From positions 575,374-639,373 of the forward strand of contig NW_015167069.1 of the NCBI RefSeq assembly GCF_001447785.1: a DNA stretch of 64,000 nucleotides, written 5' to 3'. Source of the stretch: Gekko japonicus (lineage: Eukaryota). A model generated the notes under the pieces. That model was not told where the DNA came from, made no database searches, and was given only the letters and a program-made list of their open reading frames with translations. This document shows positions 1 to 64,000 of the stretch, piece after piece; position 1 is the stretch's first letter, and each line of letters begins with the position of its first letter. The translations under genes were made by a program, and so were the position numbers.

Positions 1-300
1 GAATTATTTTAAGCTTTGCTATAGAAAGCTATTAAGCTTAAGACAAAAAGATGCTTGCTTAAAGAGACCGTTATACACTTAAAACTAACCTGGCAAAGAT
101 CCATAAGCTACTAGTAAGCAGAAAGGTTAAAAGATGAACTCATAGAAATAAATCATGCACACCTGGAAGCCAGTTAAAAAGTACAAAATTTGTATTAGAC
201 AAAGAAAACCCCAATTGACCATAGTAAAACAACTTGTTTTACAAGTTTAGAAGTTTTTAAAACTCTTTTAAAATGAATAAAAATGTTCTAGGGGATCCAA
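1..300 (+). mobile_element. Degenerate L1-like ORF2 fragment
   Basis: AT-rich; frameshifted translation ...LAKIHKLLVSRKVKDELIEI..MHTW resembles the late ORF2 region of reptile L1s. Recognition is weak. Confidence 0.35.
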
Positions 301-478
301 AATAAAAACTGATAGATTCAGTGCATCCATAAAAGTTTTATGTCATAGATTACTTTACAATATTAGAAGAGTGCTTATAGATAGCTAATATTTAAAATAA
401 GTGCTATAATTCTGTAATTCAATCTATCCGTATATTTTTATGGAAATAACCTATAGAATGACTTTTATATGCATGTAT

Positions 479-534
479 NNNNNNNNNNNNNNNNNNNNNN
501 NNNNNNNNNNNNNNNNNNNNNNNNNNNNNNNNNN
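479..534. other. Assembly gap (N run); further gaps at 3279-3440 and 27968-27983
   Basis: N characters in the sequence. Confidence 1.
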
Positions 535-852
535 TTGTCAAATATGTGATTGATGACTGACCAGACAAAGAGATATAAACTGAGCATGTATAAAGGATGT
601 CCATGATGATGTAAAGTGAGGAGCAAGAAGAGCATATAAGCAAGATCCCTGCTGTAATTCACTGAACATTCACTCTGAATTTCTTAGCTGTAAAGTGTTC
701 CTTTATTAGAATATATATATATATATTTTACCCTTTATTGCCTAGAATCGTGTATTTCACTGTGTGGTTTTATTGGCTAGCCACACAAGTCAAAGAACCT
801 TAGCGCCCTCAGGACGTTGCTTTCACAACCATGTATATATTTGATATATAGA

Positions 853-1314
853 GGCCCCGGTCACACGGGAGGTTTTGCCCCGCAAGAGGGATGGATCCGG
901 GGCACATCAAACGGGCTACTTTATATTTTGTTTAAAACTGAATATTTACTAAGATTATGGTATATGGTATAAGGTATTTATAAGAGCAGGAACAAGCTGA
1001 ATTATTTTAAGCTTTGCTACAGAAAGCTATTAAGCTTAAGACAAAAAGATGCTTGCTTAAAGAGAGACCATTATATCCTTAAAACTAACCTGGCAGCATT
1101 TGGGGCTCCCGGCCAAACTGCGCATGCACGCACATGCGCAGCCGGCTGCCTCACTCTCTGTTCCGTGGCTTCCCCCCTACATCTGATTGTGCCAGGGAGC
1201 AACTGTGCAGCATCTTGGGGGAATCTGTCTGATCCCGCTGCCGCACATCTATTTTGATGCGGCTCAGAAAAGCCACACTTTGGCCATGCCTTTCCCCTCC
1301 ATGTGACCGGGGCC
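853..1314. mobile_element. PIF/Harbinger-like MITE, copy 1, with internal filler DNA
   Basis: TIRs GGCCCCGGTCACA(C/T)G at both ends; 3-bp flanks aga/ata; homologous to 11652-12405. Confidence 0.75.
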
Positions 1315-2499
1315 ATAATTGGCAAGTACTATTAAGGTGCTGAAACACCTGTCAGTTTGGCTCACATTTGTTCACCACTCACAAACAAGGACCTGGTTTT
1401 TTGAGGATCAGTTTGATCATTCTTCTGCAGTGAACTTCATAGAATCCCTAAATAACATTCAAATGAGGCTACCTGGATTTGCTGAACTGGAAATATGGCA
1501 AAGAGAATGGTGGGTTTAATTCATTTTTGTGGGTCCCAAGTTGTGCATGTCTGTCTTCAGTCCCCCACCCCCATCTTTTTCATGTTTTCATATGAGAAGG
1601 TGAATTCGTGGTCATCTCTGACTGTTGGTGTGAATGTCTGATTTCACACCAAGTGCTGGAATGGCACAACATCTTTAGAAGCTGTCAGCTCAAATGCAAA
1701 GAGCTGGGGAAATAATGCCCAGAAAGTAGCAGCTATATCAAACTTACTGGCTTAGTTGTATTTTTAAGTGACTAGGTTTAGAAAGGCAGCAAAGATCTAA
1801 AAGAGACAAAAAGAGACAGAGAAAGCAATGTGGAAAAGGGGTGAAGAGAGGCCTCCATCTTTAAAAGATACCAAGAGTTATGCTAAAAGTCAGTGAAGTA
1901 AGGGGTAGTTGTATATCCTAAGGCTGAGAAGGATCTGGGGTTGTATCTTAGGGAAACCATCAGTTCTGAATGTCTGTCCTCTGGTTCAGAAACAGAGTTT
2001 GTTATAAGAAACTCAGAAGTGCAGGAAAAATATTGAATTGCCCTTGGACACAGAGGGGGGAAATTACCCAACACACTCCCAGGATGTAAGAGTTGTGGGT
2101 TAGTGACCTTTTTGTCATGTGTCCTACAATATCCAGTACTGACACACATACAATATTATGGGTGACCTTGAGGATTTCTTTTAAAATGGCTGGTTTGTTG
2201 TTCCTCCCACAGTGCTCCCTGCTCAAGCTGCAACACTGCTGACTGATATGTGCTAAGATGCTGGGTTTCTGCCAGCATGTCACTGGCAAGGCAATCAGCT
2301 TCACAGTGCAGTCCTAAGCGGAGTTATACCCTTCAAAATCCATCGAAGCCTTAGGAAGGTCTAACTCCACTTGGGACCTGTTTAAACCAAAAAAGATCAG
2401 ATCCTGCAGGGCTTTGAAACATCAGTGGTAAAAATGTGAACATGTTTAATACCCCATCCTGGAGTTATCCAAAAAAGGAATGAAATTGAAATGGCCAAT

Positions 2500-2711
2500 T
2501 AGGGTTGCCAACCTCCAGGTGGGAGCTAAAGAGCTCTCAGCACTAAAGGGATCGCCAGATTATTTATGTAAAACATTTATTCCATTTCTCCTGGAGAAAA
2601 TGGCTGCTTTGGAAGGTGGACTGCATGGTATTATACCTTTATGTTCCCTTACCTCCCTGAACCTCACTGTCAAATCTCCAGCTATTCACAAACCTGGAGT
2701 TGGCAACCCTA
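2500..2711. mobile_element. hAT-like MITE (TAGGGTTGCCA TIR family)
   Basis: TAGGGTTGCCAAC...GTTGGCAACCCTA termini; related pieces at 3082-3145, 18550-18700 and 32053-32268. Confidence 0.75.
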
Positions 2712-3145
2712 TAAAATTGCAACAGGCTGGAGAGGAAACCCACTTACTGGAGGCCAGAAGTCACACCTCATGAGGAAAGCCCTGAGGCATGGCTGGAAGC
2801 AAAACGGTGCACCAACAGCTCTGAGGAGCCAGCTCAAGAAAGGCAAGGGAAGCCCCAGGTGGAGGCAATGTGGGCAAGCAACCCTGGAGACAGGCTGAAC
2901 CAGCAGCAAGTGGCAGCAACTGGGAGTAGATGGGGCAGCAGGTCGGCCAGGGCCAGGGTGCTTGTTGAGGCAAGACTTAAAAGAAGCAGCCAGCCACTCG
3001 CTGGAGGTGGTTGATGAAGTACTAGTAAGGGGAACTTGAGAGCGATGAGGCATGAAGGAGGGATGTTGTTAACAGCTTCCCTAGAGCTGCCAATCTCCAG
3101 ACAGATTACAACTGATCTTCAGGCAACAGAGATCAATTCCTCTGG

Positions 3146-3278
3146 AGAAGAAGAAGAGGAGAAGAGATTGGATTTATACCCCGCCCTTCACTTGGAGTCT
3201 CAGATAGGCTTACGAACTCCTTTCCCCTCCCCTCCCCACAACAGACACCCTGTGAGGTGGGTGGGGCTGAGAGAACTC
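3146..3278 (-). mobile_element. Squam3-like tRNA/CORE SINE, 3' half (cut by gap)
   Basis: Reverse complement matches the 3' halves of 6105-6384 and 26763-27045, including the purine/pyrimidine tail. Confidence 0.8.
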
Positions 3279-3440
3279 NNNNNNNNNNNNNNNNNNNNNN
3301 NNNNNNNNNNNNNNNNNNNNNNNNNNNNNNNNNNNNNNNNNNNNNNNNNNNNNNNNNNNNNNNNNNNNNNNNNNNNNNNNNNNNNNNNNNNNNNNNNNNN
3401 NNNNNNNNNNNNNNNNNNNNNNNNNNNNNNNNNNNNNNNN

Positions 3441-3469
3441 GTGTGTGTGTGTGTGTGTGTGTGTGTGTG
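3441..3469. repeat. (GT)n microsatellite
   Basis: Direct inspection. Confidence 0.95.
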
Positions 3470-3562
3470 CATGTGAAAAATGGCAGAAAACATGAGCCAG
3501 TGTCAAGATGGAATGATACTTTTAAGAATATGGCACTTGCAAACCAGTTTCGGCAGCTGTAA

Positions 3563-3775
3563 TCTATAATAATAAAAGGAGGTGTCTGTCTGGAGCACTC
3601 ATAATTCCTCAGAAAATAAAGCTAGGATTTTCCAATTACCTCCCTCCCAATCTTCTCCCCAAAATGAAGGGAATCAGAAGCATGGTGGCCCAGATTATCT
3701 GTAGAAAGCCCTACTGTGCTATTTGCAGTGGAAGCAAAAGTTGTCCTTAGAGCAGTTAGCTAAGGGGCTGGCAAG
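3563..3775 (+). mobile_element. Short non-autonomous Helitron-like element
   Basis: A|TCTATAATAATAAAAGG 5' end; CCTTAG/CTAAGG hairpin at 3745-3765, then CAAG|T (CTAG variant); no TSD. Confidence 0.45.
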
Positions 3776-4737
3776 TGAAGTGAGCAAAGCAGAACTCTAG
3801 TTACAAAACAGTCATACAGTCCAGTAAGAAATAATCAACAGGTTAAAATTATCCCAATATATCTTTCTACATTTTTGGTCTCATCAATCGAATAATAAAA
3901 AGGAATATAAGCACACATGGTCTTAAAAAGCTGCCTGTTGCTTTACTCCTCTCCTGCAGTAAAGATTTTGTTTTACAATGGCCTGTAAAAACAAATGAAC
4001 AATTAGCAATAACATATCCAATTAGGCTCAAGTGGTAACTTGCCTGTATGAATAAACCCTCACCATTAATTCTAGTCAAACATTATGCTTTTCAATAGGA
4101 GTCATATTACCTGCAAGTGTTAAATCAGGTTATAAACAAATATTAAATTATAAAAAGAACTGGAAGTTAATTTGTAAAGCTTTTTTCTGAATTGTTTAAT
4201 TTACAAATAATAATCAGATTATATATAAACAAGTCCTAAATTCCTTCTCAAAGAATAAATTTAGTGAAACTATTCAAAAGTACCTGTTTTATTTAATGAA
4301 GTGTGGCACTACCATAACTTCTACCCATCGCATCCTAAAAACTACTTCTCAAACCTTAACTTCAACCTCACCCTGTTCTTGTCCACCTATAGACCCCCAG
4401 ATGTGAAAATTTCTATATACTGTACAATGCTTTGCACTTGCCTGGTACCAAATACACAGGTACAAAGACCAGAGGGATCCCATAAGACTGCATGTATGAT
4501 TTAGAAGATGGCCCCAAATAAACTTAAGAGTATTTACATTCAAGCTAAAGAGTATTCAAAGATCTATATAGCACGATGTTGTTATGAAACTAAAAAGAAT
4601 GCCTAACATTTGATATAACAATGTTAGTACATTGACCTAGTGCCTAGGATTTGTCAAGTATTGCCTTAATTGTTCTTTCCAAATGCAAAAATCTTATTTC
4701 TCAAATGATAATTTCTCATTTATGCCATAGTTTAGAC

Positions 4738-5561
4738 AAGGGGTGTCAAAGATACGGCCCGCGGGCCGGAACCTGCCCAACCAGGTCTCTAATCCGGCCC
4801 ATGAGTAGACCGCCGCCCCCTGCTGGTAAAGATTTACTGCTGCCTGTTGGGGTTGATCGGCAGCTCCCTGAAACTGGCTTTTTCGGGGACTGAGATCAGC
4901 TGTTTCCCTCTGTTGCTGGCAGCAAAGAAGCTCAGTGTGATCGGCAGCTCCATATGACTAGCTTTTCTGGTGGCTGCGATTAGCTGTTTCCTCTCCTTCT
5001 GTTGTTGCTGTGCAAAGTGTTGTAAAAATTAGTCAAAAGTATTTAAATTACTCAGAGTATCGATGGATCTTGCTCTATTGGAAAGAAGAGATTTCTTTGC
5101 TTTTAAAAACCTTTATTTCTAAGGGTAAAGGTACACAGGAAAACTACAAATAAATAGAACATCTAACAGCTGCATTTTCTAAGCTGCCTATAGTTCAACA
5201 CTAACACACAGATAATGGAGAATGTGTCCTTCTTCTCGACCCCTAGAAAGGAAGTCACCTGAAACAAACAACCAATCTCTTTTCCAAATATAAGCTACTT
5301 TTTCTGGGCTAATTCCCCATTGGCTCAATGCCAGGTATCCCTTCCAGGTCAGTCTAAACAATATCGTTAATTGTTCATTATTAATGTTTTAGGCATGTTT
5401 GTGTTTTAAGTAAAAAAAAATAATGTCTTTAATTGTGTTGGTCTGTGTTTTTTATAAAGTGTATATCTCTGGTACATGGCATTACATTTTATGACACACA
5501 TGACTCGGCCCCACAAAGTCCCATTTATGTCAGCTTGTAACAATTGTGTTCAACACCCCTG
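4738..5561. mobile_element. Non-autonomous hAT-Charlie element
   Basis: (C)AGGGGTGTCAAA...TTCAACACCCCTG TIRs; GGCCCGCGGGCC subterminal motif; degenerate nnnTAnnn flanks; same family as 52797-54248. Confidence 0.75.
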
Positions 5562-5890
5562 ATCTATACAGACCCTATCAATTCATTAAAAATCCATGTT
5601 TTGCTGATGATAACATTTGGATTTACAAATTTAGATAAAGATTCCAACTGGTACTTTCTGCTCACTGTCTTCCTTCTCCATCCAAACTGACCTTATTGCA
5701 TCAATTTTGTTTCATTTTCCTTGATTAAATTCTCAGTAAATTGTGGCATGGCATCCAGTGACCTTATCAGCTAGCCCAAATTTGCATCTGTGTGTATCAT
5801 GTCAGATTTGTTTGATATTTCCTTATTGAGCATTCAGCTTGACTGCTGAGCTCTTGGATTCTGGGTAAATCCTACAAAAAGTTTTCTTTA

Positions 5891-6070
5891 GAACACATGA
5901 AGCTGCCTTATACTGAATCAAATGTTTCAATAATCTAGGTCAGTAGTGTCTACTCAGACAATACTTTCATCACTTTCTACCTGGTCCTTTTACCTGGAGA
6001 TGCTGAAGGTTGAACCTGGGACCTTCTGCATACCAAGCAGATACTCTGTCACTGAGCCATGGCTTCCCCC
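5891..6070 (-). mobile_element. tRNA-derived SINE with CR1-type 3' tail
   Basis: Minus-strand A box (TGGCTCAGTG) and B box (GGTTCAAC); tail ...TATAAGGCAGCTTCATGTGTTC; other copies at 9405-9590, 26556-26750 and 35855-36050. Confidence 0.7.
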
Positions 6071-6104
6071 AACACATGAAACCACTGAGGTCTTGGTCAT
6101 CTCT

Positions 6105-6384
6105 GCCAGTTTGGTGTAGTAGTTAAGAGCATCGACTCTAATCTGGGAGACCCGGGTTTTATTTCCCTCGTCTGCATGCAACCAGCTGAGTGACCTTGGG
6201 TCGGTCACAGTTCTCTCAGAGCTGTTCCCTCAAGAGCAGTTCTCTCAGAGGTCTCTCAGCCTCACCTACCCAGGGAGTTTGTTGTGGGTAGAGGAAGGGA
6301 AGGTGAGCGTAAGTCACTCTGAGACTCCAAGTGAAGGGCGGAGTATAAATCCAATCTCTTTCTCCTCCTCCTCCTCCTCCTCCT
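6105..6384 (+). mobile_element. Squam3-like tRNA/CORE SINE, full length
   Basis: TGGTGTAGTAGTTAAG A box; GTGACCTTGGG CORE motif; L2-like tail with (CTC)n. Confidence 0.8.
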
Positions 6385-6424
6385 TTACTTTATAGTCTGC
6401 CTTAATGAAGGTCAGATAGTCGCC

Positions 6425-6931
6425 TAGTGGCCATTTATAACATGAACACAAATTTCATAGAACTTATCCATACAACTGCTACAGAAACCAATATGCTGGT
6501 TCATGAACTGAACTGGTTCATATTGGTTTGTGAGCCATTTAAAGTCTAAACTCCTGCCTTCTGCTCCCCACAGCTTTTCACAGGGAACAGAAAGCAGGGT
6601 TTAAATGGCTTGGAGCCATTTAAACCAAACAGCTGAGAGGCGGTCTCCACTGCTCAGCTGTTTGAAAACCCATGCTTTCTGACTCCCATGGCTTTTTATT
6701 AGGAGAAGAAAGCAGGGGTTTAGCTGGTTTCGAGCCATTTGAAATGAACAGCTGTTTTTCGTGAAGACCAGAGCCATTTAAACCCCTGTTTTCTGCTCTT
6801 CTGACAAACTGTGTCAAACTTTGTGGAAGTTCATAGCAGTTCTTCAGTTCGCAAACATCACTTCATGAACCATGAACTGGCCAAAATTCCTGAGGAACTT
6901 TAATCCGTCAGCCAGTTCATGCCCATCCCTA
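6425..6931. mobile_element. hAT-like MITE (TAGGGATGGGCATGAAC TIR) with internal palindromic repeats
   Basis: Right TIR GTTCATGCCCATCCCTA; internal GGTTTAAATGGCT..AGCCATTTAAAC palindromes; homologous to 10208-10681. Confidence 0.65.
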
Positions 6932-7015
6932 AATGTATGTTCCCACTTTTTAAATTATTCATTGCTGTGTAAGCTAGGCTGGTGTAAATTTGAAGGAGGA
7001 TTCCTAATGGCTAAA

Positions 7016-7357
7016 GTAAAGGTAAAGGTTCCCTTGCTCAAAAGCCAGTCAAATCAGACTCTAGGCTCATCTCCGTTTCAAAGCTGAAGAGCCAGCACTG
7101 TCTGAAGACATTTCCGTGGTCATGTGGCCAGCATGACTAAACACCAAAGTGCACAGAACGCTGTTACCTTCCCACTGACGTGTTACCTATTTATCTACTT
7201 GCAATTTCTTGCTTTCGAACAGCTAGGTTGGCAGGAGCTGGAACTAGAGACGGGAGCTTACTCCGTCATGTGGCACACTCGGGTCTCAAACTGCTGAACT
7301 ACCAACCTTCCACAGCCTGCAGTTCAACGTCTTAACCACTTGAGCCACCGCAGCTCC
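7016..7357 (-). mobile_element. Sauria SINE, full length
   Basis: tRNA head at the right end; (ACCTTT)n-type tail; 10-bp TSD AATGGCTAAA at 7006-7015 and 7358-7367. Confidence 0.9.
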
Positions 7358-7603
7358 AATGGCTAAAATACACAGATAAAAAACTGGAAATAAAATCTTG
7401 ATGTGACTAAAAATGCATTGAGATTCTTTTCATGCAACGTTTTACTGATGCACACATGTATTTCTCTGCATAGGTAACATTACAAAAAGACTCTTTGATG
7501 CAACTGTACATACAATTACATGAGGATTTCTTCTTGGCAGCTATTTAGCAATGTGCATGTGGGCATCAATAAGACAGATGAGGAAAGACACCCATTTGAA
7601 CTT

Positions 7604-8090
7604 GTGACGACCCCTTATCTGGGGAGGTCTGGTTTCCCTTTAAAAGAGTTCTTTAAGTTTTGTTCTACTGGGTATATCCGGCTGCCACCAGGAAATTTTA
7701 AAAGGATTTCCAAACCTTTATGCTTTTACTCTTTCTATTACTGGGTAGGTAGGTCGAGTTTAAGGCTTTCTAGGAACTAATGTGGTTCTGAGGAAGTATT
7801 CCTTTCAGAGCTGGTATACATAAATAAAAGAAGATTTATTAAAATATCTCATAAATAAAAGTGTAGAACAATGTAACCAGTAATGTGGATAATTTTAACA
7901 ATTGCGTTGTGTCTCACACAAGATCTGCTCCATTTCTGACAGGGGTTTATCAGGTAACTTTGTAACCCTTTAACTCAAGATCATCTATGTTTCTTGTTTC
8001 CCTCCAGTCTGTCACTCAGACTTTCATATAATTTCTGCTCTCTCAAACTTTACTTTACTGTTTCATATACATTCAACTAACCGACAGCTA
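7604..8090 (-). mobile_element. Possible LTR-retroelement LTR fragment
   Basis: TGTGAC start and an internal GCTGCCACCA (TGGTGGCAGC on the minus strand); other end and TSD not found. Confidence 0.3.
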
Positions 8091-8091
8091 A

Positions 8092-8284
8092 CACCTTCCC
8101 AGAGGGGAGTTGGTGTGCCCACCCTCTCTAAGGAGTGGTTCCCATTTTATCTACTCGCTGAGGCTTTCGAATCGCTGGGTGGATGATGAGCTGGGGACAA
8201 CAGACTGGCTACTCACACCAGCGCGGGGCTCGAACTGACACCGTTTGGATGTTAAGACAGTGGGATATACCCACTGTGCCACCA
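8092..8284 (-). mobile_element. Divergent Sauria-like SINE
   Basis: Minus-strand A box TGGCACAGTGG and B box GTTCGAGCC; shares the TATCTACT..GCTTTCGAA motif with 7016-7357. Confidence 0.65.
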
Positions 8285-9590
8285 AAAACCAAATAGTTGA
8301 TTGGATCCCGACTCAATTGGCAATTACCTCTGATTCCCCCCTGCTGCAGAGCACCCCCCCCCAATGTTCCTCAGGATGACCTGTCCCTCAGCAGTAGCAT
8401 TTCATACAGATCAGTGGGCCACCTGTATTAGTATCATCTGAAAAATGGTAAACCACACATTTACAATATAGTATACTAAAACAGGAATGGGGAAACGGAA
8501 CAATGGGGGATTAGCAAAGCATTCATTCTAATTTGGAAATAAGACCAGGTAATTTAGAACTCCAACATTTGGGGAGAAATGTGAATTAACAGAATTTTGG
8601 AAGCATCCCTCATATGATCAGAAGGATGCTACAGAACATAGCTTGCTTTAGCAATCTTTCACAGTGTCAGCTTGGTCTTGTGTGCCACCATCCTAACTAA
8701 GTCCATAACAAAATGGTGAAAAGAAGGAGATATTCTCTTGTTTGGAGCCAGGATTAGCATTCCTTTTACTGAGCACTTTGGATCCTTATTATTAGCAATG
8801 AGGGTTTTATGCTCATAGCTAGACCAGCCAGGTCATAATGGGTTATAAATTGTTGGCGAGTCAAGTGCTCCTTCTGCAGTCTATGGTACATGCTCAGTCC
8901 CATTAAGAATAATGACGCGAATAACCATAAGCTATTAATTTTGATGCTCTCTCTTTCTGTCTCTCAGACATACTTTTTATCACATCACCTTAAGAGCAGC
9001 ATATGCACGTACCACATTATAGACACTGGGAAGTTTCTACCCATCACTCCCTTCATGAATTAATTAAAATAGGAGTGTGTCATTAGAGTTTGCCAAATAG
9101 CCTGATACTCACAACCCTAAAACAAGCCTATTTCGTTAACAAATGGTGGAGGAAAGCATGCAGGAATTACTATATAATTCGGACACATTTAAAAAACTTT
9201 GTTTGGAGCTGCTAGAAGGGTTGTATTTCCATTAGAAGAACAAGGCTCATTACAGTGTAAGCCATTCTAAATGTGAGCACTGAGAACCTACCAAGGAGGT
9301 GCCATTTTGGGTGGTATAATAGAATGATCACAATGTGTCTTCTGTCTCTCTTGAGTAAACTACAAGGTGGTATTTATTAAATCACCTTATCCTGACTCAG
9401 ATGACATATGAAGTTGTCTTATATCAAATCAGATCTCTGGCCAACTCTCTCGTAAGTGAACATTCTAACTGGCAGTGATTCTCCATGGTCTTGGGGACAG
9501 AAAGGTTCCTTTCCCTATCTACTACCCAAGATCCTTTGACTGGAGATGGCAAGGAGTGAACCTTGGATTATCTGTCTATAAAGCAGGCAC

Positions 9591-9950
9591 AGTGAAAGCC
9601 AAGGCTGACTGTGAAGAGCTCCAGGAGGATCTCTCTAAATTGGGTGAGTGGGCAACAATGTAACAAATAAAATTCAGTGGCAATAAGTGTAATGCGATGC
9701 ACCCAAGTACAACCCCCCCCCCAATTTAAGTATATGCTGATGGGGTCTGAACTAGCTGAAACTGAGAGGAAAAGAGACCTTGGGATCATAGTGAATAGCT
9801 CAATGAAAATCTCAACTCACTGTGCAGCAGTGGAGAAAAAGGCAAACTCCACATTGGGGATTATATAGAAAGGGATTGAGGATAAAACTGCCAATATTGT
9901 AATGGCCCTCTATAGATCTATGTGTGTGGCTTCATTTGAAATATTGATGC
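9591..9950 (+). mobile_element. CR1 LINE RT fragment (pseudogenised)
   Basis: Translates to DCEELQEDLSKLGEWA...ERKRDLGIIV...HCAAVEKKANSTLGII, typical of CR1 ORF2. Confidence 0.9.
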
Positions 9951-10207
9951 TATTATATTTCTTTGTTGTTGTTGTTGTTGTTGTTCGGATACATTCTTAG
10001 AGTGCTTCTTTGTTATTGATGTTTTTTCTATATTTTTCCATACTTCAGCTCTTTAACAATGTTTTTGTTTGCTGCCATGAAGATATTAACCAAAATGTGA
10101 GGCGCAAACATATTCATTCATGTAAAATAAAGATTTGGAACAGGTTCTCAAATAAGAATTTCAGGAGAGGGAGTACTTTTGCAAATCACTCCTGTGACTA
10201 AAGGGAG

Positions 10208-10681
10208 TAGGGATGGGCATGAACCACATTTTTGCAGTTTGGTTTGTGGTTCATGGCTGAATCATGAACCAAACCACAAACTGATATGTTGGTTCATAAA
10301 CTGAACTGATTTGTATTGATTCGGCCCTGCTTTTTGCTACCCAACACTTTTTGTGGAGAGCAGAAACCAGGGGTTTAAATGGCTCTGAGCCATTTAACTC
10401 CCTGCTTTCTGCTCCCTGTGAAAAACAGTGGGGAGCAGAAAGGAAGGGATTAAATGATGCTTTTGGCTCTGAGGTGTTTAAACCAAACAGCAGAGTGGTG
10501 GGGAGCAGAAAGCAAGGGTTTAAGCTTTCTGCTCTTCCGGAGCCACCACAGTCAGAAATTGCCTTAAAATTCGTGGAGGTTCGTGGTAGCTGTTTAGTTT
10601 GTGAACATTGCTTCATGAACCACAAAACAGCCAAAACTTGTGATGAACTTTAGTTCTTGTGCTGATTCATGCCGATCCCTA
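10208..10681. mobile_element. hAT-like MITE (TAGGGATGGGCATGAAC TIR)
   Basis: Both TIRs visible; internal palindromic repeats. Confidence 0.75.
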
Positions 10682-11455
10682 AAAAAGATCTGAGGCTAAA
10701 CTGAACATGACACTTGAGTGCCAGGGGTGGAACTCCAGGTGTGCTATTTGATCCTAAAAATCACCCACCTCCATCTAACATACATTGAGAGTCATAATAC
10801 TGGAGAAAAATGGTCCCTACCCAGCTTCTGGAAGTCCTCCTAGGGAAAACAAAGACAGGTAACAATAATGTGCTAGTCTGATTTCACTAGAAAACCTTAA
10901 ATGAGCCTGGAGGGACATTTTTATTTCTCCACTTCATTACCAGTTCCTCTCCACAGGACTGGGCAGTGGAATTTGGAAGGTGGGAGGAAACAAAAAGAAA
11001 TGGACTCCATCAAATCACTCTACAAGTTCAGTGCAGGAAATGTTGTGCACCTCACTGTTTAGAGCTAGTGGTGTAACATAGCAGCTAAGAAAACAAACAG
11101 CTGGGATTATGACAGTTCAGATTCCATCTATTCTCCAAACTCACTAAGTAAGATGCACTGTATCAGCCCTGAGGAGCTGCTGCCAGTCAGAGTAGACAAT
11201 ACTACCCTAGATTAACCAAAGCTCTGACTCAATAGAAGGCAGTTTCATGTAATGACTTTAAACACTGAAATGCTCTCTATTATAAAACTCCTTGGGAAGG
11301 ATTTGCCTTCTCTCTCCAAGGAACTCCAGGTAGCACACATACCTCTCCTTTCTTCATTTTATCCACATAGCAATTCTGTGAGTTCAGGTCCCTTTCAGCT
11401 TCCCTTTCAACCATAGGTTTGTTGGTAAGAAAGAAAAAATCCAGCAAAAGTAAAC

Positions 11456-12601
11456 AAAGATGGGCTTTGTGTAAATGTATGCTAATGATGCATTTAAAAA
11501 AAAAAAACCCAACTTTTAAATGCTTCATTATTCAGCATTGTTGGCATTGCTAAAAATAAAGAGAAGTGAAGTTTGAAATGTATTTCATACCTTTTAACCA
11601 CCAAGGAACTTGGGGCAGCTCAAATGGTCCTCGGGCCCTTTTATCTTCATAGGCCCCGGTCACACGAAAGGTTTTGGGCCGGGAGAGGGACGGATCGGGG
11701 GCGCAGCAAACGGGCGGGATCCCACCGCAACATCTGGGAAGTGTTGTGCATCTGGCCCTGATCCGACCCTTCCGCCTGAAAAGCTGCAGCAAAACTAAAC
11801 CACCTACCGAGGTGGACCTTCCAGCAAGGCCACATCAAGCCCGGCTGTGGGATCGCCAGCACGTCCTTCTGCCGGCGCATCCCAGGGTCCTGGCTGAACT
11901 GCGCATGCTCACACATGCTGTCGCCCAGAAGAGGGGGGCGCGGTGGCAGAGTAGGAAGTCTGCTTGGGGAAGGGGCGGTCAGGGCGAAGGGGGCTGGGCC
12001 ACGCTGCTTTGCCCTCTTCGCACGCCCCACCAGCCGGGTCCCCAGACTGTTGCCCTTCCAGACCTACTGCCCACCCCCTGCCTGCCTCACTGGTGGGGAA
12101 AACGCCGTGCCCGACACAATGCCACACCGCCCAGTCGGCAGCTGGCCCCTCTTCTCCCCGCGCCGCTTGGCCGGCTGTCTCTGGCAGCCCCCTCCTCGCC
12201 TTCCCTCGGCGCGCGGCCCCCGCTTCTTTGCCCCGAGGCCCCGCTTCTTTGCCGTGTGATCCGTGCCTCCCCTTAACCACGGGACCTCCACGGGACCTCC
12301 ACAGGAGCTCCACGGGGGGTCTGATTGCACAACCGTGCTTTAATTTTCCCCGGGGCAAACAGCCACGCTTCCCCCCCGCATTTTCCTGGCCGTGTGACCG
12401 CGGCCAAAGATGGGCTTTGTGTAAATGTATGCTAATGATGCATTTTTTAAAAAAACAACAACTTTTAAATGCTTCATTATTCAGCATTGTTGGCATTGCT
12501 AAAAAAAAAGAGAAGTGAAGTTTGAAATGTATTTCATACCTTTTTAGCCACCAAGGAACTTGGGGCAGCTCAAATGGTCCTCGGCCCCTTTTATGTTCAT
12601 A
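11456..12601 (+). repeat. 196-bp direct repeats (11456-11651, 12406-12601) abutting the MITE ends
   Basis: Direct alignment by eye; about 10 differences. Confidence 0.95.
11652..12405. mobile_element. CpG-rich PIF/Harbinger-like MITE, copy 2
   Basis: TIRs GGCCCCGGTCACACG / CGTGTGACCGCGGCC; a sibling at 34888-35419 has a 3-bp TSD. Confidence 0.8.
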
Positions 12602-14104
12602 GCCACCCATGTTAGTCTGAGATAAATGGTGACAGACAGCATTAAGATTAATTGCTGGACCCAAACTTCCCTTAGAGAGATTAGCTTCCCATCCCATTCT
12701 ACTCCCTCCAACAAAACTCTGTGCAAACTTTCTAGGTATGGTCAATGGAAAGGTCTCTTGAACCTTGTCTAGATTCTCAAAATCTACATAGGATCAATGC
12801 ACAGAGAAAGGCCATGGCTGCATGCCCTAGCCCCAACCACAACACATTGATCAGACCTTGTGGACACTCGTGGCATGGCTGGGAATCTGCACACTGCTGA
12901 TTAGGCATGCTGTGCTCCCATTGGGCATGGGAGACTGCCTCAGAGGCTGCTGCTACATTGTTGAAGCCACTAAAGCAATCTTCCACTTTGTGCTGGAAGG
13001 AGCAGAACATGACTTCTTGTCATTTATGCTAGCCTTCCTTGCATTTAAGAGGATCATGAAAGAATGACACTGTGCTTCCTCTTTTGGTGTATGGATGCAT
13101 TCTGGAAAGAGGCAGTGTGCTGAGTACTGGAGGATATCCTGCACATGCACACCTGAATGTACACAGGATCCTGTATGTGCAAAGTGGAATCATGGAAAAT
13201 GTACCATGTACATAAAATTTGGTCAATGTGTGAAGGTTTGCCCTCCCCGTTCTCTTGTCATGCACTTCTTGAATATTCAACAATTGCACAGTACTCATGA
13301 AACAGGCTCTGAGATCTTGTTTATGAGAGAAACCTCACACAGCCCCAAAGTCCAGGTTTGAAGATCCCCAAGTCAAGAACTTTTGCTCTATACTCTTACA
13401 AAAGTGTTATTTCCCTAATGGCCTGTCTGTTCTCCAATTAGCAAACAAGAAACACATTGCCAAGATATATTGGAAGCACAGGCATCTCTGAGAAGCATGT
13501 CTTAGAAACTGAGTTTTATTTTTCCTCCTCTAGGATTCACCTGAATTTCTCATTTCTTTGAGTACACATGACATTTACCAGTATCAGATTTTTAATTGGG
13601 GGACTGTTTGTAGGTACGTGTATGCAAGTGAGATGAAAAGTGAGAGAGGGCGGGAGGGAGAACAGGAGGAGAAGCACATTATCAGTCCCACCAGGAAATG
13701 AGACTTCCTTTTCCATATCTCTAAAGGAAAAGACAATGGCTATAATTTTACTTCTTCCTGATTTTCTAATGCAGTGGAAGAAAAAGAGTTATCATTCAGA
13801 GTCCCATATGCAGACAGTCTTCCTCCCTGGGCTCATTTGTCGTTTTTTGCAGCAGTGACTGTGGTTTTTGCCTTTCTTTCCTGCAACCAGACACAGCCTG
13901 TCTCCTCATTATTTCAAACCAAATGGAAAGCCTCTTGATTCAGAAAGCAGCTTGCATTCTCCAAACACTTCCAGAGGGTGATCAAAGCCCATGTTTGTTG
14001 TATTGGCAAGACAATTCTTGAGCAATTCCCACGCTTTTGGATTTCTCAGCTCTCACCAAGGCTCCCTTAAAAATACAGAGGCGTTTAAAAACCTTGAGGA
14101 TTTT

Positions 14105-14508
14105 TTACCCTGTTCTTCTTCCAGTGAGCTCAGGGCAGCATACGTGGTTCTCTCCCCTCCCCTTTTCATTTTATTATCCAAACAGCCCTCTGAGCTACGT
14201 TGGGTTGAGAGACAATGACTGGCCTAAGGTCACCTGATAAGTTTCATGGCAAGCAAGGATTTCAGCCTGGGTCTCCCAGGTCCTAGTCCAGTACTCTGAT
14301 TACAACACCATACTGGTATAGTCTGAGCATAGCTCTCTATCAATTACTTTTCTATCTGCCCTTCCAGGGAACTCAGAGACATATACATGGTTCTCTCTTC
14401 TTCTAGTTTATCCTCACAAAAACCCAGTTAGTTAGGTCAGGCTGAAATAGAATGATTGACCCAAGGTCACCCAATGAGTTTCATGGCTGAGTGAGAATTA
14501 GATCCTGG
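14105..14508 (-). mobile_element. Two adjacent old MIR/Squam3-like CORE SINEs
   Basis: The (CC)AAGGTCACC CORE motif occurs twice; similar copies near 27480-27670, 29095-29290, 31940-32340, 32570-32755, 44150-44380 and 61540-61680. Confidence 0.7.
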
Positions 14509-14524
14509 TAAGGGTGAGACTAAG

Positions 14525-14681
14525 TTTTGAAAGGTCACTGGTTCAGTTCAGATATCCTCATTTCAACCGATATGAGAGATAAGCTCATTTGTGTGGCATG
14601 AATTTTGAAAGGTCACTGGTTCAGATATCCTCATTTCAACCGAGTTTCTCCCATATGAGAGATAAGCTCATTTGTGTGGCA
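14525..14681 (+). repeat. Tandem duplication of a ~78-bp unit
   Basis: TTTTGAAAGGTCACTGGTTCAG...CATTTGTGTGGCAT occurs twice with small indels. Confidence 0.9.
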
Positions 14682-15457
14682 TCTATTCTTCCCCCCTGCT
14701 GAATTTTTCCTATTAAAATTAATGCTTTTTTGACATTATTTTGATTACCTATAAATGTCAAATAAGGAAAAGAAAGGCAACCATGAATATGGCTGTTTTG
14801 GCTCACTAGAGCCTGGGTTTTCCCAGTCCGTATTCCAACAAGTCCAACATTTCCCACCTGTATTCCAAGAATTGTATCACACTAGCTTGGTATCACCCAA
14901 TATCAAGTTTGGAGATTCTCTGTTCACACAGCAGTATGCAGTCCCTAAACCTCGAGAGGAACTTCTAGACTCTGTGTGAAGTGGAAAATGGGATCTTTAA
15001 TGCTTGTGACTGCGTCTGCGATCAGGTGTAGAAAAATGTAAGATTGTGGACATATTGGTTGCTTCTGCTCAGATAGGGTTGAGCTCTTGGGCTTGGGCAC
15101 AAGTGCACTAGAGCAGAAGCAGGCCAGAGGCTGCAATAAGTGAACATAGGATCCAGAAGGGATGGCATAAATGGGGAAAGGGGGAGAATGCACCTGTGTC
15201 CGGGGGCGAAGTTCCCACCCAGTCCCACTCCCCCACTCACAAACCCTAAAGGGAGCCAGGCAGTTGTTGAAAGAAAAAGCAGTAAGTGTCTCGCAGCTTG
15301 GGGAGGCCTTGCCATCATCTCCCAGGCTTGCAGCTGAATTACAAGAGGGACTATCCCCAGGGGAGGAGAGGCCAGTCTTAGTGACAGAGAAATGATGAAT
15401 GGGAGCTTGGGCAGCGAGGGGAGAGTGGAAACAGGTGTGTCAGCCTTACCCCACGCT

Positions 15458-15788
15458 CAGAGGTCATTTCGGGGGGGAACGCAGTTCCCCCGGGTGAGGT
15501 GCAGGGGGCGGGGCACATGACGAAGCCCCGCCCCCTGCTTCCGGCCACCCCGCTTCCAGCCCTCATTCAGCCAAGAGGAGGCAGGAGAAGAGGGAGGGTA
15601 AGTTGCTTCCTCCCCGCCTCTCCCCACCCCTGCCTGCCTGGGGCCAGGGAGGGCCTTGGCAGGGCTTCCTCGCACTCCCGCTGGCCTTGCAGGTCCACCG
15701 CCGGGCCCCTGATGTCAGGGGGTGTGGCATATGCTAATGAGTTATGCTAATGAGTTCCCCTAGTTCTTTTTCTATGAAATGACCCCTG
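15458..15788. mobile_element. hAT MITE (CAGGGGTCATTTC TIR) with ATGCTAATGAG motifs
   Basis: TIRs plus 8-bp TSD CCCACGCT/CCCATGCT; same family as 54002-54211. Confidence 0.9.
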
Positions 15789-16734
15789 CCCATGCTGAAA
15801 GTAAGGATAGGGGGTGGGTTCAAGGAGGGAGTGATAGCAGCCCATTGGGAGCAAGAGTTGGCTGTCAGCCAGATCCTTATGGGGGAGGAGAGGGATTGGA
15901 TGGCTTGGTGGGGCCTCACCCCCAAAGGAGAAGACTTAATTAGGGAACTCAAGGTTGGCTGGGGAGGAAGGGCACAGGAGAAACATGGAGGGCTAGAGAG
16001 TGCAATAGGGAACCTGTGAGCAGGAGAGAGGGATTCCGGGGTCTGCCAACCCCCCTCCTGCTGCATCATCTGAGGCCACTGTCAAGCTCCCTAGCAAAGA
16101 AGTCACGCCCTAGAGGACTCTGCTTCACCCAGCTGGCACCCTGCGGACTCAGGGCCCAACAACCAGTATCCATGTTCTCTTAGGAATCTTGGCAATGATT
16201 TATGCATGGCTTTGGGGGGGGCTGATGACTCAAAGATACACTGCTATAGACTTCAGCAATGTGCATGACATAATGTCTGGGGAATGGAAGGCTAGGGATG
16301 ATTCCCTATGGATAAAAGCTTTCAGAGCTGCAAATAATCTGTGCATGTACAAAGACATTGTCAGTCCAAACTGATCACCAGCCAACAGCACCAGTCAGTA
16401 CTGTTTAGACAAATGATAAGGGTAGGCTTTTATTGGAATACAGCATTTCCTTATGACTGATTTATGTTTTTTGTGAGTGATCTAATTGTCTATTTAAACA
16501 ATTGCTGCTGGAGTGGAGCAGTTACAAGTAAGGATAGAAGAGTAATAGAATTCAGCTGGGCTGTGCAAAAAGCAAGTTGTGTTGTATTGCATGGTTAGTA
16601 AGGAATGCAGTACAACCATCTGCCGAACAGGAGGCTGAAGTTGGTTCCTTTTTCCCAGTTGCTTATTCATTCCTTATTCGCGTTTTATTCATGAATTCAT
16701 CCAAAACCACAGAGGAGAGTTTGAAAGCTCTGCA

Positions 16735-17851
16735 CACCAAAATAAGATTTGGACCCCCCAAACTTCATACACCCCCATGTTCAGCGAACTCTCCCCTTTG
16801 AGGGGACATATGCTGTGTCCTGGTTCCAAAGTGTGGTTCTTGTGCCAGCTGCTCCAAAGTTAGGTGCCCCCAGGACAATCACACAGGCAGATACTGGGGC
16901 CAAGCTGTACTCCAAACTAATCTTTGGACCACCCCAAAGGACTCATCCCCACACTCCATATCGTGCACACAGCACATGTCCCCTGCAAGATGACATACAG
17001 TGATGCCCAGTCCAAACACTGGTTCCGGAGCCACAGGCTTCCATTTCAGGTGCAAAAGATCTCAAATAAGGAACTGGTTTGAATTCAAATAAGATTTGAA
17101 TAAGGAACTGGTTTGACTGTTTGCCCCTACATCCCAGAATAAGGTTTGGACCACCACATGTCATACACCTCCATGTTCAGTGAACTATCCACTTCAAGGG
17201 GGCATGTGCTGTGTGCACGATATGGAGACTGTCCCCTGCAAGGTGACATACAGTGATACCCGGTCCAAACACTGGTTCTGATGCCATGACCTTCTATCTG
17301 GAGTGCCTCATGGAGGCCTGTATTAGAAAGAAGATTTGAATAAGGAAGTACCCCATACACCCAAAATAAAGACTGGATTGCCATATGTCATACACTTCCA
17401 TGTTCAGTGGACTCTCCCCTTTGAGGGAACATATGCCATGTATTGGTCCAAAGTGCGTTTTTTATGTCAGCTACTCCAAAGTGTGGTGCCCTAGGAAAAT
17501 CACACAGGCAGACACTGGGGCCAAGCTGCACCCCAAAACAATCTTTGAACCATCCCAACTGACACATCCCCAAACTCTGGAGACTGCCCCTAAAGGATGA
17601 CATATAGTGATGCCCGGTCCAAACACTGGTTCCGACGCCATGACCTTCTATTTGGAGTCCCTCACAGAGTCCTGTATTACAAAGAAGATTTGAATAAGGA
17701 AGTGTCCCCTGTACCCAAAATAAAGATTGGACCACCACATCTCATACACTCCCATGTTCAGAGGACTCTCCCTTTCGAGGCAACAAATGCCGTGTACTGG
17801 TCCAAAGCGTGGTTCTTGTTCCAGCTTCTCCAAAGTGTGGTGCCCCTAGGA
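16735..17851 (+). repeat. Satellite-like array of ~177-bp A/B monomers (~355-bp dimer)
   Basis: A monomers start near 16741, 17138, 17364 and 17719; B monomers near 16918 and 17540; an inverted partial copy lies at ~19337-19420. Confidence 0.85.
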
Positions 17852-18540
17852 CAGTGGTGGCGAACCTATGGCATGCGTGCTAGAGGGGGCACTCAGAGCC
17901 CTCTCTTGCGCCATTACCTCAGCTCCTCGACTCACCCAGTTTCTTGAAGGCATGGTGCACTGAAAATTTGCCGAGCCCCCTGGCGCTGGGCTAGGCGCAC
18001 ACCGGCCAGGATGTCTGCTGCTGCTGCTGCTGGTGCTGCTGCTGGGGGGGGGGCCCAGGCAGGACTGCTTCTTCCTCTTCCCACAAATCATGGCTGTGCT
18101 GCTGGCTGGCTGGGTCCTGATCTGGTGTCAGGCTGCCCCTTCCTGCTCTCTTGCTGGGGCACCTCTGCCTCTCTGCCGCGCCCGGGCCACCGCGCAAAAA
18201 TTGAAGAGAGGCGGCTGCGGGCAGGCAGGTGAGGAGGCGTTCACATTTCAGCGATGCAGGCCAGAGCCACTCTGACTTTTTCCTGTCCTCACCAAACAGG
18301 AGGAGGAGGAGACGGCCAAAGGAGAGCACCACGCGGGCGGGGAGAGGAGGAGGAGGAGCAAGCAGGCGGCTGGCCTCGGCCCCGCATGCCTCTCCAAGCA
18401 CATGCAGAGTGAGGGGCCACAAAAGCAGCCTGGATGGTAGTCCCACAAAGTCAGCTTCCCAACCAACAGATGCTCGGGTGGTTTTGGAGCCTGGCCAGAG
18501 GAGCCAAGGAGGGGCCTGGGAGGAGAGGTGCTTAGTGGTC
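17852..18540 (+). mobile_element. hAT element left end plus GC-rich body (right end missing)
   Basis: CAGTGGTGGCGAACCTATGGCA terminus preceded by CCCTAGGA (hAT-Charlie-like target). Confidence 0.65.
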
Positions 18541-18734
18541 CCAGGCAAGGGAGATCAAACCGCCTTGAGAAAATGGCTGCTTTGGAAGGTGGGCTCTATG
18601 GCATTATCCCCTGCAGAGGTCTCGCTCCCTCCCCAAACCCTGCCCTCCTCTGCTCAAACCCACCCACCCCCCAATTTGCAGCCTGGAGCTGGCAGTCCAA
18701 ATGCCTGTGTATCATTCACCCATCTTCATATTTT

Positions 18735-18918
18735 GCTTTCACTGCAAAAAGTTCTAGAAGATTGTTGAGGTGGGACTTCCCTTTGCAGAAGCCCTTTGGA
18801 TGCTTTTCCAGCAAGGTTCATTCTTCTACACATCTAATTTTGACAATGCTTTCCATCAATTTACCTGGCATAGAATTTAGTACAATAGGTCCAGAATTTC
18901 CTGGATCCTCTCTGCCCC
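18735..18918 (-). mobile_element. CR1 RT fragment
   Basis: Minus-strand remnants of the EDPGN..P..L...PGKLMESIVK and GFCKGKS.LNNLLE motifs. Confidence 0.75.
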
Positions 18919-19335
18919 TATTCAATCAATATGCAGAACATGTCATAAGGAAAGCTGGATTAGATGAAGATGAAGTGAAAATTGGCGGAAGGAACATTAA
19001 CAATTTTGAGATAAGCAGATGACCACACATTACTAGCAGAAAATAGTGAAGACTTGAAACGACTATTGATGAAGGTTAAAGCAGAAAAGTGCCAAAGCAG
19101 GATTATAGCTGAACATCAAGATGACAAAAGTAAGGACTACCGGGGAATTATACAACTTTAAGACTGACAATAAAGAGACTGAAATTGTTCAAGGTTTTCT
19201 GTTCCTTGGCTCCATCGTCAACCGAAAGGAAGATGACAGCCACGAATTCATCCAGAAGGAGAATGAGACTGTGGAGGGCATCCATGAAGGAGCTAGAAAA
19301 TATCCTTAAGTGTCAGGATTTGTTGCTGGCAATGA
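18919..19335 (+). mobile_element. RTE-clade (BovB-related) LINE RT fragment
   Basis: LFNQYAEHVIRKAGLDEDEVKIGGRNINN..ADD..LLAENSEDLKRLLMKVKAE, frameshifted. Confidence 0.9.
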
Positions 19336-21756
19336 GAGTCCAAACCTTATTCCAGGATGCAGTGGGCAAAGAGTCAAACCAGTTCCTTATTCAAATCCTT
19401 TTTTAAAAAATACAGGTTTCTTGGAATAAGGAACCAACTTCAGCCTCATCTGCCGAACACCAATGAATGAACAGATCAACAGACTAAACTATCACACCAG
19501 TCATCGAACAATCAGGTCTCTGTTTGCAAACAGTGAACAGGATGTGAGCCATACCAGTTGGTGCTTGATCATGGTGCTTGACACTGCAGATCAGCAAGCT
19601 CCTTTCCCCTCCCTTTCCCCTTCCCAGCTGAACTGCAATGTAAAGATACACTGTGGCTTAGCTGAAAATGGGAGGAGGCCGTTTAGTGAACTGGAAAGGG
19701 TGTGTGTGTGTGCATATTCTGTATACATGAATGCCTCATGCACAACACTCTGCAGTTCCTCCTTTGAGTCAAAATAAAATGAGGTTTCCCTTTCATGTGA
19801 CTTAAAGGGAACGCCCCAGGAGGCCCGTACAATGAGCATTACATCACATAGAAGACCCCTTTAAATGCAGGAACATGATGGCACCTGGTATTTTTGGCCA
19901 CTGTGTGACAGAGTGTTGGACTGGATGTGCCATTGGACTGATCCAACATTGGCTTCTCTTATGTTCTTATCTCCACTTGGAGGAAAAAATGTGGAAGCAT
20001 CTTGGGTGGCCTTTGGGTGGATGGTTGAATGGTCCCCAATTTCATTTCTTTTTTCTGTTTGTTATATTTTTGGCCCCCATTTTGGTTCTCAGGTTTTTAT
20101 TACTGGTTCTGTAGACTTGTGTGCACTGTGCGCAATAGTTTTATATAGCATTGAAACATACAGTGTGCATCCTGGACATATATAGGCAGAATGGTTTTTA
20201 GTGGCACAAAAATAACACTGAAAAATGCATGTCTTGCAGGGAAAATTCAATGCAACGAAACAGGAAATGGTGTGAAGTGAAAGAGTCACTGGATTAATGT
20301 GTATGAGGGAAAAGCAACAACTGAAACATGGATGGATAAGTCAAAATAACAGATGTGAGCAATTTAAAAGCATTCTTAAATGAGATAAACCACCGTGTGG
20401 AATATGAGAACAATACTACTGGCCTACCTTGTAGAGATGGTGTTAGGATTACAAAAAAAAAAAAGATAACGTGCATGTGCTTTAAACACTTGAAAGCATT
20501 ATGCAAATGCTCATTATAAAATAAATAGCGAATGAACCCCCATATGTGCTATGTTTTGCTATAAAGATTATTTTGAAACTAAATTTGCAGATTAATTAAG
20601 GATGTGTGTGCGTGTGTTCAAGCCTACCACATGTTTTGTAGAAAAACTTCTGGTCTCAAAGGGAAACTGGGCTCCACATACAGCACCTCAGGGGGGTAGA
20701 GTTGGCATTCATATGTAGAATGCAAGGGTGTTAATTGGTTTGACTTGGCTTTTTCAGTGTGAATTTTTTGGAAAAAAAATCATTCCATATGCTAATTAAA
20801 AGTGTGTCTTTGCCTATTAAGCCCTAGAGAAGACATTTGTTTTTTTTCCTCCTTTTAAGATTCTTTCAATAGAAAGAGAAGTCTTTCAACTGCATGCGCA
20901 TATCTTTGAATCCAAAGGAAATCTCTGAGGAAACATCTTCCCTCTGTGCAAATCTCAAAGAAAAGTAGTGATTTGTTGTTGTTGTTTTTAAGAAACTGAA
21001 TTCATTATTATCTTTAAAAATATAATTGCATTCATTTTATTTATTAAAAAGTCTCATTTTTTAAAAAAATAGAGGTTTCTCTAAAAATAGAGAAGCAGGC
21101 AAGTATGTTTCAGTTTCTAAATGAAAGGATGGATCGTATCTTTGATGGTAGTGAAATGTTTGGTGCTGCAGTTCATTTGGATACAACTGTCTTGCAGTGG
21201 ATCTGCAGGAAACGGGGGGGGGACAATATGAGCAATATTCAAGCAAGTAATCCTGTAAAATGAAGCTGAAACATAACCATCACCATTACAGGTGATTGCA
21301 AAGATTTAGTGGTGGATTTGGCACTGGCATAAAATTAATGTCCCCACATACAGGGTTGGATCCAACCTTCTGTTATTGCGGGTGAAAAAGGAAGGACCAC
21401 TTTGACCACTCAAAAAGACTATGCTGAGAATCATGGTGCCTCCATGTACAAAAACCATGCAGGATGGGAGCTATAGTAAGGAGGGGAATTAAGTGAGATC
21501 AATTGTAAAATTTGACTGGTTCCAGCCCATAGTGCTGAACCTCAGCTTTGTGATTGCTTACCCTGATACCAAGCACAAAATGTACATGTATAGTATTTTT
21601 GGTACATGAAGTGCCCTGTTCATATCAACAGAGACCCATTCCATGCCTATACAGAGCTGCCAAACAGAGAGGTACTAGAAGGACAAAATTCCAGGGCCTG
21701 TTGATTGGGCAAGTCCTGTGTTTTGCTTCCATATAATATTTAAGATAGGTCTAGGG

Positions 21757-21971
21757 AACAAGCTGTGGTGGCTCAAGTGGTTAAGACGCTGAACTGCAAA
21801 CTGGAAGGTTGGTAGTTCAGCAGTTCGAGACCCGAGTGCCGCATGATGGAGTGAGCTCCCGTCTTTGGTCCCAGCTCGTGCCAACCTAGTAGTTCAAAAG
21901 CAAGAAATTGCAAGTAGATAAATAGGTACCACTTCGGTGGGAAAGTAGCAGCATTCCGTGCACCTTGGCGT
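21757..21971 (+). mobile_element. Sauria SINE, 3'-truncated
   Basis: Matches the reverse complement of the right part of 7016-7357. Confidence 0.85.
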
Positions 21972-21974
21972 CTA

Positions 21975-22090
21975 CAGATATCTGAAGAAGTGAGCAGTGA
22001 CTCATGAACAAATTTTGTTAGTCTCTACGGTGCTACTGGACTCTTACTTTTTTCTGTTGCTACAGACAGACTATCACAGCTACCCATCTT
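21975..22090 (+). mobile_element. Penelope-like element terminal fragment with a degenerate hammerhead core
   Basis: CTGAAGAAGTGAG..CTCATGAA...TTTGTTAGTCT..GGTGCTACTGGACTC motif; a second copy lies at 60340-60455. Confidence 0.7.
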
Positions 22091-24524
22091 CATCTATCAT
22101 ACTAGGTAGATAGCTTCTATAGGGAAGGGAAAGGAAATTAAACCAACAATGGGTTTGGAAAGACCCTCAAGCTATAAACATGAAAAATATTTGAGTTATT
22201 TAGTGTAGGAGCCTCATTTGTTTCAGTGTTTATACTGTCACATTTTGGAAAACTGTAACAGTCCCACAATGTGGATTTGTTCTTGGAGATTAACACTTCC
22301 AACAAAACGCTTGGAGTTCAGCCTCAAAAAAGGATATCAAGGACTATGTCCTAAATAAACTCTTCTGCCTTCACTCACAGTCTCTGTCTCTCTTTTTTTA
22401 TGGAAGGAAACCAGCCAGTCTGAGTAAACACTGGTCTGCAGACAACACTAAGACCCCTGTGGCCATTTTTCTGGAGATGGCCAATCTGACTTGTCAGTTC
22501 CTATTACAATGGAAGGGCCTTGACTCTGACTCAACATGAGAATGTCATCTAACTTTTATAGATACAGACAGAGTTTGTTTTGATTAGACTGCCCATATGT
22601 TCAATTGGATCACTAAATGGCACACTAACACATTTGGCTACTCATGGAGATCATGGACCAGAAGGGGCTACATTGTATTTTCAACATCCTCATCTCATCT
22701 CTCAGGAGCTAGACAGATGTCTGTTCTGTGCTCATCTTTCATGAGACATGGAAGAAAAACCACACGAATGTGACCTGTGGATACATGGCATCCACCCATG
22801 CCTCATTTCTTTAGTAAACAAAAGCGTTTGCAAGAGGAGGAAAAATGAATCCCAGCCAAGGCAGCATCTTTTCTCTATTTGCATCAGTAGAAGCCAGTTT
22901 TTCATGGGGGACAACAATCAAAACACAGGCCAGTATATCAAATTGGACAAACACAAGCTCATATTATAGTTTAACATGGAAAAGAAGCCTTGCAATTTCT
23001 CCTCTTTTTCTGTATAGCCATGAATATGAGGATACTACAGAAAATAAAGGCAATTTGTGATAGGCAGCAAAGGCAGCCATTTCACTCATGGAAAGTACAT
23101 TTTCACTCTAGTGTTGATTTGCCAAAAATAGATAAATAAATACATTTGGGAGATTTGATCTATAGAAAGTTCGGAGTGCATTAGCTCCATTTTATAGGAG
23201 TTACACCCATGTGACACAGTGTCTCCGTCCTGAGACAGCCTCCGATTGCCACAACGTGTGGATTTGTGTTAATAATTTGGTTGGCTCTGAATGTTGCCAC
23301 CATTGTTGTACTTGTGAGACTTCATCGGTTGGCCACTTGAAAATCTGTTTTAGTAGAGGGTGAGTGTGCAAATGGCAAAAAAGGTCCATCTGCCTCCTTT
23401 TACATGGATACATTGCAATAATTCTTTATTCGGGTCTCTGTTCATGATGTTCCCGGTCAGACCTCAGTAATATGCTTTGTACAAGGGGAGGCATTCCTAT
23501 TCTCCCACCAGCTAGATCTTTGCACAGCTGAGTACATGCACAGTGGATCTGAATGGGTGTGTTCTACCAATTAGCACAAACACATTTATGGGACACAGCT
23601 ACAGAACATGGGGTGTTGGTCTGCTTTTTTCTTCCTGTGGGGGCATCTCCTTTTTCAGACAAAGGACTTTGTGGGAACATTGTACTAAGATCTGCCAAAG
23701 TGCTGTAACTATTGCTTTTCTTGGAGCTTAATCCAGTTTAAGGTTTGGATCCCCTTGAATTTTGATAGGAAAACATTAAGCACACATTTAAACCTCTGCC
23801 ATCAAAATAAATGGGACTCCCAAGTGCTTAATTTTGGCTGGATCCTGTTAATTAGATCTTAAATTTTGCGGTTGCCTGTTCATTTAGGGTGTGCTTGTGG
23901 TGGACAAGTAGATACATTGCAATCTGCAACAAATATCTAGCACTGTATGATCATCGCATATGTGTGTTAATCTCAACTTTCCTCACCTCAAGATTGTTGC
24001 AGGGAATATGTATAAAGATGTGACCCAAAGTTGGATGACTTATTGTATGAGTCTTTTGAAACCATCACAATTCTTGAGCACGGTTCCTTACTTTCCCAGA
24101 TTCTCCTGGAATTATTCATTTATGTGTTTAACAGAAAAAATCCTGAGGGGGGGTGGAATTGGAATAGGGAGCCAACTGACCACAATGCTGGCACAGCTTG
24201 GATAGACACCAGTGTAAGGGGCATTTATGCTGGCGGAGGGCATGAGCAGCACTGTGCGGTGCACTTGCACTGGCACAGCTGTCCTGCAGTCACATGCTGG
24301 CAGAGCGATGGCACAAACCTCACTATTAGTAGCCTGTCCAGACTATGATGCTAGCTGATTATGGGTTAATGTTGGGAGCTGCTAATGCCTGCCACCGGTT
24401 ACAAATTTGTGCTAGCACTTTATGCTATTTTTTATAATCATTTTGTTGTGGTTTTATTGAATGTTGTGTTTCAGTTGTTCAATGTATTTTATGTAAGCTG
24501 CCCTGAGCCTGCCTTCCAGGGCGT

Positions 24525-24890
24525 CATTGCAAAAGTGCTCTAGGTGTATATCCTCTGTAGCTGATTCCTACACAGCTTTCTGGATGCCATAGAGCTGTGC
24601 GCTTCCAGGAGCATGTGTGCTTCTGCACCAAGGAGGCTGACCTTACACCCATCAGGGCAGGGATTTCATCATTCAGAGGCTTTCCCAATGTGGTGTGGAC
24701 CGCACACACATAGCCCTCATTGACCCCTGGAAGAAGAAACATGCTGACCATAATTGCCACCACTTTTACAGCCTGAATGTTCAGGCCTCCTGTGACCATA
24801 TTCACAGATCTTGTGGCCAAGTTCCCAGGCACCCAGTTCCATGGACCTTGTGGCCAAATTCAGAAGAACTTTGGTTAGTATCCTGAGCTG
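24525..24890 (+). pseudogene. PIF/Harbinger (HARBI1-like) DDE transposase relic
   Basis: Frameshifted GFPNVV..DRTHIAL..P...HFYSLNVQASCDH..FTDLVAKFPG, matching the Harbinger D-x-THI and YS-x-NVQ motifs; possible TIR AGGATTGCTCTG near 25782-25793. Confidence 0.7.
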
Positions 24891-26555
24891 CTTGGGTTCC
24901 CCAGGGCATGGCCACAGCTGAGTAGGGGAGAGTGAAAATGGAGTTACCATGGCAGCAATGGGCTGTGCCACCATTTTTGCCGGTGCAGTTTTGCACCTGT
25001 TCTGGGGGGTGTCCCCATGCTGAAAATGTTTTTGATAGTTAGCTGTAGGGTTGCAACCCCCCCCCCCAGTTTTACATCAACACAAAGAAACACTGTGATG
25101 AAATTGACAATAACATTTAATAATTCCTATAAACATCAGTAAAAACTTATGCAATGTAACTCAGGACATTCTAACATATTCAAGAAAAAGTCCAAAATCC
25201 TCTATGAGCACCCAGTTTTATACTCATTTCAAAAATATTCCTCAGGAGTAGTCCTGTTATGTTAGAAGGTGTCAGCCTCTTGATACAGTTTAAATACTTC
25301 TGGCCACCGTGGACTGTGGTGACCGAGGGCACCCAGGCATCCATTTTCTTTGGTGCCCTGTGCACTGTGTCTGGAGCACCACTGTGGGGTGCCAGTGAGG
25401 CTGATGCCCCCCTCCCCACTGACAGGTAGCTGGGTCTTGTGACGGGAGCTGGTCTCTTTAAGGGGGGTTTCTGGCAGAGGAGGAGCATTGCTCCTCTGGC
25501 CTGCCCCTCTCCGCCCCCTGCCAGTGACAGATACTTGGCTCTGCCTCCACGACTCATGGCTCCCATTGGTCCTACCTGCTCTCTCATGCCGCCCCCGCCT
25601 TGCAACAATGCCCGAACAGAATGCTGAGGCTGAATTGTTATGGACACAGTGGCGGCAGTGGATGGCAACAATGTTGGGACACCTTTTCCCCATTCACCTG
25701 CCATGTAACTATCCCCTTCTGGAAGTGACTGGCAGTGTCGCAGCTGCACGGCAGCTGGCCCCCACAGCGCTGGTGTGGCTCAGGATTGCTCTGTACTGGT
25801 AGTAGTTTTCATTTTCTTATTCAACTTTGTTAATTCTTGAACATTTGATTCCAGGCCTGTTAGGCAGCAGCACATGTGGCATCCCTTTGTGTGAGCTGAG
25901 AGCCATACATTTGGTAAGCAGCACTTTGATATACCGGCATGGAATGGCCAACACCACTTGCTAATAACAGGAATTTTCAATCATGTGAATAAGTATTGGT
26001 AGACGGAAGGGATAGAAGTACTGGCTAATGTCACAAAGGAACAAAAGCCTGCATATTCAGATGGTACACCTGTATTGGTCACCATTGTAGTTCCCAGGAA
26101 AAAAGATACATTTGAGAGAATTTCTTCCTGGTTAAAAAAAAAATAAAATCACGGGATTCCCCAGCCTCTTACTTTGTAGACAAAATAAAGGCAGACAGAT
26201 GTGGAGAGAATCTGAGTAGCACATCTATATATCATAAAATCACTAACACCCCTTGTCTGAAAATCCACTATTTCCTGCTTGCTGCATTGGCTTTTAATTG
26301 CTTGGGGATTTAACATGACCTTCCTATCCATCTCCTTTCACCAGCACGTTCTTCTCTAGCTGCACTTACTTACCTGGTTGTCTAGGAAACTCACTACTAA
26401 GTCATATTGTGTTTGCTGGTCTTTCTCTTATTTATATCTGGAGGTCCAAAGACCCTTTCTTCAAAGTTTGAATTGGAGAGGGCCTGTACAGCTACCAGGG
26501 CTCAGCCCCAGAATGTCTATGTGATATCAGTTACCAGGTCTCTTCTTTGGAAGGA

Positions 26556-26750
26556 GAGGGGGTGTGGCACAATGGTACAGTACATGCTTTGCATGCACAA
26601 GGTCCCAGGTTCAATCATGGACTTCTCCAATTAGATATTGGGAAAGACCCCACTCTACAAAAGAGCCTAGAGAGCCACAGCCTACCAGGGCAGACTGCTG
26701 AGCTAGATGTACCAGTAGTAGGACTTGATGTAAGGGAGTTTCATATATCC
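26556..26750 (+). mobile_element. tRNA-derived SINE with CR1-type tail
   Basis: A box TGGCACAATGG and B box GGTTCAATC; same family as 5891-6070. Confidence 0.7.
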
Positions 26751-26762
26751 CATGCTTCCATA

Positions 26763-27045
26763 CCAGTTTGGTGTAGTGGTTAAGTGTGTGGACTCTAATC
26801 TGGGAGAACCGGGTTTGATTCCCCACTCCTCCACTTGCACCTGCTGATGTGACCTTGGGTCAGTCACAAGCTCTGGCACAGCTGTCCTTGAAAAAGAGCA
26901 GTTTGTGTCAGAATTCTCTCAGCCCCACCCATCTCACAGGGTGTCTGTTGTGGGGAGGGGAAGGGAAAAGGAGTTTGTAAACTGCTCTGAGACTCCAAGT
27001 GAAGGGTGGGGTATAAATCCAATCTCTTCTCTCTCTTCTCTCTTC
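26763..27045 (+). mobile_element. Squam3-like SINE, full length
   Basis: A and B boxes, CORE motif and CT-rich tail; homologous to 6105-6384. Confidence 0.85.
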
Positions 27046-27873
27046 TATAGTCTCTTTCTTTTACCATGGAGTAAACTGAAAGATATCCTTCTGAAGGTTA
27101 TTCTATCTCCTTGTCTTTTTCAAAATCAGTACGCTTTCAAATCAGTCTTCAAGATATGTCTTCAATTAGTTCACTCCACAATGTTTCTGAAACACAGCTA
27201 TTGCACCTACAGTGTTGTAGATGCAATTATCTATGTAGAAATGAATGTGTAAAGTGGAGGGAATGGATTGTCCTGCTGACTACACTCATTGTCTCCATTC
27301 ATTCAAGGGTCTGACACGTAGGTTTCTGTACCTCCATGCCTTGGATTAATTGGCAGTGTAGGTGATTTGTAACCCTCAATGTGTTGACATAGGCTGTAGT
27401 GAATCAAATAATAAGAAGTTGTCCTAGAACTGGAGCCTGGGTGTGATTAATCCCTCAAGCAAATAATTTCAGTTAAGAGGCCAGAGTTGCATAGTGGTTA
27501 GAGGACTAGACTAGGACCTAGGAAATTCACATTCAAATCACCATGCTGGCATGAAGTACTAAATTACCTGGGGCCAGTCACTCCCTCTTAACCTGACATA
27601 ACCTTGTTGGGGGGCTTAAACAGGGGAGAAAAGCCACACATGCTGTTCTTGAGCTCATGGGAGGAAAGGCTCACAATAGGTAGACAATACAGTCCAACGT
27701 CTTTCAGTCTTGTTCTGAATTGAAAACTCAGAACACAGTAAATCTTCAATCTCTGTAAAGGGTTATTGGACTGGAATCAAAGTTTCAGCTGTATAAAACC
27801 TTCCTATTCTTTACATCAAGGTGCAAATGTTGTCTTTGTTCTCTTTTTCCTGCCCTCTTTTGATTTACATCTG

Positions 27874-27876
<3 letters not shown>

Positions 27877-27938
<62 letters not shown>

Positions 27939-27993
27939 AAAAAAACAAAAAAACAAAAAAAAAAAAANNNNNNNNNNNNNNNNATAGATGAAC

Positions 27994-28040
<47 letters not shown>
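27877..28040. repeat. (GA)n microsatellites on either side of a gap
   Basis: Direct inspection. Confidence 0.95.
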
Positions 28041-28046
<6 letters not shown>

Positions 28047-28632
28047 AAGACCCTCAGAGTTCATAACAATAAAACCAGCAAGTAAAGTTTCTGTTTCAAT
28101 GCTTATATTTTCCACCAGAAGAAAAAAAAAAACTTCTGTTCCCACCAGATATATCAAAGAAGGAAACCGTTTCTGAAAAGGAGAGGAGAGAAGCATGGAA
28201 ACGTTCCTTGAATGAGATCCAGCTTTGAGAAGAGTGATTTGATTAATCTCTCCTCATCACCAGTCAAAAGCACAGGTTTAATTGGAACCTTAGAAGCACC
28301 AGTTGTCCAAGGGATCAAACTGTCATTAGAGGTAAAAGAGAGAAAACAAGATATTGAAATATGTGGCCTCATTGTCTGCTGTTGCCAAGTGCTGGAAAAT
28401 TGGCTGCAAAATTGTAAAAGAAAATTAAAATGCATAAAAACTTTGTTCAGATTACATGTGCGGGCTGTGTTAAACACACACATGCAAACAGATGGAGAGT
28501 AAGGGGGGGGGGAATAATCACACATAGACTCATGCCAATATAGACTTGTAATTAGGATGGAAAATACATGCAGCTCTTTTCATGATTCTAACCATTCAGC
28601 TGTCATGCCAAGACCACCATGGGGGTGGTGGG

Positions 28633-28830
28633 AAGTGCTTTCAAGTTGCAGCCAAATTATGGTTGCCCATAAGGCAAGAGACGAACAGAAGTGGTTTGCC
28701 ATTGCCTGCCTTTGTGTAGCAACCCTGGACTTCCTTGGTGGTCTCCCATCCAAGTACTAGCCAGGGTCAACCATGTTTAGGTTCTGAGATCTCATGAGAT
28801 CTGGTTCATCTGGGCCATCCAGGTTAGGGG
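28633..28830 (-). mobile_element. 5S rRNA-derived SINE (SINE3 type) with RTE-like tail
   Basis: GGTCTCCCATCCAAGTACTAGCCAGG is the antisense of the 5S internal control region; the tail includes GGCAATGGCAAACCAC. Confidence 0.75.
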
Positions 28831-28914
28831 AAGACTACCATAATCACACACTAATGCCCACCAGTTTTAACTCCCATTCACTGGACCTGTGAACCACCGG
28901 ATGGGGAAGCTAGT

Positions 28915-29094
28915 GGGTTAGATCCAGCCAGCTTTTGTACTCAATTTCACCTGATTCTCCATCCTACTACAGCTTATCATCCCTCATGTCTTCTGTCCAT
29001 ACAGGTCCTATGATGCCCAGCACAGCCCTTTAGGTGCTTAAAGAGGATCCCACCTCCTTTTTTCACCAGTGGAAAAGTTTGTTGGATCCAACCC
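28915..29094. mobile_element. Harbinger-like MITE (GGGTTGGATCCA TIR)
   Basis: TIRs plus 3-bp TSD AGT; sibling at 21353-21528. Confidence 0.7.
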
Positions 29095-29880
29095 AGTGTG
29101 TGGTGTAGTGACTTGAAATGTTTTACTAGGAGATCTGGTTTTAGCTCTCCCCTCTGCTTTGAAATGAAAAGTATGATCTTGAGGCAGTCATCTGAACCAG
29201 ACATCACAGAGCTGTTGTGAGAATAAAACAGAGGAGGGGATTACCATGAACTCTGTCCATAGCTCCTTGGAGGAAGGGCAGGGTAAACTGTAAGTGATAG
29301 ACTTCACTTATGAGATGTGAGCTCTGTAGGAATGCCAGGGGGTCCTCTATTGCTGCCATCTCCAGTCTCACCTTCACGTATTAGGCCATTTTTTTCTATA
29401 TCCAGGCAGAACATCCCCTCCAACATATGTTTATAACACCACCCTAAAGATTACTTGCCTATGGCCACCGTCTCTGTCACACATTGCCATATCGTCTTCG
29501 CTGCCTGATTCTCTATATAGTCCTTTATTCTGCACTGGCCAGTCTTGCACTGATTGAAAAAGCAAAAGGGTCTTTATGCCTTTGTGTAAAAGACAGTATA
29601 AAAAACTTTATTGCCCTACAGTTTGTTATCAGTAGTTCAGGGTGTACCAGCAGCTGCAGGGTATGAAATGACAGACTTCGTACTGCATGGATCCTTAATA
29701 TTTGTGTACATGCTTTTACCTGCATGTGCACTAGCAATAGTGTCAGTCAGTCTGGATTTGGAGATGAAAGTCCAGAGCCTTGGCCACATGTGTTTAGCAG
29801 GGAAGGCCCAAATGTAGGCTGTACATGGAGATGACTGAGCTTCCCCTCCCCAGTTCACCTCTATCTTTATTCCTCTACAT

Positions 29881-30255
29881 TAGGGTTGTCAGGTCCTACC
29901 TGGCTGCTAGCAGGGGGATCCGGGGCTCGTCCTGGGATATTCTGGTGTGCATACAAAGCATATGTGCCATGATGACATCACCCAGAAGTGACATCATCAC
30001 AATGCTGACATGGGGGGGTGACACTCTAGTTTTTGGGCAAAACTCTATGGTTTGAGCCCAATTTTACCATAAAGTTTTGCCCAAAACATGAGCATCACCC
30101 TGATGTCAGTGACATAATGACATCACTTACAGATGGCATCATTACATCACATTCAGGGGCAGGGTTCCCTCCTCACCAGCCACCTGGCTGGTGGAGGAAA
30201 GAAGCCCACAAAAAGCAGGGGAACCCCTGCCCGGACTGGGGACCTGGCAACCCTA
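29881..30255. mobile_element. hAT MITE (TAGGGTTGCCA family) with palindromic centre
   Basis: TIRs; 8-bp TSD CTCTACAT/TTCTATAT. Confidence 0.8.
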
Positions 30256-30395
30256 TTCTATATCCTCTCCAAAAGCATTATGGAAATAATCGTTTCCAGA
30301 ATACATGGATCACAGAATGTATGGGGGAATATGTACAGAAATAAAGAATGATGGAAAGATGACACTCAAAGTATTTTTTCCCTCCTCTTTGCTCT

Positions 30396-30673
30396 TATTG
30401 TGTAGTGGGTTGCCGCATGGACGAACGACAAACAACAACGTAGTGCATAGCACGCTTTATTGGTACACAACAAGACAGGGAACAACGGCCAGCAGGCCAA
30501 CTATATACACAACCAGGGGACCCACCCCTGGGTCCCATTGGCAGGTTTGAATCTCCCGCCACGGTCCCATTGGTTCCCCCAGTGGAGGGACTAGGATCGT
30601 AGTCCCTATTGTTATGCCGGACTGAAGCTCAGGAGTGTGCGCTGGCCTCTGGTGGTGGTCAGCGGACACAACA
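30396..30673 (-). mobile_element. Solo LTR (278 bp), probably Gypsy-type
   Basis: T(A)TTGTGT...ACACAACA termini; 5-bp TSD GCTCT; minus-strand CCAAT x2, TATA and AATAAA in the expected order. Confidence 0.85.
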
Positions 30674-33099
30674 GCTCTCCCCTGGCTGCTACATCCTCAA
30701 GGGTGGGGAAAGAAGGACAACGTTTTTCACTGGGTTGGATCTGAGCCAGAGTGGAATTTGACTGCTAGGAAAGTCATCCCAAACTCAGAGCCAAAGTAGC
30801 ACAAACGTTTCAGGTCTCTCTCATATTCGTCAGATCTTGTGTTGAAAGGTGTGGGCCATAAGACTATGAAAATTACCTAACTGTACTGCTAGGTGATACC
30901 TGCATGCAGGAATCTAATTTCTAAGACCCTGTAGATTTTGGAAGAATGATAACTTGGCATATCACACTAGCAACATCTTAACAAGATATCTCCAAAAAGG
31001 CAAAAAGAAAATGAGTTCCAATAGGAATGGGGGGGGGGGTTTCCCCAGGAAAAGGGGACCAGAATACAGGAACTGTTCCTGGTAAATCAGGACAGTTGGT
31101 ACAGAGTGAAGAGACAGATTCAGTTGCAGTTGCAAGAGACATGGAATATAAACTTTGCATCCAGTTCTACCTAGGAAATACAAATTTACTGACTGAGATA
31201 AATTGCTACCCTAAACAACTATTTGTAAAACCATTCCAGACTCCATTCCTGTTTGAACCTTGCCAATATCTCTTTAGTCTATTTGCTGCCCACTTATCTA
31301 ACCAATGTCCTAGACAGAGCTGTCTATGATGACTCTCTTGTATACCAATATAGACATATTTTTTCTAGCCTTTGTATATATGTCTGTCCTTCTGTCAGCT
31401 ACTTAACAACTGTAATTTGAACAACAAATATCTCTCACTTCCATACTGTATGGTGGAGCCTTAGTCCACTACTCTAGCCATGATTAGTGTATACCATAAA
31501 AAACCCAAAGCATACCAATGGTACGGAATAGTGCCTCAGCATCTCACAAAAATTAGGCAAAGTGTACAGTCTGAAATATCTTTTACTTTATAACTCCACA
31601 GTTTGAAACAAAATTGTAGCCCAAATGGACTTTCATTATATGCATTTTTGAAAAGACAGGTCTGTGCAGATATTATATTCCCTGCCCAAGAATAAATTCC
31701 TGGATGTAGACATCCAGTGGAGGGCTGTGGTTTCTCCATGGAAAAGGAAATGTATTGTCTGAACATGCACAAAAAACAATATATGCCATTAACACTTTAT
31801 ATCAGTATGTGTCTTGAAAATGGGGGAAAACACAAGCACTGGTAAGGTAATCTAGAGAAATATTTCCTAGCGGTATAATTCTGAATGTGCCTATCACATT
31901 TTTTTTTTAAGTATCTTATGCTTTCTATAAGTAACTTAGGGTGGCATACATAGGGTTCTCTCCTCCTTTTTATCTTCATAAGAATCCCGCAGGCAGGTTA
32001 GGCTGAAATAAGCAACTGATCCATGCCACTAATAAGCTTCAGGTCTCAGAAATTGGGGTGCCAGCTTCAGGTTGGGAAATGGTGGGAAATGTCAGGGTAC
32101 AACCAGGGAGGGTGGGTTTTGGGAGGGGATGGACCTCAGTAGGATATAAGGCCATATTGTTTACCTTCCAAAGCAGCCATTTTCTCAAGGGGAACTGATC
32201 TCTGCTGTCTGGAGATCAGCTGTGATTCTGGAACATCTCCAAGCTCCACCTGGAGGTTGGCAACCCTGCTGATGGGTGAGTTGGACCTGGGTCTCCCCAA
32301 GTCAAAGTCCAGCACTTTAGCCTCTATATCAAACTGGCTCTTCTCATCACATGGCACACCAGGATCTGAACTGTCTACTTTACATTACGGTTTTATTTAA
32401 GTGTGATCTATGCCTCCTCTCCATTTTCAGGCCTGGTTTAGTCCCCAAAGCCATTCACTGCCCCCCTCCCCATTTGCCATTCATGATTCCCATTTGTCAA
32501 CATTTTCCTTCAGGTTAGGGTTCCCTCCAACAATTCCTTGTTATCTCTGTATCCTGAGTACATTTTAAACTTGCCCTTCTTTAAGGAAGCTCCAAGTAGC
32601 ATATGTGGTTCCCCATTCCTCATTCTATAATGTGAGGTAGTTGAGGCTGTCAAAAAGTGACTGGCCAATGCTTACCCAGCAACCTTTTCTGCAGAGTGGA
32701 AACTGGAGTCTGGGTGTCTTAGATCCTAGCATAACAGTCTACTCACTACACTACATGAGCTCTTAGGATCAGGTCATCTCAGAGGTCCAGAGGGGCCTGA
32801 TTTATGTCCAGCTTTTAAGGGCCCTACTCAAAATAATTTTTGAAACAAAATAAGGCATTGCAAAAGAAGAGTGAGACATAATTTGAATATTTTTAATTAA
32901 CAAATACTTCCCCCCCTAGTCATTTTTGAAGCCCCTCCCTTGAGCTTGAGTCCCAGGCCAGTTGACCCTCTGCCCCAAACTCTACTCTGGTGTCATGTAG
33001 GGAATGCGACAGTAGGTAAAATATGGCTACATGTTGAAGGCAAACAAAGACAATTTATCAGTGATTCCTAAACTGCTCACATAGGGTTCATGTAGTGAA

Positions 33100-33680
33100 T
33101 CACTTGTGTGGGCATGCATTCGACTGGTATTGTGCTGCTTGCATAGGCTACCAATTGAGGACCAGATCCATTTCAAGGTGTTGGTATTAATCTTCAGAGC
33201 CTTACATGGCCTGGGACCAACACATCTGAAGGACCGCCTCTTCCCATATGTACCCCAAAGAGCCTTGCACTCACAGGATCAACATCTGCTGGTTACCCCC
33301 AGCCTGAGGGACGTCCACTTAGCCTCAACCAGGGCCAGGGCTTTTTCCGCCCTGGCTCCTGCCTGGTGGAATCAGCTCCCACTGGAGATCGGGGCCCTGT
33401 AGGACCTTTGATCATTCTGCAGGGCCTGCAAAATGGAGCTGTTCTGCCAGGCCTTTGGTTGAGGTGGTGGATGTCCATCACAGTTGGCCTCTCTGCTCTC
33501 AATGTGGCTCCCAATCTGCTGAAAGGGCCTATGGCTCTAACAGATAACAGCTTTCAATGTGATTTTATTGTAATGAGTCTTGGACTCGGCTTTTGTGATC
33601 TGCCCTGAGCCCACTTTGGGGAGGGTGGAATAAAAATCTCATAAATAAATAAATAAATAAACAAATAAACAAATAAATAA
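33100..33680 (+). mobile_element. L2 LINE 3' fragment
   Basis: LHRLPIEDQIHFKVLVLIFRALHGLGPTHL..ARAFSALAPAWWNQLP; stem-loop plus (AAAT)n tail. Confidence 0.9.
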
Positions 33681-34027
33681 GTCATGATGCTACATAGCCA
33701 GTTAGATCGCCCACAGATTGATATTACTGAAGACAACAGGAGCCCAGAGTGAATGCAGTGATTAATGAATAGGTACATATATCCTCTCCCTTCATAAACA
33801 CCCTCCCCCAAATCCAAAAGAGGTCATACCTCTTGACTCTGATTAAAATGTTTGCCCCCCCCCCAAAAAAAAATCACACAGACACACTCACCTTCTCAGC
33901 TTAGTCTATTCAGTATTACTGATGGACCAAAAGATAAGCAGCGACACTTGTGTGCAAGCCACATGTATGCACCAGGTCATAATGAATGACAGGCTGCTGA
34001 GTGTGTGACTTGAGGCCACTGAAAGGG

Positions 34028-34319
34028 CTTATATTTGGGGTTCAGAACCTAAAAAGGTTAGTCAAGAATAGAAGAGGACCAACTCTAAAAATCTAATTAT
34101 GAAACATACAAAAATATACATGTATTTATTCAACACAAATTAAAATAACAAATAAGGGCCCATTGTGTTGAATAAATACATGTATATTTTTGTATGTTTC
34201 ATAATTAGATTTTTAGAGTTGGTCCTCTTCTATTCTTGACTAACCTTTTTAGGTTCTGAATTCTAGGTTTTAGGTTCAGTTTTTTTCCCTTTTCTCTTTT
34301 TTGTCCTTATATTTGGGGT
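34028..34319. repeat. Foldback insertion: perfect 98-bp inverted repeat with a 14-bp TSD
   Basis: Arms 34041-34138 and 34163-34260 with a 24-bp spacer; CTTATATTTGGGGT at 34028-34041 and 34306-34319. Confidence 0.9.
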
Positions 34320-34887
34320 GACACAGGATGATATGCAAGTCTTATCTGTGGTGTGAGGTCTGCATTGACAGCTTCACACAGGCAAGTCATCACGATGTTG
34401 CAGCTATCACCTGATGTTGCAATCATCAAGTGATAAGCTGACATTTGTGAGCTGGTCCATCTCCCCCCACCACCACCATAGTGTTAAATCACCATGGAGG
34501 CTACAGGGAAATAATGAGGAGCTATGGATTTTTGGGGAAAAAATAAAATGTTTTCTCCTCCCAAGTGAGCAGAACTAAGAAAGGATAATCAATAAATGAT
34601 GTGAACACAGAGAAAAATCTGATTTTAATGAGGTACTTTGTTTTCTGAAAGTACCTTGTTTTCTTCTCATTTCTTTGATTGCAGTCGCTTCTCTGTTCTC
34701 AGCCCCTGCCCGCTTCAAGGACCACTTGAAACAGGTCTCCGTGTACAGCAATTGATTTCTGTTTTCAGTTCAGCCTAATTTTGCTGAAGTTAAAGTCAGT
34801 GCATAATGAAGTTAACGGTGATGACTACAATAAAGAATGATCCCTTCAGAATGGGAATATAAATTAGCTACCCATCAAAACAACAGT

Positions 34888-35419
34888 GGCCCCTGCCACA
34901 CGGGCAGGAAACTGCAGAGGAGAAGTGTGGCTGTTTGCCCCGGGGCAAACTAACATGCAGTAAAGTGATCAGACCTACTGTGGAGGTTCTGTGGAGGTAC
35001 TGTGGAGGTTCCATGGCAAGGGAGAGGTGCCGATCACAACACACGCCTGCGCGCAATGAAGAAGCGCGCGGCGCGGCGAACTGGTTTTCTTTTTTATGTG
35101 TACACTACGAATGCGCATGCTCCGTTGGGTGCGTGTGCGCATCCACGGAGACGTGGGGGAAAAAAACCCCTTTTCCGCAAGGGGACATGGGCGGGCGCCG
35201 GATACCACCGGAAACGCGATCAGACGCCCGCCCTTGCCCCGCAGTTTCTGGAAACTAGTACCTCCAAGGTACTAGTTTTTTGCTGCGCTTTTTCGGCAGG
35301 AAGCCTCAGTTGTGCCACAGAAGCACTACGCTTCCCAGATGTGCTGGTGAGATCGCGACCGGAAACTCCGCTTGTCTTCCGTATCTCTTGCGTGGCTAAT
35401 GTTGCGTGTGACCGCAGCC
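34888..35419. mobile_element. PIF/Harbinger-like MITE, copy 3 (inverted relative to copy 2)
   Basis: GGC..GNCACACG-type TIRs; 3-bp TSD AGT; CpG-rich. Confidence 0.8.
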
Positions 35420-36070
35420 AGTGTCCTATAAAAGTTAAAAATACAATAATGAGTTGTGGGGGGAAAGGAGAGCAGAATGAAAAGGAAGACCAGCCCTTGC
35501 TCTAAATATCACTCTGCTGAGCTCTTGGCTCAGGAAGGAGATCAGGTGACATGACTGTCTCAGTTGGCTGAGTCTGGGTGCCATTAAAAATGACAGAATG
35601 ACAGGGCGGGGAAGAAAGGACTGATCTATTAGACAAAATCCATCAGAGTTTTATTTATTTAGAACATTTGTATCCTGCTCTTCCAAATAAAACTGAGAAC
35701 AGCTAACACAAATGAATAACAATAATTACAGTTCAACACATAAATAATAATAAAAATAATAAAACTAAGATCCACTCCATAATACAACAAACTAAAACAT
35801 TATTTTCACAAGCTTCAGCAATTAACAGATTTTGCCACTCAAGCAAATGACACAAACACATGAAGCTGTCTTATACTGAGTCAGACCACTGACTGATCAA
35901 GGTCAGTATTGCCTACTCTGACAGGCAGTAGCTCTCCAGGATCTCAGACAGATGTCTTACTACTACATTCTTTTTAACTAACTGGAGATGCTAGAGACTG
36001 AACCTGGGACTTTCTGCATGCAAAGCATATGCTCCACCACTGAGCCATGGCTTCACATCACCATGTCAGT

Positions 36071-36403
36071 TAGGGTTGCCAAATCTTTTTTACCTGCCGG
36101 TGGGGGGCTCCTGCCCGGCGTCTTGGGTGTGCGCATGCACGCTTTGTGCTCGCGCGCCGCCCGGATGTGGCGTCATGACACTGGGTACTCTGGGGCGGGG
36201 CCACAGCCATTTGAGGGGAAAACTCTATGTTTTCCCCTCAAATGGCTGTGGCCCCGCCCCCAGCGTGCCCGGTGTCATGACGTCACATCCGGGCGGCGCG
36301 CGGGCGGGGGTGGGGTTTCCCCCGGGGTCCGATTCCTCAGGGGCAGAAATTGGACCTCCAAAGCGGGGGGAAATCTGCCCCCCGGGCAGACTTGGCAACC
36401 CTA
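36071..36403. mobile_element. Young hAT MITE (TAGGGTTGCCA), CpG-rich, long internal palindrome
   Basis: TIRs plus a perfect 8-bp TSD ATGTCAGT. Confidence 0.9.
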
Positions 36404-36552
36404 ATGTCAGTGTCCATAAATCATCCAAAACCTGTCAACAGAAGGCTGTCTGGAATAACCAGGTCTTCAAGGCTTTTCTGAAGATTATTACCTCAGGGAA
36501 GATGTTCCACCATGGGGGAGGATCTATGTATGGTCAGGAGAGGTTATTGTGA

Positions 36553-36942
36553 ATGTCTGCCTCAACTAGGGCCAAGGCCTTCTCAGCCCTGGCTGGTGGA
36601 ATGAGCTCCCATTGGAAATTAGGGCCCTGTGAGAGCTTTTACAGTTCCACAGGGCCCGTAAGATGGAGCTCTTCTGCCAGGCCTCCAGTTGAGGCAGCGG
36701 ATATCCAACTCAATCCAGCCTTCCCCCTCTTCCCCCCAGTGAATCACACTCATGTGTCTGTTGAGGTATAATTTATGTTAAAGTATTTATTGCTGTAGTT
36801 ATTTTATTGTATTTATCGTATGTATTTTGTGATCTTGTTTTTATTGTTGTAAATCTGCACTCAGCATATTATCATAGGCTGGAACCCACCCTGAGCCTGC
36901 TTTGTGGGAAGGGTGGGATATAAATTGAAGAAAATAAATAAA
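36553..36942 (+). mobile_element. L2 LINE 3' fragment
   Basis: STRAKAFSALA; CCACCCTGAGCCTG..GGGTGGGATATAAAT tail. Confidence 0.8.
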
Positions 36943-37117
36943 CTTTCCGGTAGTGAAATCATATTGCCACTTAATCTCACTCAGCATAGTCACCTCCCAC
37001 CACTGCATTTATGACAATTAGCTCCAAACAAGGAATTTTTTTGTCAACCAACTCAGTTATTATAGAAAGAATTTGATTAGACCCACAAACCACTTCCACA
37101 AAAGTACTTGCTCCTAA

Positions 37118-37496
37118 ATTTATTTATTTGATTTATATCCTGTATAGCAGGCTCAGGGTGGGTTACATCAAATTTAGTAGAAAATACAGTATACAAAAAT
37201 TAAAATAGTTTAAACACCAATAAAACACAACAGCATCATTCATCCGGTGCAAGTTATAGTTGAAGTTAAGGCCTCACAGATGCCATCTCTTTCAAGATTT
37301 GGTTCTTAGGTGGTAATGCAGTTCTAACCCACTGAGGGAAGGCCCAGTAGAGAGGGAGGGATGTCCGTCACCCTAGTTAAAAGCCTGGCAGAAGAGCTCT
37401 GTCTTGCAGGACCTGCAGAACTGTAGAAGGTCCTGCAGGGCACTGATCTCATATGGGAGCTCATTCCACCAGGTAGGGCTCATTCCACCAGGTAGG
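37118..37496 (-). mobile_element. L2 LINE 3' fragment
   Basis: Homologous to 63368-64000; small tandem duplication at the truncation point. Confidence 0.8.
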
Positions 37497-37578
37497 CTTT
37501 CTCTTTTAGGGCTTTCCCAGAGACCAAGATTGCTGGCATTGAACGTGTGGGTCTGGCCAAGGAGACTCCGGCCATTTG

Positions 37579-39443
37579 GCTGGTGTACTGTCTGCCTAAT
37601 GCACCAGCAGATGCCTTGCTACATCTGTATCGGGATGGGTGCTGGAGTACCCTAGACTACTGGTTAGCATGCAGTCAAATCTGGTTAGCATGCCGTCCAA
37701 TTAGCATGCAGTCAATATTTCAAGTTTAGTTTATTGTCTTAGCCATTGGCCATAACAACACAAAATAAATCAAAGCACAACCAACAGTATACATCAGTAA
37801 CTTACAGTAAGTCCTAGACCCAGTCTTATCTTTTTCGCCGCCAGTGCAAACAAAGCCATTCTGCTAGTAACATGTGCATCAATATCAGAGAGCAAGAAAA
37901 CGGTCAAATCCTGCTCTGAAATTCCATTATACAGAGGTACAATAGGATAAACAAACCTTTGCCTAAGTGGTTCATGCCATGAACATCTCAGAATGTAATG
38001 CACGACATCATCCACTTCACCCATACCACAGAGGCATATTCTGGAGGCGGCAGGGACACCCTGAAAGCGGCCAATACAAACCATTGAGGGTATGACGTGG
38101 AACCTTAGGGCAGTAAAAGCCCTTCTCAGCTCCAGAGTAGTTAGTTTCTCTAGATATACAGTCCTGCAATGATCTCTTTTAAAGATCTTATACAAGGGGG
38201 CTGTACGACAACTTACCAACACATGTCGGTTCAAAAGCCCATCCTTATTAAATACCCATTCCTTCAATTTAGACTTTTGGTTTTCGTTTATCAATAAGTC
38301 ATCGGGGATTGAGTAGTTAGTTTCTCTAGATATACAGTCCTGCAATGATCTCTTTTAAAGATCTTATACAAGGGGGCTGTACGACAACTTACCAACACAT
38401 GTCGGTTCAAAAGCCCATCCTTATTAAATACCCATTCCTTCAATTTAGACTTTTGGTTTTCGTTTATCAATAAGTCATCGGGGATTGAGTATTTCAGTAA
38501 AATAGAATTCAAGTGATCATCTAATCTTTTCGAGGATTTCAACAGCAATCCAAAACTTTGTACACCTAGAATATCCTGAGGTCGTTCTAAACATTTCCTC
38601 CAATACAAGAGGATTCTTACATTTGCCCTGGCTTTCAGGGATACCATACCCAGTTCAGCCCTCATCAACGCCACAGGTGAACCTTTGGGTAAGACCAAAA
38701 TCCGCCTTATAAAATAATTTTGCACAGTTTCTAGCAGGGACAGTAACGATTCGTCCCAACCCCAAATCTCTACCCCATACAGCATTGCTGGAATTATCTT
38801 GCTCATGTATAATTTAACAACCGGGTCGATCATACCTCCACCCCTAGAGAAGTAAAACTTCAACAAAGCCCCTAGATTGTTCATGGTAGCGGTCTTCAGT
38901 TGTGTGATATGGGGACGCCAGGAGAGGGTTTCTGAAAAGATTATACCCAGATATCTGTATGTGCTACATTGCTCAATTGGTGTACCAAGAATGCTCCAAA
39001 TGGATTTCTTGGGTCTTTTCCTAAAAACTAGCACTTTAGATTGGGCGTAGTTTATTTGCAGGGCTTCTGCCCTGCAATATTCACCCAGTTTATTAAGTAA
39101 CCTCCTCAGACCAATCTTGGTTACAGAGAGAAGAACCATGTCGTCCGCATACAAAAGGATTGGAACTTTGTATTGCCCTATGGCTGGTGGCATAAATTCA
39201 CTACCTTCCAAACTGGCAATTAGGTCGTTCAAATACAAGTTGAACAGGGTGGGAGCTAGCACACAACCCTGTTTCACTCCCTTGTGCACAGATATATCTT
39301 CCGTAAGCTGGTGTGCTGTCTGCCTAATGCACCAGCAGATGCCTTGCTACATCTGTATCGGGATGGGTGCTGGAGTACCCTAGACTACTGGTTAGCATGC
39401 AGTCAAATCTGGTTAGCATGCCGTCCAATTAGCATGCAGTCAA
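37579..39443 (+). repeat. 137-bp direct repeats (37579-37715, 39307-39443) flanking the RTEX copy
   Basis: Identical except for one A/G. Confidence 0.95.
37716..39306 (-). mobile_element. 5'-truncated RTEX-clade LINE (RT C-terminal half + CCHC finger)
   Basis: ORFs 38291-39289 (GVKQGCVLAPTLFNLY, LYADD, YRYLG) and 37794-38345 (RICLCG..DVVHYILRC); 3' end GGCC..AATAAACTAAACTTGA; no stops other than from an internal duplication frameshift. Confidence 0.85.
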
Positions 39444-40089
39444 ATCTCATGTATGTTTATTCAAAGACAGATCTCAGAGGAACCAGAGAGGATTATTCCC
39501 AAGTAAATGGTCACAGAATTTCAAGACTGAAGTCAATGAGCATCTCCATTCTTTAAAAAAGAAAAGAAAGAATCATAACTCACTCAAGTGCCTGGTAATA
39601 GGCCTATCCATGGTAATTGGTCTAGTCACCAATAATGGTGATAGGCCTAGTCACAATAATTCAGCTGGCCAAACCCACAATGCCAAATATAATAAAAGAC
39701 CTAAATGGCTACTCTGCTGTCTTGCCAAGCATTTGTGTTGGTGTGATGTGAATTCAGAATGCATTTACTATATCATTGAGCCATAACTTTGGCATGGGGG
39801 TTAAATTAACTGTGAAAAAAATCCAGAATAGAACAGGGCTGATCAATTATATCGCCTTATTTTATAGCCAGCACATGTTGTAGACAAAAATCTCATCTTA
39901 ACCCAAAGACTCCAGTTACTGTGATTGTCATATACAGCTGGGGCCAACTGTATATTTCTAAAACTCTTTTTATGCTAGTTAATAACATGTTGGTTAATGA
40001 AGGACATGGTTCAACAAAAAGTTAAGCACTATTGTCTCACTGTTTCCAAGGGGTGATCTAAGCACATACTTAATTGCCCCATTAAAATT

Positions 40090-41735
40090 TGACTCCTGGG
40101 CTGCCGGCCCCCCCACAGCTGTGCTGGCCAGGAGCCGCCTTTGCCTCCCTGTAGGAGGAGAGGCACCATGACGCAGCATAGCCGTAAATGGGGCTAGAAG
40201 GGGGCGGGACCGGAGCTCTCTTGAGCTGGTCCCTGCCTCCTTTCCTCATTCTGTGCCCTCTCGCTCAGCCTGGTAGGAACTCCTTGGCGAGCTCCTTGGG
40301 TAGGCAGGAGCGAGGAGGGCCTCAACGGAGGAGGACAGATCAGTGGCAGGCGGTGATTCCAGTGGTGGTGGATGCGCTGGAGGTAGGGGACATTCGTTTG
40401 ACTGGTGACAGGACCCTCCTTACCTTGCGGCATTCCAAAACTGATCAGCAAAGGAGGGGAACTGTGGTCACTATTGGGCTGTGTGATGACAAGGAGCTGT
40501 GCCTGGTTTCTGCTCTGGCGGCCTACCTTGCAGTGAGGAGATTGGGCACCGGTGTGTTGTTTCGGTACCAGGACAGTAGCCCATTAACCAGGCACCAATT
40601 TTGGACTGTTACTTCAGGATGGGTGATTGGCGAATTTTTGTTGGACTCTTGTTCTTTTGCTTATTGTTCTCTTGTTACAGGTTGTGTTGGCCGAGTGGGG
40701 CAGAAGTGGATCCTGATTTATGGACATAGTTATATATTTTGGGCAGCACATCGTGCCAAGCAAATGCCCATCGGCTTGCAGTTGGGGCTTAGCCAGGTGG
40801 CCATAATTTAATGGCTTGAGCGCCGTGGCTTGCAGTGGCTGGGTTTGTTACAACTGCTATTTTGGGGGAGGGTTGGACCTCCTCCTGATGTTTGTTGGTT
40901 CATTTAGGTGGCAACGACCTGGGCCTGATTAAAGGTAAGGTCCTGATTTTGCAGGCCCAGGTGGATTTTTAACTCCTTAAACGGCGGTGGCCAGGGATGG
41001 CAATCATGTGGTCCGCTATGGTGCTGCATTTGGTGTGGCGAGGGACCTGTGATCCCTTGACCATTGATAAAGCTCGCTGGAAGGCTAACCGTGAAATGTG
41101 CAGGGCACTTGATGAAGGCCTGGGCATGTATCTGCCTCATCCTGGTATATCTGCGTGTGCTCTGCACCTGTACAGGAGTGACGGCATACATCTATCTGAG
41201 CTGGGGATGGATATTTTTCTGGAGGACATATGGCAAGGGCTGCGGGGGGCTTTAGGCCTTTCCATGGGCACAAGGGTCTAAGCAGAGGCTTGACCTTTGC
41301 AGTGGCAGGATGTCATTCAGACAGATTGCGGCATGGTGACCACTGGCTTATAACCCCCTTTGGGGATCGGGGGTCTTGCCAGTACAGTCTTTGGGCCTTG
41401 CGACCCAGGGTGTGGGAAAGCAGACTGCCTACGGGATTGCCCTGGATTATCCTCCCTTTGAGCCCTGAGGCTCGGGGGTTGGAATATTCTCATCAATTAC
41501 CCACTTGCCGTGCTGGCTGGATGTGAGCCATACTCCTTTGGCTACCATCCGAGGCTGGGTGGCTCACCCTAGTCCAAATGGCAGGGGAGGGGTCTTCGGA
41601 AACTCTGGCCTTGCCATGCCACAACCTGTCCTGCCCTTGCCGTTTGTTGTTTGCTGTTGTTATTAGAATTAATAAAGTGGCCTGTTTACTACCCCAAATG
41701 ATTGTTTGTCTCTTTTTCCGGATTGGAGGGCAATC
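40090..41735 (+). mobile_element. Internally deleted Ngaro-type (DIRS order) retrotransposon
   Basis: Tyrosine-recombinase fragment (LRHSKTDQQRRG..C.VSAL..YL..LF....PLT), then an SGNH hydrolase, then a terminal region with AATAAAGTGGCC. Confidence 0.8.
40681..41280 (+). pseudogene. SGNH/GDSL hydrolase of the Ngaro element (stops and frameshift)
   Basis: Blocks GHS (40722-40730), HLGGNDL (~40901-40921) and DGIHL (~41180-41194). Confidence 0.8.
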
Positions 41736-44700
41736 AATACAACTTAACACTGCTTCACTTTGTCCACATTCTATCCATAAACATATCTCTATTCTTTCAT
41801 AATTACAGCAGGTTTCTTTACAAAATGATCTTACCATCTATCTGATGTTTAACTAAGAGATTCCATCATTCAAAGGTGATTTCCACTATTGTCTTCAATG
41901 TATCTACCTGCCTTTGTGCTAAGATGGAAATCTTTAATAAATGAGAGGAGCACTGTTGGATCAGACCAGTGGTTCATCTAGTTCACTGTCCCAAGGAGGC
42001 TAACCAGATGCTTCAGAAGGTTTACAAACTGGCAGCAAGTCAGTGTTTCCCCCAGTTAGTGCCCACCTCCAACCGGGTTTCAGAGATACACTGCCTCTGA
42101 TCACAGTGAAGTCTGTCTACAGTTCTGGGGGGATTATGTGTATATTATAATAAACCTTCCCTTCTCCTTCCTCTGAGATATTCTAGGGTTGTGTCTATAA
42201 GGCTTTAGTTCAATGGCTGTTAAAGTCACTTTTGTGAGGTAATTTTCATCATTTTTTAAGGACATTGAGACTTTTGAGGAAGGATTTTCTTCATAACTGG
42301 TTTAAATAGTCACAGGCAAAGTGAACAGGCTACAGAACAATGTAAAGTGAAATCCTTGGATGAGATAAATATATTGTTAAATGAGTTACAGCATCAGAAA
42401 GTTTTATATACAATTTTACTTACACACAGAGACCCTAAATGCCATTTAAGCATTGGAAGATATTTTTCCAGTCAGATATTTTTTCATGGAATTCACCTCG
42501 AGACAATTTGTCTATCAGACTCCCACAGTCTTGACAAACGGTTTATATCCAGTCTCCTCTTCTCTGAAGAATAGACTTAAACCAGATTATACCCACTGAT
42601 ACACAATGGTTCTAATCCACCCAGTCTGCTCCACCCTAAGGACAGACTTTTTAAATAATGTCTGTTCTCTGTCAGAATCAGACTTAAACTCCAATACATC
42701 TGGTCTCTCCAAGACTCAGACCCTAACTCTAATCTGTCTGCTCCCCTACAAAAGTTCAATTTCAAATGATCAGCTGCCTGTTCTTCCCCCAACCTTCCCT
42801 CATCACATTAAAGCAGATGGATCTGGCTGCAGCCTTCAGATCTGCTCAGGCTTCACATGGAATTGGTTGTTTGGCCTGTAGGGGCTGGGAAACCTAATGT
42901 CTGTCACAGACCTCTTTTTATTTGTCTAACAGTGCAATCCTTAGCAGGTCTACTCAGAATCCTACTGACACCTGTTTAGTAGTGCTTACTCCCAGGAAAG
43001 TGTTCTTAGGATGGCACTGTAAGTCACTTTTAAATCTAGTGGCCATCACCGTACATCCTGGCTGTGAGTTCCACAAATTATACTGTCTGAAGAAATACTG
43101 GTCATCAGTTTCAATGAGTGGAGGACCCTGAGTTCCAGTAGTTTGAATGAGGGGTGAAAGGTCTCTTTATTCACTTTCTCTATCCCGTGCATAGTTTTAG
43201 AAAGCTCTACTATGCATATTTTTTAGAAACATCTACCATGTCTGCACTTAATTGTTTATTTTCTAAACTGAAAAGCCCCAATCTCTGTACCCTTTCCAGC
43301 TTTACAGCATCCTTTCTGAGATGGGAGAACCAATTTTGATGCCGGTATTATTTCTTACTCATCATGCTTTTAAACACCTCATTGTATTTTTTTTATTTCA
43401 TTGAAATTCTATTACACAAAGATGATGCATGAAGCATAGAACAGTTTGATGGGGGGGAGCAGTCTGAGAACACAAACTGAATGCGACATTCTCAATCCAT
43501 TTTTGAACATGAGGAGGAAATGTGTATTTATTTGATCTATGGTTGAAAACAAATTGCTATCTGAATGGAGGGGTGCTTGCACATCCTTACTGTGACTTTT
43601 CTTTTTTTGTAAGTCATTTTGGGAGCACTTGTACCAAAAATAGGCCAGAAATATTTTAATAAATAAAATAAAAAACACACTACCACAATCTATGTAAATG
43701 CTATTATAAAACACTCATGTGTTTTATACTCATAAAAAACCTCATTATAAAACACTCATGAAACTCAAACATCGCCTCAAAATGATCAAAGCAATGAAAT
43801 AGCAAAGCCTGAATTATTGGGCAGATTTTAAGCAGCTTAAAAATGGCTATCACCGTGAAAAAGGAATAGTGACAAAATTTGATCCTGTTTTGCTCTAAGA
43901 ACACGAATAGTATCATAGGCACCAGACTGATAGCTAAATTTAACACTTCTCATCAAAGCACACAGCATAACTTAAAATAAGATTCTCATTATTTCAAAAG
44001 AGTTAAAGCCTTCCGTGTTGTAATTCTGAATACTAGTTCTCGAGTTCCTTCTTATGTACTACATACAAGTACATTCAGATAGCTAGTCTATTTAAATCTA
44101 TTTATCATATGTGAGTTCTAGGTTAGGGATCTCATATGTTGTAGTAGTATATTCTAGTGGTTAGACTCAGACCAGGAAGATTCATGGTTTGGATTCCCAT
44201 TCATTCTTGAAGCTCACAGAGTGACCTTGTGGTGTAGTGGGTGTTGGACAAGGCCTATAAGACCCTGGTTTGAACCCCCACAGTGCCATGGAAGCTTGTG
44301 GGGTGACACTGGGACACTCACACATGCACATAGCCTAACCTACTTGACAGAATTGCTGTGAGGATAAAATGGAGAATAAAAATGCAATAGAAAACATTAT
44401 CAGCATTAGTCTGATCTAGCTGAAACTATTTGGGAGGAACTCTACAAATCATTTGAGGCTGGTTTTATGGGAGCACATTTCTTCTTATGGGGAGTATTTT
44501 TGCAACTCGCATTAAAAGATTCAGTTGGAAACCTGTCACACTGGAGTTGCAAAGTATATGGAGATATGCAGGAAAGACTGAGCAAGAGCTGACAGGAATC
44601 GCAGGAATTCACATACATGATAATTTCACCTTCATTTCTCCATAAAAATCATTCCAATAATACTTGCTTAATGTAGAGATGAACAGATGTTATTTATTTT

Positions 44701-44999
44701 ATCCCTTCCTCCTTAATTCTGGCTTTTCTATGAGAATTTCTACAATTCATTCTAGAATGGAAGCATGTGCAGTTTGTCACAGGTTTCAGTCCTTTAGGTT
44801 GCAATGTAAGAAGTCTTTCCCAGGAGTAAATCCCATTAACTGAAATTGGACTTACTTAGTTAATCTATATATTCACATATTTCCTCTTTTACTGATATGC
44901 ACATGTGGACTGAGAAAATATTTCCCCTCCAAAAAAGTCTTAATGCAGTTCTAGATAGCATCTGTTTTGTTTATGGTGCTTTACTGATTCATGGAGGAT

Positions 45000-45230
45000 A
45001 GGTCTACCAATAGCTATTAGCTATGATAGCTAAACAGAATGTCTTTGTTAAGAAATAGTGTATCTCCAGTGATTGGTTGCTGAAAAACAACAACTGGAGG
45101 TGGCTTGGGCCACTCTACTATGCTTGTAGACTTCTTATAATTTATGTTCACCACTTTCAGAAACAGGCTGGTGGAGTAGATAGGCCATTGATCCAGCAGC
45201 ACTCGTCTTATGGTTTTGTGATGTGCTCTT
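45000..45230 (+). mobile_element. CR1 3' end, degenerate
   Basis: TTCATGGAGGATAGGTCTA..AATAGCTATTAG and TGATCCAGCAG..CTTATG tail; similar tails at 19860-19970 and 41950-42100. Confidence 0.6.
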
Positions 45231-45737
45231 ATGCATGATTTTTTTTTTTAAAAAAAACAACAATTATGATAGAACTGTATGTACAGTCACCTCAAGAATA
45301 GTCTTTTGCAATGATTTTCAAAAAGAGATACAAAGAAATGGAAGGAACTAAAAAACTGCAATCAGCTGCACATACTTGGTATAATCTATTCAGATTTAAG
45401 ACATTTGAAACAATGGAAAATAGAGGATAGTGATGGTGACTCACCATTCTTGAATCAGAAGGAGCCCAGAAAACTAAGAACAACTAGAGACCTTTCAGAG
45501 AAAATGTTCAGGGTGGGGGGGATCTAAACTCACTTATAATCAGGTAGGTTTTATCCCTGAGCATCAACCACTACCACAGAGGTGATACCATCAGATCTGC
45601 ATATCCTACCATTTCTAGCAACCTTCCATTCCTTCAGCAACTTCCTACCACCGTCAACCTCCACCTAACTGTGGAGGCTATAGCTGTTGCTGCATGCAAG
45701 CATGTGAGCTCCCCTTCCTTTCCTCATCTGTCTCCCT

Positions 45738-45952
45738 TAGGGTTGTGAAATCTGGTTGAAAAATTCCTGGAGATTTGGGGGTGGAGCCCAGGGAGGGAGG
45801 GGTTGGGACAGGAGAAGGACCTCAAAAGGTATAATGCCATAGAGTCCACCCTCCAAAACATCAATTTTCTCCAGGGGAAATGACATCTGTTGCCTGCAGA
45901 TCAGTTGTAGTTCCAGGAGATCTCCAGCCCCACCTAGACATTGGCAACACTA
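45738..45952. mobile_element. hAT MITE (TAGGGTTGCCA family)
   Basis: TIRs; TSD GTCTCCCT/ATCTCCCT. Confidence 0.8.
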
Positions 45953-46845
45953 ATCTCCCTTCCACCGTTTCAAATGCATTTGATGTATCTGGAATATTGA
46001 GTAATGGAGTCCCTAGTGAGTGTCTGATATCTTAATGTCAGACATGCCCAAGATACTGCTGAGAAGAAAATAAAGAAGTGTACCTCATATGTTCCCTGTC
46101 CACTTACATGTGGCTGCCACCACAAACTCTGCAGGAAAATTGGGGAGAAGGAGTTGAGAGGGAGGGAGGGAGAGGAGGAGTCATAAGGCTCACCTTCCTA
46201 TTGAAGGAGAGCATTACCAATTGCCAGAGTCACAGATAGGGAAGGAATAGACTTCAAAGGCTTCCTTAATGCACTGCTTCCACTTTGAAAACAAGACCAG
46301 GTAATCCAGAACTCCAAAAAAAAAAAAAAAAAAATCCAGGGAGAAATTCAGATGAGAAGAATTTCATAAGCATGCCTAAAAATGTTCTGAAGGCTTGAAT
46401 GGCCCTACTTTATAGCTGATGGCTTCTGTAGTTCTCCTGGTTGTTTAAATATGCCATGTTCAGTTCAGTCCCTCTTATGGTCTTTAGAGAAAAGCATTTC
46501 AGTCTCATCATATGCAAAAGGTCAACCAGATTATTGTCAGGGACCTCAATTAAAAGGCCATCACTATTTATATAAAGGAACTGATAAGTAAGCTTAAAAT
46601 AGCCCCCTTTTCAATTGAAATTGAGATGCATGCAACAAACCTCAGAGGATCCCAAGTCCAAGTTTTATCATTTAGCATTTCTTTTGACAGACTCCAGATT
46701 CATGTATCTTTATTTGCCTCCCACTCCTTGCTTACAATATGCATTATTTTACTTATGGCTAGCTATCATGCTTGGCCCCCAATGCAACTCACAGCTTCAT
46801 ATTTACAGCACAGCTCTCTCTCTCTGTGTGTGTGTGTGTGTGTGT

Positions 46846-47680
46846 AAAGTACCATCAAGTCACAGCTGACTTATGGTGAGTATGTGTGTACGCTCAGTAT
46901 ATACCGAGCCGAATAAATGCCCAAAAAGTACCTTATTGGTATTTTTTTGGTATTTATTCAGCTGAATACAGATCAGAGACTGAAGCAGCCATACCCAAAT
47001 AAAAGCCAATATCAATCAGCTTTTATTTGGGTGTGGCTACTCACCATGACACTGCTGTGTGTGACTCAGCAAGTTCAGAAGGCATATACAATTTAAATGC
47101 CTTCACCTCACTCCCCAAGTCATGCCTCAGCAGCAGCATGACTCCATGAGTGAAGTGAAGGCATTTAAACTTTAAATCTCTTCACTCATGGAATTGCACC
47201 ACCACTGCAGCATGACTCCACAAGTAAAGTGAAGGAATTTAAGGTTTAAATCACTTCACTTGTGAAGTTGTACCACTGCTGCGGCACAACTCGGCGAGTG
47301 AAATTCTCTATTATACCTTGTGGGGACAGTCCCCATAAGGTATAATGGAGCCAAATAAATTCAGGTTTCTCAAATATTTACCTGAATACCAGTAAAATAC
47401 TGATACTGGTATTCAGGAATATTTGGAAATACCAATATTTTTGGGTCCAATAGATCCAAATTGGGAAAGACCCAGATTTTTTTTTTTTTGCATACCGCTA
47501 ATGGCGAATGTGTAGGATTTTCATGGCAAAAGACTAACACTGAAGCCTTTACCTTCTTCTGCATAGCAACCCTGAAATTCCTTAGTGGTCTCCCATCCAA
47601 ACACTAACCAGGGCTGACCCTACTTAGCTTCTGAGATCTGACAGGGTTAGGCTAGCCTGGGCCATGCAGGTCAGGGTACA
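46846..47680 (-). mobile_element. 5S-derived SINE interrupted by a hAT-like MITE (46881-47500)
   Basis: 5S head at 47585-47680; the MITE has degenerate TAGGGTGTGCA TIRs, TSD ATGGTGAG/ATGGCGAA and internal ~75-bp hairpin repeats. Confidence 0.7.
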
Positions 47681-50600
47681 AATAGACCAAATTGGTTCCT
47701 GATGCAGGGAGTCTATGATTTGAGAGTTCAACTTCTGAGCCTTCTCAAAAAAAGGCATTAAACGGACATACATAACCTACATACATACATAAACATGTAC
47801 TATAGACTAGGGATGCCTGAGAAGCCACCAGGTGGACTCACAATCTTTTGTGGTTCATGAGAGGATAGCTGCTTTTTCAGTTCGTGGGCAGTTTGTGGGC
47901 AGCTTGATTTTGTTTGGTTTGAAATGAAACATCATTTCATAACCTGGTTCAATCATCCATGACCCTGGGAGAGAATCGATTTCACCTACTGAGCAGAAGC
48001 AAAAGTGCCTATAAGGCAGAAGGAAATTACTCTCCACCACAGCAAGGAAACAAAACTCCATCACTATAACTGCTGCACAGCCACAAAGCTGTTTAGCATG
48101 CAACTCAACTAGTGGGGAAGCATGGAGGCATGGCTCATGTATGTTTGTGACTGTGTACTCAGCAGGCAAACATTTTCTTGGCAAAGTTCTCAACATCCAC
48201 TTCCCATCTTTTATTGTTTGTATTTGGGACCTCTATCTAAATGTTATGCCATGCACTCCAAGGTAGGGTCCATACATGATTAAATGTTTTCTGTGTGTAC
48301 AACACATGCAGTAATGCAATATGTAAACATGTATGGGTCTATTCAGTTGTGCATATTCACCTGAAAGAATCCCTGTTCTAGGCCTTGGAAAATCACATTT
48401 TTTTTTCTATTTTATGTTTGGGAGATGGCCTTTTTCATATTGTACAAATGTGAATTGACATTATTTAGGGTTCAGACCTTCCTGTCAGTTACATTACTGG
48501 ATTGGGGGCTGACGAAAATTTTCTTTTATTTGCCTGCATAACAATGCATACACATGAACATTAAGGCATCATGCAGGTCACAGTCTCCTGTTCCGCATCC
48601 TGAATTACTACAGTGGTATGTATTGAACAGCTAATAACATGGGATAGTTTACAGTTTCCTAGAATATGCTCAATTGAAAGAAATAAAAAGCCTCTTGGCT
48701 TTTAAAATCAGTGGAGGGCACTGCAGGATAAACAAATGTACTGCACAGTGGGCAGAGGAGAGCCTGCAACAAGCTGTAATGGTGTGTGTGTGTGGGGGGG
48801 GGGAGGATAGGCCTTGGGCAGTGATCCTTGGTGTGTGATGAGAAATGTTACCCATAGGGCTTGTATACAGTAGGCAATGGGAAGTTCAGGGTTCCCCAAT
48901 CATGCAAAAATGGTTTCAGCAAAATACAGGAATTATTGCTAATAGTGAAATTGAACTACACATTTGAGGAATAATGCAAAACATAAGCAGCTGGCCAGAT
49001 GCTGGTCTCCTGTTTTTTGATATATAATGCATTTGCCTTGCTGTGTTAATGTTAATGTAGAGTCTGCCTTGAGAACTATTGTTTATTTAGTTTTGAGGAA
49101 TTAGAATTTCATATTCATGACTCATTGAGCTTGTGATGTCTCCATATTCTTTTTAAACATCTTTTGAACCATGTGTACACTTAATCTTTTACTCCTTATT
49201 TTGTTGCTTTAAATTCAACACATTAAAACATTTCAAAGGAGCAGTGAAAGCAGTAAAAATGGCCAATATAGTGAAGGCAAGTGCAAAAGTAATGTTGCAG
49301 TCCAGAGCAAAGGTAAGTCAATTGAAGTCAAGGGTGTAACTCTGCTTTAGGACTGCGCTGTAGAAATATAACTCAGCCAAATGCCTGGGAAATCTTTTTT
49401 TTTTTTAAAGGCTGTTGCCTAAAATTTAATACCAAACACAAGATGAGTCAGTGTGAAGATAACATTCCACAAGAAAGAATTTATGAGCTGTCTTGCTGGA
49501 TTAGAACAATAGTCCATCTGACCAGCATCATGTTCCACAAAGATGTCCCACTTTCTTCAGGTGTCCATAGAATCCATCCCCTTGGTCCAATTTCTTGAAA
49601 CCTGGATTTTCTTTGTGGGATAGGCAGCACTCACTCGGTGGAATGATATGCTAGGGGTAGGATCCACCCCACCATGTACCTTCTGAGACTGGGAGGAAAT
49701 GGGGAAAGACTTCCAGTGCTAATCCTAAATGGTGGGCAGGCACGTATGGGATATGCTATCCATAATGACATAATTAGCCCACTTTTCGTTATGGCAGTAT
49801 TGTACGTCCAGATAAATTTTAATCAGTCCTGGTTTCAGCTTCAAAAGTGTTTTTCGAGGGGGCAAAAAAGCCTTCTGGGGACTGCAAAAATGATGTTAAC
49901 ATGGAGATCCAAAGGTCTCTCAAATCAGTTCACAATATATCTAAACATCATTTTAAAATATTCCACCCTAAGAAAATAATAAGGCTGAAGGGGTTCCCCC
50001 CCCCCTCCTGCAGAAATATGACACATAGTCATGTTACTTTTAAGAGAGCTTCTGGTTGTCTATAGTTTAGATATCTACAGGAAGAAAAGTCTTTTCAGGT
50101 GAATCATTTTTATCATTTTCTAAAAGTCTTCACTGTCAAAAGCAAGTCTTTGCTGGAGACCAAGGCCATTGTGTTGAACAGATATATAGCATCTCCTGTA
50201 AGGTTCAGAACTTTGGCGAGATCAGGATTAAAAAAAAACCCTCTGTAAAATCTCAAAGGGTTTTTTTGTGTGTGTGTTTTATTTAAATCTAAATGAACAG
50301 GTTCTGTTTTTAAAGAACTTGCAGTGGGACTCCTGCAGTTTATGAAGGTTACAAAATCTATCATTTAAGAGTATTTGAATGTCAACGTTTTCTAAAGCCA
50401 AAATTTGATATAACTTATAGGGTGTAACTAAAGAACAGTGGCTAAGTTGAGACATAACAAAGTGGTTTCTTTTAGCCCTGGTTAGTTTATGAAACCAGGA
50501 TTCAGTTTACAGATTATTATTCGGTTCCTGGTTTGCTTCAGCAAATGCTGATTTTATGCTCATTGCCTTGCCTTGCCCACGGAGACGCAGTTCTAGGCTG

Positions 50601-50774
50601 TATTGCTGCAAGGGCAGTGCCAGGTAACAAGACGAGATTGGTTCATCAGGTAAAGATAGTTTGGCCTACCTGTCATTAATCAACCATGTTAGCAGAGCTG
50701 GGGAGATAAGGCCTCCAACACAGGTACAGGTACATTCTGTAACGTTTACTGCAATAACAGGATTGTAAGAAACA

Positions 50775-51835
50775 TTAATTTTATTTATTTATTTAAAACA
50801 TTTCTATGCTGCCTTTATACCCAAATAGGTTCCCCGGGTGATGTTATCTCAGAACATTAGAACATTTCAAAATTAAAATAGCATGCACACACACACACAC
50901 ACACACTTCAAGAAAAACACAAATGTAAGAATACACATTGCAACACAACCAGGGAGCAGAGCCAGGTACAGTTGGTGGTATGCCCCGCCCTCCCCCAGTC
51001 TTCACCCACTGGCAGAATACAACAGAGAGGGAGACAGATGGATCTCTCTGGGGAGGGAGTTTCATACTTTTGGTGCCATGACTGAGAAAGCCCTCTTGAG
51101 TTGCCACCTGTCTAGCCTCAGATGGTGGGGGAACTTGAAGCAGAGCCTCCAAAGATGATTGGTGTGGACAGGTAGATTCACATAGGAGCAGGAGATTCTT
51201 CAGGTGTCTTGGTGCCAAGTCATATAGTGCTTTAAAGGTCAATACCAGCACCTTGAATTCAGCCTGAAAGCAAAGTAGAAGCCAATGTAGTTGGAACAAG
51301 ACAGGAGATACATGGTCCCTACAATCTACTCCAATCAGCATTCCAACAAGAACATCCTGTACCAACTGTAGCATCCAGGCAGTCTCAAATGGCAGCCTCA
51401 TGTAGTGGGCCTTGCAGTAATCAAATGTAGATATCACCAGGGCATGCACCATAGTGGCAAGATCTTTCCCACACAGGAAAGGTCCTAGCTGGCTCACCAA
51501 CTGAAGCTGGTTAAAGGCTCCCCTGGCCACCATTGCCACATGTTTATTTAACAGGAGGCCCAAGTCCAGCAGCACCCCCAAGCTACTAACTGCTCCTTTA
51601 GTGGGGCAGCAGTCCCATCTGGAACAGGAGATATTCTAATTCCTGGGTCAACCCCCCCCCCCAGTATGATCTCCGCTTTTTTAGGATTAAGTTTCTGTTT
51701 GTTAGCCCTCAACCATCCCAAAATTGCTTCCAGGCATCTGTCCATGGTTTCCACATCTTCCATGGGATCTCCTGGAAGAGTGAGACAGAGCTGAGTGTCA
51801 TCCTCATAGTGGTGGAAACTCAGCCCAAATCTCTG
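50775..51835 (-). mobile_element. L2 LINE RT/3' fragment
   Basis: YEDDTQL, LNPKKAE and HVSPVLFQLHWL..FKVLVLTFKAL motifs; (TAAA)n tail. Confidence 0.9.
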
Positions 51836-52254
51836 AATCTCAGGACCATTTTTTTGTATCACCCTCCTATTCCTGCCCCTCCGCAAGGCAGCAGGAGGGG
51901 AAAGAGAGAGGGAGACAAATTGCATCATCCTGCTGGAGCCCCCCTCCTGAGTCAGAGGCAAGAGATTCTTCCCCACAGCTGGAAAATGGAAGGACAGATG
52001 GACTTCAGGACTCCCATGAGTCCTGCTGCAGTGGCCACCCCCCCACCCGAGGTTTTTTGTTTTGTTTTGAATTGACAGTTGAATAGGGTTACATTGATAT
52101 AACAGTATATTGATACATTTATCAGGTTCTCTGAATCCCTGGCTTTCATTTCTTTTAAAAGTAAGACTCTAGCCCCTTTCTTTGCAGAAATATGATTTTT
52201 TTCTCTACAAAAAAAGAAGCTAACAGCTTACTCCTTTTTTAAAAATGAAAACTA

Positions 52255-52390
52255 GTATTTGGATGGGTGACCACCAAGGAATACTAGGGTCTCAATGCAG
52301 AGGCAGGCAATGGCAAACCAGCTTTGAATGTTTCTTGCCTTCCAAATACACCAGGGATTGCCATATTTCAGCTGTGACTTGATGGCAAAA
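52255..52390 (+). mobile_element. 5S-derived SINE fragment
   Basis: TAGTATTTGGATGGGTGACCACC plus GGCAATGGCAAACCA. Confidence 0.65.
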
Positions 52391-52796
52391 AGGGGGGGGG
52401 AAGAGAGACACCAACTAGTAGCTGTTTCTGGGCCCTGCTTCTACTCCTTCCCTCCCTGTTCTTGTGCCACCCCAAAACTCTCAGAATTTTGGGAGACTTT
52501 TGGGTCATTTTCTGGTACCTCAAGCCAGCCCAAAATAACTAATTTGGGGTATAATTTTGGTTTAGGTATACCAGAATGTATACTCCTAAACTGAATGTTG
52601 GCCTTCCAGTAGCAGAGAGAACTTCAGGATATAACTAACTTAAATGAGAAGAAGAAGCACAACAAGAAGCAGGGGAAAAACAAGAGAAGCATTCAATAAG
52701 CTCTGAACAGTACAAAGCATGTTAAAGCTTCCCCTGGAGTTCAAACAGACCAAGCACACTCTACACAAGTATTTGCATTGATCAAATTGCTTACAC

Positions 52797-54248
52797 CAGG
52801 GGTGTCAAACATGTGACCTGTGGGCCAGATCCGGCCCTCACAGGGCTCAAAACTGGCCTCCCAAGCAGCTTCCTCCTTCTGCTTCCTTTCCCAGGGCTGC
52901 TGCTGCAGCCACACCCTAGCTTGCTTTTTCCCAGCTCCCTCAGCGGCTCCTTGCTTCCTACTTCCTGTTTCTTGCCTCTTGCTTCCCTCCCCACTCCCTT
53001 CTTCTCTCTCACACACACACAGAGACACAGATAGAGAAAACTCCATGGCTGCTTCATGCTGGAGAGATTTTTTTTAAAAAGCCTCCCTCCACCCTTCCTC
53101 ATTACTTGCTGTCTCTCACTCACACAGTTAGAGATAGCCTCCTGGCTGCTTTGCCAGAGAAATAAAAAAAAACAACCCTGCCTGCCTACCTGCGTCTCAC
53201 ACACATACTCATAGAGGGAGAAAGAGATTGATTCCTTCTGCTTTCTTCCCCGGGGCTGCTGCTCCTCTTTTTTTGGGGAAGAGGGAAGAGAAGGAAAGAG
53301 ACACAGAAAAAATGGAGTCCCAGCTTTAAGACCAACATTCCGGGTATAAGCTTTTGTGTGCAAGCACACTTATTTGGAGGGTGGGTGGGTGGATTGATTC
53401 TTCTGACAAGCACAATGTGCATTGAGGAAATTATTTTGGCTTATTCTGAAAAGTTTCTTTTTAAATGATTGGATTTCTCTGTCCTATCTGGATTTATTTT
53501 CTTTCAAAAAGACCTGATTAGGAATAAGAACACTTGGATTGGTCCTTATATTTTAGAGAGTGGAGTGATTTCAGATACCAAATGATAATAGCGCACATTG
53601 GTAATGAGACAGGAAAACTAGGTCTCAGTCCAGTCCAGGAGAATGCAATTCAGCAGTCTCTCTTTCTAATCTCCCTTTGAAATTCTTTGTAATAGCTCTG
53701 CTCCTCTTAGGTCAGCAACTGAATGTTGTGGTTTCTAATGTCAGACTTATGTCCATTTATTCTCTGCATCCTCCTGGACTGAATCCTCCTGAACTGAGAC
53801 CTAGGTTTCCTGTTGCATTATCAATACTGATATCTCCACACCTACTTCCCCTCTGCACATCACACCTAATCCAATCATGCCTGCTACTGCCATTAGGCAT
53901 CTGAAATCATCTTTATAAAGTTTATATCTCTGGTACCTTATGTTACATTTTATAGCATGCATGGCCCGGCCCAACAAAGTTACATTTATGTTAGATCTGA
54001 CCAGGGGTCATTTCGTAGAAAAAGAGCTAGGGGGACTCATTAGCATAACTCATTAGCATATGCCACACCCCCTGACATCACCAGAAGTGTGTCCTCCCCA
54101 CAGCCGGCGGTGACCTCCAGCGGGCACCAGCAGGGAGCTCCAGGCCCCGCCCTCCCGCACCTCACCCGGGGGGATGGCGTCCCCCCGCGTCCCCCCCCCA
54201 AATGACTCCTGGATCTGACCCTCATAACAAATGAGTTTGACACCTCTG
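52797..54248. mobile_element. Non-autonomous hAT-Charlie element
   Basis: CAGGGGTGTCAAAC TIRs; perfect 8-bp TSD GCTTACAC. Confidence 0.9.
54002..54211. mobile_element. Nested hAT MITE (CAGGGGTCATTT TIR)
   Basis: Perfect 8-bp TSD GATCTGAC. Confidence 0.9.
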
Positions 54249-55848
54249 GCTTACACTGTGTTGCTTCACTATCATTTCAAAACATGGATTTGGATTCTGG
54301 TTTGGTGTACCCCAACTAACCACAATTAATGGAGCATCCTGCATTTGAACAATTACTCTAACCATACTTAGCATAATTGAATTGTGGTTTTATGTGATGC
54401 ATGAACCAAACCTTCTAAAGACTGTTCTGAAAACTTTGCTCTTCAAAGCTGCAGTTGTCCCAAACAGAGATGCCTACTTTGTCTTGGGTTGGGCAATTGC
54501 AGTGTCCGTTCTTGAATCTCATTAAAGTCTCCATTGATCAGGCTGCACAAATGTAAAGAGTTCCCACAGGAAACAATGTAACAAATGGCCTCTCCCCTTG
54601 ACTGCATCATCTCAGCAGCAAAAAAATTACCAAACCCTATTTTGGAGTTGGGGCTATAAACATCAGCAAACATTCCCCTGCTGCACTGGAGTGGGAACAT
54701 TTTCTGTACTTCCTGATTAGTATTTTCCCTGATTAGGTAGCAGATAATCCTCTGATTAAAGTGCTCTTGGCTATTTCAGAGTATCACATAAATATAAATG
54801 AATGCATTAGGAGGGAAAACAGTAAACAGGCAACAGAACCTAGATCTGGTAACATGGTCTGCTTTATCATGTGTCAGGGGTGCCACACTTGGAAATCCCA
54901 AATGGCTGTGGCTTTGAATTAGTTTCAAATGAGCTTTGGTTTCCCTTTATGGATGGGGTACTTTTAAGAGGGCAAGCACAGCTGATGTCTGAACCAAGTA
55001 GCCCCCCCCAAATAGGCAACTTACTGGTTTGTGGGCTTTTGAGAGAGCTATGACCTTCTCGACAGAACCCAAAAGCCCACAGCACAACTGTGTCAAATAT
55101 TGTGTGATATTTAAAGAGTGCTGGGATTTGCTCTGCTGCCCATTAGGAGGAGGAGGGAAAAGGTGATGACTTTGAGGCCCCTTCTCATCAGTTCCAAAGG
55201 TGCAGGATGCAACCCTAGCAGGGATGTGGAGGTATGGGAGTGTTTCTTCCCATCCTGTACACAGCAGGTGACATAAGGTACAGCCTTGTTCTCCAAAGCA
55301 TGTGCAAAAGCATATGGAGCTGAAGCCAAGAAACCAAAATCACAAACTTTAAAAAATGCAAAGATTTACAAACTTTGTGGGGTTTTAAAAAAATATTTTA
55401 TTATTTTCTCATTACAAACACTAGAAACACTAACACTAACCTAAAATAGGCTATACAAGGATCATATCTAATGATTAGATGCATATTTATTTATTTTTAC
55501 TGGGTTTTATATATGGGCTTCTGCCCCCTTGTTAGCCGCCCTGAGCCCGCTTGCAGGGAGGGCGAGATAAAAATACCTTAATTAATTAATTAATTAATTA
55601 ATATTTAGCTAAAGCTCTCTCTATAAAGAAATAGTTTTTGGAATATAGCTAATTTCTACTGCTTCTGTAACAGACTGGTAAATATATAATTGAATCAAGT
55701 AAATAGTAACAATAAGACTTTTAGGCTTATACAGTTCTATTAAATATGTTTCTTCCCTTTATTTTTCTTCTTTTCATATTTCCATTTGACTTTCAGGACT
55801 TTTGGTGCTACTGCCCCTAATTCTGATTCAGAATCTTCTTCTGGGTTA

Positions 55849-56730
55849 CTACTCACTGTTGATTCCGACCCATGTGTGCTGCCTTTTTTCTTCGATATCT
55901 TGTTCCTCTGCTGTATCCTTTTTGTTCGCTGTTTTTTGTTGCTGTTCCAAGAACATCTTCACTTTTAAAACAGAGTCTATCTTTTCTTTTTTATCTTTGT
56001 AGTTGAAGACCAGTCCTTCAGGTATTATCCATCTGTAGGGGGAGTTTTTCTGCAAAAAGCTGGTTAAATTTTTGTATTGGATCCTCTTCTTATTTCAAAT
56101 GGAATGAATTTTAAGACTCTGATTTCTTCATCTTTGATTTTTAAGGTAGTTCCATTTGTGGCCTTGAGCACCACGTCTCTTGTTGATATTTTAGAGAATC
56201 TTGCCACTATCTCCCCAGGCAGGCTCTTTTTCTTAATAAGTTCTGGATATGTCTGGTAGATCAAATCCAGATCGCTTTGCAGTGTGTCCACTGTTAAACC
56301 TGTCATTGGGGCCAACACTTCACTTAATATTTCTTTCAGATTCTCATCTTGCTGTTCAGGAACACCTTGAAATCTCAGAACATACGCTGATTTTTCCATT
56401 TTTAGTCTTAAAAGTTGGTCTTTATCAGAGGAGCTTTGTTTTACCAACACCTCCAGTCTTTGATTAGTCTCTTTTGTTTTGGCTTCAACCTTTTTCACTG
56501 ATTTTACAGTCTCCTCTGTTTTTAAGCTCGTCTCTTTAAGCTGTTTTTGGATCTCATCCAACTTCTTGTTGAAGTTAGTCATCTACTCCAGCAGAGGGTG
56601 CAATGCAGTAGCCAACATGTTCGTAAAGTCAATATTTACTTCCGGTTTAGTAGCCGGATGTGTTAATCTTGTAGTTCCAGGAGAATGTCTGTCTCTTCGC
56701 CATCTTTTCTGCCCACCCAGTCATTGTTTA
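55849..56730 (-). pseudogene. L1 ORF1p (coiled coil + RRM + CTD), disrupted
   Basis: Heptad-rich N-terminal part; LRFQGVPEQQDENL; PGEIVARF; YRWIIPEGLVF; at least one stop and one frameshift (~56070). Confidence 0.85.
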
Positions 56731-56918
56731 TATTTCAAGGAAAGTTTTCAAAAGTCAGCAAAAGTTGCTGCAAAAGCTCGCTTTGGTTAGATTTGTACTT
56801 TGCCTGATTCAATTTACCATCGCATTTCTCCTAGCCCCTCTTGCTTAAAGAATTCACGTAGAAATGTAAGGGGGGGAGATGTGAGCTAGCTCCCTCCCCC
56901 TCCGTCGATACCGTTTAG

Positions 56919-57100
56919 CAGCGCTGTTTTTGTAGCAGGAACTCCTTTGCATATTAGGCGACACACCCCTAATGTAGCCAATCCTCCAAGAGCTTACAGA
57001 GCTCTTCTTACAGGAGCTACTGTAAACTCTTGGAGGATTGGCTACATTAGGGGTGTGTCGCCTAATATGCAAAGGAGTTCCTGTTACAAAAAAAGCCCTG
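56919..57100. mobile_element. Near-perfect palindromic hAT-type MITE nested in the L1 5' UTR
   Basis: Arms of ~80 bp are reverse complements; CAGGGCTTTTTT-type TIR shared with 61786-62169 and 62738-63216. Confidence 0.85.
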
Positions 57101-57555
57101 CAGTGTTTGGGGCTTCGGATATACGCTTTGCCAAATAACCAGTCAAAAGGGAATTAGCACTCATGCTTCGTTCCACGCCTGTTGCACAGGTAGGGAGAGC
57201 TTTATTTTTGTTGGATCACTTGTTTGCTTGCCCGGTGTACGCCTCTTGGTGCCATAATGGCACCGTGGCAACGGGACCTATCGGAGCTCAGAGGTGCCTC
57301 AATCCCTTGACTGCAGCCTCGGGAGAAGGAACCTCCAGTGCCCCAGGTTGGGAGTCCCCTACAAGGACTCTGGGGGGGGGATCCGGATCAACTGCCCCCC
57401 CTCCCATCCACCATGTCATGGGCCACTCCTTTTGGAGCACCGAAGGAGTGTGCCCACCATGGAAGTCACCGAAACTGGAAGTCCCAAACTTTGTGGTTTG
57501 AATTGCACTTGGACCGCCAGAAGGACAATACAGTGTGTTACTGCTGGGTTAAACA

Positions 57556-57929
57556 AAGGGATGCCAGAACCCCTGGTGTGGGCAGGGGTCCCCCAGTTTT
57601 AGGTGTTCCTGCCCACCCCCCATTACCCCCCCAAAAAAAACCAGACAAGAAGCCAGAAATAAACGTGATGTGCCTACATGACCTGGAAATGACTTAGGCA
57701 TTTCTGTGACATCGAGGGGGGGGTGTGCTCTGGTTTTTGGTAAAAAATCTGTGGTAGAAGTTAATTCTACTATAGAGTTTTGCCCAAAAAACAAAGCATC
57801 ACCCCCGATGTGCCTATGTGACTTCCAGGTCACATAGGCATGTTGCATTTATTTTCAGTGTCCCCACCACTCCCAGGAAGTTCACCCCCCAATCCCACGC
57901 TGGCAGGTCCAAGGGACCTGGCAACCCTA
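57556..57929. mobile_element. hAT MITE (TAGGGTTGCCA family)
   Basis: 8-bp TSD GTTAAACA; homologous to 29881-30255. Confidence 0.85.
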
Positions 57930-58435
57930 GTTAAACAAGGACAAAACTTCATTAGCAAGATGAAACTTCATTAGGACAAAACTTCATTAGCAAGGTTTTT
58001 TACAGAATCCTGGCAAAAGGATGCTGCCTCCTTCACAAAGTCAGGCCAATCCATCCTAAAAGTGCTGGAAAATAGACACTCAGCCACTGGGTCTCCCATG
58101 CAGTTGAGTGTTTTGTGGTCCCCATTGGGCTCACTGCTCTATGGGGGCAAAAGGGGACTGCCAGAGTGCAGTCCCCTGTATCAAGTGCTTCCTTTGACCC
58201 AAGGTCTGCAATGGTTTATCCTGTGCCAGATCAGCCCTGCAGCACAAGCATCACCTGCCCCTGTCCTATCCTGGCTCATAGGGAAGTTATTTTATTTATT
58301 TATTTCATTAAATTTGTACCCCACCCTCCCCGCCAAGGCAGGCTCAGGGCAGCTAACATCATAAAAACACAATAACAAGAAATAACAGTAAAACAATTCA
58401 ACAAACAGTTCAATAACTATTCATTGAAACTAACT

Positions 58436-59982
58436 TGTATATATATATATATATAAAAGAAAGTCCCCTCAACATAAAATCAATGCCCAGGCCAAACTGC
58501 TGGACCTAGAGACACCAAATTTGGGGAGAGCTTTCCTACTGTGGCATAGGTGCTCGCTAAGAAGGGATTTTAGAAATTCGACCCCTAAGTGGGTCAAAAG
58601 AGGGGAAATGTGCTTCCCCTATTGATTGCTATGCAGCTGCCAGGCAGCTGCCTATCTGCACCCCCCACTCTCTGATTGGTCAGCTGCAGAGCTCAGTGTT
58701 CTAAAAAAACCTCAACAGTTACAGGGGACTGCAGACAGCTAATGACAGCTGAAGAAATCAGGAGTGGCCAAGAACCACTTGTGAGGTGAAGCAAAGCTGC
58801 TGGCCCAGCCTCTCTGATGGCTTCCAACACACTCCCCCCACCTCCTACAGGTGAAGTCCCACCTCCACAGTGGCTCCTAATAGTCCTCCCCCTCCTACAC
58901 TGGACGGGCAATTGCCTGTCAGGTGTAGGAGAGGAGGTGGGGTGGCTTCCAACACATTCCCCCCACCTCATACACCTGGTTGTCTGTCAGATGCAGCCCC
59001 ACCTCCACAGTGACTTCTAATACTCCTCCCCCCTCCCCCTCCTACACTGGGCAGGCAGCCGCCTGTCAGGTGTAGGAGAGGAGGTGGGATGACTTCCAAC
59101 ACACTCCCCCCACCTCCTACACCTAACAGGCGGTTGTCTGGCAGGTGCAGCAGCGGTTGCAGGGTGATTAAAGCCACGAGGGAGCCTGTTCCAGCAGTAA
59201 TGCCTTAGTGATTCTGCCAGCCTTGCCTCTACAGTGGCTTCTAATACTTCTCCCCCCTCCCCATCCAACACTGGACAGGCAGCCGCCTGTCAGGTGTAGG
59301 AGAGGAGGGGGGATGCTTACAGCCACCGGGGAGGTTTGCTCAGCAGGATTGCCTTAGCACTGCTGCTGGCCCAGCCTCCCCAGTGCCTTTAAATACAATC
59401 CCCCCCAACACCAGACAGGCTGGTGTCTGTTAGGTGTAGTAGCAGGGCCAGGGTATGAATGTTTATGTGGAGATAGTAAAGGACATTTCTAGGAGCCATT
59501 TCAATGCGTGCCTCCCTCGTGAACTTGAAGAAATGTCCACCATATCACCACTCCCTCACACCAATCCCCCCTCACACCTGTCACCTCTTACTGCCCCCAA
59601 GAAAACTCCTGGCAAACGTCGAGCCAGATGCACAAACGCTACAAGGAAGAGGCAACTTAGGAATGCGGCAAAGACACTTGCACATAGCACTCCTGCAGTG
59701 CACTGAGTTGCACAGGCCAAATACCAGCCAAGTACCAAGTGCTCAGAACAATGCAGTCTCCATATGAGCAAAACAATCCAGGAACACAAGTAGAGAGGCC
59801 ATCAGCTTCGTGGAAGGTAGCAGGAGTTGACTTAACAGATGACGACTGCTTCTTAAAGGGATCCTAGAGTAACCCAATTGGGAAACCATGTAGTGTAAAT
59901 AGCCTATAGTTGGGAGTGGGGTGTGTTTGGGGTGTAACCTTTTTCAGGCATAAATACCCGGCTTCAGCCAGGGGTTTCTCAG
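58436..59982 (+). mobile_element. Non-autonomous Helitron-like element with internal minisatellite
   Basis: 5' (TA)nAAAG..GCTGGACC..ACCAAATTTGG; 3' hairpin CCCGGCTTCAGCCAGGG followed by ..CTCAG|T; no TSD. Confidence 0.55.
58815..59440. repeat. GC-rich minisatellite of hairpin-forming units
   Basis: Repeated CTCCTACAC..GGCAGCCGCCTGTCAG..GTGTAGGAG units. Confidence 0.8.
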
Positions 59983-60049
59983 TCTTCTTTCTCTTGCTGA
60001 ATCACTAATAAACTATGGGCTGATCACTTGAATGTGTCTGAACCCAGTA

Positions 60050-60250
60050 TATTTTATCACCCATGTGGGTGACAAAGTTCATCAGCTGGCAGTGGGTCAG
60101 CTGATGCATCGGATATGGCGGACCCATGCTGTGCCAATGCTTCTTACAGCTGTAATCAATAAAGTTGTGGCCAATTTAATCCACTTATTTTGAAATCTGT
60201 AGTGAGTGTGTTGGTTTCTGGTGGGATCATGAGCATCTGATCAATCCTCC
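60050..60250 (+). mobile_element. DIRS/Ngaro-like terminal repeat fragment
   Basis: AATAAAGTTGTGGCC motif similar to 41671-41682. Confidence 0.4.
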
Positions 60251-60339
60251 CCGTCCCACTTAATTAAGAGCTAGAGCCACAAACATCTTCATTATTCTGT
60301 ATGCTAGTTTACTGCCCACCCTCTATTTGTGTGGCTGTT

Positions 60340-60455
60340 ATTTCAGTTTCCATTTGATTGTTTCTGAAGAAGTGTACATGCACACAAAAGCTCATACCTT
60401 GAATAAAACTTTGTTGGTCTTAAAGGTGCCACTGGACTCAAAGTTTTTTTTAGAC
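60340..60455 (+). mobile_element. Penelope-like terminal fragment
   Basis: CTGAAGAAGTG..CAC..AAAGCTCATAC..AATAAA..GGTCTTAAAGGTGCCACTGGACTC. Confidence 0.75.
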
Positions 60456-61785
60456 TCTGACAAATAGTGAGTGCTGCTGCTGTTGAGCATCTGACATGCA
60501 GCAGTCCATGACCATGAAAGCTGACACAACAATGAATTTCTCTGTCTTTAAGCTCCCTTACAAGAAACCAGAGGCCACCCCTCTGGAATTTCAGGAAGTG
60601 GATCACAGATTCCGTGCAAGGGAAAAGTTTTGTTCATTTGAGATTTATCTATATAGTTGAAAAAAAATAAGCAGCTTCCCTGGGGGAAAAGTATTTGATT
60701 CATTTTTGAGGCCTTTGCATTGCAGGACAACAGCACTTCCGTGCATCATAAAGCACACATCATTAGAGCTAAGCTCCTGTGGCCAAAAAAAAATATTTTA
60801 ATTTTTTAAAAAAGTTTTTGGAAACTGTCTCAATTTCCCCACAGTCACACTACAGTTGTGGGAAACAGCATTTCAAAAGCGTGCAGGGTTTCATCTTAGG
60901 ACCATGGCATGGGAAGGGAGGCTCCTGCCCTCTGCTGCTTTTTTCCAAGCCAAAAATGACCCCAGGGAAGTTATTCGCCCCATTTTAGAGCTGCACATAC
61001 ATGGAATACTGCATGGGCAGCCTGAAAATGGAACTGATAACTCATGCAGTTTTGAGTTGTTGGAAGAACAAGATGTGCCTCAGCCTCTCTGTGCCTCAGC
61101 CTCCAAGAAGCAAGTGACCAGAGAGTTACAGATAGGCAGAAACTAAGCATCTTCCTGTTTATGCTTCTGTTATTTGAACCCTTTGATGTGTAGATTGTTA
61201 CTCTTAGGGAAAACAACTTTCTTCCATCTCCTCTCTCTTCTCACTCACACACAAAGAGGAAGGACACGTTTCTCCATCTTTGGCACCATGGATGCAGAAT
61301 GCCTCCCTGCATCTGCATCCATTGCTAGCTAGCTAGAACAGAATCTGTTACTGTCTCTAGCTGCACTATCCAGTATGTGTTTCCGAAATAAAGGAGTTCT
61401 TATGTTCTTTTAAACTGATAAGTGGCTCTGTGTAACTTTGTAGTCTTACACGTTTACGCTGAAAAAGGAGCTCTGCTGCATTCTGAGCCTTTAGCGCACT
61501 CTGCAAAATTTAGCATGGGATCTGGAATCTGGACTAACATACCAGCTCTCCCAATATGGGTGACTTTGGGACAGTCACTTTGTTTCTGCCTAAACCTTCC
61601 TCACAAGGTTGATGTGATTATAACAGTGATGAAGGAGGATGCTAGTTGATCTGAGGCCCTTGAAAGAAGAGAGGGAATAAGTTAAATACTGCCTAGGCAG
61701 ACAGAGGACCAAAAATCCTAACCCAAACCCACCTTCTCTGTGAGCCTTCTGTTTTCCCCTTGAGAGGCCAATTCAAGAATCAAAA

Positions 61786-62169
61786 CAGGGCTCTTTTTGT
61801 AGAAAAAGCCCAGCAGGAACTCATTAGCATAATAGGTCACACCCAACAGCAGAAACCCATTAGCATATTAGGCCACAACCTTGACAGCACAGCTCATTAG
61901 CACATTAGGCCGCACCCCCATGTTACCATCCAGCCACACCCACCTTTTGCTTTTTATTCTGTTTACCTTGTTTGTTGTCAAAACCCAGGCCTTTTTTTGT
62001 AGCAGGAACTCCTTTGCATGTTAGGCCACACAACCCTAAAGTAACCAATCCTAATGAGTTTCTGCTGTTGGGTGTGGCCTATTATGCTAATGAGTTCCTG
62101 CTGGGCGTGGCCAACTCGGGAGCCAGCTGGAACTCCGTTCCTGTGCGTTCCTGCCCCAAAATAGCCCTG
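61786..62169. mobile_element. Composite/foldback hAT MITE with CTCATTAGCAT repeats
   Basis: Two CAGG(G/C)CT starts (61786, 61986) and one right TIR; arms partly reverse complementary. Confidence 0.7.
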
Positions 62170-62737
62170 CAAATAAATACATTCATGCTAACACTTTCCC
62201 CTCTTTGCTATATCTCCAATTATTTTTAAACTACTATCAATGTGAACTCAGGTTCCCCAAATGCCTCTACAGTTGACACACTTTTGGAGAGAAAACAGGC
62301 TATTCTTTTGCTGCTTGCTGGTCATTTGATGTCAAAGCAAAGTACGAAAATTGATTGCTGGTGGTGGTGGGGTTGTGCCAAGTTGATGGGCCAGGCCCTT
62401 GCTTCTGTGGTTCCACCCTCCGAGAGTCACTTCCCATTGTTATCTCCTGAAATGTTTCATACACCATGTTCCTGTTTCATCCTGTGATCCTCCTTATGTT
62501 TCACAAGGATTTATTTTTATCTAGTCATTCTCCTCAAGGCACAGTGCATTTCCGCTGAGATGAAAGTTCAAACATATGCTGTCCTGGGTTTCATCTGAGA
62601 TGAGATTGACAAAAATAAGTTGACTCTCTTGGAACAGCTGGAATAAAATACGTTGACAGAGCATCTAAGGGTCCCTCAGTTGACAGCCCAACATTGGCAA
62701 ACAATAGGCCTTTAGCTTCAATTGTAAGTGTTAAAAC

Positions 62738-63216
62738 CAAGGCTATTTTTGGGCAGGAACGCACAGGAATGGAGTTCCGGCTGGCTCCAGAGTTGGCCAC
62801 GCCCACTACAGCCAAAACCTCTGCGTGCGCGGCTACAGAGGGAAGGCCTGGAGAGCAACACCCTCCCCAGCGACTCCAATGCGGGCAGGCTGGGGGGGGG
62901 GCTGGAAGGATCAGGGAAGCATTTAAATGTCTCCCCATGCCTCCTCTGGTCTGTCCAAAGGGCCGGCTTGCCCAGGCACCCCACAGCTATGGGGCGCCTG
63001 GGCAAGCCAATGGAAGGCAGTTTAAACTGCCTTCCCTTTCCTTCGAGGGGAGGGCTTGCCCGGGCAAGCCAAGGGAAGACATGGGGTGTGGCCTAATATC
63101 CTAATGAGTTGTACTGTCATGGGTGTGGCCAAATATGCTAATGCATTTCTGCAGTTGGGTGTGGCCTATTATGCTAATGAGTTCCTGCTGGGCTTTTTCT
63201 ACAAAAAAAAGCCCTG
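62738..63216. mobile_element. hAT MITE with ATGCTAATGAG repeats
   Basis: TIRs plus a perfect 8-bp TSD GTTAAAAC. Confidence 0.9.
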
Positions 63217-63367
63217 GTTAAAACCAAATTTAAAATGCTTAGTTGAGCAAATTACTAAAATAATCCAGCTTTTCTAAACACAATTAGATATTATAAAGCA
63301 GATAATGACAAGCAGAAAAATTGCCCTGCTGCGCCAGATCAGGGTTCAGATAAATGTTGTTGATAAT

Positions 63368-64000
63368 GATTTATTTATTTATTTATTTTATTTCATTTAT
63401 ACCCCGCCCTCCCCGCATGCGGGCTCAGGGCGGCTTACACGGCACAACAGTGCAGTAAACATAACACATTAAAACAGTTTAGGCACACAGGTGCGGTAAA
63501 ATTACAGTTATCCACTTAAAACACAATTTGATCTTACCGGATGCATTAATAGTTAAAAAATACCAACTCGTTATTCTAACTGCCCGTGAGGCCAACATAG
63601 CACGATGGTGGTAATAGAGGTGGCGGCGGCTCCTACTCAAAAGCCTCACGGAAGAGCTCCGTCTTGCAGGCCCTGCGGAACTGTAAAAGGTCCCGCAGGG
63701 CCCTGATCTCCTCCGGGAGCTCATTCCACCAGGTAGGAGCCGCCACCGAAAAGGACCTGGCCCTTGTGGCAGCAAGCCTGGCCTCTTTAGGCCCCGGAGT
63801 CACTAGGCGGTGTTGTGACCCCGACCGAAGTGCTCTTTGGGGCCTGTATGGGGAAAGGTGGTCCCTCAGGTATGCCGGACCCTGGCCATGTAGGGCTTTA
63901 AAGGTAAGCACCAGCACTTTGAAGCGAATCCGGAACGCTATAGGCAGCCAGTGCAGCGCTTTCAGTACAGGCTGGATGTGATCCCATTTCGGGACCCCCA
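63368..64000 (-). mobile_element. Young L2 LINE 3' part (continues past the window end)
   Basis: Open frame VLTFKALHGQGPAYLRDHL..RSFSVAAPTWWNELP; CpG retained; (TAAA)n tail. Confidence 0.9.

Follow-up and report, generated by a model that had tools for sequence, protein, structure and literature searches.

What kind of element is the 2.8-kb stretch with inverted ends that lies in this window (the whole 64-kb stretch of DNA analysed here), and did it carry host DNA with it? The element itself, with its 28-bp inverted ends and flanking direct repeat, is real, and the stretch is likely one insertion of a non-coding, foldback-type transposon of several hundred copies in a probable lizard genome. 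Its middle, however, is single-copy by the depth of its hAT part and likely consists of one later insertion and a patch of old host DNA. The features are listed in Table 1.

Table 1. Features of the element and of its target site (positions in the window)
Feature	Position	Strand	Basis or remark
Direct repeat, left copy, 13 bp (holds the TSD)	16617..16629		Repeat search
Extra G	16630		Mutated last TSD base (13-bp reading) or first base of the element (11-bp reading)
Left TIR, 28 bp	16631..16658	+	Inverted-repeat comparison, window BLAST
Left subterminal spacer containing further TIR core motifs (16658, 16669-16670)	16659..16736	+	No counterpart on the right arm
Left-arm tandem array, 354-bp unit, about 3.2 units	16737..17851	+	Self-comparison and read depth
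Local 36-bp inverted pair, 92%	16954-16989 / 17192-17227		At a rearranged unit junction
8-bp site CCCTAGGA (nnnTAnnn) directly before the hAT-like piece	17844..17851	+	Unit 3 has an identical 8-mer at the equivalent place (17489)
One-ended hAT-like element, precise left terminus, GC-rich low-copy interior	17852..18545	+	Sequence and depth
Truncated MITE piece (host MITE about 215 bp)	18545..18702	+	Comparison with window copies
Decayed internal RT fragment, presumably of a CR1-type LINE	18702..18913	-	Protein match
Frameshifted RT-like piece from a multi-copy repeat, cut where it joins the arm	18915..19337	+	Weak RT match and depth of about 400
Right arm, about 80 bp of the 354-bp unit, inverted relative to the left arm	19338..19419	-	Self-comparison
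Right TIR, 28 bp	19420..19447	-	Inverted-repeat comparison, window BLAST
Direct repeat, right copy, 13 bp	19447..19459		First C also closes the 28-bp TIR

A preliminary description of this DNA had given the element a 28-bp TIR at both ends, and this was borne out: the two TIRs are complementary at 26 of 28 positions (BLAST E 2.6e-5 against the window). At up to three mismatches, the outer 20 bases occur at two sites only in the 64 kb (chance mean 0.03), and all six occurrences of the exact 10-bp TIR core in the 64 kb lie within the element. Three of the exact core copies sit in the 354-bp units in reverse orientation (17098, 17338 and 17692); the motif is common to TIRs and units. The earlier proposal that the tandem unit is part of the element is supported. 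Both ends are alike for 28 bp and then diverge, which would fit the pattern of subterminal binding-site arrays.

In the left array, unit 2 is internally deleted, unit 4 is interrupted by the hAT-like piece, and the units differ from each other by 16-23%. In the right arm, 69 bp (19338-19406) align with 17151-17084 at 88%. The element thus combines inverted arms, internal tandem repeats and a motif shared with the terminus, and the TIR pair and the inverted tandem arms support the earlier view of a foldback-like TIR element whose arms are internally repetitive. It had also been stated that both arms run into the same inverted satellite; the right arm does so directly, but the left arm only after a spacer of about 75 bp with core motifs. 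In reads of other copies, 16956 is joined to 17223, and the local 36-bp inverted pair probably arose in this copy alone, by template switching. No tRNA genes were found. SINE-derived gecko satellites, compared by unit length alone, have units of 67-151 nt, against 354 here (PMC10702118).

The sequence ATCTGCCGAACA is found exactly at 16618 and 19448 and nowhere else in the window. Among 200,000 random position pairs, 75 had an exact repeat of 9 bp or longer within 3 nt of both ends, and the TIR together with the direct repeat is well beyond chance. The direct repeat resembles target sequence of the host. The 12-bp repeat of the preliminary description is therefore exact on both sides, but the repeat is really 13 bp long, and a 12-bp TSD is not established: since the extra G separates the direct repeat from the left TIR, 12 bp requires an indel, whereas 13, 11 or 9 bp require one substitution each. 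In a simple model of geometry alone, the 13-bp TSD, which is above the 8-11 bp of MULEs, receives 0.57-0.72, and the 12-bp reading 0.05-0.18. A CAG terminus with a 5-bp TSD was rejected by reasoning, as it would require eight coincident bases and an indel.

A contig of a relative (X5 record 24) tracks the right flank from 19447 to 19864 with 8.4% difference, and its match to the window stops precisely where the direct repeat lies. It has 157 further letters beyond 19447, which were not placed on the right TIR; if they are left flank, they would reach 16460, and the neighbouring X5 contig ends at 16499. The record leaves the window as an empty site would and may be such a site; the empty-site join is not among the 15 of 778 joints listed, and the count of X5 joints is incomplete. 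Runs X3 and X5, with small word shares (0.11 and 0.09), contain orthologous flank contigs that are 4-8% diverged.

Read depth was obtained from 4 of the 19 runs (X2, X4, X6, X7 and X9-X19 were left out). In raw reads, the 354-bp units amount to about 770-1,830 copies per genome. The left terminal 75 bp amounts to about 160-840 copies, varying with the assumed flank depth and baseline; the left end is probably at hundreds of copies, and as the bin to the left of the element is also repetitive (depth 57), the left-end depth is not cleanly separated from it. The upper bound for the right TIR, about 33-78 copies, is far below the figure for the left end, an asymmetry that is unexplained. Raw-read depth of the left array is about 500-640 in five of seven bins and 53 and 116 in the other two, and depth over the arms is hundreds of times baseline and falls at the right TSD. 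The raw-read depth of the arms thus agrees with the earlier claim of a multi-copy family. Because the copy ratio implies few units per end, a dispersed element fits better than a long satellite. Furthermore, the family is at high depth in organisms B and C too, and is thus older than the split.

The middle begins with a piece that we take to be of the hAT family. Its start at 17852 is precise and directly follows an 8-bp site which, as the same 8-mer is present in unit 3, is native to the unit; no matching far end was found in the window. The left side agrees with a Buster-type element (8-bp nnnTAnnn target, CAG terminus), and the far end and the second target copy are missing. Of the one-ended hAT proposed earlier, the hAT-like start and the absence of a far end in the window stand, but the family label remains our assumption. 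The piece had also been counted as cargo. With its exact start at an nnnTAnnn site of the arm, it is likely a nested insertion in unit 4 that lost its far end, not cargo. The target consensus of Buster-type hATs is nnnTAnnn (PMC3517528). The depth of the X1 contig over the hAT interior is 69.7, against 73.8 and 73.3 for the flank contigs; its raw reads are at 1.7 times baseline, and other copies are 16-17% diverged.

The rest of the middle is a block of about 0.8 kb. The window contains three full copies of the MITE at other places; compared with them, the piece in this block is 62-68 nt short at its start and differs by 25-32%, and they differ among themselves by 24-28%. The minus strand of 18746-18913 matches a bird retrotransposon RT (36% identity, E 2.7e-7), and we presume that this fragment belongs to the CR1 clade. 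The plus-strand fragment that follows is read here, again as an assumption, as RTE-type; its protein searches gave no significant match (E 0.038 against another RT in the window), and those of the other middle pieces gave none beyond the bird RT. A repetitive nematode protein, P0001, was also hit by a middle piece, but only by chance, and it did not align back. In the patchwork described earlier, the truncated MITE piece and the minus-strand RT are thus confirmed, but not the RTE label. Likewise, the statement that the cargo is all much more decayed applies to the MITE (25-32%) and the CR1-type fragment, but is not shown for the RTE (12-18%) and hAT (16-17%) pieces, which equal the 12-18% of the arm; these last divergences come from the longest pieces only and hence are biased to diverged copies. 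The divergence of the MITE piece is that of ordinary host copies, whereas the TIRs differ at 2 of 28 positions, an age contrast based on two mismatches in 28 bases. Since the block is cut within a repeat at both ends, one filler event suffices for it. The block looks like older host DNA and is likely repair filler, and its capture is plausible. BLAST against the 64-kb window found no donor for the middle, and the depth across junctions in 18545-19337 is inseparable from that of its repeat families.

On these observations we favour, with some confidence, a copy of a non-autonomous, foldback-type cut-and-paste DNA transposon, which has short inverted ends and arms of 354-bp repeats with the end motif, and in which the centre was swapped in this copy alone by a nested hAT and then by break repair that added about 0.8 kb of old host DNA. 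The element showed no transposase, nor did a scan of five internal ORF pieces yield a transposase family. A transposase supplied in trans would bind the repeated core motif and cut with a long stagger of 9-13 bp, as in Mutator/Foldback elements. The element may have landed at the present site after the split from organism C, the flanks of which differ by 6-8% from the window. A hAT would have inserted into unit 4, and a break in the repetitive arms would have been mended by template switching, at the cost of the far end of the hAT, the original centre and the greater part of the right arm, and the MITE-half/CR1/RTE block would have been copied in. The hAT insertion and the repair may precede or follow the jump to the present site.

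One alternative, which we regard as unlikely, is the same transposon without capture: an old copy gained CR1, MITE, RTE and hAT serially, was trimmed by deletions, and moved here late or was always here. The middle is composed of repeat pieces only, the hAT piece looks nested, the family predates the split, the arm units are well diverged from each other, and no donor appeared in the window, all of which this explanation would accommodate. However, it needs at least three further nested insertions and two deletions inside the MITE and the RTE, against one filler event, and the likely absence from organism C allows little time at the site.

A product of a Penelope-like retroelement is a good deal less probable. 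The 354-bp units would then be pseudo-LTRs in partial tandem with an inverted far copy, and host DNA would have been placed between them by an RT acting in trans. The unequal abundance of the two ends would fit. However, the 28-bp terminus is present at both ends with divergence right after it, and the element has no Rfam match (a chance-level hit lies near it, and a weak 5S-like hit elsewhere in the window). The 354-bp unit folds no better than shuffles (z -0.05). CTGANGA, the hammerhead core motif, is absent from both strands of 16600-19460. As far as the accessible accounts go, Penelope-like elements have tandem and inverted structures with a 30-40-bp tail, and in Adineta 8-10-bp TSDs and captured sequences between pLTRs; the absence of a hammerhead is not decisive, since Naiad elements are without canonical ones (PMC3846280, PMC8557442).

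Slightly more improbable again is a composite jump, in which the ends came from two neighbouring copies, the left from one and the right from the other, and were excised with the intervening host DNA, the whole unit being trimmed by deletion later. A single TSD around two unequal arms, an old and host-like middle, and ends of unequal abundance agree with it, but both inner ends and the far end of the hAT are missing, which requires extra deletions, and the arms face each other as in one foldback element. Finally, a Pack-type family with a fixed 12-bp TSD that moves this host-DNA cargo again and again is very improbable: intact termini and a TSD do enclose an older block, and the insertion likely followed the split from organism C, but the hAT interior has single-copy depth, so that there is no amplified Pack family, and the 12-bp reading scores poorly.

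Returning to the foldback transposon with a replaced centre, the undescribed foldback family proposed earlier, spreading a satellite and host DNA, stands as a multi-copy family with a tandem unit but not as a spreader of host DNA, for there is no sign of cargo spread in the read depth of the hAT interior. A stronger form of the proposal remains doubtful, namely an undescribed lizard-lineage family of several hundred copies with 13-bp TSDs that was still jumping after a split of close species and moved this copy with its host-DNA filler. If it were true, the autonomous partner would represent a new lineage with long TSDs, or else the first Mutator/Foldback transposase to be verified in a vertebrate. 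In the accessible part of a 2019 survey, no vertebrate MULE transposase is verified and the vertebrate MuDR entries of Repbase are doubted (PMC6446971). In three lizard genomes, about half of the repeats are unclassified (PMC5381603). No description of the family was found in a literature search (subscription journals and Repbase Reports lie outside its coverage), and 12 of the 13 supplementary files of PMC6050309 do not mention MULE, MuDR, Mutator, Academ or Merlin. The TIR patterns had no match in metagenome and viral contigs, nor the tandem-unit pattern in metagenome contigs, nor the left arm in phages, collections that are not expected to contain vertebrate DNA.

Foldback arms, tandem repeats borne by transposons and single-copy Pack-TIRs are an anatomy already known, and in carrying host DNA this copy is nothing unusual; the possible importance lies in the host and the enzyme. 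With its several hundred copies and its likely recent movement, a long-TSD family of this kind offers a direct way to the TSDs and to the coding partner. Among vertebrate elements, Ricksha has a captured retroviral piece inside, and Xmix, the TSD of which is short, is of another superfamily. By description only, Ricksha (eutherian, MuDR in Repbase) is a vertebrate non-autonomous precedent (PMC5753468), and Xenopus Xmix/Xstir a vertebrate TIR element that gave rise to tandem repeats (PMC9659126). AcademH and IS481EU are also eukaryotic DNA transposons whose TSDs are long (9-10 bp, and about 15 or 24 bp), likened here by TSD length alone; the accessible text gives 11-13 bp for neither (PMC10045372). 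Tm1/Phantom and Rehavkus of the Mutator/Foldback group share composite, internally repetitive TIRs, unequal unit numbers in the arms, a long TSD, and mostly non-autonomous copies with nested insertions; they differ in the TSD of 9 bp (8-11 across MULEs), and membership is defined by the transposase, which was not seen here (PMC3169594, PMC6446971, as far as accessible).

There is a resemblance to Tetris and to the single-copy Pack-TIRs of animals. Cargo capture had been considered mainly a plant matter, but 370 Pack-TIRs were reported across 100 animal genomes; in the accessible text these are mostly single-copy products of gap filling, and over half lie within 15 kb of the donor (PMC8277862). 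They likewise hold foreign DNA in a TIR element, likely through gap filling by template switching, but there the parental non-TE sequence was identified, whereas here the filler is old repeat debris with no donor in the window (PMC8277862). Tetris of Drosophila virilis, with its TIR-220 satellite, is described with TIRs of up to 1.7 kb, 220-bp units and 8-10-bp TSDs (PMC4079207); the present element has a 28-bp terminal match, 354-bp units, a 13-bp direct repeat (TSD 13, 11 or 9) and a vertebrate host, and its read depth suggests few units per end instead of long arrays.

The foldback-type transposon insertion is real: TIRs, a flanking duplication, inverted repetitive arms that are multi-copy, and a single-copy hAT-like interior were all observed. 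When up to three mismatches were allowed, the outer 20 bases of the TIR matched the window at two places, both of them TIR ends (chance mean 0.03). The 12-mer direct repeat of the preliminary description was found again, with exact copies in the window solely at 16618 and 19448. Because some 12-bp direct repeat is expected by chance within 5 kb (expectation 0.75), the weight of this repeat lies in its position; an exact repeat of at least 9 bp, at most 3 nt from both ends, was obtained for just 75 of 200,000 random position pairs. The repeat is actually 13 bp long, and a G at 16630 separates its left copy from the left TIR.

Coordinates of the element, its parts and other features of the window
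Feature	Position	Strand	Observation
TIR pair	16631-16658 / 19420-19447		26/28 complementary
Flanking direct repeat	16617-16629 / 19447-19459		13 bp
Left-arm array	16737-17851		354-bp units, about 3.2 of them; shared segments differ by 16-23%
Right arm	19338-19419		inverted 354-bp unit; 88% over 69 bp to 17084-17151
MITE/RT block	18545-19337		both ends cut within a repeat
Host MITE, full copies	2500-2712, 32055-32270, 45738-45955		about 215 bp
Direct repeat left of element	15799-15810 / 16526-16537		exact, 12 bp, copies 727 bp apart; within chance for 5 kb; possibly the TSD of another insertion
Left flank	about 16480-16630		moderately repeated (depth 57 for 16404-16554); in other copies 16505 is joined to 16588; contigs from two organisms both stop at 16499; no second copy within the window
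Short repeat	19876-19970		extremely abundant (bin raw depth about 37,000), among the commonest repeats in the reads
5S rRNA-like match	28722-28818	minus	partial, Rfam, 42.8 bits (barely over cut-off); likely a pseudogene or the head of a 5S-derived SINE
Perfect inverted repeat	34041-34260		98 bp, 24-base loop, AT-rich; resembles either a hairpin MITE of very recent origin or a recent inversion-duplication
Non-LTR retrotransposon RT frame	37794-39346	minus	350 aa; Pfam RVT_1, E 2.4e-15
Tandem duplication	38135-38491		exact, 176 bp, near the 3' end of that RT frame
Hairpin	56918-57101		82 bp, 95%; likely another non-autonomous TIR element
Inverted pair	61794-63207		125 bp, 90%, flanking minisatellite-rich DNA; likely another non-autonomous TIR element

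Every placement of the ends was enumerated to read the TSD. The 12-bp TSD proposed earlier requires an indel, whereas three symmetric readings, of 13, 11 and 9 bp, each require one substitution: with ends at 16631/19447 the final base is G vs C, with ends at 16630/19448 the TSD is perfect and the substitution is in the terminal base (G vs T), and with ends at 16629/19449 the TSD is also perfect. In a simple likelihood model of our own, which uses one copy and has no prior on TSD length, 13 bp obtained 0.57-0.72, 11 bp 0.17-0.27, 12 bp 0.05-0.18 and 9 bp 0.01-0.05. The odds of the 11- and 9-bp readings are raised, since MULE TSDs are given as 8-11 bp in PMC6446971.

Six exact copies of the TIR's 10-bp core are present in the 64 kb, none of them outside the element. 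The left spacer, the right arm and the right TIR hold one each, and the array holds three in reversed orientation; the left TIR's own copy has one mismatch. As the core is restricted to the element and present in the array, the tandem repeat belongs to the element. By analogy with Tetris and Galileo, as described in PMC4079207, the core is a putative transposase binding site. The 354-bp unit showed no folding signal (z -0.05) and no match to Rfam, and a hammerhead core was not found in it.

The repeat types of the window point to a gecko-like lizard as the probable host. Four of 19 sequencing runs were compared with the window. In one of them, X1, two flank contigs and the hAT interior show 99.5-100% agreement with it; X1 possibly has a connection with the source of the window itself and was not counted as independent support. 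In the raw reads of X8 (1,675 million letters; baseline 1.6, the mean of four low bins), depth over the array was about 500-640 in five of seven bins, and 53 and 116 in the other two. Summed over bins, the depth corresponds to about 770 copies of the unit if the 1.6 baseline is used, and to 1,830 if coverage is 0.67-fold, which assumes a genome near the 2,455 million contig letters of X1. The left terminal 75 bp has 160-840 copies, depending on the share of its bin assigned to the flank, and the right TIR at most 33-78. With a few units per end, a dispersed element fits rather than a long satellite. As to the difference in number between left and right ends, typical copies may carry a left-type arm at both ends. 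The arms also have high contig depth in the related organisms B and C; thus, the family predates their split.

In organism C, the right TIR does not adjoin the right flank. Record 24 of run X5 (572 letters) aligns to 19447-19864 with 8.4% differences, and its other 157 letters run leftwards and were not placed on the right TIR. The 13-bp repeat is therefore probably not a constant component of the element. With an empty site, the alignment should break off exactly at 19447, because the 13-bp repeat would take its first bases from the left flank. If the 157 letters are left flank, they would extend to 16460; the adjacent X5 contig ends at 16499, near position 16470, which a 30-base overlap would give. 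The empty-site joint itself was absent among the matches listed (15 of 778 joints, those of X5 being incompletely counted). We infer an empty site in organism C and, with it, the direction of change.

The block from 18545 begins, after the hAT-like piece, with a MITE piece. Compared with the window's three full copies, this piece is short of the initial 62-68 nt and differs by 25-32% (24-28% among the full copies). A minus-strand RT fragment, which we take to be CR1, resembles a bird retrotransposon RT containing Pfam RVT_1 (36%, E 2.7e-7). The block closes with a frameshifted RT-like fragment on the plus strand, presumably RTE, with a depth of about 400; searches gave nothing significant for it, and a match to another RT in the window reached E 0.038. 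No donor for the block was present within the window. The block is likely host DNA captured by the element, and its age exceeds what the 2-in-28 TIR difference, an imprecise figure, would suggest. The view that the middle is more decayed than the TIR holds for the MITE piece and the CR1-type fragment. For the RTE-labelled and hAT-like pieces, the distance to their relatives does not exceed that between the arms and theirs (12-18%, among the matches listed and for the longest pieces only).

The hAT-like piece, formerly regarded as cargo, is likely nested instead. It starts precisely at 17852, directly after the 8-mer CCCTAGGA, which is native to the unit, being also found at the corresponding position of unit 3 (17489), and agrees with the Buster-type nnnTAnnn consensus in PMC3517528; the start thus resembles a transposition junction. 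Its far end was not found in the window. The interior is single-copy (X1 contig depth 69.7 vs 73.8 and 73.3 in the flanks; 1.7 times baseline in raw reads), and other copies are 16-17% diverged among the matches listed.

A probable explanation is cut-and-paste insertion, a nested hAT and template-switch repair replacing the centre. Once the lineage of organism C had separated, a transposase acting in trans, with a long staggered cut, would have inserted the element at the present site; a hAT would have nested into it, and repair would have replaced the centre. A transposon with nested insertions and deletions but no capture seems unlikely, for it requires three insertions and two deletions against one simpler filler event. 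Although Penelope-like elements can make similar tandem and inverted structures with captured DNA (PMC3846280 and PMC8557442), such an origin is improbable, and so is a composite jump of the ends of two neighbouring copies. Least credible is an amplified Pack family; the scrambled middle is probably a one-off.

No description of this foldback family was found in the openly accessible literature searched, and it is probably an uncurated family of an already known kind. The parts of the element have vertebrate precedents, since Ricksha is listed in Repbase as a human MuDR (PMC5753468) and, in Xenopus, a tandem repeat arose from Xmix (PMC9659126). The survey PMC6446971 found no verifiable vertebrate MULE transposase. 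The main interest of the element is its TSD length and its enzyme. The element behaves like Tetris (PMC4079207) and the Tm1-type foldback elements (PMC3169594), and in its middle it is similar to the single-copy Pack-TIRs of animals, of which 370, mostly gap-filling products, were counted across 100 genomes (PMC8277862).
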